Below are positions 1 through 54,336 of a stretch of DNA of 54,336 bases, piece after piece. The number at the start of each line of letters is the position of its first letter. Position 1 is the stretch's first letter. The translations under genes and the position numbers were made by a program. The notes beneath the pieces were generated by a model that worked only from the letters and a program-made list of their open reading frames with translations, was not told the origin of the DNA and made no database searches. This stretch comes from Candidatus Hodarchaeota archaeon (GTDB lineage: Archaea; Asgardarchaeota; Heimdallarchaeia; Hodarchaeales; Hodarchaeaceae): the NCBI GenBank assembly GCA_016839815.1, contig JAEOTM010000070.1, positions 1-54,336 of the forward strand, read 5' to 3'.

Positions 1-1
1 C

Positions 2-919
2 ATATCAAATGCTGAAAAGGATTTCCGAAAGATTGTTGATAAAATAGATTCTATTGTAGGAAAAAGCTATAATAATGTATCTTCTTTGGTTGAAAAACAA
101 ATAAAAGGAATAGCTAAGGAAGCGTCAAAAACATATTCACAAGCTTGTAATTTTTTAAATATTAATAGAAAAAATCTTGGTAAACAGGATAGCAGATTGA
201 TTGAGGTTTCCAGTTCTTCAATGAAGAGTATTCAAAAATCGATTACACAAAGTTTTGAGAAAGATCCCTTCTTTGAGTTCAAAAATGTAGGTCGATATTA
301 TTTTTATGCAAAATATAGATCTTTACCAAATAATTTGCGTACAGATGTCTTAGATGCGCTCGTTTCCAAGAAAAATTATCCTTTTCTGAAGGAAGCCACA
401 TCAAAAATGACCACAACCTCTGATATCTTCCTTAGTTATGCAAAAGTTCTCGAAGCACATGCCTATGAACTGCTATCACACGTATTTAGTTCTTCAGGGA
501 GATTGGTAAGAAAAGACGTGTTTAAAACTGACCAAGATGTCAAAATTGTAATACAAAATGGAATACCTGTTCCAACACTCGAAATGGGGTACCTAACAAA
601 TGAAAGAGCTGTAAAATCATTGAAATCCTTATTTGGGAATAGAATAGTTGTGGAAACAGAAAAATCAGCAAATAATGCGATCTATCGAATCTTAACTGTG
701 GTTCCCAGCTTTAAAAGTGATTACAGTACTATGAAACAGTTTTGGGAAACTACAGATTGGACACTAAAAAATACCGTAATTACACTTAGTTGGTTTTCAT
801 TATTAGCTAAAAACAAATTCTACTTAGATCTCCTACGTTTTTCATCAGATCTCTATTCTTCTCGAGTGAGAGGATCCCTTGAAGAAATCTTTGACCAAAT
901 AGGTAAAGGAATGGTTTGA
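2..919 (+). CDS. Hypothetical protein, 5'-truncated (C-terminal part only)
   Basis: The frame of the 86..919 ORF stays open back to position 2 (ISNAEKDFRKIVDKIDSIVGKSYNNVSSLVEKQ...), so the gene begins before the window. No motif recognised. Confidence 0.6.
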   Translation: MSNAEKDFRKIVDKIDSIVGKSYNNVSSLVEKQIKGIAKEASKTYSQACNFLNINRKNLGKQDSRLIEVSSSSMKSIQKSITQSFEKDPFFEFKNVGRYYFYAKYRSLPNNLRTDVLDALVSKKNYPFLKEATSKMTTTSDIFLSYAKVLEAHAYELLSHVFSSSGRLVRKDVFKTDQDVKIVIQNGIPVPTLEMGYLTNERAVKSLKSLFGNRIVVETEKSANNAIYRILTVVPSFKSDYSTMKQFWETTDWTLKNTVITLSWFSLLAKNKFYLDLLRFSSDLYSSRVRGSLEEIFDQIGKGMV

Positions 920-968
920 CTCTCCTAAAAATCTTCTAGTGATGTTGGAATAGCTCAGAGATAATGAA

Positions 969-1592
969 ATGAAACGAAGATTTTCAGTAAAGTCGTCGTT
1001 GGATGTTTATCCTCCTAGTGAAGACACTTGGTTTCTTACAGAGTTTTTAGTCAATTTCCTTTCTAGGTTTAAGGTTAATACTAAGCAAAAGAGAGTTATA
1101 TGTGAAATTGGAGTGGGTAGTGGATATATAATAATTTACTTGAGTTTAAATTTCTCACATTTGCGATTTTATGGAACAGATATTTCTCCTATCGCGCTTT
1201 CATTAAGTAAGGAGAATTTTCGCGATTGGATTCCTACAGGAAATTACTATTTGTGCTGTAGTCCTTATCTTAATTGCTTTAATCCCCAAAAATTTTTCCC
1301 AGACATAATTTATTTCAATCCACCCTATGTAAGTACGTCCTATGAAGAATACAATCAAACTAACTCAGTAATCACAAAATCTTGGGCCGGAGGACCGAGT
1401 GGAGTGATCCCCATAAGCTTATATTTAGATGAATTGACCAGATTTGAATTCAAACTTGCCTTTTTTCTTACATCATCACTAAATGAGAATAATATCGTTT
1501 TAACGAGAGAAGAGTTTAATATTAAGGAAGTGGCTAAGAAAAAGATAGAAAGCGAGCAATTAATAATATATCAAGTCACCCCAAGAGTGTAG
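969..1592 (+). CDS. HemK2/Mtq2 (N6AMT1)-family glutamine N5-methyltransferase
   Basis: VYPPSEDTWFL N-terminal motif, SAM-binding EIGVGSG, catalytic FNPPY, WAGG. Confidence 0.85.
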   Translation: MKRRFSVKSSLDVYPPSEDTWFLTEFLVNFLSRFKVNTKQKRVICEIGVGSGYIIIYLSLNFSHLRFYGTDISPIALSLSKENFRDWIPTGNYYLCCSPYLNCFNPQKFFPDIIYFNPPYVSTSYEEYNQTNSVITKSWAGGPSGVIPISLYLDELTRFEFKLAFFLTSSLNENNIVLTREEFNIKEVAKKKIESEQLIIYQVTPRV

Positions 1593-1605
1593 TATGTTAC
1601 TATTG

Positions 1606-2316
1606 TCAATTCCTTGTTAAATAATCAACAAGATTCTTCAATGACTCTTGAGAATCTTCTAAGTATAGAATTAACTTATCTGTTTCTTTCGGGGGAAGAT
1701 GAATTGGGAGAAGCTTTTTCCTATATTCCTCTCTTAATATTCGAAGAATTAGAACTTTCGGAATTTTAAGATCCAGCAATGAAGTATTGACTAATTTTTT
1801 CGGAACGGGAATTGCTATAACAGGTGGTCTGCTAAGAGGTAAATCCATCTTGGAATACAACTCATTTATGATCTGAAAAATATTATTTACGATGATAATC
1901 TGTCCAGGTTTTTGACCAGATAGATATTTCACAAATGGTGGAGCATATTGAGCCAATAATATTACTTGAAACTCACTTCCTGTAACATAAGACATTATAT
2001 TTTGAATAATCACAGGATCTTCATGGAGTATGATTACTTTCTTGGCATTGTGAAATCCGAGAGTTTCGTAAAGATTACGTTTTGCATATTCCTCTTTTGT
2101 TTCTTCATAAAGTACGTTTATACGTGTTTTCACTTCTTCTATCCAATTTAATTTAATATCAGATATTAAAGATACTTTGTTTTCCGCACCAAGCTGGATT
2201 AATTGCTCGATAAAAGCCTCTGTAAAATCATTACTCCCGAAAACATAAAAATCACTTTGTTGTTCCACAGCTTTTTCGGCGAACTTTCTGACTCTCCGTT
2301 TTTTAAAAAAACTCAT
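1606..2316 (-). CDS. Soluble RCK (TrkA-N/TrkA-C-like) domain protein; paralogue of the upstream gene
   Basis: Rossmann-like start YVFGSNDF; shares VSLI.D..L.WI and NLYE.LGF.NA with the 411-aa neighbour; TrkA-C-like tail (VLILRILRE...ETDKLILY); TAATG stop/start overlap at 2316. Confidence 0.6.
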   Translation of the reverse strand: MSFFKKRRVRKFAEKAVEQQSDFYVFGSNDFTEAFIEQLIQLGAENKVSLISDIKLNWIEEVKTRINVLYEETKEEYAKRNLYETLGFHNAKKVIILHEDPVIIQNIMSYVTGSEFQVILLAQYAPPFVKYLSGQKPGQIIIVNNIFQIINELYSKMDLPLSRPPVIAIPVPKKLVNTSLLDLKIPKVLILRILREEYRKKLLPIHLPPKETDKLILYLEDSQESLKNLVDYLTRN

Positions 2317-3551
2317 TAAACTTCCTCCTGTTCAAAATCTGTTTTTTGAGTCGAATCAAACTCTGAAGTTTGTTTCTCGTCCTCATAAGCCTCTAGATAT
2401 TTACCAAATTCAGGTTCTTTTGTCTGTCTTTCCTTTTTCTCTTTTTCCTTCTTTTTCTTATAAGGAAGTTCCGTTATGACCCTATTTGTACGTTTCATAT
2501 CAAAATTACTGTAGTAATATACAATAATTCTATCATCAGGAAGCATCTCCTCATTAGACTGAAGAAGCTCATCTCCTCTGCGAATCAAGATAACTTCCAT
2601 TTTTGGGATATCAAAGCTCATCATATCCCCAGTTTTTCCAACGTAAGTTCTTGGTACGTCTATCTCGGCAGTTTGGGGAAAATCAAAATCTAGGCTTAAT
2701 GATAGAACGAGACCTTGTACTGTAGCATCTAAATCTTCAATAAGAAATAAGTTTTCATCTTTAACTAAGTCACTAAATACAAAAGTTGGGGAATATTGCG
2801 ATAATAGTATTATTTCTACCTCTGGTTGAACTTGCCGGATATTCGTTAAAATATTTTGATTTAATTCAATACTTTCTGTAAGTATCATTATACGAGTGGC
2901 ATTCTTAAATCCAAGAATCTCATATAAATTCGGTTTTTCGAATTCTTTCATATCTTCTACAACATAAACATCAATAAAAGCTTTTAGTTTCCTGATCCAT
3001 AATAGATCGGAATCTGCGATTAGAGAAACACGCTCTTCGTATCCATATCTGTGAACCATCTCAAAGAGGAATTGTTCAGCGGGTTTTGAGCTACCAAATA
3101 TATATGTGACATCTTTCCGAGCATTGACCTTACCTCGATATTTGTTTATGGGAGATTTTATCATCATTCTGATTAGAATTGTTACAATCCCGATAATTGA
3201 GGCTGCCCAGCGGATAACTTCAGGGCTAGTTAGTGAATCGAGCATCCAACTTTGATAAGCAGAAATATCTGTAGAAGTGTCGAAGATAAGAAGGAATATT
3301 GGGAAGACAAAGAGTAGGATAAGAAGTAGGAAAATTACTATTAAGAGTACAGTTGAGAGAAGGATGATTAAATCTGTCATTGGAATGAAATACTTGATTT
3401 CACGATATACAACTCGTCTAAGATATTTTAAATCTGCCCGAACAGCTGTTAGATTAAATTTCAATTGACGAAGATTATCACCTAGTTTTCGTTTCTTTAA
3501 AGGAATTGGGGGAGATTCGGTATCAATTTGAGTAGCAGTCATGTTTTTCAC
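2316..3551 (-). CDS. Membrane protein with two predicted TM helices plus RCK (TrkA-N/TrkA-C-like) domain; no K+ filter signature
   Basis: Hydrophobic LIILLSTVLLIVIFLLLILLFVFPIFLLIF and WAASIIGIVTILI segments, then YIFGSS Rossmann strand and EVILIRRGDELL...LPDDRIIVY TrkA-C pattern. Confidence 0.6.
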   Translation of the reverse strand: MKNMTATQIDTESPPIPLKKRKLGDNLRQLKFNLTAVRADLKYLRRVVYREIKYFIPMTDLIILLSTVLLIVIFLLLILLFVFPIFLLIFDTSTDISAYQSWMLDSLTSPEVIRWAASIIGIVTILIRMMIKSPINKYRGKVNARKDVTYIFGSSKPAEQFLFEMVHRYGYEERVSLIADSDLLWIRKLKAFIDVYVVEDMKEFEKPNLYEILGFKNATRIMILTESIELNQNILTNIRQVQPEVEIILLSQYSPTFVFSDLVKDENLFLIEDLDATVQGLVLSLSLDFDFPQTAEIDVPRTYVGKTGDMMSFDIPKMEVILIRRGDELLQSNEEMLPDDRIIVYYYSNFDMKRTNRVITELPYKKKKEKEKKERQTKEPEFGKYLEAYEDEKQTSEFDSTQKTDFEQEEV

Positions 3552-3562
3552 TTAATATCAAT

Positions 3563-3751
3563 TTATTCGTCATATTTCAAAGATGAGGGAGGTTTACCAT
3601 CTCTCCATTCGAGTTCATTCTTGAGAAGATCACGGATGGCTGTACGTATCGCTTCAGATCGGGAACTATAAACTCCTCCTCTAACTAATTCATCTAAATC
3701 TTCCAAAAATGATTTAGGAGCTTTAAAGCTTATTAACTTCACAAGTTTCAC
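3563..3751 (-). CDS. Ribbon-helix-helix (CopG/Arc/MetJ) transcriptional regulator
   Basis: LISFKAP beta strand + LEDLDELVRGG.YSSRSEAIRTAIRDLL RHH consensus; GTG start. Confidence 0.85.
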   Translation of the reverse strand: MKLVKLISFKAPKSFLEDLDELVRGGVYSSRSEAIRTAIRDLLKNELEWRDGKPPSSLKYDE

Positions 3752-4090
3752 ATCTGCTTTAGTAATTATCTGAATTAATCTAGTCAGAAATCAATTATTA
3801 TGGATTTAACCACTCTGAACTAATTGACAAACAAGAACTAAACACGATTCGAGTATTAAAATTGCTGGTATTTGAGGTTAAAATTCTTAGCTCAATGAAA
3901 ATAACTGAATAACTCATCTTACAAAATGCATCTTGGAATATCTAACAGCGTTTTGGAAAAAGTGTGATAAAACATAAAGACCAATATGAAGTAACCTCAA
4001 ATCTCTAGTCCTTTTCTTTTCTATTTGAAAGGAAAAACTGAAAAGTACAGAAATTCTGAAACATGTACTCATAAACAATATAACCCATAG

Positions 4091-4501
4091 GTGGATGAAA
4101 TGGCTAATACAAAAGACCACGTGAACTCAGAAATGGAAGCTATTAAAACAAACGTTCAAGAAGCCTTTAAAAAGGTAGAGCCACTGATTTCTCAGTTAGA
4201 TACACTGATAACTGAGAAAAACGCCCTCAAAGAGCAAGTTGATGAGATTCAGAGAAAGTATGCCGATTTGGGAAATGAACTGTCTGAACTCCAAAAAAAG
4301 CTCAAAGACCAGAAAGTTGAATTTGAATCTCAAAAGCATACTACTGAGAATCGTATCGTTTCGTTACAACGTGAGGTTGATCTTCTAACCTCTGACAAAA
4401 AACAACTTTCAGATAAATTAAGCAAACAAAACGAAAGAATTGCCACACTTGAGTCTCAAAAAGAGGAATTACAACAATCTCTACGTGATCGTAGCGGTTG
4501 A
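4091..4501 (+). CDS. Coiled-coil protein of unknown function
   Basis: Continuous heptad pattern rich in E/K/Q/L; start may be the ATG at 4100. Confidence 0.65.
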   Translation: MDEMANTKDHVNSEMEAIKTNVQEAFKKVEPLISQLDTLITEKNALKEQVDEIQRKYADLGNELSELQKKLKDQKVEFESQKHTTENRIVSLQREVDLLTSDKKQLSDKLSKQNERIATLESQKEELQQSLRDRSG

Positions 4502-4531
4502 ACAAGATATGGCACATCAGAGCGCAAAACA

Positions 4532-5269
4532 TTGAAAATTGCAATTATATCTGACATTCACGGAAATTTGGAAGCTTTAGAGGCTGTTATTAAGAATTTC
4601 CGAATTCATGGAAATTTGGATCACATTGTTTGTCTGGGAGATATTGTGGGTTATTATGCAAATCCTGTAGAATGTATAAATTTAATTATGAAGAATTGTG
4701 ATACAGTCATTCAAGGTAATCATGATTCAGCTATTACTTCTGTTAATTTCGAAAGAAGAGTGAAATGGTTTAATGAGACAGCTGTCCACTCTTTAAGATG
4801 GACACGTAAAGTATTACTAGAGGAAACCAATAAAGAACAGTTCCAATTTTTAAAACGATTAAGAACAAAAAAATTGCTGAAATTGAATAACATGAGTTTT
4901 CTATTTGTACATGGGACACCAGAAAAAAAATGGGAATATTTTCTCTATCCTTATTGGAATAATGAACCCTTAGACGAACAAAAAATTAGGTTGGACGAAT
5001 GGCTGAATCAGTGGAATTTTGTAGCCATAGGACATACACATTGGGCTTTTCAGTATGAGAAAAATAATCGTTATGTGGTTAATCCTGGTAGTGTAGGTCA
5101 ACCTAGAGATGAAAATCCAGATGCTAGCTATTGTCTAGTAGATGTCTCAGAAACACGATTGTATGTTCAAAATTTTCGCATAAAGTATGAAATCGAAAAG
5201 ACATGTAAGGCTTTAAAATCGGCTAAACTTGATGAATCTCTGTGTGTCAGACTATTTCTTGGTCAATGA
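4532..5269 (+). CDS. Calcineurin-like metallophosphoesterase (YfcE/MJ0912-like)
   Basis: DIHGN, GDIVGY, GNHD, HG, GHTH, NPGSVGQPRD motifs. Confidence 0.9.
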   Translation: MKIAIISDIHGNLEALEAVIKNFRIHGNLDHIVCLGDIVGYYANPVECINLIMKNCDTVIQGNHDSAITSVNFERRVKWFNETAVHSLRWTRKVLLEETNKEQFQFLKRLRTKKLLKLNNMSFLFVHGTPEKKWEYFLYPYWNNEPLDEQKIRLDEWLNQWNFVAIGHTHWAFQYEKNNRYVVNPGSVGQPRDENPDASYCLVDVSETRLYVQNFRIKYEIEKTCKALKSAKLDESLCVRLFLGQ

Positions 5270-5396
5270 GCCTTGATTTACAGCTTGTAGGTATTATTTA
5301 AGAACAACACATATTTCTAGTAGGATGGCATTGTAAACTTTGTTTTAAAGGAGTTTCTATAGAGTAATTCGTCAATAAAAGGAGTGAATTCTTATA

Positions 5397-5410
5397 AGAA
5401 GATTTAAATA
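5397..5410 (+). promoter_or_regulatory. Putative archaeal BRE/TATA box for the topoisomerase operon
   Basis: TTTAAATA at 5403-5410 preceded by purine-rich AGAAGA, ~110 bp upstream of gyrB; AT-rich context lowers specificity. Confidence 0.3.
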
Positions 5411-5520
5411 GGGAGTTCTTCCTAGAATAATTGAGTTAAATATGATTTTGACTCAGTTCAAAAGAAATACACATTATTTTTGTGTATAATTTCATTTTTC
5501 AGGACTATCGGTGTTAAATT

Positions 5521-7542
5521 TTGTCAAGTGAATATGGTGCAAGTAGTATACAGGTTCTAGAAGGCCTTGAAGCGGTTCGTCGCCGTCCTGCTATGTATAT
5601 TGGAAGTATAGATGAGAATGGGCTTCATCATCTTGTCTGGGAAATTGTTGATAATTCAGTTGATGAAGCCATGGCTGGGTCTTGTGACCATATTAGTGTA
5701 ATACTGGGTCAAACAGAACATGGACAAGAATCAATTACTATTCAGGATAATGGTAGGGGAATACCTACAGAAATTCACCCCGATTATAACATCTCCTCCT
5801 TGGAACTCGTTACTACACGCCTACATTCAGGAGGGAAATTCGATCATGAGTCCTACAAAGTTAGTGGTGGTCTACATGGCGTTGGAATTGCAGTAGTAAA
5901 TGCCTTATCGCGATGGATGCAGGTGAAAGTAAAGAGAAATAACGTTGTACAGATGCAGGAGTACGTGAGAGGTGAGACAATATCTCATGGTGTTATTACT
6001 GTCGAAGAGGAATGGGAATACGAGAGTGGTACTCAAATTACTTTCATTCCAGATCCTGAAATTTTCGAGGTAACTCATATCGAGGTTCCAACGATTCGAA
6101 ATCGCTTACGGGAGTTAGCTTTTTTGAATAAAGGGCTTACGATTACACTTATTGATGATAGGAAGCAGGATACCCCTATTTCCGAACCACAAAGTGATAC
6201 ACGATTAGATGATACCCAAGATCTTTCAGATATGACCGAAACAGATGAAGAAGAGGTTCCGTCAAATAAATGGGTATTTCACTTTGATGGAGGGATTAAA
6301 GCTTATGTCGATCAGCTAGCAACTAACCGTGTTCATGATGATATTCCCTATTTTGATGAAACTGTAGAGAAAATGCAGGTAGAAGTGGCGCTTGCTTATG
6401 ATCGCTCTGAGCGAGATTTAATTAATACGTTTACCAATAATATTAATACAAGACATGGTGGAACTCATTTATCTGGTTTTAAATCTGGGTTAACAAGGGC
6501 ATTAAATGCCTATGTTTTGAAGAATGAACATTTAATTCGCAATACTCATCTGAAAAAAGGGCTTAAGGAAAAAAGATCCATTTTCACTGGAAATGACGTT
6601 CGTGAAGGATTAGTCGCAGTGGTTTCAGTAAAGATCATGAATCCTCAATTTGAAGGACAGACAAAAAGTAAATTAGGGAATAGTGAGGTAAAAGGGGTAG
6701 TGGAAAGCTGTGTATATGAAAATGTCCTTAGATTTTTTGATGAACATCCAGATAGCTCACGGAGTATAATAGAAAAATGTGAAGCTGCTGCTACACTCCG
6801 AATGAAATTTCGTCAAATACGTGAAGCAGTTAGAAAGACACAAGGGAAGGGTTCTGGAAAGTTAGTCGATTGTGCTGTTTCAGATCCCGCTAAACGCGAA
6901 CTTTTCCTTGTTGAAGGTGATTCAGCAGGGGGTAGCGCTATTGAGGGACGATTTAGCGAATTTCAGGCAATTTTACCGTTACGAGGAAAAGTTATTAATG
7001 TAGAAAAAGCCCGTTTGGAGAAGGCAATGAAGAACAAGGAAATTCTCGAAATTATACGGGCCATCGGGGCAAGTTATAAAGAACATTTTAAGATTGAGAA
7101 AGTTCGTTATCATAAAATTGTTCTTCTAATGGATGCTGATATTGATGGTCATCATATCGTCTGTCTGTTATTGACATTCTTTTTCAGATATATGCCTGAA
7201 TTAATTGATGAAGGCTATCTCTATATTGCTCAACCTCCATTATTCCGAGTTAAAAAAGGAAACAAGGAAGTTTATGTACTTTCAGAACAGGAAAGAGATG
7301 ATGTAATTCATTCATGGGGTGGAAAACCAGAGATTAGTCGGTTCAAAGGATTAGGGGAAATGAACCCAATTCAGCTCCGAGAAACTGTAATGGATCCTGA
7401 GAAAAGAACTTTACTTCAAGTGACTCGGAAAAATCTTATTGATGCAGAAAGAATGTTTGTTACGTTAATGGGCGAGGAAGTAGCACCTAGACGTGCGTTC
7501 ATTGAAACTCATGCCTTAGAAGTGGAAAATTTAGATATATAA
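5521..7542 (+). CDS. gyrB: DNA gyrase subunit B
   Basis: LEAVRRRPAMYIG, EIVDNSVDE, DNGRGIP, SGGLHGVG, EGDSAGG, PLRGK, DADIDG, RFKGLGEM, C-terminal NLDI; TTG start. Confidence 0.97.
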   Translation: MSSEYGASSIQVLEGLEAVRRRPAMYIGSIDENGLHHLVWEIVDNSVDEAMAGSCDHISVILGQTEHGQESITIQDNGRGIPTEIHPDYNISSLELVTTRLHSGGKFDHESYKVSGGLHGVGIAVVNALSRWMQVKVKRNNVVQMQEYVRGETISHGVITVEEEWEYESGTQITFIPDPEIFEVTHIEVPTIRNRLRELAFLNKGLTITLIDDRKQDTPISEPQSDTRLDDTQDLSDMTETDEEEVPSNKWVFHFDGGIKAYVDQLATNRVHDDIPYFDETVEKMQVEVALAYDRSERDLINTFTNNINTRHGGTHLSGFKSGLTRALNAYVLKNEHLIRNTHLKKGLKEKRSIFTGNDVREGLVAVVSVKIMNPQFEGQTKSKLGNSEVKGVVESCVYENVLRFFDEHPDSSRSIIEKCEAAATLRMKFRQIREAVRKTQGKGSGKLVDCAVSDPAKRELFLVEGDSAGGSAIEGRFSEFQAILPLRGKVINVEKARLEKAMKNKEILEIIRAIGASYKEHFKIEKVRYHKIVLLMDADIDGHHIVCLLLTFFFRYMPELIDEGYLYIAQPPLFRVKKGNKEVYVLSEQERDDVIHSWGGKPEISRFKGLGEMNPIQLRETVMDPEKRTLLQVTRKNLIDAERMFVTLMGEEVAPRRAFIETHALEVENLDI

Positions 7543-7564
7543 TTACTAGAGTGATGAATTTAAG

Positions 7565-10072
7565 ATGAGTAGTAATATTAGGATCACTCCTATTGAAAAA
7601 ACCATGTCCAAGAGTTATTTAGAATACTCTATGTCAGTAATAACAAGTAGAGCACTTCCTCATGTTAGGGATGGCTTAAAACCTGTTCATAGACGAATCC
7701 TGTGGGCAATGCATAATTTAGGCTTGACACATAGCCGTCCTCCAAGGAAATGTGCCCGTACCATTGGTGAGACAAGTGCAAAATATCATCCTCACGGAGG
7801 TAATGCAGTTTATGATGCGTTGGTCAGATTAGCTCAACCTTTTTCTCTCAGATATCCATTAATTCAAGGTCAAGGCAATTTTGGAAGTATGGATGGACAA
7901 CCTGCAGCTGCTCAACGATATACCGAAGCAAGAATGGCTGAAATTGCAAACGAACTGCTAACAGATATCAATAAGAACACAGTTGATATGATAGACAATT
8001 TTGACGGATTAGACAAAGAGCCAGTGATTCTTCCTGCGAAAATCCCTAATCTTCTCATAAACGGAGTTATGGGAATAGCTGTAGGAATGGCGACTTCTAT
8101 GCCACCTCACAATCTGGGAGAAGTTTTAGATGGAGTGAAGGCTGTAATTAAGAATCCAGAAATAAGTATAGCTGAATTAATGCAATTTATTCCCGGACCT
8201 GATTTCCCAACTGGAGGAGTAATTTTTGGCACAAATGGAATTAAGCGAGCTTACCACACTGGATCAGGGAACGTAATACTTAGAGCAAAGTATGAAATTG
8301 AAGAGAAAAAAAATCGAACAAGGATTATAATTACTGAAGTACCTTATCTTGTAAAACGACAAGATACCATAGAACATCGTGGATTAGTCGATATAATTGA
8401 ACGTATGAAAGAAGCAGGAAAATTCCCAGAAATTGGCAGTGTCAAAAATGAATCCAACATCATTCGTGGTACACGAATCGTTATCAGTTTGAAACAAATT
8501 GCTAATCTTGAAGTGGTATTAAATCGTTTGTTTAAATTCACCCCGATGCAAACTTCCTATTCCATCAAAAATATGGTCCTCGTAGATGCTAAAGTGGGTG
8601 AAGAGGTTAAGATACGACCAAAAAATCTGAATCTTAAAGCTTTGTTGACCCAATTTATAGACCATCGACATGAAATCGTTGTCCGAAGAACTGAATTTGA
8701 TTTGAAAAAAGCAAGAGAAAGGGCTCATATTTTAGAAGGGAGAAAAATTGTCGTTGAAAATCTTGATGAAGTCATAAAAATAATTAGGGGGTCAAATAAT
8801 GGAGCTGAAGCACAATCGGCTTTAATTACTACGCTTAAACTTTCAGAGATCCAAGCTAAGGACATATTAGCATTACCTCTTAGGAGTCTTACACGGTTTG
8901 ATCGTGACAAAATACTACAGGAGTACAAAGAAACCCTAGAAGCTATCAAGGATTATGAAGGCATATTGGGGAGTGAACAGCGCATCATGGGAATTATCGT
9001 ATCCGAGATAGAGGATATTAAATCAAAATATGGGGATCCAAGAAGGACTAGTATTGTACTTGATGATTCAGATGGATATGAAAACTGGATGGATAAAACT
9101 GAAGAAGATTTTATCACAGAAGAGGATATCGTAATTACTCTAACTTCTAATGGATATATTAAGTCAATATCAACTGATGTGTATAATTCTCAGCATCGTG
9201 GAGGTAAAGGTATTAAGTCCATGGATATTGGGAAGGATGATTTTTTACAGGAAATGATTGTAGCTTCTACGCATGATACTATCCTCTTCTTTACAGTTCA
9301 AGGAAGAGTCTATCGTGTTCGTGGTTTTGAAATCCCTCTATCAAAACAACGAGTTACAAAGGGAGTAAATATTGTAAATCTCCTCAAAATGGATAGAAAT
9401 GATAAAATTGTGGCTATAATCCGGGTTAGGAAATTCAAACCTGATCATTATCTAGTATTAGCAACTAAAAACGGTCTGATAAAAAAATCTCCTTTATCAG
9501 AGTATGAGAATATTCGTTCAACAGGAATTATTGCTCAAAAACTACGTGATGACGATGTAATCATTGGAGCTAAAGTTACTGACGGATCTAAAGGTTTAAT
9601 TCTTGCTACAAAAAAAGGGAAAGCAATTCGCTTCAAAGAAACTGATGTGCGTGTTGTAGGTAGAAGTAGTCTTGGTGTGATGGGTATAAGGCTAAATTCG
9701 GATGATTGTGTTGTAGATTTAGCAATAGTAAATAAGAATCTGACCTTATTGACCATATGTGAGAATGGATTTGGGAAACGATCTACCTTTGATAAGTATC
9801 GTATTACTAGACGCAATGGGAAAGGAGTCATTAATATCAAAGTAACTGAAAGAAATGGGGATGTCATCGCAGTTAAAAGCGTCACAGAAGATGATCTTCT
9901 GTTGATGGTTGCGAATGATGGAAAGTTAATTCAAATTCAGATGAAAGATATACGAGCAATCGGTCGTGCGACCTCTGGGGTGACTTTAATGCGTTTGGAG
10001 AAAGGAAGTGGGGTCAAAATTTCCTCTGTTGCATTGATTTCTGGAGGAAATTCTAACAAGGAGGTTTACTAA
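7565..10072 (+). CDS. gyrA: DNA gyrase subunit A
   Basis: RDGLKPVHRR, YHPHG, catalytic AAQRYTE, GIAVGMAT, GPDFPTGG, GyrA-box QHRGGKG and beta-pinwheel repeats. Confidence 0.97.
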   Translation: MSSNIRITPIEKTMSKSYLEYSMSVITSRALPHVRDGLKPVHRRILWAMHNLGLTHSRPPRKCARTIGETSAKYHPHGGNAVYDALVRLAQPFSLRYPLIQGQGNFGSMDGQPAAAQRYTEARMAEIANELLTDINKNTVDMIDNFDGLDKEPVILPAKIPNLLINGVMGIAVGMATSMPPHNLGEVLDGVKAVIKNPEISIAELMQFIPGPDFPTGGVIFGTNGIKRAYHTGSGNVILRAKYEIEEKKNRTRIIITEVPYLVKRQDTIEHRGLVDIIERMKEAGKFPEIGSVKNESNIIRGTRIVISLKQIANLEVVLNRLFKFTPMQTSYSIKNMVLVDAKVGEEVKIRPKNLNLKALLTQFIDHRHEIVVRRTEFDLKKARERAHILEGRKIVVENLDEVIKIIRGSNNGAEAQSALITTLKLSEIQAKDILALPLRSLTRFDRDKILQEYKETLEAIKDYEGILGSEQRIMGIIVSEIEDIKSKYGDPRRTSIVLDDSDGYENWMDKTEEDFITEEDIVITLTSNGYIKSISTDVYNSQHRGGKGIKSMDIGKDDFLQEMIVASTHDTILFFTVQGRVYRVRGFEIPLSKQRVTKGVNIVNLLKMDRNDKIVAIIRVRKFKPDHYLVLATKNGLIKKSPLSEYENIRSTGIIAQKLRDDDVIIGAKVTDGSKGLILATKKGKAIRFKETDVRVVGRSSLGVMGIRLNSDDCVVDLAIVNKNLTLLTICENGFGKRSTFDKYRITRRNGKGVINIKVTERNGDVIAVKSVTEDDLLLMVANDGKLIQIQMKDIRAIGRATSGVTLMRLEKGSGVKISSVALISGGNSNKEVY

Positions 10073-13000
10073 ATGGTACCTTCGTCAAAGTCTTCAAAGA
10101 AAAGCATTTCGAGTGAAAAGGTAGTTAGAAGATCTGCAGCTGATTTTTTCCAGGATAATAAAGCTATTGCAGGTTTCGATAATACTATGAGGGTTGTTTT
10201 TACTAGTGTTCGTGAATTGGTAGAAAATGGATTAGATGCAGCAGAAAGAATGGGGCATTTACCAGAACTGCATGTGACAATTAAAAAATTGGAAAAAGAG
10301 GAAATCGCCAGGTTACTAAATGTCAGCTCTTTCGAATCTTCTGAAAAACTAGATTTTCTTAGATTAACTATCAAAGATAATGGGAGTGGAATTCAGTCTG
10401 AATTCATACCTCCTCTTTTTGGTCGGGTTCTTACAGGAAGTAATTACGGAGCTCGACAATCACGAGGTCGGTTTGGACTTGGGGCTAAAATGGTATTGTT
10501 AAATGCAATGTCGTCAGTGGATTTACCTCTTATAATTAAATCGAAGTATATAAATGAAGATTTTACGAGTTATCATGAATTAATGATAAATCTTGCAGAG
10601 AATGAACCAATAATACTTGCCCAACGTGAAATTCCACAGAATACGGCTGAAGCGATTGTTGAGTCGGGTACTGAGGTTTCAGTCACTTTCACTGGAGCCT
10701 GGAATCTAGCCTCTCGCTATATATATGATTATTTTTCTCAATTAGCAATGATTACTCCATACGCTAGTTTCTACATTCAATACCCTGATTCTGAATCTCC
10801 CATTGAGTTGGAAAGAGTAGTAGAGGAAATGCCTGCTTATCCACGGATAGCAAAAGTACATCCTTGGGGTACAGATATTACTCAGTTTAAGCGTGAGCTT
10901 AGTGTTACGAGTAGTGAAACCATGGAAATCTTCCTTCAAGAACATTTCCAGGGTATAGGACCTAAAACTGCACGAGACTTCCTTGATTTTGTTAAAATTG
11001 ATCATGAGACTGATCCTAAGAAATTAAGTGCTAGTGCTATTAGACGGATAGTTCATGAAGGTTTCACAGTCCCAGACCGAGATAAAACCAAGAAGAAAGA
11101 AAGAAAATATTTCTCTTTCAAACGACCTAGTGGAGATTCATTATCACCTCTAGGTTATGAACTCTTAGAGAAAGGTATAAGCAAAGAATTATCTCCTCAA
11201 TTTGTAAAAGCAACTTCAGGTGATATATCAGCCTATAGTGGACATCCATTTATCGTAGAAGCTGCTTTGGCCTATGGAGGACCAAATCTTTCCAAAGATG
11301 AAGGAGCTCGAGGAGCAAGTCCAAAAATATATCGATTTGCAAACAGGATTCCGTTACTTTTCGGTGCAGGTAATGATATTATTTCAAAATGCGTCCAAAA
11401 GATGAATTGGAAGAATTACAAGATTAATATTAACAAAGCACCAATAGCAATTGTTGTTTCAGTTGTATCTTCAAAAATCCCCTTCCCAGAAACGAGTAAG
11501 GAATATATCGCGGATGTTGACGAGTTAAGGCATCAAATCAATCGCGTCTTGAAGAAATTAGCTAGAGGATTAGGTCAGCATTTAGGTAGAGCTGAACGAG
11601 AAAGACGAGAAAGGCAAAGACAATCTCGATTTGAAAGTGCAGCACCAAGAGTTATACAGAACCTCTCACATATATTAACTACCGAAAATTCACCGTATTT
11701 ATTGTCATCAGGAGAAGAAATTTCCAAATTACAGAAAGCATTAGCTTCAGCAATTCCTCGGTTGGTTAGGAGATCCTATCCCCCAAGTCCACAGATTTCA
11801 ACTATCGGGGAATGGCTTCCAATGGATATTCACTTAAAACTTGTCGAAAATAATATTCAGACAATTTATCAATTTCTACGCACCCCTGTTCCTGATTTAT
11901 CCAGTATTACAGGATTATCAGTGGAGAGAATTGATGCTATTATTCGGAAAACTGTTACCCAACAAGAGCAAACATATCGATCTCCAATCGTGAGAGTTTT
12001 TGATTTCTTCTCTAAGGAGATTGAGAGAGATTTTTCGAAGTATCGGAGGAGTAATACTATTCATAAGTCATTAAATAAAAGATGGATTGTAAATGCTTTT
12101 GATTTCTTTTCTACTCCCTCTTCCCAGCTTCGAGAGGTAGACGATTTTTCAGAAAAACTCATTTTCGAGACAAAATTAAAAGCAATTAATGATTATTTTA
12201 ATACGACTCCAGAGGACACATTTAATTTTAGGCTTCTTCCTTGGTTGACACCTGACATTGAAAAAATCCTGAAAAATGCAAAGATAACTAATATCTTGGA
12301 ATATTTCGTTACATTCCCAGAAAAACTCTCTTCAATACCAAAACTAGCAATCCGTTTAATCGAAAGTGCAAAAGAAGAAATTCGAGACGGAGTGAAGGGA
12401 GAATATATTGATCCAGAGAAGGTTATTGGAGCATCGACTTTTGATTGGATGGATTACAAAGTTACACCAAAACTTAGAGGAAAGAAAATTTCCAAGATCA
12501 AGGATTTTCTAAATTCTCCTTCAGAAAAACTTGCTGAGCTGACTGAATTAATAGATAATCTAATAGTCAGGTCTAAACACAAATTGAAAGAAGAATTGCA
12601 GGTATATAATGATGAAAATTCTCTTTCCAGAATTCCTGGCATGAATGAATCCATGTTTTCGGATTTAGCTAGATTAAATGTTCGGGGATTCATTGATTTT
12701 CTCTTAACGAGTGAAAAAGAACTACTTATCGTTCGAGGACTAATGGATGCATTAATACTACTGAAACAAGATGAAATCTTGGAGGAAATCAATGCTGCTT
12801 TTGATCCTGTCCCGATTAAAAAAGCATACTGGCTCGATTTGGAATTAGAGAGAATTCTTCAGATGAAAGGAATCTTAACAATCTACGATTTTATTAGTTA
12901 TCCAACAGAGGAATTACGAAAATTAGTTGATATGGATCCACTGGTTTTAGAAACAATAAAACGGACTTATGGTACACCAATTACTATTCTAGATAGCTCA

Positions 13001-16000
13001 CTAGTGAGTAAACTTGAATCATTAGATATATTATGTCTTGAAGAGCTAATTTCTGTCGTTTCACAAAATAAAATAAAACCTAAATCTCTCTCTACAGAAG
13101 TAACGAAAATTTTAGAGCAATTAAATGTACCCGTCTGTTATCTTCCAATTCCGAGTAAATACTATTCATTACTTCATCATTTAGGAATCTCTAAGGTAAT
13201 AAACTTCCTCATCTGGCCAGATTATGATTTACATAAAAAATCAGGGATCTCATACAAAATAATTGAGGATATTAAGAGTAAAATCACCTTAGAGGGAATC
13301 CAAAACCAAATTGAAAGCAAGAGAAGGCCATTATCGATTCTAAAGAACAATTTAGAACAAAAATCAGTGAATAAACTTCTGGATTCAGATTTAAGTGTTC
13401 AGGAGCTATATTACAATCTTCCTTATGAAGATGAGAAAATTAAAGCTTTAAAATTGACTCAAAAAGAAACAAATTCGCTAATAGAGATATTTAATACCCC
13501 CATCACGCGATTATCACACATTCGTCCCAGATGGGTAAGTAGTTTAAGAGCAAGTGGAATAAAATCTTTTATCGACTTTATCTCGTGGTCGCCAGATGAA
13601 ATAGCAGGTATTTTAGGACGTGATACAGAATATGTTTCAGAATTGACAAGTAACATCCCCAAATTCTCTGATGGGATGGCTTTAATAGATCTTGGAGTAT
13701 TTACCGTTGCGGAAATGAAAACTTTAAAGACTCACGGCTATTCCACCGTAGAAAGTGTTTATTTCTGCGCAGATAAACAAACATTTGGTGTTATGGGTGT
13801 TAAGTGGAAAAAAATTGAGCGATATCAAAGAATTTTAGAAACCCCAATTGCTATGATTCAATTACAGGGAAGTACAGATCAAACCAAAATCAGAGTATCA
13901 CATGATGGATTAGAAGCATTAGCGAATAATGGAATTGATCAGATCATTAAGCTGATTTACTGGCCTTCAAATGAACTTAAATCAATCCTTAATATATCTC
14001 TAAAGCGAATAGATGAATTAAAACAAGCTGTGGCTATTAAAGAGCACGGAATGCCTTTGGAGCAAGTCGCTGGATATAACAGAAAAACAATATCAACACT
14101 GACAAATTATGGTATTGAAACTGTGGAAGATTTGTACTTTAGTGCAAATGAAGACATGCTTGATGAAGAAGATGATCTAGATTTTGCATATGTAAAAAAA
14201 GGTGTAGAATCACTAGATCTTCCTACTACGTATCTAAGTGGCATTATCCCACCGAAATATATTGATAAGCTTATTAATTATCGACTTGACACGATATTAC
14301 GGTTTTTGATATCCTCACCAAATGAATTATCAAATGTTTTAGATACTCCCGCAGAGAATGTAGAGAATCTTAGGAAGAAAGTTAATTTAATCCGGTTAAG
14401 AGAATCTACTGAAACTTCTGCCTCGATAATTGAGGGTTTAACTAGAAAACAGAATCGTGCTTTGGCTGAGGAGAATATCTTATCAATATATGATTTTTTG
14501 ACAACTCCAGACGAGCAACTTATAAGTATAATTGAGATAGAACCAGATTCCCTTAAATTAATGAAGCGAGAATTGAATCTTACAAATATCAAGACAATTA
14601 AGGAAGAAAAAATGATCCCTCTAACAAAAATTTCATTATTTGATAAAAATACTGTGAAGAAATTTGCTCGATACGGTATAGAAAGTTTGGCTGACCTGTA
14701 TTATACTGCAACACCTAAGACACTAGAGGAAAGTGATCTTGAGTGGCAAATAATACTAGATTCTCGGTTGGTATTAGAAATGCCAATTGAGACCAGTACT
14801 ATTATTACTAGGGCTGAAACAAATGTTTTTCACCGAAAGAATGTTAATTCTATATTCGATCTCATGATAGATTCGTGGGAGGATTTGAATAAAAAAACTG
14901 GAATACCAACTGATAGAATTAAGAAGATTCAGGAATCCATTCGTATACATGATATAATTAACTTGTTAAAGAATCTCTCTGTTGAAAGAATCCAGTTTCC
15001 AGCTGATTATTTAGCAAAGATAAAAGAAAAGAATATTATCACACTTTACGATTTATTAAATTCTCCTGAAGAAGAGTTATATTTGAAAAAGCAGAAAGAA
15101 AAGAAAATACGTATCACACCTGATTTATGGACTAAACTATTCACAATTTTATCAGTTCCCCTTTACTTAGTATTTGGAGCAGATAATGAAAACGTCAAAA
15201 AATTGAAACAAAAGAAAATCGATTCAATACGTGATGTCTATACAGTCGATTCGGAAAAAATCGAAAGTTTATTGGAACAGTCTCCAGAACCACTGTATTC
15301 GGATTTGAAAACGTTAAACTATGAGGAACTTAGTCAGCTTCTCACCATACCAATTAGTTTTCTTCCCTCATTACCTATAGAATGGTTTTTCCCGTTACGA
15401 GAGAATTCTATTCTTCGTGTGGGGGATTTTATTAAACTTAGTCACCGGGATTTGGCATCTATGGTATCTGCATCCTTTCCGAAAATACGAACCGTATTTA
15501 ACGCTATCACATTCGCTAATCTGATGAAAAAGTTAGAGGAAGAGGCTATTCCACTTACAAAAATATCAACTTTATTACCTCCTCAAACTCTAGAAGTATT
15601 ATCAATTAAAAAAATAACATCTTTACAAGCTTTGATCTTGTCGAATATTGAGGAATTAGCACTGGATGGAGTAACCGACCTTCTTCGGATATTAGATGGA
15701 CCCATAAATAGATTATCAGAAGATTTGCAAGTGACAGAATTACGAAAGATTTCTAATTCTGGTATCACAACTTTGAGCTCATGGTTTTCAGCACCGAATG
15801 ATGGTTTGTCCGCAATATTAGGAATGAGCAATACAGAAATAAATAGTTTAAAACAAAATTTTAACTTTGACATGGCCGGTAAGGTTGTTGATTCAGAGAT
15901 AACTGTATCAAGTGTAATTGAATCTGGTTTTATTGATTTTGAGGAACTTAAAAAACATAAAGTCAATACTCTGGAAGACCTGTTATTTATTGAAATTGAG

Positions 16001-17029
16001 ACGGTTGATGCTTCTGATCAATTTAAATCCAGGTTAAACAGTTTACGCGATGCGTTAAATTCTTCTCTTGCATATTATTCACTTGTACCTTCGTCATATG
16101 TTGTCCCACTTGCATTCAATGGAATTACGTCTGTTTATAATCTTATACAGACCGAATTTTCACAATTAGAAGGACCTACAGGGCTTATATCAGAGGAAAC
16201 CTACAATTTTGCACGGAATTCAGTGAATTTAGTAGATATATTGACTCATAAGAAGACCGAATCCGAATTTAGAGTAAAACTATCCTCATTAAGGGCTTTT
16301 ACTCCCAATCAGCTTTCAAAAATCCAGGAGCTTGGGATTGATAATGTAATTGATCTGTACTTCAGATTGGACTCAGATCGATGTCCTAAATCCTTGGTAC
16401 CGGCTATTGATGGAGTCAAGCGAGTTCTCGAAAAGCCTGTTGCAGTCCTTCCACTTGTTAGAGAATCCTTTCCTGTAAAAATCCCTCTTATGTTTAATAT
16501 GGGTTTAACCTCAATAATTGAATTTTTATTCTGGAATAAAGATGAATTAGCAGAAATTCTTGAGGTGAAAAGATATGAGATCTCAAAATATCGGAAAGTC
16601 AATCTTACAGATTTGAAACGTAAGAAAAACTTAGGTACTCCTGTTCAGAACTTCGTACGCCTCTCTGAGAAGTATTATGAACCATTAAGTGAGTTTGGAA
16701 TTACAAACATCGAGGATCTCTACTTCTATGGTAAAAGATATGCGGATTTGATCCCAGAAGAGCTAGTTCCAGGGAAATTATTAAACGCCTATATTTCTGA
16801 TCTCGAGACACCAATTGTAAAACTCGCTGAACTTCCTATTCCCTCTGCTCAAGAACTTGTGAAGAAAGGAGTAACTAGGATTATCGATTTTGTTTATTGG
16901 CCAGATGAGGAATTGAAGAAAACCCATGGATTGTCTGCAACAAAAATTAAGAAAATCCGATCCAATATTCGATTACGTAGGAAAACAGATGTATTAGGTC
17001 AATTGGATTCGTATATGGGAGGTAATTAA
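10073..17029 (+). CDS. top6B: DNA topoisomerase VI subunit B with a ~1750-aa C-terminal helix-hairpin-helix repeat extension
   Basis: N-terminal ~560 aa: RELVENGLDA, DNGSG, QSRGRFGLG (GHKL), FQGIGPKTA (H2TH), FANRIPLL, WKNY, SKEYIA (transducer); the rest is tandem ~60-aa repeats. Confidence 0.95.
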   Translation: MVPSSKSSKKSISSEKVVRRSAADFFQDNKAIAGFDNTMRVVFTSVRELVENGLDAAERMGHLPELHVTIKKLEKEEIARLLNVSSFESSEKLDFLRLTIKDNGSGIQSEFIPPLFGRVLTGSNYGARQSRGRFGLGAKMVLLNAMSSVDLPLIIKSKYINEDFTSYHELMINLAENEPIILAQREIPQNTAEAIVESGTEVSVTFTGAWNLASRYIYDYFSQLAMITPYASFYIQYPDSESPIELERVVEEMPAYPRIAKVHPWGTDITQFKRELSVTSSETMEIFLQEHFQGIGPKTARDFLDFVKIDHETDPKKLSASAIRRIVHEGFTVPDRDKTKKKERKYFSFKRPSGDSLSPLGYELLEKGISKELSPQFVKATSGDISAYSGHPFIVEAALAYGGPNLSKDEGARGASPKIYRFANRIPLLFGAGNDIISKCVQKMNWKNYKININKAPIAIVVSVVSSKIPFPETSKEYIADVDELRHQINRVLKKLARGLGQHLGRAERERRERQRQSRFESAAPRVIQNLSHILTTENSPYLLSSGEEISKLQKALASAIPRLVRRSYPPSPQISTIGEWLPMDIHLKLVENNIQTIYQFLRTPVPDLSSITGLSVERIDAIIRKTVTQQEQTYRSPIVRVFDFFSKEIERDFSKYRRSNTIHKSLNKRWIVNAFDFFSTPSSQLREVDDFSEKLIFETKLKAINDYFNTTPEDTFNFRLLPWLTPDIEKILKNAKITNILEYFVTFPEKLSSIPKLAIRLIESAKEEIRDGVKGEYIDPEKVIGASTFDWMDYKVTPKLRGKKISKIKDFLNSPSEKLAELTELIDNLIVRSKHKLKEELQVYNDENSLSRIPGMNESMFSDLARLNVRGFIDFLLTSEKELLIVRGLMDALILLKQDEILEEINAAFDPVPIKKAYWLDLELERILQMKGILTIYDFISYPTEELRKLVDMDPLVLETIKRTYGTPITILDSSLVSKLESLDILCLEELISVVSQNKIKPKSLSTEVTKILEQLNVPVCYLPIPSKYYSLLHHLGISKVINFLIWPDYDLHKKSGISYKIIEDIKSKITLEGIQNQIESKRRPLSILKNNLEQKSVNKLLDSDLSVQELYYNLPYEDEKIKALKLTQKETNSLIEIFNTPITRLSHIRPRWVSSLRASGIKSFIDFISWSPDEIAGILGRDTEYVSELTSNIPKFSDGMALIDLGVFTVAEMKTLKTHGYSTVESVYFCADKQTFGVMGVKWKKIERYQRILETPIAMIQLQGSTDQTKIRVSHDGLEALANNGIDQIIKLIYWPSNELKSILNISLKRIDELKQAVAIKEHGMPLEQVAGYNRKTISTLTNYGIETVEDLYFSANEDMLDEEDDLDFAYVKKGVESLDLPTTYLSGIIPPKYIDKLINYRLDTILRFLISSPNELSNVLDTPAENVENLRKKVNLIRLRESTETSASIIEGLTRKQNRALAEENILSIYDFLTTPDEQLISIIEIEPDSLKLMKRELNLTNIKTIKEEKMIPLTKISLFDKNTVKKFARYGIESLADLYYTATPKTLEESDLEWQIILDSRLVLEMPIETSTIITRAETNVFHRKNVNSIFDLMIDSWEDLNKKTGIPTDRIKKIQESIRIHDIINLLKNLSVERIQFPADYLAKIKEKNIITLYDLLNSPEEELYLKKQKEKKIRITPDLWTKLFTILSVPLYLVFGADNENVKKLKQKKIDSIRDVYTVDSEKIESLLEQSPEPLYSDLKTLNYEELSQLLTIPISFLPSLPIEWFFPLRENSILRVGDFIKLSHRDLASMVSASFPKIRTVFNAITFANLMKKLEEEAIPLTKISTLLPPQTLEVLSIKKITSLQALILSNIEELALDGVTDLLRILDGPINRLSEDLQVTELRKISNSGITTLSSWFSAPNDGLSAILGMSNTEINSLKQNFNFDMAGKVVDSEITVSSVIESGFIDFEELKKHKVNTLEDLLFIEIETVDASDQFKSRLNSLRDALNSSLAYYSLVPSSYVVPLAFNGITSVYNLIQTEFSQLEGPTGLISEETYNFARNSVNLVDILTHKKTESEFRVKLSSLRAFTPNQLSKIQELGIDNVIDLYFRLDSDRCPKSLVPAIDGVKRVLEKPVAVLPLVRESFPVKIPLMFNMGLTSIIEFLFWNKDELAEILEVKRYEISKYRKVNLTDLKRKKNLGTPVQNFVRLSEKYYEPLSEFGITNIEDLYFYGKRYADLIPEELVPGKLLNAYISDLETPIVKLAELPIPSAQELVKKGVTRIIDFVYWPDEELKKTHGLSATKIKKIRSNIRLRRKTDVLGQLDSYMGGN
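11785..16980 (+). repeat. Protein-level tandem array of ~28 degenerate alpha-CTD/RadA-N-like HhH units within Top6B
   Basis: Recurring P[IV]xxL...LxxxGIx[TS][IV]x[DE][FL]hxxxxx[ED]L..hxGh, e.g. LQMKGILTIYDFISYPTEEL, LRASGIKSFIDFISWSPDEI, LTNYGIETVEDLYF, LVKKGVTRIIDFVYWPDEELKKTHGLS; counted by eye. Confidence 0.85.
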
Positions 17030-17031
17030 AA

Positions 17032-18441
17032 ATGTCTGAAAAGAAACAACATACAATCGTTTTAGAGGATTACTCCTATACAAACAAAGTCGTAAAAGTC
17101 GAAATGGAGCAAAAAGATACGATACAAGGAATAATTAGTCTAATCAAAACAGCTCTTGGTCTTAAATCGGAAAAAATGCAAATCTTTTTCGGTTTGAAGA
17201 AATCTAAGTCCTTCGAAGTTCTAACCAAGAACAATTTATCGAAATTATGGGATATGACTGATGAAGGAGATGTAGTCCTCCAAATTCGTAGAAAAATTAA
17301 CTTAACAGGTTTAAGAAAGATCAGAGAAGATGTCATAGATTCAGATGTTGATCTCCCTGTATCCATCCTAAAGGTTGACAATGTTTCTGCTGAAGAAACG
17401 AAATCTCGTTTAAATAGAGTAGCATTAGAATTTCTAGATGAAATTGCAGAAGATCCTAGAAATGCTGCTTTTCGAATCCCCTCTCGGAGTTCTGAGAATG
17501 TGGGTTATGATAATAATTCCAGAATGGTTCTTCTCGGGAGTAATGTTGTAGACAGACAGTTTCGTCATTTAAGTAGTGTACAAAGTGTAGTTCAATTAAC
17601 TGGCTTGATGCGATATGTTACAGAAATACTAGCAACGGAAAAACATGCAACGAAAAGACATCTTTTCTATCGTGATGTGAACCTTTTTGGAAACCAAAGA
17701 GTTTCTGATGGATTAATTGAAGATCTGGGAGCTTTATTACGGGTATCGAGAAATTCATTGAATGTTATAGCTACAGCGAAAGGAAAAGTTATTGGAAGGC
17801 TTTCATTTACAGAAGGTGGAGATCGGATTGATTGTACTAAAGGACTAGGTGGACATGCAATTACTCCCATGCTTGATCAGGTTGGTAATTTTGATAGTGA
17901 TGCGGAATTCATGCTCGTGATTGAGAAAGATGCCGTTTTTCAAGATTTGGCTGAAGATAAGTTCTTTAATTATATTCCTTGTATTTTAATCACAGCTTCA
18001 GGACAACCTGATATGGCCACTCGTTTATTTATCAAAAAAGTTTATCAAGATTTAAGAATTCCTATTTTAGGTTTTTTGGATGCTGATCCTTACGGTTTAG
18101 ATATTTTACGTGTATATTCTATTGGGAGTAAAGCGCTCAGCTTCGAGAGTGTCGAGCTAGCTGTACCAGATATACGATGGTTAGGATTACTACCTTCTGA
18201 TATTGAAGAATATCAAATTCCAAAGTCTGTATTGATTAAAATGACAGATAACGACATTAAACGCGCTGATGATCTATTAAAGGAGGATTTTGTCAAATCA
18301 CGGCCTGAATGGGAAAAACAAATCCTTATAATGAAAAATACTAGACAAAAGGCTGAAATTCAGGCATTAGCAAGTAAAAATTGGCGGTATATGACTGGAA
18401 CATATTTACCAACTAAGATTGATTCAGCAGACTGGGTATAG
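17032..18441 (+). CDS. top6A: DNA topoisomerase VI subunit A (Spo11 family) with an N-terminal ubiquitin-like extension
   Basis: ATKRHLFY (catalytic Tyr), VIEKDAVF, GQPDMATR, DADPYG TOPRIM motifs, KAEIQAL; ~100 extra N-terminal residues. Confidence 0.95.
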   Translation: MSEKKQHTIVLEDYSYTNKVVKVEMEQKDTIQGIISLIKTALGLKSEKMQIFFGLKKSKSFEVLTKNNLSKLWDMTDEGDVVLQIRRKINLTGLRKIREDVIDSDVDLPVSILKVDNVSAEETKSRLNRVALEFLDEIAEDPRNAAFRIPSRSSENVGYDNNSRMVLLGSNVVDRQFRHLSSVQSVVQLTGLMRYVTEILATEKHATKRHLFYRDVNLFGNQRVSDGLIEDLGALLRVSRNSLNVIATAKGKVIGRLSFTEGGDRIDCTKGLGGHAITPMLDQVGNFDSDAEFMLVIEKDAVFQDLAEDKFFNYIPCILITASGQPDMATRLFIKKVYQDLRIPILGFLDADPYGLDILRVYSIGSKALSFESVELAVPDIRWLGLLPSDIEEYQIPKSVLIKMTDNDIKRADDLLKEDFVKSRPEWEKQILIMKNTRQKAEIQALASKNWRYMTGTYLPTKIDSADWV

Positions 18442-18453
18442 GTCCTTGGGCGT

Positions 18454-19122
18454 ATGTCTCCTCCTAAGTTTAACATGTTTCCCGAATTTAAGGAAAATTA
18501 TTCATACTATGCTCTTCAGAGTAATCTAGAGCTAGTAGAGAGCGTTGTTAATTTTTCTCGCGGCCAGTTTCTTAGCCCTGAGAAAATTGAGCTGATAAAG
18601 GAGAAACTTGGAAAGAAGTTAATTGGGACGAAGTTTTATCCTGGAGGATCCAGTGTATTATTTGGTTGGAGTTTTCCGTCTGAACAAGTCGGAAGATTGA
18701 TGTATAAACCATACTATAGCCGACATTTAACACAGTTGCTAATTCATTATTTTTGTATAAGTGAATTTCTAAAATCTTTCAAACTAATTGATTTAGACCC
18801 TAAACTACAGGATTATCGATTTGCTACACCGAAAGTGATCGGTATTGCTAAAATTGAAGCTTTTGAAAGGGAGTTTCCTACTTTAATTGTCGAGGAAGTC
18901 CAAGGGGATACGATAAAAGATGATCTAAATCTGATTAAAGCAATTAGCCATCTTTCAAAGAAGCTTGCGAAAACAGGTCTAATTTGTGACCCTTATTCTG
19001 CAAATTGGAAATATTACTCAAACCAAGATAAAAAACATATTTCGTACATTGATCTTTTAAGTTCAAACAAACTCAAGGATATTAATTCACGTATTTCTAA
19101 GCTAATCAAACAGTTACAATAA
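18454..19122 (+). CDS. Putative atypical protein-kinase-like (RIO/Bud32/APH-type fold) protein
   Basis: Motif order PGGSSVLF (Gly loop), LMYK (beta3 Lys), TPKVIG, LIVEEVQG (hinge), ICDPYSAN (DxxxxN catalytic loop), YIDL (DFG equivalent). Confidence 0.55.
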   Translation: MSPPKFNMFPEFKENYSYYALQSNLELVESVVNFSRGQFLSPEKIELIKEKLGKKLIGTKFYPGGSSVLFGWSFPSEQVGRLMYKPYYSRHLTQLLIHYFCISEFLKSFKLIDLDPKLQDYRFATPKVIGIAKIEAFEREFPTLIVEEVQGDTIKDDLNLIKAISHLSKKLAKTGLICDPYSANWKYYSNQDKKHISYIDLLSSNKLKDINSRISKLIKQLQ

Positions 19123-19136
19123 GCATGAAAAGAAAA

Positions 19137-19703
19137 TTAGTTTTGGTCTCGATATGAAACTGCACGTCTGATCGCAGAAGCAAAAGCCACGACTACACCT
19201 GTATTCTTTACAGCTGAAGTTGGGAAATATTGTGCATGCATTTTATCCGCAAATCTCTGTCCTATATCATCACTTACTTCCCTATTACTCTCTAAATCAA
19301 CTTTATTCCCAATAAGAACTGCTGGGCTATCAGGAATTACTTTCTTAACTTCTCTGAACCAGCTAGGAAGGGATAGGACTGTACTTTCTCTTGTGATATC
19401 AAAAACGTAAATTACAGCATGAGCTCCTTCATAAAAAAGTGGTCGAACCTTGTGAAAAGCTGGTTGTCCAGAAAGATCCCAAAAAATAGCTGTTGTTGTG
19501 CTTTTTCCTTCGCTTGGACTTGTTAGCTTAATAAAGGAGATATCAGCTCCTGCTGTCGGTTTATGTTCGAAATCACGTTTTGTGAAAACGGATACAAGCT
19601 GTGTTTTTCCAACCAATGCATCCCCTGCTACTACGATTTTATATTGACTATAATGAGGGATTTCAAATAATATATCATTAGGTGCGGACACGATAGGGAC
19701 CAC
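19137..19703 (-). CDS. Rab-like small GTPase
   Basis: GDALVGKT, PT, WDLSGQ, FYEGA, VFDIT, NKVD, TSAV. Confidence 0.93.
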   Translation of the reverse strand: MVPIVSAPNDILFEIPHYSQYKIVVAGDALVGKTQLVSVFTKRDFEHKPTAGADISFIKLTSPSEGKSTTTAIFWDLSGQPAFHKVRPLFYEGAHAVIYVFDITRESTVLSLPSWFREVKKVIPDSPAVLIGNKVDLESNREVSDDIGQRFADKMHAQYFPTSAVKNTGVVVAFASAIRRAVSYRDQN

Positions 19704-20030
19704 TCTTACATTTATTTATGAAAAGAAGATTTATTTCATTGAATTGATGATCATATGACATCTCATCTTTAAGTTTATAAGAAACTTTTCTTATTGATTG
19801 ATTCTTTATCAAGCTAAATTCATATCAAATCGTTTCAAAACCGATATGATTTCAAACTTAAATAGATAAGATTAAGGGATTTTACATGAGGGAAGAAAAA
19901 CTATCTTCTTCTTCTTGAAGGTGTTCTTTTAAATGTTTAATACAATAGTAGGTATTTTTATAGCTCGCATACAATGGTTCTTCACATTTAGAGCAAGTTT
20001 TTTTTTCACTCATTGATTAATCACCATAAT

Positions 20031-21242
20031 TTACATTTTTTTGTATTCTTCTAACGCTAAGAGGATTTTATTTATTCCTTGCTCTAATTTTTGCCTATCT
20101 GTGGTGAAACACAATCTAAAATATTGTCTATGTTCATTTAATTCTTCAATAGAGAAATAAGAGCCAGGAACGGTAACAACTCCGTAATTATACTTCAACC
20201 ATTTACAGAACTCCATAGTATTACAAGATTTCACCTTTGGGAAGAGATAAAAAGCCCCTTGAGGCTTAGAAAGCGACAGATTATCTGATTGAGAAAGTAA
20301 ATTCATGCCTAAATCACGACGGTTCTGATAGGTTTTTACTAATGCCGAAATCGAGTGTTTGAGCTGATTTTTATCTTTCAATGCAATATAAGCCGCATAT
20401 TGAGAAAGACTGTTTGCACAAATATTCATTGTATGGTGGATAACCTTAATATGGTCAATTAGTGGTGTGGGAGCAAGAATATATCCGATTCTGAATCCAC
20501 ACATGGAAAGCATTTTACTAAAACTTTGAATAATTATCGTTCGTTCTCGAGCCTCTGGAAAACTTGCTATAGATGAATATGGAACGTTATCAAAGATTAT
20601 ATCACTGTAAATCTCATCTGAAATTATTAGAAAATTGAATTTAGTAGCAAGATTAACAATTTGTTCCAAAGTCTCTTTAGGTATTATTGTTCCAGTTGGA
20701 TTACTCGGACTGATTAATAATAAGACTTTAATGGGTTGTTTTCTTAGAATTTCATGCAATCTGTTGATATCCAGATCGAAGTTATCATCTACCGTAGTTT
20801 GGAAAGGTATAATGTTGGCATGATTGTATTTTATTGCGTTAAGATACGGGGGATAACTTGGAAAAGGGACAATTACGTTGTCATTCGTGGATAAAACTGC
20901 ATTTAAAACCGCAAATATTGCGCTTTGTCCTCCAGAAGTTATTAACACTTCATTAGAAGAATAGTTTAGGTTATGAGAATCATTTTGATATTCTATTATT
21001 ACGTCCCGAAGAAATTTTTCCCCTAAAATGTTTGTATATCTAGTTAAATTCTTTTCAAGGGCTTTTGAAACAGCTTCTTTTATATACGGGGGAGTAGATA
21101 GATCTGGTTGTCCTATGTTAAGAAAAATTTGTTTATCTTCTGGTATTTTTGAATCCCATGAATTAACAAGTCGAATTCCTGAGATAGGAGTTGTTAAAGC
21201 GACAGGATTTATGAATTGATCGTACAACAAGATATATGTCAA
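20031..21242 (-). CDS. PLP-dependent aminotransferase class I/II (aspartate aminotransferase-like)
   Basis: LNIGQPD, SPSNPTG, ISDEIY, SFSKMLSMCGFRIGY (PLP lysine), PQGAFY. Confidence 0.93.
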   Translation of the reverse strand: MTYILLYDQFINPVALTTPISGIRLVNSWDSKIPEDKQIFLNIGQPDLSTPPYIKEAVSKALEKNLTRYTNILGEKFLRDVIIEYQNDSHNLNYSSNEVLITSGGQSAIFAVLNAVLSTNDNVIVPFPSYPPYLNAIKYNHANIIPFQTTVDDNFDLDINRLHEILRKQPIKVLLLISPSNPTGTIIPKETLEQIVNLATKFNFLIISDEIYSDIIFDNVPYSSIASFPEARERTIIIQSFSKMLSMCGFRIGYILAPTPLIDHIKVIHHTMNICANSLSQYAAYIALKDKNQLKHSISALVKTYQNRRDLGMNLLSQSDNLSLSKPQGAFYLFPKVKSCNTMEFCKWLKYNYGVVTVPGSYFSIEELNEHRQYFRLCFTTDRQKLEQGINKILLALEEYKKM

Positions 21243-21312
21243 TAAGTGAAGAAAAAATTAAGTCTTTTCCCTGTTCCCTATGATATAAGTAAGAAGATTC
21301 AATTGACTTGAA

Positions 21313-21984
21313 TTAATCCCAGACAATTGCATCAAGAATCTTAGAGGCAAAGTTGACCCCTAGATTGCCTAAAAAGGATAAATCCTTACCTTGTGACTGT
21401 GAACCAATCCTTAAGCATTTTTCTCGGTTTGCTATTACAATTCCATCAATGGGGTCCACCTGAACCAGGGAATTCTCTCCTTTCCGTACCGAAATCTTCT
21501 TTTTATGGATCACTACAAATTCGTTTGTTGATCCAATTAAAAACAGATTGCTTTTTCCGAAAATGATGTAATTTATATCTGAGTCTTTTTCAAACTGAAT
21601 ATTTGTAGATTTATTTGTAAGATTGTCCTTTAGCTTGCTTATTAGCTGATCTGCCTCTCTCCTTACAGTGGCGGATACCTCCGAATCAAAAATTTCTTCC
21701 TGTAAAAATTGTTTGAGAGTGGAGAGTTCTAAACCAAGAATCGCAAGGCTTGATCCAACATATTCGGTCGTTTCACCTATTGCACCATGAGATTGGGTGT
21801 AAATTATCGTGTCTACAATAATACTTACTTTTCCAACAAGAACTACCCCACTTATGCCACCGTTCCCTTTTAGTTCGATAACATTCAATTTATCAACCGA
21901 ATTTACTTGATAGTACGTTCCATCAATGATTTGGGTGGAACCTTGCCAAGAGTAAATCTGATCTCCCAGTTCAAGTGTGATCAT
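21313..21984 (-). CDS. Hypothetical beta-rich protein, probably co-transcribed with the ArsR-family regulator
   Basis: 223-aa ORF 5 bp downstream of the ArsR gene on the same strand; no motif recognised. Confidence 0.6.
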   Translation of the reverse strand: MITLELGDQIYSWQGSTQIIDGTYYQVNSVDKLNVIELKGNGGISGVVLVGKVSIIVDTIIYTQSHGAIGETTEYVGSSLAILGLELSTLKQFLQEEIFDSEVSATVRREADQLISKLKDNLTNKSTNIQFEKDSDINYIIFGKSNLFLIGSTNEFVVIHKKKISVRKGENSLVQVDPIDGIVIANREKCLRIGSQSQGKDLSFLGNLGVNFASKILDAIVWD

Positions 21985-21989
21985 TTACT

Positions 21990-22754
21990 TTACTCCTCCT
22001 CGTATTTTGCTTCTGAGTCTTCTTCATCTATTATAATTGGAACACCTACAGGTTTTCTTGCACGATGATATAAAAACTCAGCGAGTTTTAATGCTTCACG
22101 CCCTGCAAAGGTTAACATATATCTTTCTCTAACTCCTTCTTGGTGAACTAACCCTTCGTCCTTTAGGATAGTTATGTGATGTTTAAAGTTACCACCTCGA
22201 ATGTTAGTCTTTTCAGATAAATCAGATTGGCGTAATGGTTCTTTCTCAAGTTCTTTCAGCATCTGTAACCTTTTCTGATCCGATAAGGCACTGAGAAGTT
22301 CAGCTCCTCTCTGATAAAATTCCTCTAATTCTTCTTCAGGAATTGAGGTGTAATACTCGGTTTTAGCTCGTTTTTGTCGTCTCCTCCGTGGAGTTGAGGA
22401 ACCATGGAATAATGATCCAACTGATTGATCTACTGAGTCCCAGACTGATTCTAGTATACTACCAATATATCGCTCTAATGAAGAACCAATATTTTCACCC
22501 CAATCCTTCCAATCTTCATCATATCGTGATCTGCGATGTGATCGTTCCCTTCTACGAGCTTTTTTTTCAGATCTCGTTCCAGGGTCTTTGACTTGCTCAA
22601 TTTCTTCTCGAATTTCTTGAAACTCTTCCCGAATTTCTTCTTTTAAATCTCGAAAAAGATTTTTAATCTCAGAAAAGTCCCCTATATCGTCTTTGGATGG
22701 ATATTCATCGTCTTTCTCTTTCTTAAATTCATCTTCCATTACTTTTTCCTCCAT
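21990..22754 (-). CDS. ArsR-family winged-helix transcriptional regulator with long charged N-terminal region
   Basis: LLSALSDQKRLQMLKEL...PLRQSDL...GNFKHHITILKDEGLV...YMLTFAG. Confidence 0.8.
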   Translation of the reverse strand: MEEKVMEDEFKKEKDDEYPSKDDIGDFSEIKNLFRDLKEEIREEFQEIREEIEQVKDPGTRSEKKARRRERSHRRSRYDEDWKDWGENIGSSLERYIGSILESVWDSVDQSVGSLFHGSSTPRRRRQKRAKTEYYTSIPEEELEEFYQRGAELLSALSDQKRLQMLKELEKEPLRQSDLSEKTNIRGGNFKHHITILKDEGLVHQEGVRERYMLTFAGREALKLAEFLYHRARKPVGVPIIIDEEDSEAKYEEE

Positions 22755-22760
22755 ATGATT

Positions 22761-22820
22761 TATGTAAGAGGATTACATATTTACACAATAGTGTAAGAGA
22801 TTTACTATACGCTTTATATA
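22761..22820 (-). promoter_or_regulatory. Putative operator (inverted repeats) and TATA box upstream of the ArsR-family gene
   Basis: TATGTAA-N5-TTACATA perfect inverted repeat at 22761-22779, second GTAA-N5-TTAC at 22793-22805, minus-strand TATATAAA at 22813-22820. Confidence 0.55.
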
Positions 22821-22938
22821 TTCTCCTTTTTTGGCAACTTGTCAGAATCTAAATGTTACCTAGGATAATCAAATGCTGAAAAAAGAATATAATCTTAGTA
22901 AAATCCTTATAGATGAAATAATATCTATGAAAATTCCA

Positions 22939-24297
22939 CTAAAGAATTGGTGATAAGAGTAGTAGCCAAATTGTTCCAATTAACAAATGTATTAGGCCTA
23001 ATAGTCCTCCTATTTTTAAAAACAACATAAAGGAGATAGGTGAGCCCTCTCTGTTGGATAAATTTATAGCTAGTATATTTGCTGGGCTTCCTATCGGTAA
23101 AATATACCCACCAAGATTGACTGCAATTACTAATGTCCACCATTGAATAGGTCCTACAATTCCCTCTGCTTCAAGACGGGAGAATACGGGAGCAAGTGCC
23201 GCGGAAATTGGAATATTATCTACCACAGCCGATATAATCCCAATACCAAACGACATAATTGGTAAAGATATAATTAAATCCTCTTTTAGTAATGGAGTTA
23301 TAACTTCTCCTAATCTATCCAAGAGTCCCAAAATATCAATGGATCCTACGAGAATAAATAAGCCCATAATAAAATAAATTGAAATCCATTCAACATCCTC
23401 AAAAACTTCCTTTGGATGCATTCCCGAAAAAAGTAATAAGCTGGCTGCAATAAGAAGCGCAATCTCCGCAGCTTTTAAATGAATTATACTGCCAAATATA
23501 AAGCCCAGTACCAGTATTACTAATCCAATTATAACTACATAGAATGTTCTTCGATCTTCAACTAAAATACTGGGATCAAGCAGAAATATTTCATCTACTA
23601 GAATTTTAGAAGGATCAACAAAAGAATTTCGGGCAAAAAGATAGTAGACAGGGAGAGCAGTAACAAAAAGTATAATACTTAACGGACCCATCACTAAAAC
23701 GAAATCAAGAAAGCTAGCTCCACTTCTTTCCGCTAGCACTATGTTTGGGATACTACCAACTAGAGAGGATATGGAAGCAAAATTAGCCGTTATTGCCTCT
23801 ATAATTAATGTAGGACGAAAATCAAACTCCAAAATTTTATAGATCTCAACAGTTAAAGGTGCAATGATTAACATCGTTGTTATTACATCAAAAACAAAGC
23901 TGATAATAAATGTTAACAGAGATAAAGATAGTAGTAAGGTTCTAGGATTACCTCGAGTAAACCTTACAATTAAAATCGAAATGTATTGAAATAATCCTGA
24001 TTTACTTGATATAATTGTGATAATCATCATCGCAGTAATGAAAATTATAGTATTCCATTCAACTTTAGAAATGATCGCATGAAAATCAGCTACATGCAGC
24101 TCACCTTCCTCCATAAATTCCCATTCAGTTACTATAAGTAAGATTGAAAGAACACTCGCTCCAAGAAGTGCAGAAATCGGTCGATGAAGTTTTTCACTCG
24201 AAATAAGAATATAAGTTACTATGAAGATTAGGAGGCCAATTAGTTGCACTGTTTGTGCTTCCATGTAGAGTCCCTGCTTATATTCTGATATATTCAA
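22939..24297 (-). CDS. ArsB/NhaD-superfamily (SLC13/P-protein-like) ion transporter
   Basis: Many TM helices; EKLHR, VEWNTI, SLVGSIPN, VVDNIP, NLGGYILPIGSPAN motifs; real start possibly 24264. Confidence 0.88.
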   Translation of the reverse strand: MNISEYKQGLYMEAQTVQLIGLLIFIVTYILISSEKLHRPISALLGASVLSILLIVTEWEFMEEGELHVADFHAIISKVEWNTIIFITAMMIITIISSKSGLFQYISILIVRFTRGNPRTLLLSLSLLTFIISFVFDVITTMLIIAPLTVEIYKILEFDFRPTLIIEAITANFASISSLVGSIPNIVLAERSGASFLDFVLVMGPLSIILFVTALPVYYLFARNSFVDPSKILVDEIFLLDPSILVEDRRTFYVVIIGLVILVLGFIFGSIIHLKAAEIALLIAASLLLFSGMHPKEVFEDVEWISIYFIMGLFILVGSIDILGLLDRLGEVITPLLKEDLIISLPIMSFGIGIISAVVDNIPISAALAPVFSRLEAEGIVGPIQWWTLVIAVNLGGYILPIGSPANILAINLSNREGSPISFMLFLKIGGLLGLIHLLIGTIWLLLLSPIL

Positions 24298-24519
24298 TTT
24301 AAAAGTCGAGTCTATTTCCTAACAAAAAAAAATTATAGTAGGATGACATGGAAACGGAAATAAAATCGTTTTTTATATCTAGTGCTTGGAGTAATCGAAA
24401 TTAAGGTTGTGTAGGAATTTAGGAGTGGATATTAATTCAACTCATGAAATCAGAGATTTAATTTTTGTGTACCAAGTGAAGTCCCTAAGATTAGTCTTGG
24501 AAGATCACATATTCAAGTA

Positions 24520-25929
24520 TTAAGCATGAATAGGTCGGCCAAGTGCTAACAATACCGCTTCTTTTATTGCTTCATAAACCACAGGATGGGCATGTTCTAC
24601 TTTAATTATGTCCTCCGCCTTCATTCGTTTTGCAACTGCTAAAGCACCCTCTGAAATGATTTCGGTTGCAAAAGGACCAATTATATGAACTCCTACCAAT
24701 TCAGTTGTTTTGGTATCCAAAATGACTTTCACAAAACCACGGTTATGACCTGCAATAATAGCTCTACCATTACCTTGAAATGGGAACTTTCCAACTAAAA
24801 TTTCACCATACTTTTCACGTGCCTTCTCCTCAGATAATCCAACAGAGGAGACTTCGGGATTCGTGAAAATTGTACTTGGAATGGCGTGATAATTCATTTC
24901 AACGTCGTGACCGAAAGCATTTTCAACAGCCACTTCGCCTTCATGCGAAGCGGTATATGCAAGCATGGGTGAGGGAACACCTTGCACCACATCTCCTGCT
25001 GCATATATATCGGGTACATTAGTCTCCATCTTTCTATTTACGAAAATCCCTCTTTCATATTTGATACCTGCTGCTCTTAGATTTAAACCGTCTAAACAAG
25101 GAGTTCTTCCTATAGATACCAAAACGAACTCTGCATCTATATTTACTTCTTTTCCTTCTGCATCAGTAAATGTAACTCGTTTCTTTCCTCCAGGAGTATC
25201 TGAAATACGAGTCACACGAGAACTAGTATGTACTCCAATTCCGATTCTTTTAAAAGACGCTTTTAATTCCTCACCTAAGTCAGCATCTTCCATAGGGAGT
25301 AATCGCGGAAGCATTTCTACTACAGTAACTTCTGTTTCTTCGAAACATCGAAAAACACAAGCAAATTCTCCTCCTACAACTCCTCCTCCTATTACAATAA
25401 GACTTTGAGGTAGATTCCCAATTTCAAGCATTTCTTTACTTGTTAATACCTTAGCACCATCAATTCCAGGAATTGGTACAAAAAAGGGTTTACTTCCCGT
25501 AGCAATTAGTGTTTTTTTGGTAGTAATCCTATAATTCTTCTCTAATGAAGAAACTGAAATTGTGTGAGCATCTATGAAACTTCCTTCACCAATCAATACT
25601 CGAATATTGTTTTTCTTCAGAAGAAAATTGACACCTCTGACGAGACGTTTAACAATCATTATTTTTCTCTTAATAATACTTGGAAAGTCAACACCTAAGT
25701 ACTCGGACTTAAGTCCGAATCGTGCCATCTCTCGTAACGATTTGCAGTGTTTTGCAGACTCTACAAACACTTTAGTGGGGATACATCCTCGATTTAGACA
25801 GGTGCCTCCAATTTGACCTTTTTCAATCAAGACAACATTAGCTCCAAGCTGAGCTGCTCGGATGGCTGCGACATAACCCGCAGGACCTCCTCCTATAATT
25901 GTAATATCGGTAGCAATTTCTTCTTCCAT
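24520..25929 (-). CDS. lpdA: Dihydrolipoamide dehydrogenase
   Basis: IGGGPAGY, GGTCLNRGCIP redox disulfide, ATGS, IGGGVVGGE, YAAGD, HAHPxxxE. Confidence 0.93.
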   Translation of the reverse strand: MEEEIATDITIIGGGPAGYVAAIRAAQLGANVVLIEKGQIGGTCLNRGCIPTKVFVESAKHCKSLREMARFGLKSEYLGVDFPSIIKRKIMIVKRLVRGVNFLLKKNNIRVLIGEGSFIDAHTISVSSLEKNYRITTKKTLIATGSKPFFVPIPGIDGAKVLTSKEMLEIGNLPQSLIVIGGGVVGGEFACVFRCFEETEVTVVEMLPRLLPMEDADLGEELKASFKRIGIGVHTSSRVTRISDTPGGKKRVTFTDAEGKEVNIDAEFVLVSIGRTPCLDGLNLRAAGIKYERGIFVNRKMETNVPDIYAAGDVVQGVPSPMLAYTASHEGEVAVENAFGHDVEMNYHAIPSTIFTNPEVSSVGLSEEKAREKYGEILVGKFPFQGNGRAIIAGHNRGFVKVILDTKTTELVGVHIIGPFATEIISEGALAVAKRMKAEDIIKVEHAHPVVYEAIKEAVLLALGRPIHA

Positions 25930-26166
25930 GTACTATCCTCTCTACATAGATTACTGTTGGAAAGCTTCAAATCGTTTTCATTTAAATTAATTCTTTAGTT
26001 GCATTGTATCAATTCCCTCTCCCATGTAATTTTAAACAAATTCCGTTAGACTAATGGAAAATTTTGTCAGAGAAATTTTGGAGATAAAGATTCTCAATTC
26101 TATAAAAGAAGAATGGAATTTTACTGGAAAGACAAAGATTAGATGTCTTTCAAATTTAATACTGAA

Positions 26167-28173
26167 CTATTTTCCTTTTTTCCTCTCAAGAAGTTTCGGA
26201 ACTTTTTTCTCTTTAGGGTTCTCCATTGAGAGAATCATGTCTCTAATCTCTGCTGCTTTCTCAAATTCAAGATTTTTTGCAGCGAGTTGCATTTCCTCCT
26301 TAAGCGCATTCAGGTATTCTGGCAAATCATCTTTAGCAATCTTTTCTTTTTTGATATCCGTGAAATTTGTTTCTAATTCTATCAATGGTGAACGTACTTC
26401 TTTTATGATTGTTCTGGGCGTAAGTCCTTGTTTTTCGTTAAATTTGAGTTGGATTCGTCTTCTTCGTTTTGTTTCTCTAATCGCAGATTCCATAGAATCT
26501 GAGATTGCATCTGCATAGAAAATTACTCTTCCATTAACATTTCTTGAAGCCCGGCCAATCGTTTGTATTAACGCTCGTTCATTCCGTAAGAACCCTTGTT
26601 TATCAGCATCTAGAATGGCAACCAATGAAACTTCAGGGAGATCGAGGCCTTCCCGTAATAAATTAATACCTACTAAAACGTCGAAATCCCCTAAACGGAG
26701 TGATCGTAATATATCAGTTCGTTCTAGAGTTTTTATTTCGGAATGTAAATAGCGGGATCGAATTCCTATTTCATCAAAGTAATCTGCAAGATTTTCGGCC
26801 ATTCGTTTAGTCAAGGTTGTAACTAATGTTCTTTCTCCCTTACTAGTTGTTTTTTGAATCTCACCAACTAAATCATCAATATGGTTCGGTAAATTCAAAC
26901 GAACGATAATTTCAGGATCTACAAGACCAGTAGGTCTTATTATCTGTTCTACCACATCGTTTTTTCCGCTCAGATTCAATTCGTAAGGACTAGGGGTAGC
27001 GCTAAGAAAAATCGTTGTTCCCATTTCCTCTTCAAACTCCCTAAATGTCAAGGGTCTATGATCATATGCTGATGGTAAACGAAATCCATATTCGATGAGA
27101 TTCTTTTTCCGTGAGTAATCTCCCTCTCTCATTCCTCCTACTTGGGGAACAGTCATATGTGATTCATCAATAATTAATAGGTAATCTTCTGGAAAGAAAT
27201 TAAACAGAGTAGCAGGAGGTTCCCCTGGTTCACGGCCATCAAAATATCTAGAATAATTTTCCATACCTGGAGCATAACCAATTTGATCTATCAATTCTAA
27301 GTCGTATTGGGTTCGTTGCTGTAATCTTTGGGCTTCAACTAGTTTATTCTGATTTGTTAACTCGTTCAACCGTTCTTTCAGTTCTTTTCGAATATCGCCA
27401 AGAACTGCTTGTAATTCTTCTTTTGGTCTTACATAGTGTTTTGCAGGAAAGATGTATGTTCGTTCTAGTTCTGATATTCGCTTTCCAGAAACAGGGTGAA
27501 TCAGTGAAATACGTTCAACTTCATCTCCGAATAATTCAATACGTACAGCTGTATCATCATATACTGGCCAGATATCAATGATATCACCTTTTGACCTGAT
27601 TTTTCCTCTTGTAAGTGCTACTTCATTTCTTTCATATAGAATGTCGATTAAATGGGATAAGATTTTCTCTTTCGTAATCTGCATTCCTTTATGTACAAAA
27701 AAACTCATATTCTTATAATGCTCCGGTTTTCCCAGACCATATATGCAAGATACAGACGCTACAACAAGTACATCATCTCTCTCCAACAAACTTCTTGTTG
27801 TTGACGCTCGCATCTTATCTATTTCTTCATTTATATCAAAATCCTTTTCTATGTACCGATCGGGAGTAGGTAGATATGCTTCGGGTTGATAATAATCATA
27901 AAAGGAGACAAAATATTCTACTGCATTTTCTGGAAAATACTCTTTGAATTCTTGGTATAATTGAGCTGCAAGAGTTTTATTATGAGAAATTACAAGTGTA
28001 GGACGATTAATCTTCGTTATTACGTTAGCGATTGTAAACGTCTTACCCGAACCCGTTACGCCCAATAGGGTTTGAAATTTCTTCCCTGTGTTAATTCCAT
28101 TAACTAAAGATTGGATCGCCTCAATTTGATCTCCTCGTGGTTTGAACTCGGAAACTAATTTGAAATTTGACAG
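26167..28173 (-). CDS. uvrB: Excinuclease ABC subunit B
   Basis: GVTGSGKT, YDYYQPEAY, DESH, LREGLDLPEV, QTIGRASRN, C-terminal UVR domain; conserved N-terminus FKLVSEFKPRGDQ extends the ORF to a CTG at 28173. Confidence 0.97.
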   Translation of the reverse strand: MSNFKLVSEFKPRGDQIEAIQSLVNGINTGKKFQTLLGVTGSGKTFTIANVITKINRPTLVISHNKTLAAQLYQEFKEYFPENAVEYFVSFYDYYQPEAYLPTPDRYIEKDFDINEEIDKMRASTTRSLLERDDVLVVASVSCIYGLGKPEHYKNMSFFVHKGMQITKEKILSHLIDILYERNEVALTRGKIRSKGDIIDIWPVYDDTAVRIELFGDEVERISLIHPVSGKRISELERTYIFPAKHYVRPKEELQAVLGDIRKELKERLNELTNQNKLVEAQRLQQRTQYDLELIDQIGYAPGMENYSRYFDGREPGEPPATLFNFFPEDYLLIIDESHMTVPQVGGMREGDYSRKKNLIEYGFRLPSAYDHRPLTFREFEEEMGTTIFLSATPSPYELNLSGKNDVVEQIIRPTGLVDPEIIVRLNLPNHIDDLVGEIQKTTSKGERTLVTTLTKRMAENLADYFDEIGIRSRYLHSEIKTLERTDILRSLRLGDFDVLVGINLLREGLDLPEVSLVAILDADKQGFLRNERALIQTIGRASRNVNGRVIFYADAISDSMESAIRETKRRRRIQLKFNEKQGLTPRTIIKEVRSPLIELETNFTDIKKEKIAKDDLPEYLNALKEEMQLAAKNLEFEKAAEIRDMILSMENPKEKKVPKLLERKKGK

Positions 28174-28317
28174 TAGGGTTCACTCCATTTGATCTTTTCT
28201 GAATAATGTCTTATATATTTTGATGTTGGTAATAAAATCAGCTTTTTAAATGAAGAGAATTTTTCAAAAAATGGATACAGGTAATATAATTACACCAAAA
28301 AGTTCAGAGGATCAAGC

Positions 28318-28992
28318 GTGTTTGATAGAAAAATCCGAATCTCTATTCTTGGGAATACTGGTGTTGGAAAAACTACTTTAATTGACAGAATGAAAGGAAC
28401 TGATGTTAGAACTATTAAAAGCAAAAAAACTTACAATATAAATATTGAACAAAAGAAAATTCGACTCCAAAGTTCGGATTCTTATCCGTGGTATCATCCT
28501 GAAGCATATCGGAAGTATCAAATTCTAGCAATAGATAACCCAGGGGAAATTAAATACAGAAGACAATGGAGAGAAGTACTACGGACAGTTAATACTGATG
28601 GAATGTTATTCCTTCTAGACCCTCAACAGATGCTAGATAACACACGCCTTGCAATGGAAGACGCATATAACTACTTCTTAGATTCACTTGATCTCAGGCC
28701 AGATAAAGCTGATGAGAAGGCTAAAACCAAGAAATATATTTTTCACTTTGTAGTGAATAAATGTGATACTTGTTTAACATCCCCCTGCGATCCGAAAAAT
28801 TTCCATCTTACACCAGAAACAAAAGATCGAGCTGTTGAGTTTCTTTCCCATTTTGCTACGACAATTGATATATTTAAGGAGACATTTCCCAGATCAAAGT
28901 TTGGAATATCCTATATTTCCGCCCTATACAGTCCTTATAATGAGATTGATAAATTGTTTGAAATACTAAAGGTATATCTCTACGAAACTTAG
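28318..28992 (+). CDS. Divergent small GTPase (Arf-like)
   Basis: GNTGVGKTT, KT, DNPGExKYRRQW (cf. Arf DxGGQxxIRxxW), NKCD, ISAL. Confidence 0.8.
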   Translation: MFDRKIRISILGNTGVGKTTLIDRMKGTDVRTIKSKKTYNINIEQKKIRLQSSDSYPWYHPEAYRKYQILAIDNPGEIKYRRQWREVLRTVNTDGMLFLLDPQQMLDNTRLAMEDAYNYFLDSLDLRPDKADEKAKTKKYIFHFVVNKCDTCLTSPCDPKNFHLTPETKDRAVEFLSHFATTIDIFKETFPRSKFGISYISALYSPYNEIDKLFEILKVYLYET

Positions 28993-29006
28993 ATTATATT
29001 TATTTA

Positions 29007-29846
29007 TCATCTAGGGATAACAGAGGGGGCAATTAATTCTTTCACTTCATTTACTTTGAAGGTCATGGGTTCAAATGTAATTTCTAATCCTCTTTTCTTC
29101 TTTTCCGTTATTAAAGATGATTGTAGCAAACTTAACATACGGAATTTTCTAAGTAACGGGCTAATTATACTGAATGATACGCTTTGATACTCAGAAATCA
29201 GCTTGGCCTGATTAAACAAGATAGTTTGAAGATCTTGATGGAGATTCAAGAATCTAGGAAAATCACGGTTAATTACATCCAAAGCTGACTTAGATTTTTC
29301 TTCGTCATCTTCCCCATCTGTATGATATGTTCCAATTACTCGTTGTTTGAATGGAATAAAAACGTTCTTATCAAAAGTTGCAACAGTTGTCGTGATTGAA
29401 TCTTCCTGTTGCTCTGCTAATCTGTAAAACTCTTCATAGACGTTTGGATGAAAAGAGTGCAAATTATAAAATCCAGGTCCCATATCGTGATCAGAAAAAG
29501 GTAACAAATTCCCATAAATAAAATCAATAGCGGATTTCGCCAGCTTCTGACTCGAACTACTTGGTAAAAAATTGATTTCTGATCTCCCATTACAGATATC
29601 TCTAAAGAGTTGAAAACTATCAAAATTGGATTCTGGTGGGAGTTCAGTAAATTCTCCAAGACCTTCAGATGGATGTAAGACAAGAAAATCAGTTACTTTG
29701 TTTGCTAGTTTGTACTGAATCAAGTTCTGTGAGATTTCGAATTGACCTCGACGACCAACGACGAGTTGTTTTTTCCGTCCTACTATCTCAAAAGGAGGGC
29801 ACATGAAAAAATATCGTTTTTCCTTTTCCACAGGTATAATCCCCAT
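29007..29846 (-). CDS. Hypothetical protein
   Basis: 279-aa ORF filling the gap between the GTPase and uvrC; no motif recognised. Confidence 0.6.
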   Translation of the reverse strand: MGIIPVEKEKRYFFMCPPFEIVGRKKQLVVGRRGQFEISQNLIQYKLANKVTDFLVLHPSEGLGEFTELPPESNFDSFQLFRDICNGRSEINFLPSSSSQKLAKSAIDFIYGNLLPFSDHDMGPGFYNLHSFHPNVYEEFYRLAEQQEDSITTTVATFDKNVFIPFKQRVIGTYHTDGEDDEEKSKSALDVINRDFPRFLNLHQDLQTILFNQAKLISEYQSVSFSIISPLLRKFRMLSLLQSSLITEKKKRGLEITFEPMTFKVNEVKELIAPSVIPR

Positions 29847-30010
29847 TAGTAATTGTTATTATAGAGCTATTTAGTTTCATATTAAGGGGAATGAGACTTT
29901 TATGAGAAGTAGGTATCACCTCTTATATCTTATATCATTTCAAAGGTTATTGAATATACCAATAAATTCTAAGTTTGGTTCGTAAACTTATTCTAATGGG
30001 TATGATATGA

Positions 30011-31843
30011 GTGGGAACTCCTGTATTGCAAGCTGAACTAGCAAAGCTACCTCATCTTCCAGGGGTTTACCTTATGCTAGATGAAACAGGTAAGGTCATA
30101 TATGTAGGAGCAGCTAAGGACTTAAAAAAGCGAGTTAGCTCATACTTTAGACGTGATATTCCTGATAGAAAAACACGCAAATTAGTGGCCAATATCAAGT
30201 CATTTGATTATGAAATCCATGATTCGCGGGAAGCAGCGTTCATTCGTGAAAGAGATTTAATCCGAATCCATCATCCCCGTTATAATATTGATTGGAAAGA
30301 TGATAAAGATTACCCCCTTGTTCAGATCACGGTTCCTTCGGAAGATGAGCATTTTAGTCGTCTTTTCATCGTGCGTAGTCTGTTGAATACCCATGATTGG
30401 TTTTTTGGAAGAAAAAAAGACGTTACAGCCTTAAGATCTTCAGTTAGGATACTTCGACGTATATTTCCAGTCGCCAACAAAAGTTATTGCTTCAAAACTA
30501 AAAAAGCCTGTTTGGATTATTCAATTAAGAGGTGTAGTGCTCCATGTGTAGGGAAGATTTCCTTAAAGGATTATCAGCATATCGTTGATGAACTTATTCT
30601 GTTTCTTAAAGGCAAAAGAAAAGATCTATTGGAACTATTATATCGTGAGATGAACCTTCAGGCTGAAAAACTTAACTTTGAAGGGGCAGCGAAGATTCGT
30701 GATAGAATTTCACAAATTGAACGTACCATTGCCACACAAAAGAGTTTCACAATTCCAAGAGAAAAAGATATGATAATTCTTCTCTCAGAAGATAATCATT
30801 ATCTATTACTGAATTTTTGGATCGAAAATGATGAGATTGTCAATATTGAGGAGAGAAATTGGGGACAATTAAATTCTCTATCTGAGACAGAGATCATGAA
30901 AAGTTACATTCAAAATTTCTATTTAGATTCAGATTTTATACCTCTCATAATAGAATCTTCAGTCAATATCAAAGAAGATCAAGAAACTCTTGAGATTTGG
31001 TTGTCTAAAAGACAAGGCAAGACAGTACAATTAGTGTTTTCTCCTAAATCCCAGAAAAGTAAAATTTTGAAACCAATTGTTTTGAAAAAGCAGTTTGAAC
31101 TTGGGGAGCAGGTACGAAAACAAAAGAGAAAGGTGGAACTAAAAAAAGGGGCACTTAATGAGTTGAAGGAGCGACTGGAGTTAGAAACTATACCCAATCG
31201 AATTGAAACGTATGATATTTCCAACCTTCAGGGACAATTACCAGTTGGCTCGATGGTTGTTTTTTTAGAAGGGGTACCACAAAAATCTCAGTATCGTAAA
31301 TTTAAAATCAAATCCTTACCTCCTGAACCAAACGATGTTGCAATGATGCAAGAAGTAATACAACGACGTCTTAAACACAAAGATAAGAAATTTGCTAATG
31401 AATTACCAGATTTATTCGTAATAGATGGGGGAAAACCACAAGTTAATGCTGTTTGGAGGATTTTATCTCATTTAAATGAGAACATTCCTGTTATTGGAAT
31501 AGCAAAAAGAGATGAGGAGGTTTTTCTTCCTCAAAGAAGTAATCCAGTTCCATTTCCTGCTGATAGTCCTGCTTTAAGACTATTGAAACAAACACGAGAT
31601 GAAGCTCACCGTTTTGCGATTACTTATCATAAGAAGCGACGTGTTCTACAAAAGAAATCAGGATTGGATACTATCCCTGGAGTGGGAGCAAAACGAAGGA
31701 AGAATCTACTAACCCATTTTGATAGTATCGAAAAAATTAGCAAAGCAAGTGTGGAGGAACTTTGTCAGGTGGATGGAATTAATCGTTCAATTGGAGAAAA
31801 AATTTATTTGCATTTCAACACAAATCCCGTGAAAGAAAAATAA
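30011..31843 (+). CDS. uvrC: Excinuclease ABC subunit C
   Basis: GIY-YIG (PGVY...YVG...RVSSYF, PRYN), Cys cluster, UVR domain, RIETYDISN, IDGGKPQ, RDEAHRFA, HhH IPGVG. Confidence 0.97.
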   Translation: MGTPVLQAELAKLPHLPGVYLMLDETGKVIYVGAAKDLKKRVSSYFRRDIPDRKTRKLVANIKSFDYEIHDSREAAFIRERDLIRIHHPRYNIDWKDDKDYPLVQITVPSEDEHFSRLFIVRSLLNTHDWFFGRKKDVTALRSSVRILRRIFPVANKSYCFKTKKACLDYSIKRCSAPCVGKISLKDYQHIVDELILFLKGKRKDLLELLYREMNLQAEKLNFEGAAKIRDRISQIERTIATQKSFTIPREKDMIILLSEDNHYLLLNFWIENDEIVNIEERNWGQLNSLSETEIMKSYIQNFYLDSDFIPLIIESSVNIKEDQETLEIWLSKRQGKTVQLVFSPKSQKSKILKPIVLKKQFELGEQVRKQKRKVELKKGALNELKERLELETIPNRIETYDISNLQGQLPVGSMVVFLEGVPQKSQYRKFKIKSLPPEPNDVAMMQEVIQRRLKHKDKKFANELPDLFVIDGGKPQVNAVWRILSHLNENIPVIGIAKRDEEVFLPQRSNPVPFPADSPALRLLKQTRDEAHRFAITYHKKRRVLQKKSGLDTIPGVGAKRRKNLLTHFDSIEKISKASVEELCQVDGINRSIGEKIYLHFNTNPVKEK

Positions 31844-31862
31844 ATTGGTTCATAGACTCTGG

Positions 31863-34451
31863 TTATTCTTCTTTCTTCACTTTCCCACCGATTTGAGTTG
31901 CAGTTTCTTTTATCAGAGATAAAATCATTTTATTCTTAATTTCTTCAGGGTTTTTTAAGTGAATTGTCATCCCTAACTGATACTGTCCTTTATTCTTTTC
32001 TAAAGGCTCGATAATTCCTTTTTTTATTAATTGAAGCTCTTTAAGATTTAAATTCGAAAAATCGAACAGAATTTCCCTCTGGTTATCATCCAATTGATCT
32101 TTCGCTTGTTCATTTTTTGATTCGGTTGATGTACCGTGAAAATCATCTGGAATTTCTAATATTTCTGTGCTATCAAAAGAAATGTCAATCGTAGATAATG
32201 CCTCCTTCTTAGAAATTGAACTTGTACCAACTTCTGACAAGAATTCTAAGGTGAAAATCTTGGTTTTGATTCCTTCAAGTATTGCATTTCGAAGAATTTG
32301 CACTTTCATTAGTTTAGGCATGTTTAAATTTTTTAAAAATTGATCTAGTATACTGAGTGTATCGATCTTCCTCTTTTCTTTAAAAAAATATCTCTTAATA
32401 TATTGTGGTCTGATATAATTTACAATAACTTCGTCTTTGATAAGTTCTCCAATCATCCACTCAAGGAATGGATTACCAGGGGACTTTGGGGGACTTAAGT
32501 GATAATGGTTAATACTATCAGTAAACTCTAAATAAATCCGATTAAATGAAAATGTAGCTTCCTTCTTTATCGCTTTTAATCGAAGGTTGAGATTTTTTTG
32601 TTCCACACGGGTCAATCTAGTATTCTCTTTATCTTGAATCAGTTTCTCGATTGCTTTTTTTTCTTGAATGATAGTTTTTAATCCATAAAAATTCGTAGTG
32701 TTAACCTGAGCTATTAATATTGTATTCTGGTATTTTCTGAATCTTTCACCTCTGGATTGGATCCATGATTTAATTTCTAGCTCTTCTCGATCTGGTGAAG
32801 CAAAAACAAGCTTGAGTTTAGGATTATCAGGGATTCTATCAGAAGATTGTGGCCACACAATAACATTTATTGGAAATTCAACTCTCTGTGAGGAGATCTT
32901 GTCCTTAATTTCTTTCAATGCTTCTTCTTCAAGTTTATTTTTTAGATCTTTAATTTTAAAGTTAATATTCACCTTCTCCGATAGTAAATGTCTTCTATCT
33001 TTTGTGTGAAGAAATTCCATGGATTGTGTAAGATAATTAATTACTTCCGAGATTAATATTAAGTCAATATCAGGTTTCCAAACAGCTAAATTGATTTCTT
33101 GAAAATTTACTCCAATGTTATTATTTTTGGGGATAGAATATAAGAATATTGTAGATATAATCTTATTTCCTAATTTTTTCCATTCCCTCGAATCAGATTT
33201 TAAGTCTGTTGATTCTTTGAATACTTTTAATTCATAATTTAAAATTTCTATAAATTTTAATGGGAGGTGGCGATAATAAAAGGATTTTTGCGACTTTTGT
33301 TGATAGAGAATATCAGAAGGTGTGATTATTGGGTTATTACTCTTTTTTTGTTGTTGATCAAATAGGACCTTAGCTAGGATACTTAAAATTGTCCGAGTAC
33401 CTTGGAATGAAGGTAATTTACTCCAATTATCGATAAGTAACTCAACTGTCGATGGGTGGAAGGGAAATGAGTTTTCTAAAAGAGAGGAATAAGAACTTGT
33501 TGAGGAGTGGGGAGGAAACTCTGTTTTATTGTCAATATAATATGAGGAAATGTCCGAAACTATTTTGCTCAAAGATTCAGCATCGATTATATCGTCGATT
33601 AACTTCTTCCTGACAATTTGGAATAAGTCAGATCGCTCTGAAGGTATAATTAAGGAGTCAAGGCGTGATAATATATGATCAATTTCTATCAAAAGAGGTT
33701 TTTCTTTATCTCCAGTCTCTTCGTATTCTCTTTCGGGTAATGATATAATTAAAACTGATTTTTCTAGCGATCGTAAGCATTCGGATAATTCTTGAAGGAA
33801 AATCAGTGTTTGGAGGCCGAGATTGGACTTAGTAACAGTAACTCCTTTTGCCTTTGTGATATACTCTGTAAATTCATCCAATAGGATGATTACAGGTTGA
33901 TAGGAAGATAAAAGCGATAGTAGAGTAGTCTTCCCAGGGGAAATTCGTTCTTGGTCATTTTCTCGTAAGGAGTTGAATTCCTCAATTCCACCTAATTGGT
34001 ATGCAAGTTCACCCCAAAGTGTAGAAATCCTAATATTTTCTACTTTACGCCCTTTTATTGGGTTTAAATGTGTTCCTAACATTCTGACAATTTTGGGTGA
34101 GAAATTGTGGGGAAATTTTGTTATTTTCCCATCAAAAAATCGTTGGTTGGTCAATAAATGATGAACAGCAATTATACCATGTGTTTTTCCTCCCCCAAAT
34201 TGCGATTGTAGTCTGATTACACTATTACCTTCGCCTGTAGTAATTTTCATAAGAACAGATTCGAGAAATTGAATTAAACCACTCGTAAAGTGGGTAGTTT
34301 TAACAAAAAGTTCTGGATCTTGATAGATCGGATGAGCTGTTCCTGTTAAAACATCGCCCAGATCCGCTACGAATAACTCCTCTTGGTTACCTAGAGATTC
34401 TATGAATGGATATGGTTTAACAACTTTAAACCATGGTTGCATAATTTTCAA
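31863..34451 (-). CDS. DUF499-family AAA+ ATPase
   Basis: PWFKVVKP, FVADL, QFGGGKTH (Walker A), TLWGELAYQLGG, ILLDE (Walker B), FPFHP, FQGTR. Confidence 0.85.
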   Translation of the reverse strand: MKIMQPWFKVVKPYPFIESLGNQEELFVADLGDVLTGTAHPIYQDPELFVKTTHFTSGLIQFLESVLMKITTGEGNSVIRLQSQFGGGKTHGIIAVHHLLTNQRFFDGKITKFPHNFSPKIVRMLGTHLNPIKGRKVENIRISTLWGELAYQLGGIEEFNSLRENDQERISPGKTTLLSLLSSYQPVIILLDEFTEYITKAKGVTVTKSNLGLQTLIFLQELSECLRSLEKSVLIISLPEREYEETGDKEKPLLIEIDHILSRLDSLIIPSERSDLFQIVRKKLIDDIIDAESLSKIVSDISSYYIDNKTEFPPHSSTSSYSSLLENSFPFHPSTVELLIDNWSKLPSFQGTRTILSILAKVLFDQQQKKSNNPIITPSDILYQQKSQKSFYYRHLPLKFIEILNYELKVFKESTDLKSDSREWKKLGNKIISTIFLYSIPKNNNIGVNFQEINLAVWKPDIDLILISEVINYLTQSMEFLHTKDRRHLLSEKVNINFKIKDLKNKLEEEALKEIKDKISSQRVEFPINVIVWPQSSDRIPDNPKLKLVFASPDREELEIKSWIQSRGERFRKYQNTILIAQVNTTNFYGLKTIIQEKKAIEKLIQDKENTRLTRVEQKNLNLRLKAIKKEATFSFNRIYLEFTDSINHYHLSPPKSPGNPFLEWMIGELIKDEVIVNYIRPQYIKRYFFKEKRKIDTLSILDQFLKNLNMPKLMKVQILRNAILEGIKTKIFTLEFLSEVGTSSISKKEALSTIDISFDSTEILEIPDDFHGTSTESKNEQAKDQLDDNQREILFDFSNLNLKELQLIKKGIIEPLEKNKGQYQLGMTIHLKNPEEIKNKMILSLIKETATQIGGKVKKEE

Positions 34452-34770
34452 CTCAAGTGTGTTAATTTAAGTAAATTAGGGGAGGCGAAGTAGGTTTCCA
34501 CCTATAGATGTTTCTGTGCCCCAACACGAACCTTTTTTTTGGTAGTGGATAAAGTTCTTTCGGGAATTAATACTCGTTCAAGATACAACATAAAATGCAG
34601 GTGAAGAATCTTTAAATATCCTATAGAGAACGTTATCTGGAACAATGGCGAAAAGTACAAAAGAACCCAGTAAAGAAGAACAAGAAATGGATTCGGTAAT
34701 TAGATCCACTATAAAAACAGAACCTTTGAGAATGAAATTGTCAGCTAACGAATTAATACTATAAAAAACT

Positions 34771-35127
34771 ATGTTGGAATCTATTATGGAAATGAAAAAT
34801 ACAATGAACATTGAATCTGAGAATATTACGTTATATAACTCGACTGGAACCTCCATTCAGTGGTTGTGGGGAAAAAATGACGGTGTACCGAATTTTGCGC
34901 TTAGAAGATTCGTAATTAAAGCTGGAGGGCAAATTGGAATTCATAGCCATAGAGAAGAGCATGAAATATACATTCTCTCTGGAGAGGGAACTGCTTTTAA
35001 TGATTCTGGTAAAAAAATTACTTTAAGCATGAATGATACACTGTATGTACCTCCAAACGAACCTCATGGTTATACTAATACAGGAAATACCGATCTTATC
35101 TTCCTTTGTATTATTCCTCTCATTTAA
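34771..35127 (+). CDS. Cupin-domain protein
   Basis: PNFALRRF, HSHREEHEIYILSGEG, YVPPNEPHGYTN. Confidence 0.9.
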   Translation: MLESIMEMKNTMNIESENITLYNSTGTSIQWLWGKNDGVPNFALRRFVIKAGGQIGIHSHREEHEIYILSGEGTAFNDSGKKITLSMNDTLYVPPNEPHGYTNTGNTDLIFLCIIPLI

Positions 35128-35147
35128 GACTATAGGGAACCAGATTT

Positions 35148-36512
35148 ATGAGCGAATCTTATGAGCATGAATGGTTGGCTACTTACCATAAAGGTGATAC
35201 GAGACTTCAAAATAAGCGTCATGGGATCTTAAGGATAAATGTGAAAAAAGAAAGACTAGAATTTGCAGTTCAGACTAAAGAAGCGGAAGAGGCTCCTTTT
35301 ATTCTCGTTAATTATCCTATTAAGTATTTACAAGAGATTAAAAAGATTGAAAGAAGGAAAAAACTGAGGAAGCATGATTATCTAGAATTTACTTTTGGCA
35401 CTCCTCCTAATTTAATGAAACCCATATTTTCGTTTAATTTAGTAGAGATTGATACTATTTCAAAAGATATTCAAAAATTTCAAGAAGAAGTGAAACGTAC
35501 CTCTATACAAAAAACTTCCTCTGCTGAATCTGATTTTGTCAAGACGATTTCTACATTATTGATGAAACCAGTAGAACAGTTTCAACATCTGTTGGATGAT
35601 GTAACCTCTCAATTGCGTATTCTCACAAGTAAACCCAAATCAATAGGTTCAAAAATAATTACATCTCTGGAGGGACCACAAGAAATTGATGTTCAGGAAA
35701 TTTCCTTACAGAATCGGATAATTCGGTACTACCAAACATCAAATAAACATGATCTCACCTTTATTTTGTTATCACCTATAGGAGGGAAATTAGAAGATTA
35801 TCTCCCCATGAATAAATCCCTCTTGACTGGCAATTTTAACTCTGTTTACCTTGGTATTAGAGGTTTTACCTCTCCGATTGAACAAGATACTCAATTCAAA
35901 TTAAAAAACTATATTCAGGACCTAAGCAACGTAATAGAATTTCTCGCCCCTAATAAAAGGATTATTCTAGGAGCTCATTCTCTCATGTCAGCAATTATTT
36001 TTGATGAATTTATGAAAGAAGAATATACAAATATTGAGAAGTTTGTGATACTATCAGGTTTACATCGAGCCCCTAGAACATTCAGAAATGGTGTAAAAGC
36101 ATTACCTCCCACAAAACTCTGGGGACCTTTCAGAGGACAAGTAAAGAAAATGGCCCCCAAAATTCTTTTTTCTACTTCTAGTTCAGTGGAAATCCATCAA
36201 TCTTTTGTTAAAGAGGCGTTTCGAGTTCCAGATAAGGTCTACTCAAGTATCTTTAGAGATTTTTTACCAAAATTCGATTATACTGACATTTTAAAAAGAA
36301 ATAATAAGCCAATCTTATGCTTATGGGGAGAAGAGGATCAAATTATACCGAGGGAGTTAAGAGAGGAAATGAAACAGATTCTATCAGGACAGAATTTCTA
36401 TCACAAGACTCTTCCTGGTGGACATATGTTTCCCCTTGAATCTCCATTGCGAGTTGGACAAGAAATTACTAAATTCATATATGCGAAAAGGAGTAGAATC
36501 CAAATTGAATAA
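35148..36512 (+). CDS. Alpha/beta-hydrolase-fold protein with an N-terminal PH/GRAM-like domain
   Basis: C-terminal GIRGF, LGAHSL, PILCLWGEEDQIIP, GGHMFPLE; N-terminal beta-rich domain followed by a helix. Confidence 0.75.
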   Translation: MSESYEHEWLATYHKGDTRLQNKRHGILRINVKKERLEFAVQTKEAEEAPFILVNYPIKYLQEIKKIERRKKLRKHDYLEFTFGTPPNLMKPIFSFNLVEIDTISKDIQKFQEEVKRTSIQKTSSAESDFVKTISTLLMKPVEQFQHLLDDVTSQLRILTSKPKSIGSKIITSLEGPQEIDVQEISLQNRIIRYYQTSNKHDLTFILLSPIGGKLEDYLPMNKSLLTGNFNSVYLGIRGFTSPIEQDTQFKLKNYIQDLSNVIEFLAPNKRIILGAHSLMSAIIFDEFMKEEYTNIEKFVILSGLHRAPRTFRNGVKALPPTKLWGPFRGQVKKMAPKILFSTSSSVEIHQSFVKEAFRVPDKVYSSIFRDFLPKFDYTDILKRNNKPILCLWGEEDQIIPRELREEMKQILSGQNFYHKTLPGGHMFPLESPLRVGQEITKFIYAKRSRIQIE

Positions 36513-36831
36513 CCAGATTGAACCCAAATTTTTTACTTTAAAATTTGATGATAAGAGCGAATGGAGCAATTTCAAGGAAGATTTGAAGAGCATTTTACGT
36601 GAAAGAGATATTAAATATCAATATTCAGAAAAAGTACCAACATTTCATATTTTATATCAGAGTCAGGAAATAAGATTACGGATAGATTGGCAAGATGATA
36701 GTCTTATCGTAAATCTTCAGATCTCTCAACCTTTAACTGCAGAGATACAGGATGCATGTAATGAAATATACGAGATATTACTACTCTTTGGAGGGAACCT
36801 CATAAATGGGAACTCCCCCTATGATTGGTAG
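36505..36831 (+). CDS. Hypothetical protein
   Basis: ORF 36418..36831; in-frame TTG at 36505 overlapping the upstream stop is the likelier start. Confidence 0.55.
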   Translation: MNNQIEPKFFTLKFDDKSEWSNFKEDLKSILRERDIKYQYSEKVPTFHILYQSQEIRLRIDWQDDSLIVNLQISQPLTAEIQDACNEIYEILLLFGGNLINGNSPYDW

Positions 36832-36835
36832 AGCG

Positions 36836-37060
36836 TTATTCTATACATGATTCGTCAAGTGCTTTTATAAAATCCTTTAAAATCGTGTAAAAAGGACGAA
36901 ACTGTCCTTCTTCCCACTTTGCAGCAATAGATTTGTAGAGATCACCTTCCAAGATTAGTTTAAGACCTGTTGCTGTTTGTTGGACCGATATTCCGTCAGT
37001 ATCCATATTGAACCCAAGGTGAATTATTATATTGTTTCGAGTTCTAGGATTCTGAACCAT
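36836..37060 (-). CDS. Small hypothetical protein
   Basis: 74-aa ATG ORF filling the gap downstream of porB. Confidence 0.5.
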   Translation of the reverse strand: MVQNPRTRNNIIIHLGFNMDTDGISVQQTATGLKLILEGDLYKSIAAKWEEGQFRPFYTILKDFIKALDESCIE

Positions 37061-37114
37061 TAAAAAACTTATACTAGAAAAAAGTATTAAGAAAAAAGGA
37101 TTGGATGGGAGTGG

Positions 37115-38062
37115 TTAAACTCCACACTTGGTTTTTATTTCTTCCCACCGTTTATCGACATCTTCCTGAAACAATTTTATGAGATCATCTCGTCTTTCAG
37201 GTCTATACAAGTGTCTAAATCGTCCTTGTGCCTTAAGATATTCTTCAACAGACTTTTTCTTGCTTGAATCATTGGCAATACGTAAACTTGGACGATCCAT
37301 TGTATATTCTCCGTTGATTACGCGATAAAGTGGATGAACACATGTTTGAACAGCCAATCGTGTGATTTCAATTGAAAGAGATGGATCAAATCTTTGTCCA
37401 CGAGTACACGAGGCATCTACATGTATAAAAGCTGGTCCTTCAACATCTAATCCCTGTCTCACTTTTTCAATCAAGTCTTTGGGCTCTGCAGGAACAGCTG
37501 TTGCAACAAATGGAATTCTATGTGCAACCACGATATCTACGAGAGGTTTTTTAAATTGGCCTTTTCCAGGGACAACTGTTCCCGCCGGGGAAGTTGTTGT
37601 GCTTGCAGTGAATGGAGTTCCACCAGAACGTTGGATACCAGTGTTCATATAGGCCCCATTGTCATAACAAATGTAGAGGAAATCATGACCTCTTTCTAAT
37701 GCACCTGAAAGTGATTGTATACCAATATCAAAAGTACCACCATCACCACCAAAGGCAACAATGTCTATATGTTCGTCTTTGATCATGTTTTTACGACGCA
37801 TGGCTTTGTATGCAGCTTCAACCCCACTAGCAACCGCAGATGTATTTTCGAAAGCAACATGTAACCATGGAACTTCCCATGCAGTAAAGGGGTAGATAGT
37901 GCTAGCAACTTCCAAGCAACCTGTTGCATTACAAATTACTGTAGGCTTGTCGAATGCCATTGTGACTTGACGTGCCATAGATCCTGCTGCACATCCAGCA
38001 CATAACCGATGTCCACCTGAAAAGTGAACGTCTTTTTTTGCATAATCTTTGAGTGTAGGCAT
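37115..38062 (-). CDS. porB: Pyruvate/2-oxoacid:ferredoxin oxidoreductase beta subunit
   Basis: GHRLCAGC, NATGCLEV, GGDGGTFDIG TPP motif, YDNGAYMNTGIQRS; GGAGGA SD upstream of the ATG at 38062. Confidence 0.95.
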   Translation of the reverse strand: MPTLKDYAKKDVHFSGGHRLCAGCAAGSMARQVTMAFDKPTVICNATGCLEVASTIYPFTAWEVPWLHVAFENTSAVASGVEAAYKAMRRKNMIKDEHIDIVAFGGDGGTFDIGIQSLSGALERGHDFLYICYDNGAYMNTGIQRSGGTPFTASTTTSPAGTVVPGKGQFKKPLVDIVVAHRIPFVATAVPAEPKDLIEKVRQGLDVEGPAFIHVDASCTRGQRFDPSLSIEITRLAVQTCVHPLYRVINGEYTMDRPSLRIANDSSKKKSVEEYLKAQGRFRHLYRPERRDDLIKLFQEDVDKRWEEIKTKCGV

Positions 38063-38073
38063 ATTCATTCCTC

Positions 38074-39249
38074 CTATTCTCGGACACCCCACCAGAAATA
38101 AGGAAGGTTTTTACCTTCATTAAAACCTTTTTTTGATCGATTGTAGATTTCTACCCATTCTTTAACTAAACAATCTCGTCCTCCTAATCCATAGCAATAT
38201 TCTGCAATATAGGGAGTTTGTTTTGCATCGAATAGAGTTGATTTTACATCCTGTCCTAAGATACCACCTGGGCTTCCAAAAGAGTGTGCACGTTCAACTG
38301 AAATTACACCTTTTAGGTTCTTCGTTAGATTGGAGAATTCTTCTCCGAACCAAGGACGGTAGACTCTTACTTTTATAAGACCGACTCTTTCACCTTTAGC
38401 ACGCAACTCATCGATTGCGGTTCGTGCATTACCTGCTCCACTACCCATTGTGACAAATGCGTACTCTGCATCATCCATTTGATAGCCTTCGATAGGATTG
38501 TATTCTCGGCCAGTGAGCTTTTGCCATTCACTGAATGTTTCACAAATAACGCGTTTAGATCGTTGTTGGGCATCTCTAACTTGAGCACGAGCTTCCATGT
38601 AATAATCCTGAAGATGTAGTAGACCAATACTTACTGGATTATCTGGATCTAATCGTAAAGTCGATTTTCGTTCTCCTCCGAGAAAATTAGAAACGAATTC
38701 TCGAGTTACTGGTTCAATACCCTCAATCGCGTGTGAAAGGATAAAACCATCAATCCCAACGGCAACTGGAAGAAGCACTTCAGGATGCTCACCGATTTTG
38801 AAAGCCATTATTGTCTGATCATACGCTTCTTGATTAGTCTCAGCAAATTGGCTTATCCAACCACTATCTCTGAATAAAAGTTGATCAGTCTGTTCTCCAT
38901 GAATATTAATAGGACCAGAAATCGCTCGGTTTGCCACTGCACAGACAATTGGAGTCCGTGAAGAAGAGGCAATTTGGACTATTTCATACATTAACATAAG
39001 TCCAGCACTTGCGGACGAAGTAAATACTCTTCCACCAGCTGTACTTGCTCCAATACAAGCGGACATTGCTGAATGTTCAGATTCAACACATACAAATTCG
39101 GTATCGACTTCTCCATCTGCAACAAAGTCGGAAAATCGTTCTACAATAATGGTTTGTGGAGTAATAGGATATGCAGCTACTACATCAGGGTTAACTAGTT
39201 TAGCTGCTTGGGCGATTGCATCATCACCAGTAACGGCAATTTTACTCAT
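38074..39249 (-). CDS. porA: Pyruvate/2-oxoacid:ferredoxin oxidoreductase alpha subunit
   Basis: AAYPITPQT, VESEHSAMS, NRAISGPINIH, GLGGRD; ATGA overlap with the porD stop. Confidence 0.95.
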   Translation of the reverse strand: MSKIAVTGDDAIAQAAKLVNPDVVAAYPITPQTIIVERFSDFVADGEVDTEFVCVESEHSAMSACIGASTAGGRVFTSSASAGLMLMYEIVQIASSSRTPIVCAVANRAISGPINIHGEQTDQLLFRDSGWISQFAETNQEAYDQTIMAFKIGEHPEVLLPVAVGIDGFILSHAIEGIEPVTREFVSNFLGGERKSTLRLDPDNPVSIGLLHLQDYYMEARAQVRDAQQRSKRVICETFSEWQKLTGREYNPIEGYQMDDAEYAFVTMGSGAGNARTAIDELRAKGERVGLIKVRVYRPWFGEEFSNLTKNLKGVISVERAHSFGSPGGILGQDVKSTLFDAKQTPYIAEYCYGLGGRDCLVKEWVEIYNRSKKGFNEGKNLPYFWWGVRE

Positions 39250-39599
39250 TTTAATTCCTCCATAACAATTGCTTTTTCTCCTTTCCTTCCTGGACATTCA
39301 TGTGCACAGACACCACATCCTTTACAATAAAACATATTGAACTCAGGATGAGCTTTTCCATCTTCACCAGCTACCATTGTAATCGCACTATCTGGGCAAT
39401 AAAAATAGCATTTAAAGCAGCTAGTACAATTTTCAACAATTAATTTTGGTTGTTGGGCAGCCCAATCACCTGTTCGGAAGAATTTTGCTGTTCCTGCGGG
39501 TGTCGAACCTGCCATGGGGAGATTTTTATAACCCCATTTTTCTGCTACCCATTTTTTAAATTCCTCATCACTAATATCTGTAGGTATTACGTCTGGCAT
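39246..39599 (-). CDS. porD: Pyruvate/2-oxoacid:ferredoxin oxidoreductase delta subunit (2x[4Fe-4S])
   Basis: TGDW, CTSCFKCYFYCPD and YCKGCGVCAHECP. Confidence 0.93.
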   Translation of the reverse strand: MPDVIPTDISDEEFKKWVAEKWGYKNLPMAGSTPAGTAKFFRTGDWAAQQPKLIVENCTSCFKCYFYCPDSAITMVAGEDGKAHPEFNMFYCKGCGVCAHECPGRKGEKAIVMEELK

Positions 39600-40177
39600 T
39601 ACATTGAAACCTCCGAGTAAGAACGTTTGATTGCTCTAATATTTTTTTCAGCAATTGCTCCTTTCCCTTTAAAACGATTGTTAATTGCTTTTTCAAGGAT
39701 GTCTAGCTTTATGATTTTGTTCTCAGTTACCTTACATAAAGCACCAAGGATTGCAGTGTTGGTAACAGAGAGACCAATTTCTTCTTTCGCAATTTTCGAT
39801 GCATCGACCGTAGCAAATTTTGCATCAGGGCGTTTCTGTTTAACGGAAAGAACATCCGCTTTGCTTGGATCATTGGTGTTTACTAATATTAATCCCCCTT
39901 CTTGTAATCCTGCAGTCACATCAATTTGACTGAGAAGAGAGGGGTCTTGTACGACGACCACGTCTGGTTCGTATACTTCTGTCTTCATATAGAACTTTTC
40001 GTCAGATATTCGCGCAAATGCAGCGATTGGAGCACCACTCCGTTCCGGACCAAAAGTTGGGAAGGCGTGAACATATTTATCATCTAGTAGTGCAGCCTCA
40101 GCTATCAAATAACTACTAGTCATGACACCTTGTCCACCTCTACCATGTAATCGGATATCAATTATATTAACTGTCAA
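39599..40177 (-). CDS. porG: Pyruvate/2-oxoacid:ferredoxin oxidoreductase gamma subunit
   Basis: IRLHGRGGQG, FPTFGPERSGAP, PDVVVVQD, NTAILGA. Confidence 0.95.
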   Translation of the reverse strand: MTVNIIDIRLHGRGGQGVMTSSYLIAEAALLDDKYVHAFPTFGPERSGAPIAAFARISDEKFYMKTEVYEPDVVVVQDPSLLSQIDVTAGLQEGGLILVNTNDPSKADVLSVKQKRPDAKFATVDASKIAKEEIGLSVTNTAILGALCKVTENKIIKLDILEKAINNRFKGKGAIAEKNIRAIKRSYSEVSM

Positions 40178-40479
40178 AACAAGTACATCTCCTAGTTATT
40201 AAGAGCACATTAACTAGCTCTAATAACCTTACTAGGCAAATAAAAGATCCCGAGGATCATTATTAGATTTATTGCTTAACAATGGTAAACATCCATTTCT
40301 TCCTCGTTTTATCATACCTTTTAGGATCATGAGGAGGCTATATAAGTAATTGAATCTCAATATACATAGAGTTATAATCGAAAGATGTTCCATCAAGAAT
40401 GGAACGTATACAGAGCAACTTCACTCCCTCCCTACTGGAGAAATTAGTTCTTAACCGAATAATATGGGGAATAAAATCG

Positions 40480-41004
40480 ATGAAGGATAGATATGTTTTG
40501 AAAATTTGTTCTTCAGGCTCTTACCAAGTAGGTAAAACATCGCTTATTAGACGGTACGCTGAAGAGGCATTTTCTACTAATTATATGCCCACCATTGGAG
40601 TTGACATCACAACTAAAGTGATAACCATTAATAAACAGGAAGTAAAATTAATTCTACATGATACAGCAGGGCAGGAGTATTTTGGAAAACTTCGGAAGTT
40701 CTATTACGAAGGATCAGTTGGTTGTCTGATAGTATATGACATAACCCGGAGGGAGACTTTCGAGACATTAGAGTATTGGATAAATGATTATCGCAGTGTT
40801 CAGGGTGAAGAGAAGTCAATCGCAATAATCGGCAATAAAATCGATTTAGAGGACGAAAGAAAAGTATCAACTGAAGAAGGAAATTCTTTAGCTAAATCCT
40901 TTAATATTCCTTTCTATGAATGTTCTGCGAAAATTGGAGGGGATGTTATTCCTGAAATCTATACAACACTTGTTAAGCACAATATCGAACGAATAGAAAC
41001 ATGA
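40480..41004 (+). CDS. Rab-like small GTPase
   Basis: GSYQVGKT, YMPTIGVD, DTAGQE, YYEGS, IVYDIT, NKID, CSAK; ATG at 40480 preferred over 40399. Confidence 0.95.
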   Translation: MKDRYVLKICSSGSYQVGKTSLIRRYAEEAFSTNYMPTIGVDITTKVITINKQEVKLILHDTAGQEYFGKLRKFYYEGSVGCLIVYDITRRETFETLEYWINDYRSVQGEEKSIAIIGNKIDLEDERKVSTEEGNSLAKSFNIPFYECSAKIGGDVIPEIYTTLVKHNIERIET

Positions 41005-41011
41005 GAAGCGG

Positions 41012-42190
41012 TTATTCTTCTTCTCGTCGATCTTCAGATTGAATTTCTGAGATTTCTTTGATGACAGGGGTGGTTTCCACAAACTGATCGTTTGTAACGC
41101 TTGATTCTTCCTCATCGATTTGAGGACTCGCATCTTCTACAGATGGTGTAATCAGTTCCTCGGCAATCGTTTCTTCTTCCTCTGTATCAGATTGAGTATC
41201 TGTTAATGAAGGAGTTTCTAACGGTTTTTTTTCCTCTGGTTCTTCTTCTTCTTCTGGTTCCTCTTCTTCAAAGTCACCCATTAACCGCTTCAATCTCCAT
41301 AACATCTGAAGTTTTAATCGTCGACTTTCATTATCAAATCCAAAAGCTTTAGCAAATTTTGGTGTACTTGTGAAGATAAGGGATCTCGATCGTTGTTCGC
41401 TAATGATGAACTCCTGTTCTTCTAATTTTCTGCATATCTCAGCGACCTTAATTGGCCCTATTCCTACAACCATTTTCTTTACCAACGCTAGTGAGATTGG
41501 TTGCCGATAAGCAATTTCAGTCAAAACTCTTCGCTCTTCTGGTAAGAGAAATTGGTCGGGTAAGATAGATTGGAAAAACTCGTGAAGCAGAGGATTGAGC
41601 TGCATGACCCACCGGTCTTTTGAGATTTCTTCAATTACTATTGCTGAAGTCCGTTTTCTTTTTCGACTGAGTCTTCTTATTGCACGTTTTATTGTAGGAG
41701 AGTCTTCCTCGAAATTATCTATAAGTTCACTTGAGTGGATGGGTCTTCCAACAGAAAAGAGAGCCCCTTCAATTCGTTCTTCGAGTGAAGCAGGAGGAAT
41801 TTCTTTTCTAGTCACGACATATCCTTCTTCTCTTTGATATTCTTCCCCTATTGAAAATTGACTAATGACTTGTGGGGAAATAAAATCTGTAAAGGATGAA
41901 TCTTGTTCAATTACGTTTTGAATAAAAGGAAGGATGAGTTGTTGTTCAGAGGGTGTTTCATCTATCAAAAGAGTTTCAGGAATAATCTTGGTTAAATGGG
42001 CGAATTTATCTTCAAAGGGTGTTTCTTTCATCTCATAGACATTTTCTTCTTTTACTGGCACTTCAGAGGAATTATCTTCGATTTTTTCAAAGGAAACTGG
42101 TACTTCTTCTGATATTTCTTCAGTGGGAAGCTTTTCTTCAACAGGTTCTTTTGGTTCCTCTTTTTTCTTTCTCCGAAATAAACGAAACAT
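41012..42190 (-). CDS. scpB: ScpB/KITE-family protein with long acidic N- and C-terminal extensions
   Basis: IEGALFSVGRPI, VLTEIAYRQPIS, TSTPKFAKAFG tandem winged-helix signatures. Confidence 0.8.
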   Translation of the reverse strand: MFRLFRRKKKEEPKEPVEEKLPTEEISEEVPVSFEKIEDNSSEVPVKEENVYEMKETPFEDKFAHLTKIIPETLLIDETPSEQQLILPFIQNVIEQDSSFTDFISPQVISQFSIGEEYQREEGYVVTRKEIPPASLEERIEGALFSVGRPIHSSELIDNFEEDSPTIKRAIRRLSRKRKRTSAIVIEEISKDRWVMQLNPLLHEFFQSILPDQFLLPEERRVLTEIAYRQPISLALVKKMVVGIGPIKVAEICRKLEEQEFIISEQRSRSLIFTSTPKFAKAFGFDNESRRLKLQMLWRLKRLMGDFEEEEPEEEEEPEEKKPLETPSLTDTQSDTEEEETIAEELITPSVEDASPQIDEEESSVTNDQFVETTPVIKEISEIQSEDRREEE

Positions 42191-42213
42191 ATTTTTTCCT
42201 CATGTAAGAGTAT

Positions 42214-42777
42214 TTAATCAGTCATCTGAAGTTGGCTCATAGCGTAATCCTTGAGGCCCATTTGAATAGCGATTTTTGTTTCTTTAGGTTCGTGTGGAAG
42301 TTTGAATAAGTTTAAGAAATCTTCTGTCACAGTTATTTCTTTCTTATTTCCCTTAGGAGTTACATTAATCAAAGACATGGTTTGTAATTCATCCAGGTCC
42401 TGTGTAACGGGTTTTCCGAAAATCCGGATCAACTTACTGGGACTTACGGTTTCTTCCAAAACATATTCTTTGAAGGCAATCAGACTTAATATCTTTAGTA
42501 GATGTCTTGGAACGTCACTTCGTTTTATGAAAGGCCAATGTAGATGTGCTGCAACTTCATCCCGAATTTTTAATTGTACCACGTTATCTTCCAAATTAAT
42601 AATCTGATAAGCGGTATTTTTATCTATATGCTCGTCTCTGATTTCCTCAATATAGCGTTCTATTTCATTTTCATCTTTTTGGATGATTTCTGATAATTCA
42701 TGATAGGTAACTGGCCGATCAAAGAGAAATAATGCTGCTTCAAGAATGTCTGTTTCGTTTAATGAATTTAAATCCAC
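42214..42777 (-). CDS. scpB: Second, divergent ScpB/KITE-family protein
   Basis: ILEAALFLFDRPVT, LKILSLIAFK, VTEDFLNLFKL. Confidence 0.75.
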   Translation of the reverse strand: MDLNSLNETDILEAALFLFDRPVTYHELSEIIQKDENEIERYIEEIRDEHIDKNTAYQIINLEDNVVQLKIRDEVAAHLHWPFIKRSDVPRHLLKILSLIAFKEYVLEETVSPSKLIRIFGKPVTQDLDELQTMSLINVTPKGNKKEITVTEDFLNLFKLPHEPKETKIAIQMGLKDYAMSQLQMTD

Positions 42778-43266
42778 GTATGATTCACCAAGTTATCCTA
42801 AATTGTAGGACGAATACAAGATTTATAATAATTTTTCAATAAGAATCTTGTTAATAATTATTGAGTTTGTACTCTTGGTTATACGAATGAAGGAAAACTA
42901 CCATTTTATTCGAGGTTCTGGAAGTAGAACTTATAATAATACGGAAATGGAAGATTAATTGAACAACACTGTACATGTAACTTCCTTAGCAACATTCATT
43001 ATTATAGAATTTGATGTACCATCTGCTTTTTCCTATTATCTTAGAAAGAGTATCTTTATAACATCTGATTAGCTGGTATATTAAGCGAGTATCTTATTTG
43101 AGGATTGCGCTTTCTAAAACAGATACTAAACTAACTATTCTCATTAAGAGATTAACATTGAGGAAAAGTTGTCATCTGGATAGGAGATTTGGTTAAACTA
43201 CCCGGTGTTGAAATTTAGAACTGATTGGATTCAAGAAGACGTGATCAATCCACAAATGAGAAATAA

Positions 43267-45687
43267 ATGAATAATTTAGGTGATTTTATGAGTCTAGGAC
43301 TCGAGTCATTGGATTTAAATGATCAGGAAAGTAAACTTTACATAATTCTATTAGCAAATGGCCCACAAAGCTTAGGTGAACTGATTAAACACACAGAGTT
43401 TCCCTCAGCGGAGATAACCAGCGCACTGGAAGGGTTGAAGAAAAAAGATTATGCTTTTGATATCCCTGGTATTGCAACAAGATATCATGCAATTTTACCC
43501 TTTAAAGATTTAAAATCAGCAGGAGAAAATACGATTGCTGAATTGAAAGCTCTTGCATCACATATAGGAGAGCATACAGCACAAAAAATGGATGCTATTC
43601 TCTCTACAATGCGTGAAGAGTCAGAAAAGATGAAATCAGGTATTGCAGGAGCACAAACAACAGTAAATCAGTTTGAAACGCAAACTCAAACGGAAATGGA
43701 TGAATTCACTGCCAAATCTGTTTTAGAAATCGAACAAATTAATGAAGAGGGGAAGTTAAGTATCAATGAGATGATTAAGCAGAAGCAAACTGAACATCAG
43801 GAGCTAGTATCTGGAATTGGGGGTAATTTTGGACAAAAAGCTGAAAGCTTCCAGAATACATTTCAAAATTCTGGAAAGGCACTTGAAGAAAAGTATACCC
43901 TTGGATTAGATTCCTTGAAATCTGGAGAAACTAATCGAAATGCAAGCTTAAAAGGATCTTTTGAGAAATTATCAGCAGATTCAAAGACAAAGCTTGATCA
44001 GGGATTTGAAACAGTTCATGGTACAATGAAAACAACTGGAGAAACAGTGATTTCATCTATTGATTTACAAGAGAAGAACATTTCTGAATTCTTGACAAAC
44101 TCCTCCTCCGAAATATCAAATGCAGTTACCAGTACAAGTTCCGAGGGTAAGCAACAAATCAAAGAATCACTCAAAACATATAATGAAAGCTTATCAGAGA
44201 ATCTTAATACGAAGAAAGAGGTAGCACTCAATCTATTTCAAAGTTCACGAGATCAACTCACTAGTAAAACCATAGAAAATACCCAAAGTATCCAAGAATC
44301 AATAGGTGATATCCTAAATACAGCTCAAAATGAAATTTCAGAGATGGTACAGAAAATCAATGATTCTCTAAATGAGAAAATTAACGCTGCTAGGTCACAA
44401 GTTGATAATTCGATGGGAACTTATTCTGAATCGTTGAAAAAACAGGTAGAAAGTGATTTTGAAAAGGTTATTTCTGATACAACAGGAACCTTAACTGATC
44501 TCGTTTCCAATGCAAATAACACTTATGAAAAAGCTGTAACGGAGATAGAAACTCATTATACTCAATTCGAGACAAATTCGAGTACTCAGCTAAATTCTCT
44601 TAAAGAAACATCCATGAAAAATTTACAGGATACTATAAATTCACTTAAAGTGGAAGTTCAGAAACAAATCTCGGAATTTTCAGAAACAATGAAACCTCAT
44701 GAAGTATATCTTCAAGAAGAGCTACAACGTTTTTCATCTGAATTTTCCAATAGTCAGAATCAATCTCTTTCGACCTTTAATGAGACTATTGATTCTTTCA
44801 GGAATGAGATTACGAATAGGAACCAAGAATTGTCTTCACTCATACAAAGTGAAATGAATGAGCTAAAACAAACAGTTGAACAAGGGATAACTGAAATGAA
44901 TTCGTTGATTCAATCTTACGATGAGAAATATGGAACTTCTCTATTAGAAACTTCTACTAAAGCTTCAGAAGGATTGATTTCTAAATCTCGGGGGATGCAA
45001 GAAAAAACAATTGCAGTCATTAATTCAATGTCAAAATCAACAACACAGCAATTAAATGAAGTAAATGAAGTTATCTCCAATGGTATTCAAACAGAGATTT
45101 CCACTTTGGAAAGTGAACTTGGAGAATTTAGTGCAAAGTTCCAAGAGGTTTCAAAAAAGAATGAAGATGCACTAAAGAATTATCTTTTCTCCTTGGAGAG
45201 GCTAGCATCACTCGTAACAGATACAAAACATCCTGAAGTTCAAACTGCTCCAATAATATCTAAAGAAGCGAATATATCATATATTCAGGGGATGTTTAAT
45301 CGCTTAAAGGGAGGAATAACGCTACTGATCCCCTTTATTGAGGATATTCCAGTTGATCTGATCCTTGCGACAAAAAATCATCAACGAGTAAATTTAGTAA
45401 CAATGATTGACAAAGATACCCACATTGATTTATTAAAAAAGCTTTTACAGAAACCAAATGTAAGAGTCCGTCAGATAGACTCTCACAAGTTTGAAGGTGT
45501 AGAAGGATATTTAGCTGCAGATCGCGATGCAGAAGAGGTTCTTATCGGAGTTAAAGAAGATAATGGTGACACTATTGGTATCGCTAGCCAAGCAGACTCA
45601 TTTATCGTTTTAATGGGTAAAATCGTACTCGGAGATTATTTCTTAGCTCGTTCTACTGAAATAACTCGTGCAGAAGTAGGTGTGTAA
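43267..45687 (+). CDS. TrmB-like winged-helix protein with a ~560-aa central helical/coiled-coil region and a C-terminal TrmB-like effector domain
   Basis: LESLDLNDQESKLYIILLANGP...ALEGLKKK..A...PG.ATRYHA (TrmB wHTH); amphipathic helical middle; C-terminal alpha/beta domain with AADRDAEEVLIG. Confidence 0.7.
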   Translation: MNNLGDFMSLGLESLDLNDQESKLYIILLANGPQSLGELIKHTEFPSAEITSALEGLKKKDYAFDIPGIATRYHAILPFKDLKSAGENTIAELKALASHIGEHTAQKMDAILSTMREESEKMKSGIAGAQTTVNQFETQTQTEMDEFTAKSVLEIEQINEEGKLSINEMIKQKQTEHQELVSGIGGNFGQKAESFQNTFQNSGKALEEKYTLGLDSLKSGETNRNASLKGSFEKLSADSKTKLDQGFETVHGTMKTTGETVISSIDLQEKNISEFLTNSSSEISNAVTSTSSEGKQQIKESLKTYNESLSENLNTKKEVALNLFQSSRDQLTSKTIENTQSIQESIGDILNTAQNEISEMVQKINDSLNEKINAARSQVDNSMGTYSESLKKQVESDFEKVISDTTGTLTDLVSNANNTYEKAVTEIETHYTQFETNSSTQLNSLKETSMKNLQDTINSLKVEVQKQISEFSETMKPHEVYLQEELQRFSSEFSNSQNQSLSTFNETIDSFRNEITNRNQELSSLIQSEMNELKQTVEQGITEMNSLIQSYDEKYGTSLLETSTKASEGLISKSRGMQEKTIAVINSMSKSTTQQLNEVNEVISNGIQTEISTLESELGEFSAKFQEVSKKNEDALKNYLFSLERLASLVTDTKHPEVQTAPIISKEANISYIQGMFNRLKGGITLLIPFIEDIPVDLILATKNHQRVNLVTMIDKDTHIDLLKKLLQKPNVRVRQIDSHKFEGVEGYLAADRDAEEVLIGVKEDNGDTIGIASQADSFIVLMGKIVLGDYFLARSTEITRAEVGV

Positions 45688-45691
45688 ATCC

Positions 45692-46588
45692 TCACTTATT
45701 TCCTTTTCTTTTTCCAATAACCTTGATATATATCTCATATGGGGGATTTAATTCCTGTTCAGCAGTTATTGATTCATCGCGAAATAGATAGAGTAGAGAT
45801 ATTAAAACTCGTGCTCGAGTTAGTCGTTTTTGTTCTATTGAGCCTTCTTTTGTTTCCATTCCCCTAACAACTTTTGTAAATTCAGCCTCATCATTTTTAT
45901 CTTGTTTTGCTAAGGTCTGAATTATCTCAAATGTTCTATTGACAATATCTTCAATAGCTACCCGATCTAGATCAAGTTCATAATCGAAGTTTTCAAAATC
46001 AGATACTTCAAGTTTTCGTCTTTTCCGTGTTTCTTCCCCAGTCCCCTTTTGTTTTCTCTTCTCCTCCTTAATTTTTTCAATTTTAATTTTTTCATCTTCT
46101 TCCTGAAGTCCAAGCAATAATTCTGCATAGAATTCATCCGGATTAGCACTTTCTGCTAGGGATAATAATTCTCTAGTGATATAATAAGGCAACGGGATTT
46201 TAAACTGAAAAGCTCGTCTTTTAGTTCTTATGGAAATCTTTTCTTCTTGTTTTTTCTCGTATTGGATTGCTAAGCTGACTTTTTTCTTATGGATTCGTGC
46301 AGCAGAATAGATTGCTTGGCCTAGAATCCGAAAATCTAATCCCTGGTCCATTAATTTACTATGGAAATCAGGTAAAATTTCTTTTAACTTGAATTCTTTT
46401 ACGTAAGCTACTCTTTCAGGAAAAAGATCTGGGTTGATCAAATAAACATAAGGTTCTTCCAAGAAAAATTGTTCACGGTGACTGAAAAGCCTAATGTACT
46501 CGTCATCAGTATCAGAGGATTCATCCTCTGGGACATTTTCAGGTTCAGACATCTTAAACTTCCGGTTACTTTCGTTCTTTAAGTTCAT
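45692..46588 (-). CDS. scpA: Kleisin / segregation and condensation protein A
   Basis: LDFRILGQAIYSAARIHKKK N-terminal helical motif and ARVLISLLYL...EQE...EIYI C-terminal winged helix; TAATG overlap with smc. Confidence 0.75.
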   Translation of the reverse strand: MNLKNESNRKFKMSEPENVPEDESSDTDDEYIRLFSHREQFFLEEPYVYLINPDLFPERVAYVKEFKLKEILPDFHSKLMDQGLDFRILGQAIYSAARIHKKKVSLAIQYEKKQEEKISIRTKRRAFQFKIPLPYYITRELLSLAESANPDEFYAELLLGLQEEDEKIKIEKIKEEKRKQKGTGEETRKRRKLEVSDFENFDYELDLDRVAIEDIVNRTFEIIQTLAKQDKNDEAEFTKVVRGMETKEGSIEQKRLTRARVLISLLYLFRDESITAEQELNPPYEIYIKVIGKRKGNK

Positions 46589-49500
46589 TAAAATGCTTGA
46601 TCTCGCTCAAGTTGTTGATCTTCACTCATCTGGATAGAAAAGACTGAGCTTAGTCCTTTTACGTTTGTACAACCATATAATCTATCAGCCCAAGCCATTA
46701 AAATGTCACGATGACTAATAACAAGGAATTGAGCTGCAGGTGTGGTCGATTTTTTTGATTTTCTTTCTTCTTCTGTTCCATCCCTTCCAACACTTCTTGA
46801 CATTCGATAAAGTAGTTTTGCAACTCTCCTGACGTTCATCGGATCAAGAGCTGCATCAATTTCATCTAGAATATAGAAGGGCTGTGCATCAACGGTTTGT
46901 ACTGCAAAAATAAACGCCAATGCCGTCAGGGCTTTTTCTCCTCCTGACATGCTTTCTAATGAAGCAATCTTTTTCCCTGCAGGATGGGCCTCAATGAATA
47001 AGCCTCCCTCAAATATATCCTCTCCTTTCTTGGGGTCTTTTTCGAGGATAAGTCGCGCATCCCCACCAGATAGTTCGTTGAAAATTTGACCGAAATGCTT
47101 GTTGACAGATTTAAAGACCTTCATAAAAACAGAATACTTTTCTGTTTCAATTTCTTCAATGAAGTCAAGAATTACTTGACGTTCTTCAATTAGGATATCT
47201 CGTCGATCAAGGAGTTCAATATATCGTGAATTCTCTGACTGGAATTCTTTCAAGGCGCGCATGTTAACGGGTTCTAGTCGTTTTTTCTCTTCAGATTTTC
47301 GATTAATTTCCGAATTTATCTTCTGCTCGTTAACTTTCTCTAATTCTGCAGCATCAGAAGGCATAATTTCAATCTGTGCTTCCAACGCTTCACTCTGTAA
47401 TTTTTCTGTTTCTACTGCTACTCTTTCCCTCTGCAACTTGATTTCAGTGACTTTTTCTTCATCTTTGGTGATTTTTTCATTCAAACGTTCTTTATCTTTG
47501 ATTAACTGACCTTGATATTTCTTTTGGGTAGATAGATCAGATTTATAATCTTTAATTTCAGTAAGAAGGGTTTCCTCATTTTCTAAAATCTTCTCAAGAT
47601 CAGTATTAAATTGATCAACTTGCTCTTTCAGAACTTGGATTTCTCCTTCTAAATTCGCTGTTTCCACCTTAATTGTATTAATTTCATTCTTTGTCTCTGA
47701 TAATCTCGCAGTTCTTTCTTCTTTCTGGTTTTCAAGGCTTTCTATCCGAGAATCTATCCCACTTAACTGGCCTTGTGACTTTCCCAGTCTCTGTTCAATT
47801 TGATTCATTTTTTCAAGTAAAGGACGCGTATCCGCGGCTTCAAGTCGTTCCTCTATATTTCTAACCTCTTCCCCGATGACCTCAAGATTCTGTTCATGAT
47901 GATCCATTTCTTGTTTTTGCTTGTCTCTTTCTATTAATCGCTCTTCAAGTTTTTGCTTTAGTGGGTCAAGTTCTCCTTCAATACTTTGTTGATTATCACT
48001 ATATAATTTGACTTCACTTTCTTGTTGATTTAACTGAAGTGTAGCTCCTTGGATGCTTTTTTGAAGTTTTTCTAATGAAGAAATGATTACTTTTTCTATT
48101 CCAAGAAGTTTTTTCTGATTTTCTTTTTCCTGAGTCAAATTGGCTCTATATTCATCAAGTTTTGAGGTAATTTGTTCCATCTCGGATTGTAAGGAATCAA
48201 CTGATGCTTGTGCGGATAAAAGATGGAATCCCCCAAAGATTATCCCATTTGAGTAGAAAATATCACCGTCAGCGGTGGAAAGAGTTGAACTATGTTTTTT
48301 CCATTGATTAGCAGCTTCTGATAAGGAGGAAACAACCTGATTCTGTTCACGAACCTTTTTAACAATATTTGAGAAATTATCCGTTGTCTTCAGTTTAAAT
48401 TTCTCTAAAGGAATAAAATTTGCAGCTCCTATTGAATGTTCTTTCAAGAGATTAATACACTGCAGGCTAGAATCTATAGTATCAGTTATTATTGCATCAG
48501 AAAGATGTCCAACTTCTGGTGGTAGATTTATACCATCATCAGATAAATTCTGAAACTCTCCAAGAATTCCGGAAATAGTACCATCATTCTTCATCCCATT
48601 TATGTAGGATACGGCTGGATTTTCTTTTCCTGCTTCTGATTTCACAAAAGAGGAAATAGTCTCAATTTTTGCCTTGAGTACTAGCTGTTTGTCGCTAAGT
48701 TCTCTAACATGACCGTCAATAGTTTCAATATTTGAATCTAAGTTTTCTTTTTTTGTTTGGATTTCTTCTAATTTAGTAGAAGCCTCAGTTTGTTGTGCAC
48801 TCTCCTCCTCGATTTGTGCTTGTAATTCCTGAGCTCTATTCTTAGCAGAATTGATTTGATCCTCTGCCTCTGATTGACGTCGCTGGTATTCGTTAACATT
48901 ATTTTGAAATGCATTGACCATATTTTGTGAAACTTCAAAAGAAACTTGTGTCTTTGTCAACCTATCGTTTTCAATCTTTTGACGTCTTTCTGCATCTTCA
49001 AATTCCGCTTTTATTTCGTCATACTCTTGATTTTTAAGTTCCAGCTCCTCTTCAAGAGTATTACGATTATTTTGGATTTGTTCGATTCTCTCAACTAATT
49101 CATCCTTTTTCTGAATTAATTCTTCTTTTGTTTTACTATCGTCTTCAATTTTCTTTTGAATTTCTTCAGAGCGTGTCTCTAATTGTTTTACTCGATTCTC
49201 ATTAGATTTTATGGTCTTTTTATTATATTCTGATTTTTCCTGGACTTTGGTTTTTTCGATATTCTTCTCCTCTGCTGATGATCGAATTTCCTTTAGAGAG
49301 GTTTCCACTCGAATTAAAGAATCTTCTAAAGTTCTAATTTTCTCAGTTACTGCTTCTACGTTTGTATCAATCTGAGAACGCTCTGAAATAAGATTTTCCT
49401 GACCACTACGAATTGTAGCAATTTCTTCATCAAATTTTACTAGTGCCCGACTATTCTGATGAAAAGAATATGATATTAGAAGAGCTTTAAGTGATAAAAT

Positions 49501-50172
49501 TTCGGTATCAAGCTGTGTCCACCGTTCAGCGTCCTCTTTTTCCTTTCGAAGTGATTCAACACGTTTTGCTACTTCATTAACGAGAAGCTGTAACTCATCC
49601 ATTCTCTTATTTGCTTCTTCTAATTCTGAAAGGGCTGATTTCTTTTTAGTATCAAACTGTCCAACCCCTGCTAGATTTTCCATCATTTGTCGACGTTCAA
49701 TAGGATTCATTCCTACGATTTCGCCAACCTGTCCTTGAGCGATTATATTATAACTATTTACGACATCTATACCCGCAATTCTCAACTTATCCAGAATATC
49801 AGTTCGTGTTGTCCGTTTACCATTCAATCTATAGGTTCCTGACCCATTAGTTTTTAGTTCTCGGCTTACTACCACTTCTGGTTGCTTTATAGGAATGGCA
49901 TAATCACTATTGTCAAATACAATCTCAACAAATGCCTTTTCTGACTTCCTTTTACCTCCAATACCATTATAGATGAGTCCAACCATTTTATCTGCTCGCA
50001 TGCTTTTTTTAGAGAGAGCACCCAGACAAAAATTAACTGCATCAATTGAATTTGATTTTCCACTCCCATTTGGCCCGACTATCACTGTAAAGCCTTTAGC
50101 AAGGGGCATTCGGACGGTTCCGGGTCCATATGATTTCCAGCCGGTCATCCTGATTTCTTTGATATGTACCAA
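46588..50172 (-). CDS. smc: Chromosome segregation protein SMC
   Basis: Walker A GPNGSGKSN, Q-loop IIAQG, long coiled coils, hinge GX6GX3GG (GDIFYSNGIIFGG), PVNMRAL, MSGGEK, ILDEIDAALD, ISHR. Confidence 0.97.
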   Translation of the reverse strand: MVHIKEIRMTGWKSYGPGTVRMPLAKGFTVIVGPNGSGKSNSIDAVNFCLGALSKKSMRADKMVGLIYNGIGGKRKSEKAFVEIVFDNSDYAIPIKQPEVVVSRELKTNGSGTYRLNGKRTTRTDILDKLRIAGIDVVNSYNIIAQGQVGEIVGMNPIERRQMMENLAGVGQFDTKKKSALSELEEANKRMDELQLLVNEVAKRVESLRKEKEDAERWTQLDTEILSLKALLISYSFHQNSRALVKFDEEIATIRSGQENLISERSQIDTNVEAVTEKIRTLEDSLIRVETSLKEIRSSAEEKNIEKTKVQEKSEYNKKTIKSNENRVKQLETRSEEIQKKIEDDSKTKEELIQKKDELVERIEQIQNNRNTLEEELELKNQEYDEIKAEFEDAERRQKIENDRLTKTQVSFEVSQNMVNAFQNNVNEYQRRQSEAEDQINSAKNRAQELQAQIEEESAQQTEASTKLEEIQTKKENLDSNIETIDGHVRELSDKQLVLKAKIETISSFVKSEAGKENPAVSYINGMKNDGTISGILGEFQNLSDDGINLPPEVGHLSDAIITDTIDSSLQCINLLKEHSIGAANFIPLEKFKLKTTDNFSNIVKKVREQNQVVSSLSEAANQWKKHSSTLSTADGDIFYSNGIIFGGFHLLSAQASVDSLQSEMEQITSKLDEYRANLTQEKENQKKLLGIEKVIISSLEKLQKSIQGATLQLNQQESEVKLYSDNQQSIEGELDPLKQKLEERLIERDKQKQEMDHHEQNLEVIGEEVRNIEERLEAADTRPLLEKMNQIEQRLGKSQGQLSGIDSRIESLENQKEERTARLSETKNEINTIKVETANLEGEIQVLKEQVDQFNTDLEKILENEETLLTEIKDYKSDLSTQKKYQGQLIKDKERLNEKITKDEEKVTEIKLQRERVAVETEKLQSEALEAQIEIMPSDAAELEKVNEQKINSEINRKSEEKKRLEPVNMRALKEFQSENSRYIELLDRRDILIEERQVILDFIEEIETEKYSVFMKVFKSVNKHFGQIFNELSGGDARLILEKDPKKGEDIFEGGLFIEAHPAGKKIASLESMSGGEKALTALAFIFAVQTVDAQPFYILDEIDAALDPMNVRRVAKLLYRMSRSVGRDGTEEERKSKKSTTPAAQFLVISHRDILMAWADRLYGCTNVKGLSSVFSIQMSEDQQLERDQAF

Positions 50173-50463
50173 ATGTCGGGCCCCTGATATGAGATTAAAA
50201 GAAGTGCATTATTACCAGATTGATTACTTGAATTAAAGCCCTTCCTAATAAAACTTCATTCTTTTCAATGACTTTGATTGAAATGACTATTAAAAAGGTA
50301 TTCAAATAAGTTATTACTCGTTCTATGGAGTGGGGTGGAATCATTGAAATGAAAGAGATTGGAAAGTGCAAATATGAAAAAAAACAAAGATTTTTTGTGC
50401 ATGATCAATAAGTAAAGTAAACTCAAGACATTTACTAAAGAACGAAAACAGAAAAATTAAGTA

Positions 50464-51024
50464 TTATACTTTTCCTTTTCTTTCTCTCTCCACAAGTAAG
50501 ATCCCTAGATGAGAAAATGGTGAACTTATTCCTTCACCAGATTTTGCTGAACAAAAATAGTAACCAGACAATCCATAATCTTTTACAAACTTATCCGCAG
50601 CTTCCGCTATCAACTTTCGTTTCTCCTCTCCTATTGTATCTATCTTGTTTCCCAATAGAATTACTGGAAGATCAGGATCATTATGTTCTTTCATCATTTT
50701 AAGCCATTCAGGAATTTCAGAGAGTGTTTGAATCCGTGACGTATCGAACGCCACAATTCCTCCTGATGATCCTTGGCAATAACCTGGAAAAAGAGATTTG
50801 AATCTATCTTCTCCTGCATAATCCCAATACGCAATACGAAGTATAGTCTCCCCGATTTCGTGATCTAAGACCAGAAAATTTACCCCCACAGTGCTAATTG
50901 CTGGGATGTAATTATTGGTTTCAAGCCGTTTTAGTAATGTAGTTTTTCCCACTCCTCCAGGACCTGCTACAACTACTTTTACTGTTAAGACATCAGGGGT
51001 AAACTGAAACTTTGTACTAGTCAT
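50464..51024 (-). CDS. Rab-like small GTPase
   Basis: GPGGVGKTT, STVGVNF, WDYAGEDRF, NKID, CSAK. Confidence 0.93.
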   Translation of the reverse strand: MTSTKFQFTPDVLTVKVVVAGPGGVGKTTLLKRLETNNYIPAISTVGVNFLVLDHEIGETILRIAYWDYAGEDRFKSLFPGYCQGSSGGIVAFDTSRIQTLSEIPEWLKMMKEHNDPDLPVILLGNKIDTIGEEKRKLIAEAADKFVKDYGLSGYYFCSAKSGEGISSPFSHLGILLVERERKGKV

Positions 51025-51049
51025 TCGTATATCAATCCGAGGAATTATG

Positions 51050-51568
51050 CTATGATTTTTGTTTCGCTAAGATCCGAATTACAAGCCGATGAAGAAGTTC
51101 TTGGGTATTTTTGCCTGTAATAGCACTAGTTGTAAAGTATTCATCAATATTGTATTGATTTCTGAACTCATTAATATCTACAGGAGAAATTGAGACGCCA
51201 AGGTCGGCTTTTGTGGATACTAAGAAATTAATACTTTCTTTTTCTCTTCCATATACTCTTATCCATTCATGCAGTGCAGTAAAAGTTTGCTCTCGTGAAG
51301 GATCAAACGCCAAGATTAATCCATCACAATCAGAAGCGTACTGAGGGAAAATCATCTGAAAACGAGGTTCTCCTCCGAAATCAAATAAGTGGACGTCGAT
51401 GATGTCACCATTTTCTAGGGGAATGCTTTTCACAGTAAAATCAAAACCTACTGTAGAATAAAGGTCTTTTAGGGGAAATTTTTCATGTATAAATCGATGT
51501 ACAAGTGATGATTTCCCCACACGTTTTTCTCCTGCAATTACCACTTTAACTGATTTGTTCTGTGACAC
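51050..51568 (-). CDS. Rab-like small GTPase
   Basis: GEKRVGKSS, STVGFDF, FDFGGEPRF, TKAD, TSAITG. Confidence 0.92.
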   Translation of the reverse strand: MSQNKSVKVVIAGEKRVGKSSLVHRFIHEKFPLKDLYSTVGFDFTVKSIPLENGDIIDVHLFDFGGEPRFQMIFPQYASDCDGLILAFDPSREQTFTALHEWIRVYGREKESINFLVSTKADLGVSISPVDINEFRNQYNIDEYFTTSAITGKNTQELLHRLVIRILAKQKS

Positions 51569-51733
51569 CCAGTATTCCCATTCCGAAGATTAACTCTTTT
51601 CAAATTGGTTTCGAGTTTTATGATAATAATCTGCAATTATTCTATTTCGTTAAGTTTCATTTAAATCTTCTCAATTAGCCTTTTGCCAATAATATCTCAT
51701 TTGGTGCCATATATCTTGAGAGGAAGAATTAAA

Positions 51734-52954
51734 TTATGTATTTTCGTTTAGATTTTGATTGGTAGGTGCTTCTTCGTCCTTATTATCAACAATAGGAGGG
51801 TTTATTTTTGGTAAATGAATTTCAGCTGTTTTTAAGAGCATGGAAAGTTCTTCAGCATGCAAAGCGACGGTAGAAAGTAAAGAAAAGACAGCTTCATACT
51901 TCTCATTTACTTTTCGATCAATTACAGCTTGAATTTCGCTTTGGATTCGTTCTAATTCTTCTTTATAGGTTTGTATGCTCTGAGATTGAGATTCAATTTT
52001 TGATTCATACTCACCCATCGAATTCTGAATATTCTGAGTCATTTCTTCTCTTGTACGTGTTGTTTGTAGCTGAAGTTCTTCACTAAAACTAGCGAACGAT
52101 TGTTGAAGCTCCTCTCCAACTTTTTTTCTTGTATAATGCTCTGATACTTCATTTAGGATTTGTATGTCTGATTCCTTAAGATTCTGAGCTGTTAAGGTGA
52201 TTTCAGTTCTGATATTTTCATTAAAACTCTCAAGCATTCTGGAGAAGTTCTCAAAATGTATTTGTTGGTCTTTTTTAGTGATTGAGATTATTTCTTGTAG
52301 TTTCTCTTTGAAACTTTGTAAGCTTTCCCTTACGCTATTGAACGCTTCAGTATGAGACTGTGTCAAATTGTCTAAAGAGATAATGTTATTTTCCATCGAA
52401 TTTGCATTTTTTGTTAATGTTTCAAATTGTGTCCGTAATAAATCTCCTAAACCAGAAACAGATGCTTTTAAACTGGATTCTGTTTCGATAAGGCGGTTTG
52501 AAAATTCAGTATGCCCTTCTTTTAGTTCTTCCGTCAGTTTTACTATCTTTTCGTCCTGAGTGGTGAATAGGGTATGAGTTTTCTCATTTTCTTCTTTTTG
52601 TGAAGAAAATTTATCATTAAAGTGATTTTCTTGAGTTCCGATAACTTCAGTCAATGCTTTTACCTCTGAAGTAAAGTATTCCTTTTGATCCTCTAGAGAT
52701 TGCCTAAGTGCTTGAATTTCGGTGACTGAATTCTCCTCCACTGTCTTTAATTTTGCATCGAAACTCTCTTTAAACTCGTTGAACTTCTTACCAAGCTCTA
52801 TGTCAAGTTCTTGGTGGTTTGATTTAATATTGCTTATCTCAGTCTTTAATTCGTCAATAGAGATGGTATTCTTTTCAAGATATGTTGTTAATTCGAGAAC
52901 TCTTTGAACTAGTTCTAGATCATCCGAATTCGGTGTAATTTCTTCTTCAGTCAA
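51734..52954 (-). CDS. Long coiled-coil protein
   Basis: ~370 aa of E/Q/K/S-rich amphipathic helix; overlaps the upstream gene by 8 bp. Confidence 0.7.
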   Translation of the reverse strand: MTEEEITPNSDDLELVQRVLELTTYLEKNTISIDELKTEISNIKSNHQELDIELGKKFNEFKESFDAKLKTVEENSVTEIQALRQSLEDQKEYFTSEVKALTEVIGTQENHFNDKFSSQKEENEKTHTLFTTQDEKIVKLTEELKEGHTEFSNRLIETESSLKASVSGLGDLLRTQFETLTKNANSMENNIISLDNLTQSHTEAFNSVRESLQSFKEKLQEIISITKKDQQIHFENFSRMLESFNENIRTEITLTAQNLKESDIQILNEVSEHYTRKKVGEELQQSFASFSEELQLQTTRTREEMTQNIQNSMGEYESKIESQSQSIQTYKEELERIQSEIQAVIDRKVNEKYEAVFSLLSTVALHAEELSMLLKTAEIHLPKINPPIVDNKDEEAPTNQNLNENT

Positions 52955-53381
52955 TCTTAGTCTTCTCCTTAAAGTCTAATAATGAATCTTCTAATGATAT
53001 TCTAATATCCTCAAGACGATTGAATAATCGGGTTTCAATACTTTCTTGTAGAATAAAATCGTTGATTTTGACTTTTTCACGGATTACTGGAGCGAAGCGT
53101 TTCCAATGAGACTCAATTTCATTTATATTTTTCAAATTGGAGACAATCAGTACCTTCAATTCCTCATTTAAGGTATTTACAAGGAGTCCATATGATTCAC
53201 TACCAACTTGAATCTCTAAAAATCCCTCCTCAACAGTTGGGATTCTCTTAATCGCCAGATAGAAGTTTGGGTTTTTCTGAACTACAGGGAATAGCTCCTG
53301 AGGTGTTTGGATAAATATACCCCCGACAGAGAAACCTACAGCGAATTTATCAAGTAACTCTCGGAGACTCATTGGAAACAC
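52947..53381 (-). CDS. Hypothetical small alpha/beta protein (possible roadblock/longin/profilin-like fold)
   Basis: Apparent helix-strand-strand-helix-3 strands-helix pattern (GGIFIQT, FLEIQV, YGLLVN, LKVLIVS); fold call is inference. Confidence 0.5.
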   Translation of the reverse strand: MFPMSLRELLDKFAVGFSVGGIFIQTPQELFPVVQKNPNFYLAIKRIPTVEEGFLEIQVGSESYGLLVNTLNEELKVLIVSNLKNINEIESHWKRFAPVIREKVKINDFILQESIETRLFNRLEDIRISLEDSLLDFKEKTKID

Positions 53382-53488
53382 AGGTATAGATTTTAATTAA
53401 TAGATTCCATACGGTAAAGACTCTTAAGATAATCGTTATTCAAGAAAAGTAAAAAGCTCATTCAACTCCCATTCTTATAGTGATTCAT

Positions 53489-54196
53489 ATGAGTAATCAG
53501 ACCTCCATAAGTGAAACAACTGTTTTAATTCCGACTTTGAATGAGGAAAATAACATAGACAACATGATTACGAAATTAATTAGCTTTTATCCAGAAATTT
53601 CCATTGTAGTTGCTGATGATGGATCAAAAGATAAAACTGGAACTATTGTAACGGATTTTCATTCTCAAAATCCTCGGATAAGATTACTTGATCGAAAAGA
53701 TAAGGAAGTCAAAGGATTAACAATTTCACTTATTGACGCATTAGAAATTACAGAGACTCGTTATTTTATTGTAATTGACTGTGATTTTCAACATCCTCCA
53801 GAAAAGATCGGTGAAGGAATCGAATTATTTGGTCAGGATAATCAGATAATTATCGGCACCCGAACTAGTGTTGAAGGGTGGAGTATTAAAAGGAAAATAA
53901 TTTCTTGGGGAGCCACAACCTTGGGGAAAATCAGCTTGTTCATAAGAAGAAGGAAAAGACCTAAAGACATTATGAGCGGGTTTTTTGGAGGTGAAACGGA
54001 ATTTGTGAGGTCAATTATTCGTAATCATCCCAAAACTGTCTCACCACGTGGGTATAAACTCCTCTTTGACGTGTTAAAGGTTTTACCAAAGGATACGAAA
54101 ATCGGTGAATTTTATTACGAATTTCAAACACGATCTGCAGGTGAATCGAAGATCGGAATGAAACATATTCTTGTGTATTTCCGTTCACTATTTTAA
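53489..54196 (+). CDS. GT2 glycosyltransferase, dolichol-phosphate mannose synthase (DPM1)-like
   Basis: VLIPTLNE, DDGSKDKT, IDCDFQHPPE (DxD), DIMSGFF, GYK, RSAGESK. Confidence 0.9.
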   Translation: MSNQTSISETTVLIPTLNEENNIDNMITKLISFYPEISIVVADDGSKDKTGTIVTDFHSQNPRIRLLDRKDKEVKGLTISLIDALEITETRYFIVIDCDFQHPPEKIGEGIELFGQDNQIIIGTRTSVEGWSIKRKIISWGATTLGKISLFIRRRKRPKDIMSGFFGGETEFVRSIIRNHPKTVSPRGYKLLFDVLKVLPKDTKIGEFYYEFQTRSAGESKIGMKHILVYFRSLF

Positions 54197-54218
54197 AAGG
54201 AAAAAAGGTATTAATGGC

Positions 54219-54335
54219 TTAAACCTGTCTTTGTTCGGGAACAGTTCGTTGTGGGGTAGCCTTTAAGCGACTGGTGGTCCGACTAGTTTTTCGTTGATTC
54301 TCTACAAATCTCATTACATTTGTCCCAAGTAGACC
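54219..54335 (-). CDS. C-terminal end of a gene extending beyond the window
   Basis: Open minus-strand frame ...GLLGTNVMRFVENQRKTSRTTSRLKATPQRTVPEQRQV* convergent on the GT2 gene. Confidence 0.35.
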   Translation of the reverse strand, partial: GLLGTNVMRFVENQRKTSRTTSRLKATPQRTVPEQRQV

Positions 54336-54336
54336 A

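Follow-up and report, generated by a model that had tools for sequence, protein, structure and literature searches.

Evidence for an integral ubiquitin-superfold domain at the N terminus of Top6A in a Hodarchaeales lineage with giant Top6B

Introduction

Top6A is the DNA-cutting subunit of topoisomerase VI (Topo VI) and the archaeal relative of meiotic Spo11, of which it is the ancestor. Among known organisms, the Heimdall-group archaea are the nearest relatives of eukaryotes. The stretch of DNA analyzed here (the window; 54,336 nucleotides of a Hodarchaeales archaeon, contig JAEOTM010000070.1) carries a Top6A gene with an N-terminal extension, which an earlier note had described as a ubiquitin-like domain (Ubl). 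The locus raises the questions of whether this extension is translated, whether it belongs to the ubiquitin superfold, and what it may do on a DNA topoisomerase. No published description of a Ubl on Top6A was found in the full-text literature searched, whose coverage leaves most subscription journals outside.

Results

The Top6A gene and its N-terminal extension

The Top6A gene (P0001; 17032..18441, forward strand) encodes 469 amino acids followed by a stop codon. The protein matched the Pfam families TP6A_N (PF04406; residues 186-245, 63.1 bits against a cut-off of 26) and TOP6A-Spo11_Toprim (PF21180; residues 293-463, 208 bits). F212/Y213, E298, and D350/D352 were invariant among 27 diverse orthologues, and Y213 aligned to the Tyr-Arg of Saccharolobus shibatae Top6A (S. 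shibatae 2zbk_A). Judged by its sequence, with the catalytic-Tyr winged helix, the Toprim acidic residues, and an adjacent Top6B gene, the product is a Top6A/Spo11-type subunit. In a phmmer comparison with solved chains, residue 114 corresponded to residue 8 of 2zbk_A (E 6e-57), in agreement with the earlier statement that ordinary Top6A lacks a Ubl, and about 106 N-terminal residues precede the start of every solved Top6A. The canonical body (residues 114-469; 17371..18438, forward strand) comprises the N-terminal arm, the winged-helix domain with the catalytic Tyr, and the Toprim domain.

The extension consists of the Ubl (residues 1-90; 17032..17301, forward strand) and a connector (residues 91-113; 17302..17370, forward strand), which was modeled as an amphipathic helix (92-102) followed by a short linker. 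Column statistics showed that the connector hydrophobics L91, I94, I97, and V101 are kept across orthologues. The connector also occurs in the Ubl-less Top6A of another family, f7, whose alignment to P0001 starts at residue 77.

Directly upstream lies a giant top6B gene (10073..17029, forward strand; 2,318 amino acids). Its stop codon occupies 17027-17029 and is followed by two bases and the Top6A ATG at 17032, and a Shine-Dalgarno-like GGAGGT (17018..17023, forward strand) lies 8 bases upstream of this start codon. Top6B matched Topo-VIb_trans (174 bits at residues 352-516) and HATPase_c (27.9 bits). A GHKL/transducer core of about 530 residues is followed by about 1,750 residues of helix-hairpin-helix-type repeats, with RAD51D_N and HHH_5 matches along the tail.

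Translation and integral position of the extension

Selection on the extension was examined against the two closest genomes. In the Ubl, pN was 0.065 to 0.097 and pS was 0.745 to 0.785, at which synonymous sites are saturated; the resulting pN/pS of about 0.09 to 0.12 indicates purifying selection. In the Top6A core, pN was 0.016 to 0.027, and the surface residues of the Ubl evolve about 4 to 6 times faster than this core. The reading frame through the Ubl is open and kept in all orthologues. Together with the two-base gap after top6B and the GGAGGT motif, the pN/pS values bear out the proposed translation from the ATG at 17032.

The window sequence has no Gly-Gly after the Ubl, and among 82 orthologues any GG at positions 80-112 occurred in one and no other conserved cleavage motif was found after the domain. 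After strand 5, the chain continues as RRKINLTG into the connector helix and then into Top6A. Because there is no Gly-Gly or processing site, and because the conserved helix 92-102 leads to the Top6A arm, the Ubl is integral rather than cleaved, as had been supposed, and is not a conjugatable modifier. The free or exposable C-terminal Gly-Gly of type 1 modifiers, which E1 uses, is absent.

Sequence relation to ubiquitin

The gap-free alignment of 38 residues to ubiquitin that had been claimed for this segment held on recounting, with 10 identities, and HMMER and hhalign independently yielded the same register. A Hodarchaeales-only profile of the Ubl matched polyubiquitins among 1.84 billion proteins with E values of 1.7e-13 to 1e-3, which are summed over repeats. 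Against single PDB ubiquitin chains, the 82-sequence profile gave E values of 3e-6 to 4e-5 (27 to 30 bits), and hhalign of the Ubl family against one ubiquitin unit gave 92% probability (E 5e-7). Since the registers and the profile statistics agree, the likeness to ubiquitin is beyond chance.

Pfam ubiquitin (PF00240) was matched by 17 of the 82 orthologous N termini, and its cut-off was exceeded by P0069, P0070, and the Ubl-type copy of family f20. The N terminus of the window's own Top6A (residues 1-103) alone scored below every Pfam cut-off; its subthreshold hints were Ubiquitin_3 (12.6 bits against 24) and RBD_ZCCHC3 (12.9 bits). Thus, the basis of the assignment is the family profile together with the orthologues and the fold. 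The label "eukaryote-style" given to the module is justified for fold and sequence likeness.

In the HMM register, I51 of the Ubl corresponds to I44 of ubiquitin. Strand 3 is hydrophobic on both faces, with positions 49 to 53 being hydrophobic in 84, 70, 96, 98, and 90% of the 82 orthologues. About half of the family has Arg at the equivalent of V70, and the equivalent of L8 is hydrophobic in only 76%, so the canonical L8-I44-V70 patch is incomplete. Across the Ubl clade, good conservation was confined to hydrophobic positions. With a median pI of 9.43 across 82 orthologues (down to 4.3 in some), the domain is basic. K59 and R87 are kept as Lys and Arg in 89 and 74% of orthologues, respectively, and several orthologues (P0047, P0052, P0055, and P0062) carry an extra Lys/Arg-rich tail directly ahead of the Ubl.

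Besides free ubiquitin-family proteins, the genome has at least four E2 genes that score above the Pfam cut-off for UQ_con, so that ubiquitin-reading machinery is plausible in this organism. Its own free ubiquitin has GG near the C terminus. The Ubl is less like this protein (hhalign 40%) than like eukaryotic ubiquitin (92%).

Predicted fold of residues 1-90

The AlphaFold2 (AF2) model of the Top6A N terminus, built from the 82-orthologue alignment, had a pLDDT of 83.3, with blocks of 87 to 92 over residues 11-90. It superseded a single-sequence model of residues 1-125 (pLDDT 65.7), whose Foldseek matches were weak (E from 7e-3 upward). The modeled order of elements is b-b-a-b-b-a-b, with strands at 6-13, 20-26, 49-55, (62-63), and 81-87 and helices at 31-42 and 66-76; the first and last strands contain the segments HTIVLE and VVLQIRR, which had been read as flanking strands. 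All 50 of the best VIA matches were beta-grasp domains, as were the top Foldseek and ESM Atlas matches, and the nearest Atlas shapes were PB1 proteins. The best VIA match was the Par6 PB1 domain (Z 11.2, rmsd 2.0 A over 79 residues). The TBCB/TBCE Ubl domains scored Z 9.0 to 9.4, the SMCHD1 UBL 8.8, and ubiquitin 8.3.

The model, its structural matches, and the ubiquitin profile matches agree with the beta-grasp fold predicted for this N terminus. The shape is nearer to PB1 than to the FERM-F1/RA domains that had also been suggested, and RA_2 or FERM_f0 models were matched by just 3 of 82 orthologues. The Ubl is akin in sequence to ubiquitin itself, and its shape is closest to two-helix beta-grasp domains of the PB1/TBCB type.

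Distribution and origin

Each Ubl-bearing Top6A with a complete neighboring Top6B frame adjoins a giant one (2,289 to 4,305 amino acids) with a helix-hairpin-helix tail. These frames span 2,312 to 2,346 amino acids in the window's own family, 3,473 to 4,305 in families f3 to f6 (complete frames), and 2,289 to 2,294 in family f20. Top6B of Ubl-less lineages has 505 to 1,155 amino acids. The cross-genome check of co-occurrence that had been suggested was thus positive, with Ubl-Top6A seen only where Top6B is giant. In maximum-likelihood trees from the Top6A core alone, the Ubl-bearing proteins form one side of a branch with 100/100 support. The Ubl arose once and was co-inherited with giant Top6B. 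As the co-occurrence represents one evolutionary event, it speaks only weakly for a physical link. Altogether, Top6A residues 1-90 are very probably a translated, integral ("type 2") ubiquitin-superfold domain, gained once in the lineage paired with giant Top6B.

Family f20 keeps a canonical Topo VI alongside the giant, Ubl-bearing set. Bin contamination as the source of the full-length Ubl-type matches in this family was rejected, because in two genomes one contig carries both the short and the long Top6A gene, with about 10 kb between them. In another Asgard family (f11), the Top6A N terminus bears a Lys-rich tail and four HHH_5 units, which shows that the same DNA-binding modules can be attached interchangeably to the Top6A N terminus or to the Top6B C terminus.

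Free-standing relatives of the Ubl were searched with the 82-row profile among proteins of 64 to 263 amino acids. The 10 matches (90 to 197 amino acids) were mostly on contigs of about 1 to 4 kb, and two of them, P0121 and P0122, match the start of Top6A. These short proteins look like cut Top6A N termini, and no donor Ubl was identified in this size range.

Downstream of Top6A, a gene of 222 amino acids (18454-19122) has no Pfam family. It was considered as a conserved partner of the Ubl and rejected, as a search with it matched 21 of 23 other genomes of families f1 and f2 (the window's order) and 0 of 57 in the class's other families and it does not track the Ubl.

A possible docking adaptor at the subunit junction

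The functions suggested earlier for the Ubl (removal of trapped complexes by the proteasome or Cdc48, GTPase binding, and docking to the Top6B tail) are all hypothetical. We propose that the Ubl may be a fixed protein-docking adaptor at the junction between Top6A and the end of the Top6B stalk. In Methanosarcina mazei Topo VI, the Top6B stalk leads into a small helical hairpin to which the winged helix of Top6A binds, and the DNA arms make contact with the stalk at its C-terminal end (PMC13040014). By analogy, the same junction would be where the long DNA-binding Top6B tail starts and where bound DNA arms exit, and the Ubl would act as a brace between the subunits or keep the first modules of the tail in place and in orientation. 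This location is extrapolated from Topo VI enzymes of other species whose structures have been solved and which themselves have no Ubl. A precedent for such a role is the GHKL ATPase SMCHD1, in which an N-terminal UBL and its strap stabilize a subunit interface and removal of the UBL abolishes dimerization of the GHKL module (PMC6620310). Strand 3, hydrophobic on both faces, is a possible interface.

The docking mechanism at the junction is a tentative proposal, conceivable but short of probable. The explanation as a whole, which joins the ubiquitin-fold identity to this mechanism, comes slightly nearer to being probable and is the best that we can offer. Complex prediction of the Ubl (residues 1-103, 82-row alignment) with Top6B 530-1425 (5-row alignment), which covers half of the tail, scored 0.00 in both runs, a result that counts neither for nor against binding. 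A loosely constrained spacer instead of a docking domain would also fit the fast change of Ubl surface residues, about 4 to 6 times that of the core, and the restriction of good conservation to hydrophobic positions.

Alternative readings

Instead of docking to its own enzyme, the Ubl could be read by ubiquitin receptors (the proteasome, Cdc48/PAN adaptors, or UBA/UIM-type proteins), as in Rad23/Dsk2, so that Topo VI that is stalled or covalently trapped is extracted or degraded. Its likeness is to ubiquitin proper and not to another beta-grasp family, the I44 equivalent is 96% hydrophobic, the genome has ubiquitin-family proteins and E2 genes, and the proteasome-binding UBLs of Dsk2, hPLIC2, and NUB1 are among the structural matches (Z 8.0 to 8.4). 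However, the L8-I44-V70 patch is incomplete, an essential enzyme that permanently carries a degradation signal would require extra control, and the strict pairing with giant Top6B is left unexplained. We consider this recruitment unlikely.

The basic character of the domain raises another alternative, in which the Ubl touches the DNA arms leaving the Top6A channel and extends the DNA-binding surface of the stalk and the helix-hairpin-helix tail. The high median pI, the largely kept K59 and R87, and the Lys/Arg-rich tails of several orthologues are consistent with it, as are the helix-hairpin-helix units on the f11 Top6A N terminus and the DNA contact at the M. mazei stalk end (PMC13040014). 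Nevertheless, the pI is as low as 4.3 in some orthologues, and no DNA-binding motif was found in the Ubl. Beta-grasp Ubl domains are, moreover, chiefly protein-binding modules, which counts against this reading, and it appears doubtful.

The shape of the domain also suggests self-association in the manner of PB1 domains, by which the Ubl would join Topo VI particles head to tail or join the two halves of one. PB1 domains are the top structural matches (Par6, Z 11.2; NBR1, Z 11.0; p67phox, TM 0.77 to 0.80) and the nearest ESM Atlas shapes. In contrast, Pfam PB1 (PF00564) was matched by 0 of 82 orthologues at E<=0.01; judged from the alignment, neither an acidic OPCA-type cluster nor a strand-1 Lys (positions 6-13) is conserved, and the acidic DMTDEGD of this Top6A is not kept across the family. 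The domain thus has the two-helix shape of PB1 and neither its sequence profile nor its OPCA/Lys motifs; we do not regard it as a PB1 domain and hold such self-association to be very unlikely.

A ubiquitin-fusion precursor, from which the Ubl is cut after translation to leave a free Ubl and a normal Top6A as in eukaryotic ubiquitin-ribosomal-protein fusions, is highly improbable. The Ubl is N-terminal, and one orthologue (P0006) is annotated with 445 amino acids from Met25, which looks like the annotator's choice of start codon; against cleavage stand the near-complete absence of GG (1 of 82) or any other conserved cleavage motif and a junction formed by a conserved amphipathic helix that Ubl-less relatives have in common. 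Finally, an untranslated segment ahead of a downstream Top6A start, with a chance resemblance to ubiquitin, would agree with the weak Pfam score of the window sequence alone but is refuted by the kept frame and pN/pS of the Ubl, the Shine-Dalgarno motif and two-base gap, the profile statistics, and the AF2 model.

Discussion

The Ubl-bearing Top6A, with its constant giant Top6B partner, shows that a Heimdall-group lineage rebuilt a core DNA-topology enzyme with a type of module that is otherwise characteristic of regulation in eukaryotes. If the Ubl is a docking or recruitment site, it offers an experimental handle on the assembly or control of the giant enzyme and on the question of whether DNA-processing enzymes were recognized in a ubiquitin-type manner before eukaryotes arose. 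Even if it is a mere structural brace, it adds a new domain architecture to the type IIB topoisomerases. In either case, expression or modeling of Asgard Topo VI needs to include the Ubl.

A broader view, which we regard as quite unlikely, is that the giant Topo VI would be a specialized second type IIB machine of Heimdall-group archaea, linked by its Ubl to the Asgard ubiquitin/Cdc48/proteasome network for extraction of trapped complexes or for controlled assembly. If true, it would represent an archaeal precursor of two eukaryotic traits, namely, the handling of topoisomerase-DNA adducts that depends on ubiquitin/SUMO and the control of Spo11 by accessory factors.

Among known systems, the beta-grasp is common to the Ubl, ubiquitin, TBCB/TBCE, USP4/11/15, and the Rad23/Dsk2 UBLs (Z 8 to 9.4). 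The Ubl differs from ubiquitin in having a full second helix (66-76) in place of the 3-10 turn and in keeping the L8-I44-V70 patch only partly. It is like type 2 UBLs in being part of a larger protein without a conjugation end, whereas its host is a type IIB topoisomerase subunit, a context for which no description was found. PB1 domains (Par6, NBR1, p67phox/p40phox, and MEKK3) have the same b-b-a-b-b-a-b order (Z 9.7 to 11.2, rmsd 2.0 to 2.8 A, 77 to 81 residues; AtNBR1, Z 9.9 in VIA), whereas the Ubl has no Pfam PB1 signal, OPCA cluster, or strand-1 lysine, and its sequence signal is that of ubiquitin.

SMCHD1 (6mw7) has an integral N-terminal UBL with a strap ahead of a segment that docks on the partner subunit of a GHKL-type DNA enzyme, as here, and at 19% its identity to the Ubl (Z 8.8) is among the highest in the VIA list. 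This parallel is an analogy only and does not imply common descent. The SMCHD1 UBL belongs to the ATPase chain and contacts the neighboring ATPase domain, whereas the Top6A Ubl is part of the DNA-cleaving subunit and lies well away from the ATPase end.

The "conserved Asgard Top6A" is regarded as the closest to eukaryotic Top6A/Spo11, and some Asgard lineages have extra Top6A/Top6B copies (Feng et al. 2025, PMC12680538). The main text of that study does not mention the Ubl or the giant Top6B tail; its proteins belong to the same gene family and phylum, and the extra copies fit the two sets in f20. Canonical Top6A (S. shibatae 2zbk_A, 389 amino acids; M. mazei 2q2e_A/9o0g_A, 369 amino acids; Methanocaldococcus jannaschii 1d3y_A) is like residues 114-469 of the window protein from end to end. 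Compared with it, the window Top6A has about 106 more N-terminal residues, namely, the Ubl and the connector, and its partner Top6B has 2,318 amino acids against about 500 to 620 in canonical Topo VI.

Gene layout at the topoisomerase VI locus

In the window, gyrB (5521-7500, assigned by Pfam), top6B (10073-17029, +; 2,318 aa) and top6A (17032-18441, +; 469 aa) lie within one tightly packed gene run. The top6B stop codon (17027-17029, +) is followed by 2 bases and then by the top6A ATG, ahead of which stands a GGAGGT motif (17018-17023, +). By Pfam, the winged-helix domain of Top6A spans residues 186-245, and its Toprim domain spans residues 293-463. Searched against all solved chains, this Top6A (P0001) matched 2zbk_A, the Top6A of S. 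shibatae (E 6e-57), with residue 114 paired to residue 8 of that chain; therefore, neither the solved Top6A structures nor yeast Spo11 contain an equivalent of the first ~106 residues. A 222-aa gene (18454-19122, +) starts 12 bases past top6A and matched no Pfam family at E<=0.01. Used as a query, it was matched only in the window's own order (families f1 and f2), where it usually lies directly 3' of top6A, and weak paralogues (22-28% identity) occur elsewhere in the same genomes. Convergent with the topoisomerase operon is a small Ras/Roc-family GTPase gene (19137-19703, -; Pfam Ras, E 4e-35).

A ubiquitin-like domain at the N terminus of Top6A

Searched alone, the N terminus of the window's Top6A gave only sub-threshold Pfam hints; at the family level, the evidence for a ubiquitin-like N terminus is clear. 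The N-terminal extension is common to eight close Hodarchaeales homologues, in which it showed 55-85% identity compared with 88-98% in the core, and the 120 best core relatives are almost all 460-496 aa long, with N termini that align position for position. A profile of the Hodarchaeales N termini, searched against 1.84 billion proteins, matched polyubiquitins, as confirmed by Pfam, and a profile of 82 diverse N termini matched single ubiquitin chains in the PDB (E 3e-6 to 4e-5). Aligned by hhalign, one ubiquitin unit matched the N-terminal profile with 92% probability, in exactly the register (10 of 38 positions identical) that the earlier note had set out. Among the 82 orthologous N termini, 17 matched Pfam ubiquitin and others matched UN_NPL4, Rad60-SLD, Ubiquitin_2, RA_2 or FERM_f0, several of them passing curated Pfam cutoffs.

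The AlphaFold2 model of the ubiquitin-like domain (Ubl, residues 1-90), built from an 82-row alignment, had a pLDDT of 83.3, with strands at residues 6-13, 20-26, 49-55, 62-63 and 81-87, helices at 31-42 and 66-76, and a next helix at 92-102. The best structural matches from Foldseek, an exhaustive VIA-align search and the ESM Atlas were all beta-grasp folds. PB1 domains scored highest (Z 11.2, with an rmsd of 2.0 A across 79 residues), ahead of the UBLs of TBCB/TBCE, USP and SMCHD1, and ubiquitin scored Z 8.3. Despite this shape, neither profile nor motifs place the domain in the PB1 family. The Ubl has a two-helix PB1-like shape, and its sequence signal is that of ubiquitin. The beta-grasp fold claimed for the Top6A N terminus is thus borne out by both family profiles and modelled structure.

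When the window's genome was compared with its two nearest relatives, synonymous sites were saturated (pS 0.745-0.785), and the nonsynonymous difference was 0.065-0.097 in codons 1-90 and 0.016-0.027 in the core. The low nonsynonymous difference despite saturated synonymous sites shows that codons 1-90 are coding sequence under purifying selection, with a rate of change about four times that of the core. Past the last Ubl strand, the chain reads RRKINLTG and enters a conserved amphipathic helix, and a GG anywhere in this stretch was found in only 1 of 82 orthologues. In contrast, the genome's own free ubiquitin homologue (80 aa, contig G000:C135) has a GG near its C terminus, ending in TTGGTNR. 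These features show that the domain is an integral Ubl, neither a modifier nor a cleaved fusion. The same genome holds two loci with ubiquitin-family and E2 (UQ_con) genes, at G000:C135:26673-37607 and G000:C7:12500-15097.

Distribution of the Ubl and the giant Top6B

With a full-length Top6A profile, 301 genomes of the phylum were searched. Matches spanning both the N-terminal domain and the core (frames of 462-506 aa) were found in f1 and f2 and in four families of the same class (f3-f6), and also in three of five genomes of f20, a family labelled only as same phylum. In f7, of the same class, Top6A is 399-417 aa long, aligns to P0001 from residue 77, and retains the connector helix without the Ubl; other families have frames of 389-424 aa. 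In stop-to-stop frames, 106-148 residues precede the core in Ubl lineages, compared with 12-68 elsewhere. Maximum-likelihood trees of the core alone, with the Ubl removed and no eukaryotic sequences included, contained a 100/100 branch that separates every Ubl-bearing sequence from the rest. A single gain of the Ubl would suffice, or a single loss if the root falls within the Ubl side.

The window's Top6B has a GHKL/transducer core, after which helix-hairpin-helix-type repeats (Pfam RAD51D_N, HHH_5) extend over ~1,750 aa. Top6B frames are 2,312-2,346 aa in f1, at least 1,323-1,359 aa in f2, where contig ends possibly cut them, and 2,289-2,294 aa for the giant copy of f20. The longest, apparently complete frames are 4,140-4,305 aa in f3, 3,473-3,587 aa in f4, 4,244 aa in f5 and 3,573 aa in f6, shorter ones (down to 629 aa) being possible contig-end cuts. 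The frames are 1,108-1,155 aa in f7, with a second copy of ~500 aa, and 505-694 aa in other families (five genomes), with one more of 1,103 aa. Over ~1,600 aa, the f1 and f3 tails align colinearly at 31.5% identity, and the f3 orthologue (4,185 aa) ends in a Lys/Thr-rich low-complexity stretch. By family frame lengths, the proposed co-occurrence of the Ubl with a long Top6B tail is supported, though as one shared history. Taken as a whole, the earlier note's interpretation stands in part, namely, for fold, integral status and co-occurrence. An intermediate form occurs in f7 (L002, G292:C39, 882-5601), where a ~1,150-aa Top6B with a helix-hairpin-helix tail (HHH_5, E 2e-26) adjoins a 399-aa Ubl-less Top6A; the second, ~500-aa Top6B lies elsewhere in this genome.

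Single contigs of two f20 genomes (L042, G050:C125, 663-14876; L043, G041:C6, 862-13436) each encode, in a row, a canonical pair of Top6B (560 aa) and Top6A (387 aa), a HEAT-repeat protein of 963 aa, a giant Top6B of 2,294 aa and a Ubl-Top6A (472 and 463 aa, respectively). Two type IIB topoisomerase sets are side by side on these contigs; therefore, the giant/Ubl enzyme is a distinct variant able to coexist with ordinary Topo VI. In f11, Top6A frames of 709-845 aa recur; one of 776 aa (L003, G215:C7, 1122-3452) is extended at its N terminus by ~370 aa, made up of four HHH_5 units (Pfam E 8.6e-46) along with Lys-rich tails. In this protein, the DNA-binding repeats are on the A subunit instead of the Top6B tail. 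Some Ubl-bearing orthologues also have Lys/Arg-rich tails ahead of the Ubl. Together, the HHH_5 units and these tails suggest that this corner of the enzyme has repeatedly acquired DNA-binding appendages.

In the Ubl-Top6A, a known enzyme has a domain architecture that is new. A Ubl on Top6A or giant Top6B finds no mention in the parts of the literature covered, which lie mostly outside subscription journals and include Feng 2025 (PMC12680538), Allen and Maxwell 2024 (PMC11302465), a 2025 Spo11 review (PMC12203943) and a 2026 Topo VI cryo-EM paper (PMC13040014).

Position and possible function of the Ubl

In M. mazei Topo VI, a small helical hairpin past the Top6B stalk is bound by the Top6A winged helix, the DNA arms contact the C-terminal end of the stalk, and the stalk is a tension sensor for cleavage (PMC13040014). 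Only ~20 residues link the Ubl to the Top6A arm preceding the winged helix. Judged from this geometry, the Ubl should lie at the A-B junction, where the Top6B tail also begins. This position, the neighboring DNA-binding appendages, strand 3, which is hydrophobic on both faces and has I51 in place of ubiquitin I44, and the basic character of the domain (median pI 9.43) determine our ranking of its possible functions. Somewhat short of an even chance, the Ubl may serve at the junction as a brace or a fixed docking adaptor. A tag recruiting ubiquitin receptors is unlikely. Direct DNA contact, with which the basic pI is consistent, seems no more probable. We doubt strongly that the domain self-associates as PB1 domains do, its shape notwithstanding. 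A cleaved precursor is highly improbable given the near lack of GG, and an artefact, set beside the purifying selection on codons 1-90, is scarcely credible. For the docking adaptor or brace, the model is the UBL-plus-strap of SMCHD1, which the Top6A Ubl may resemble by analogy (PMC6620310).
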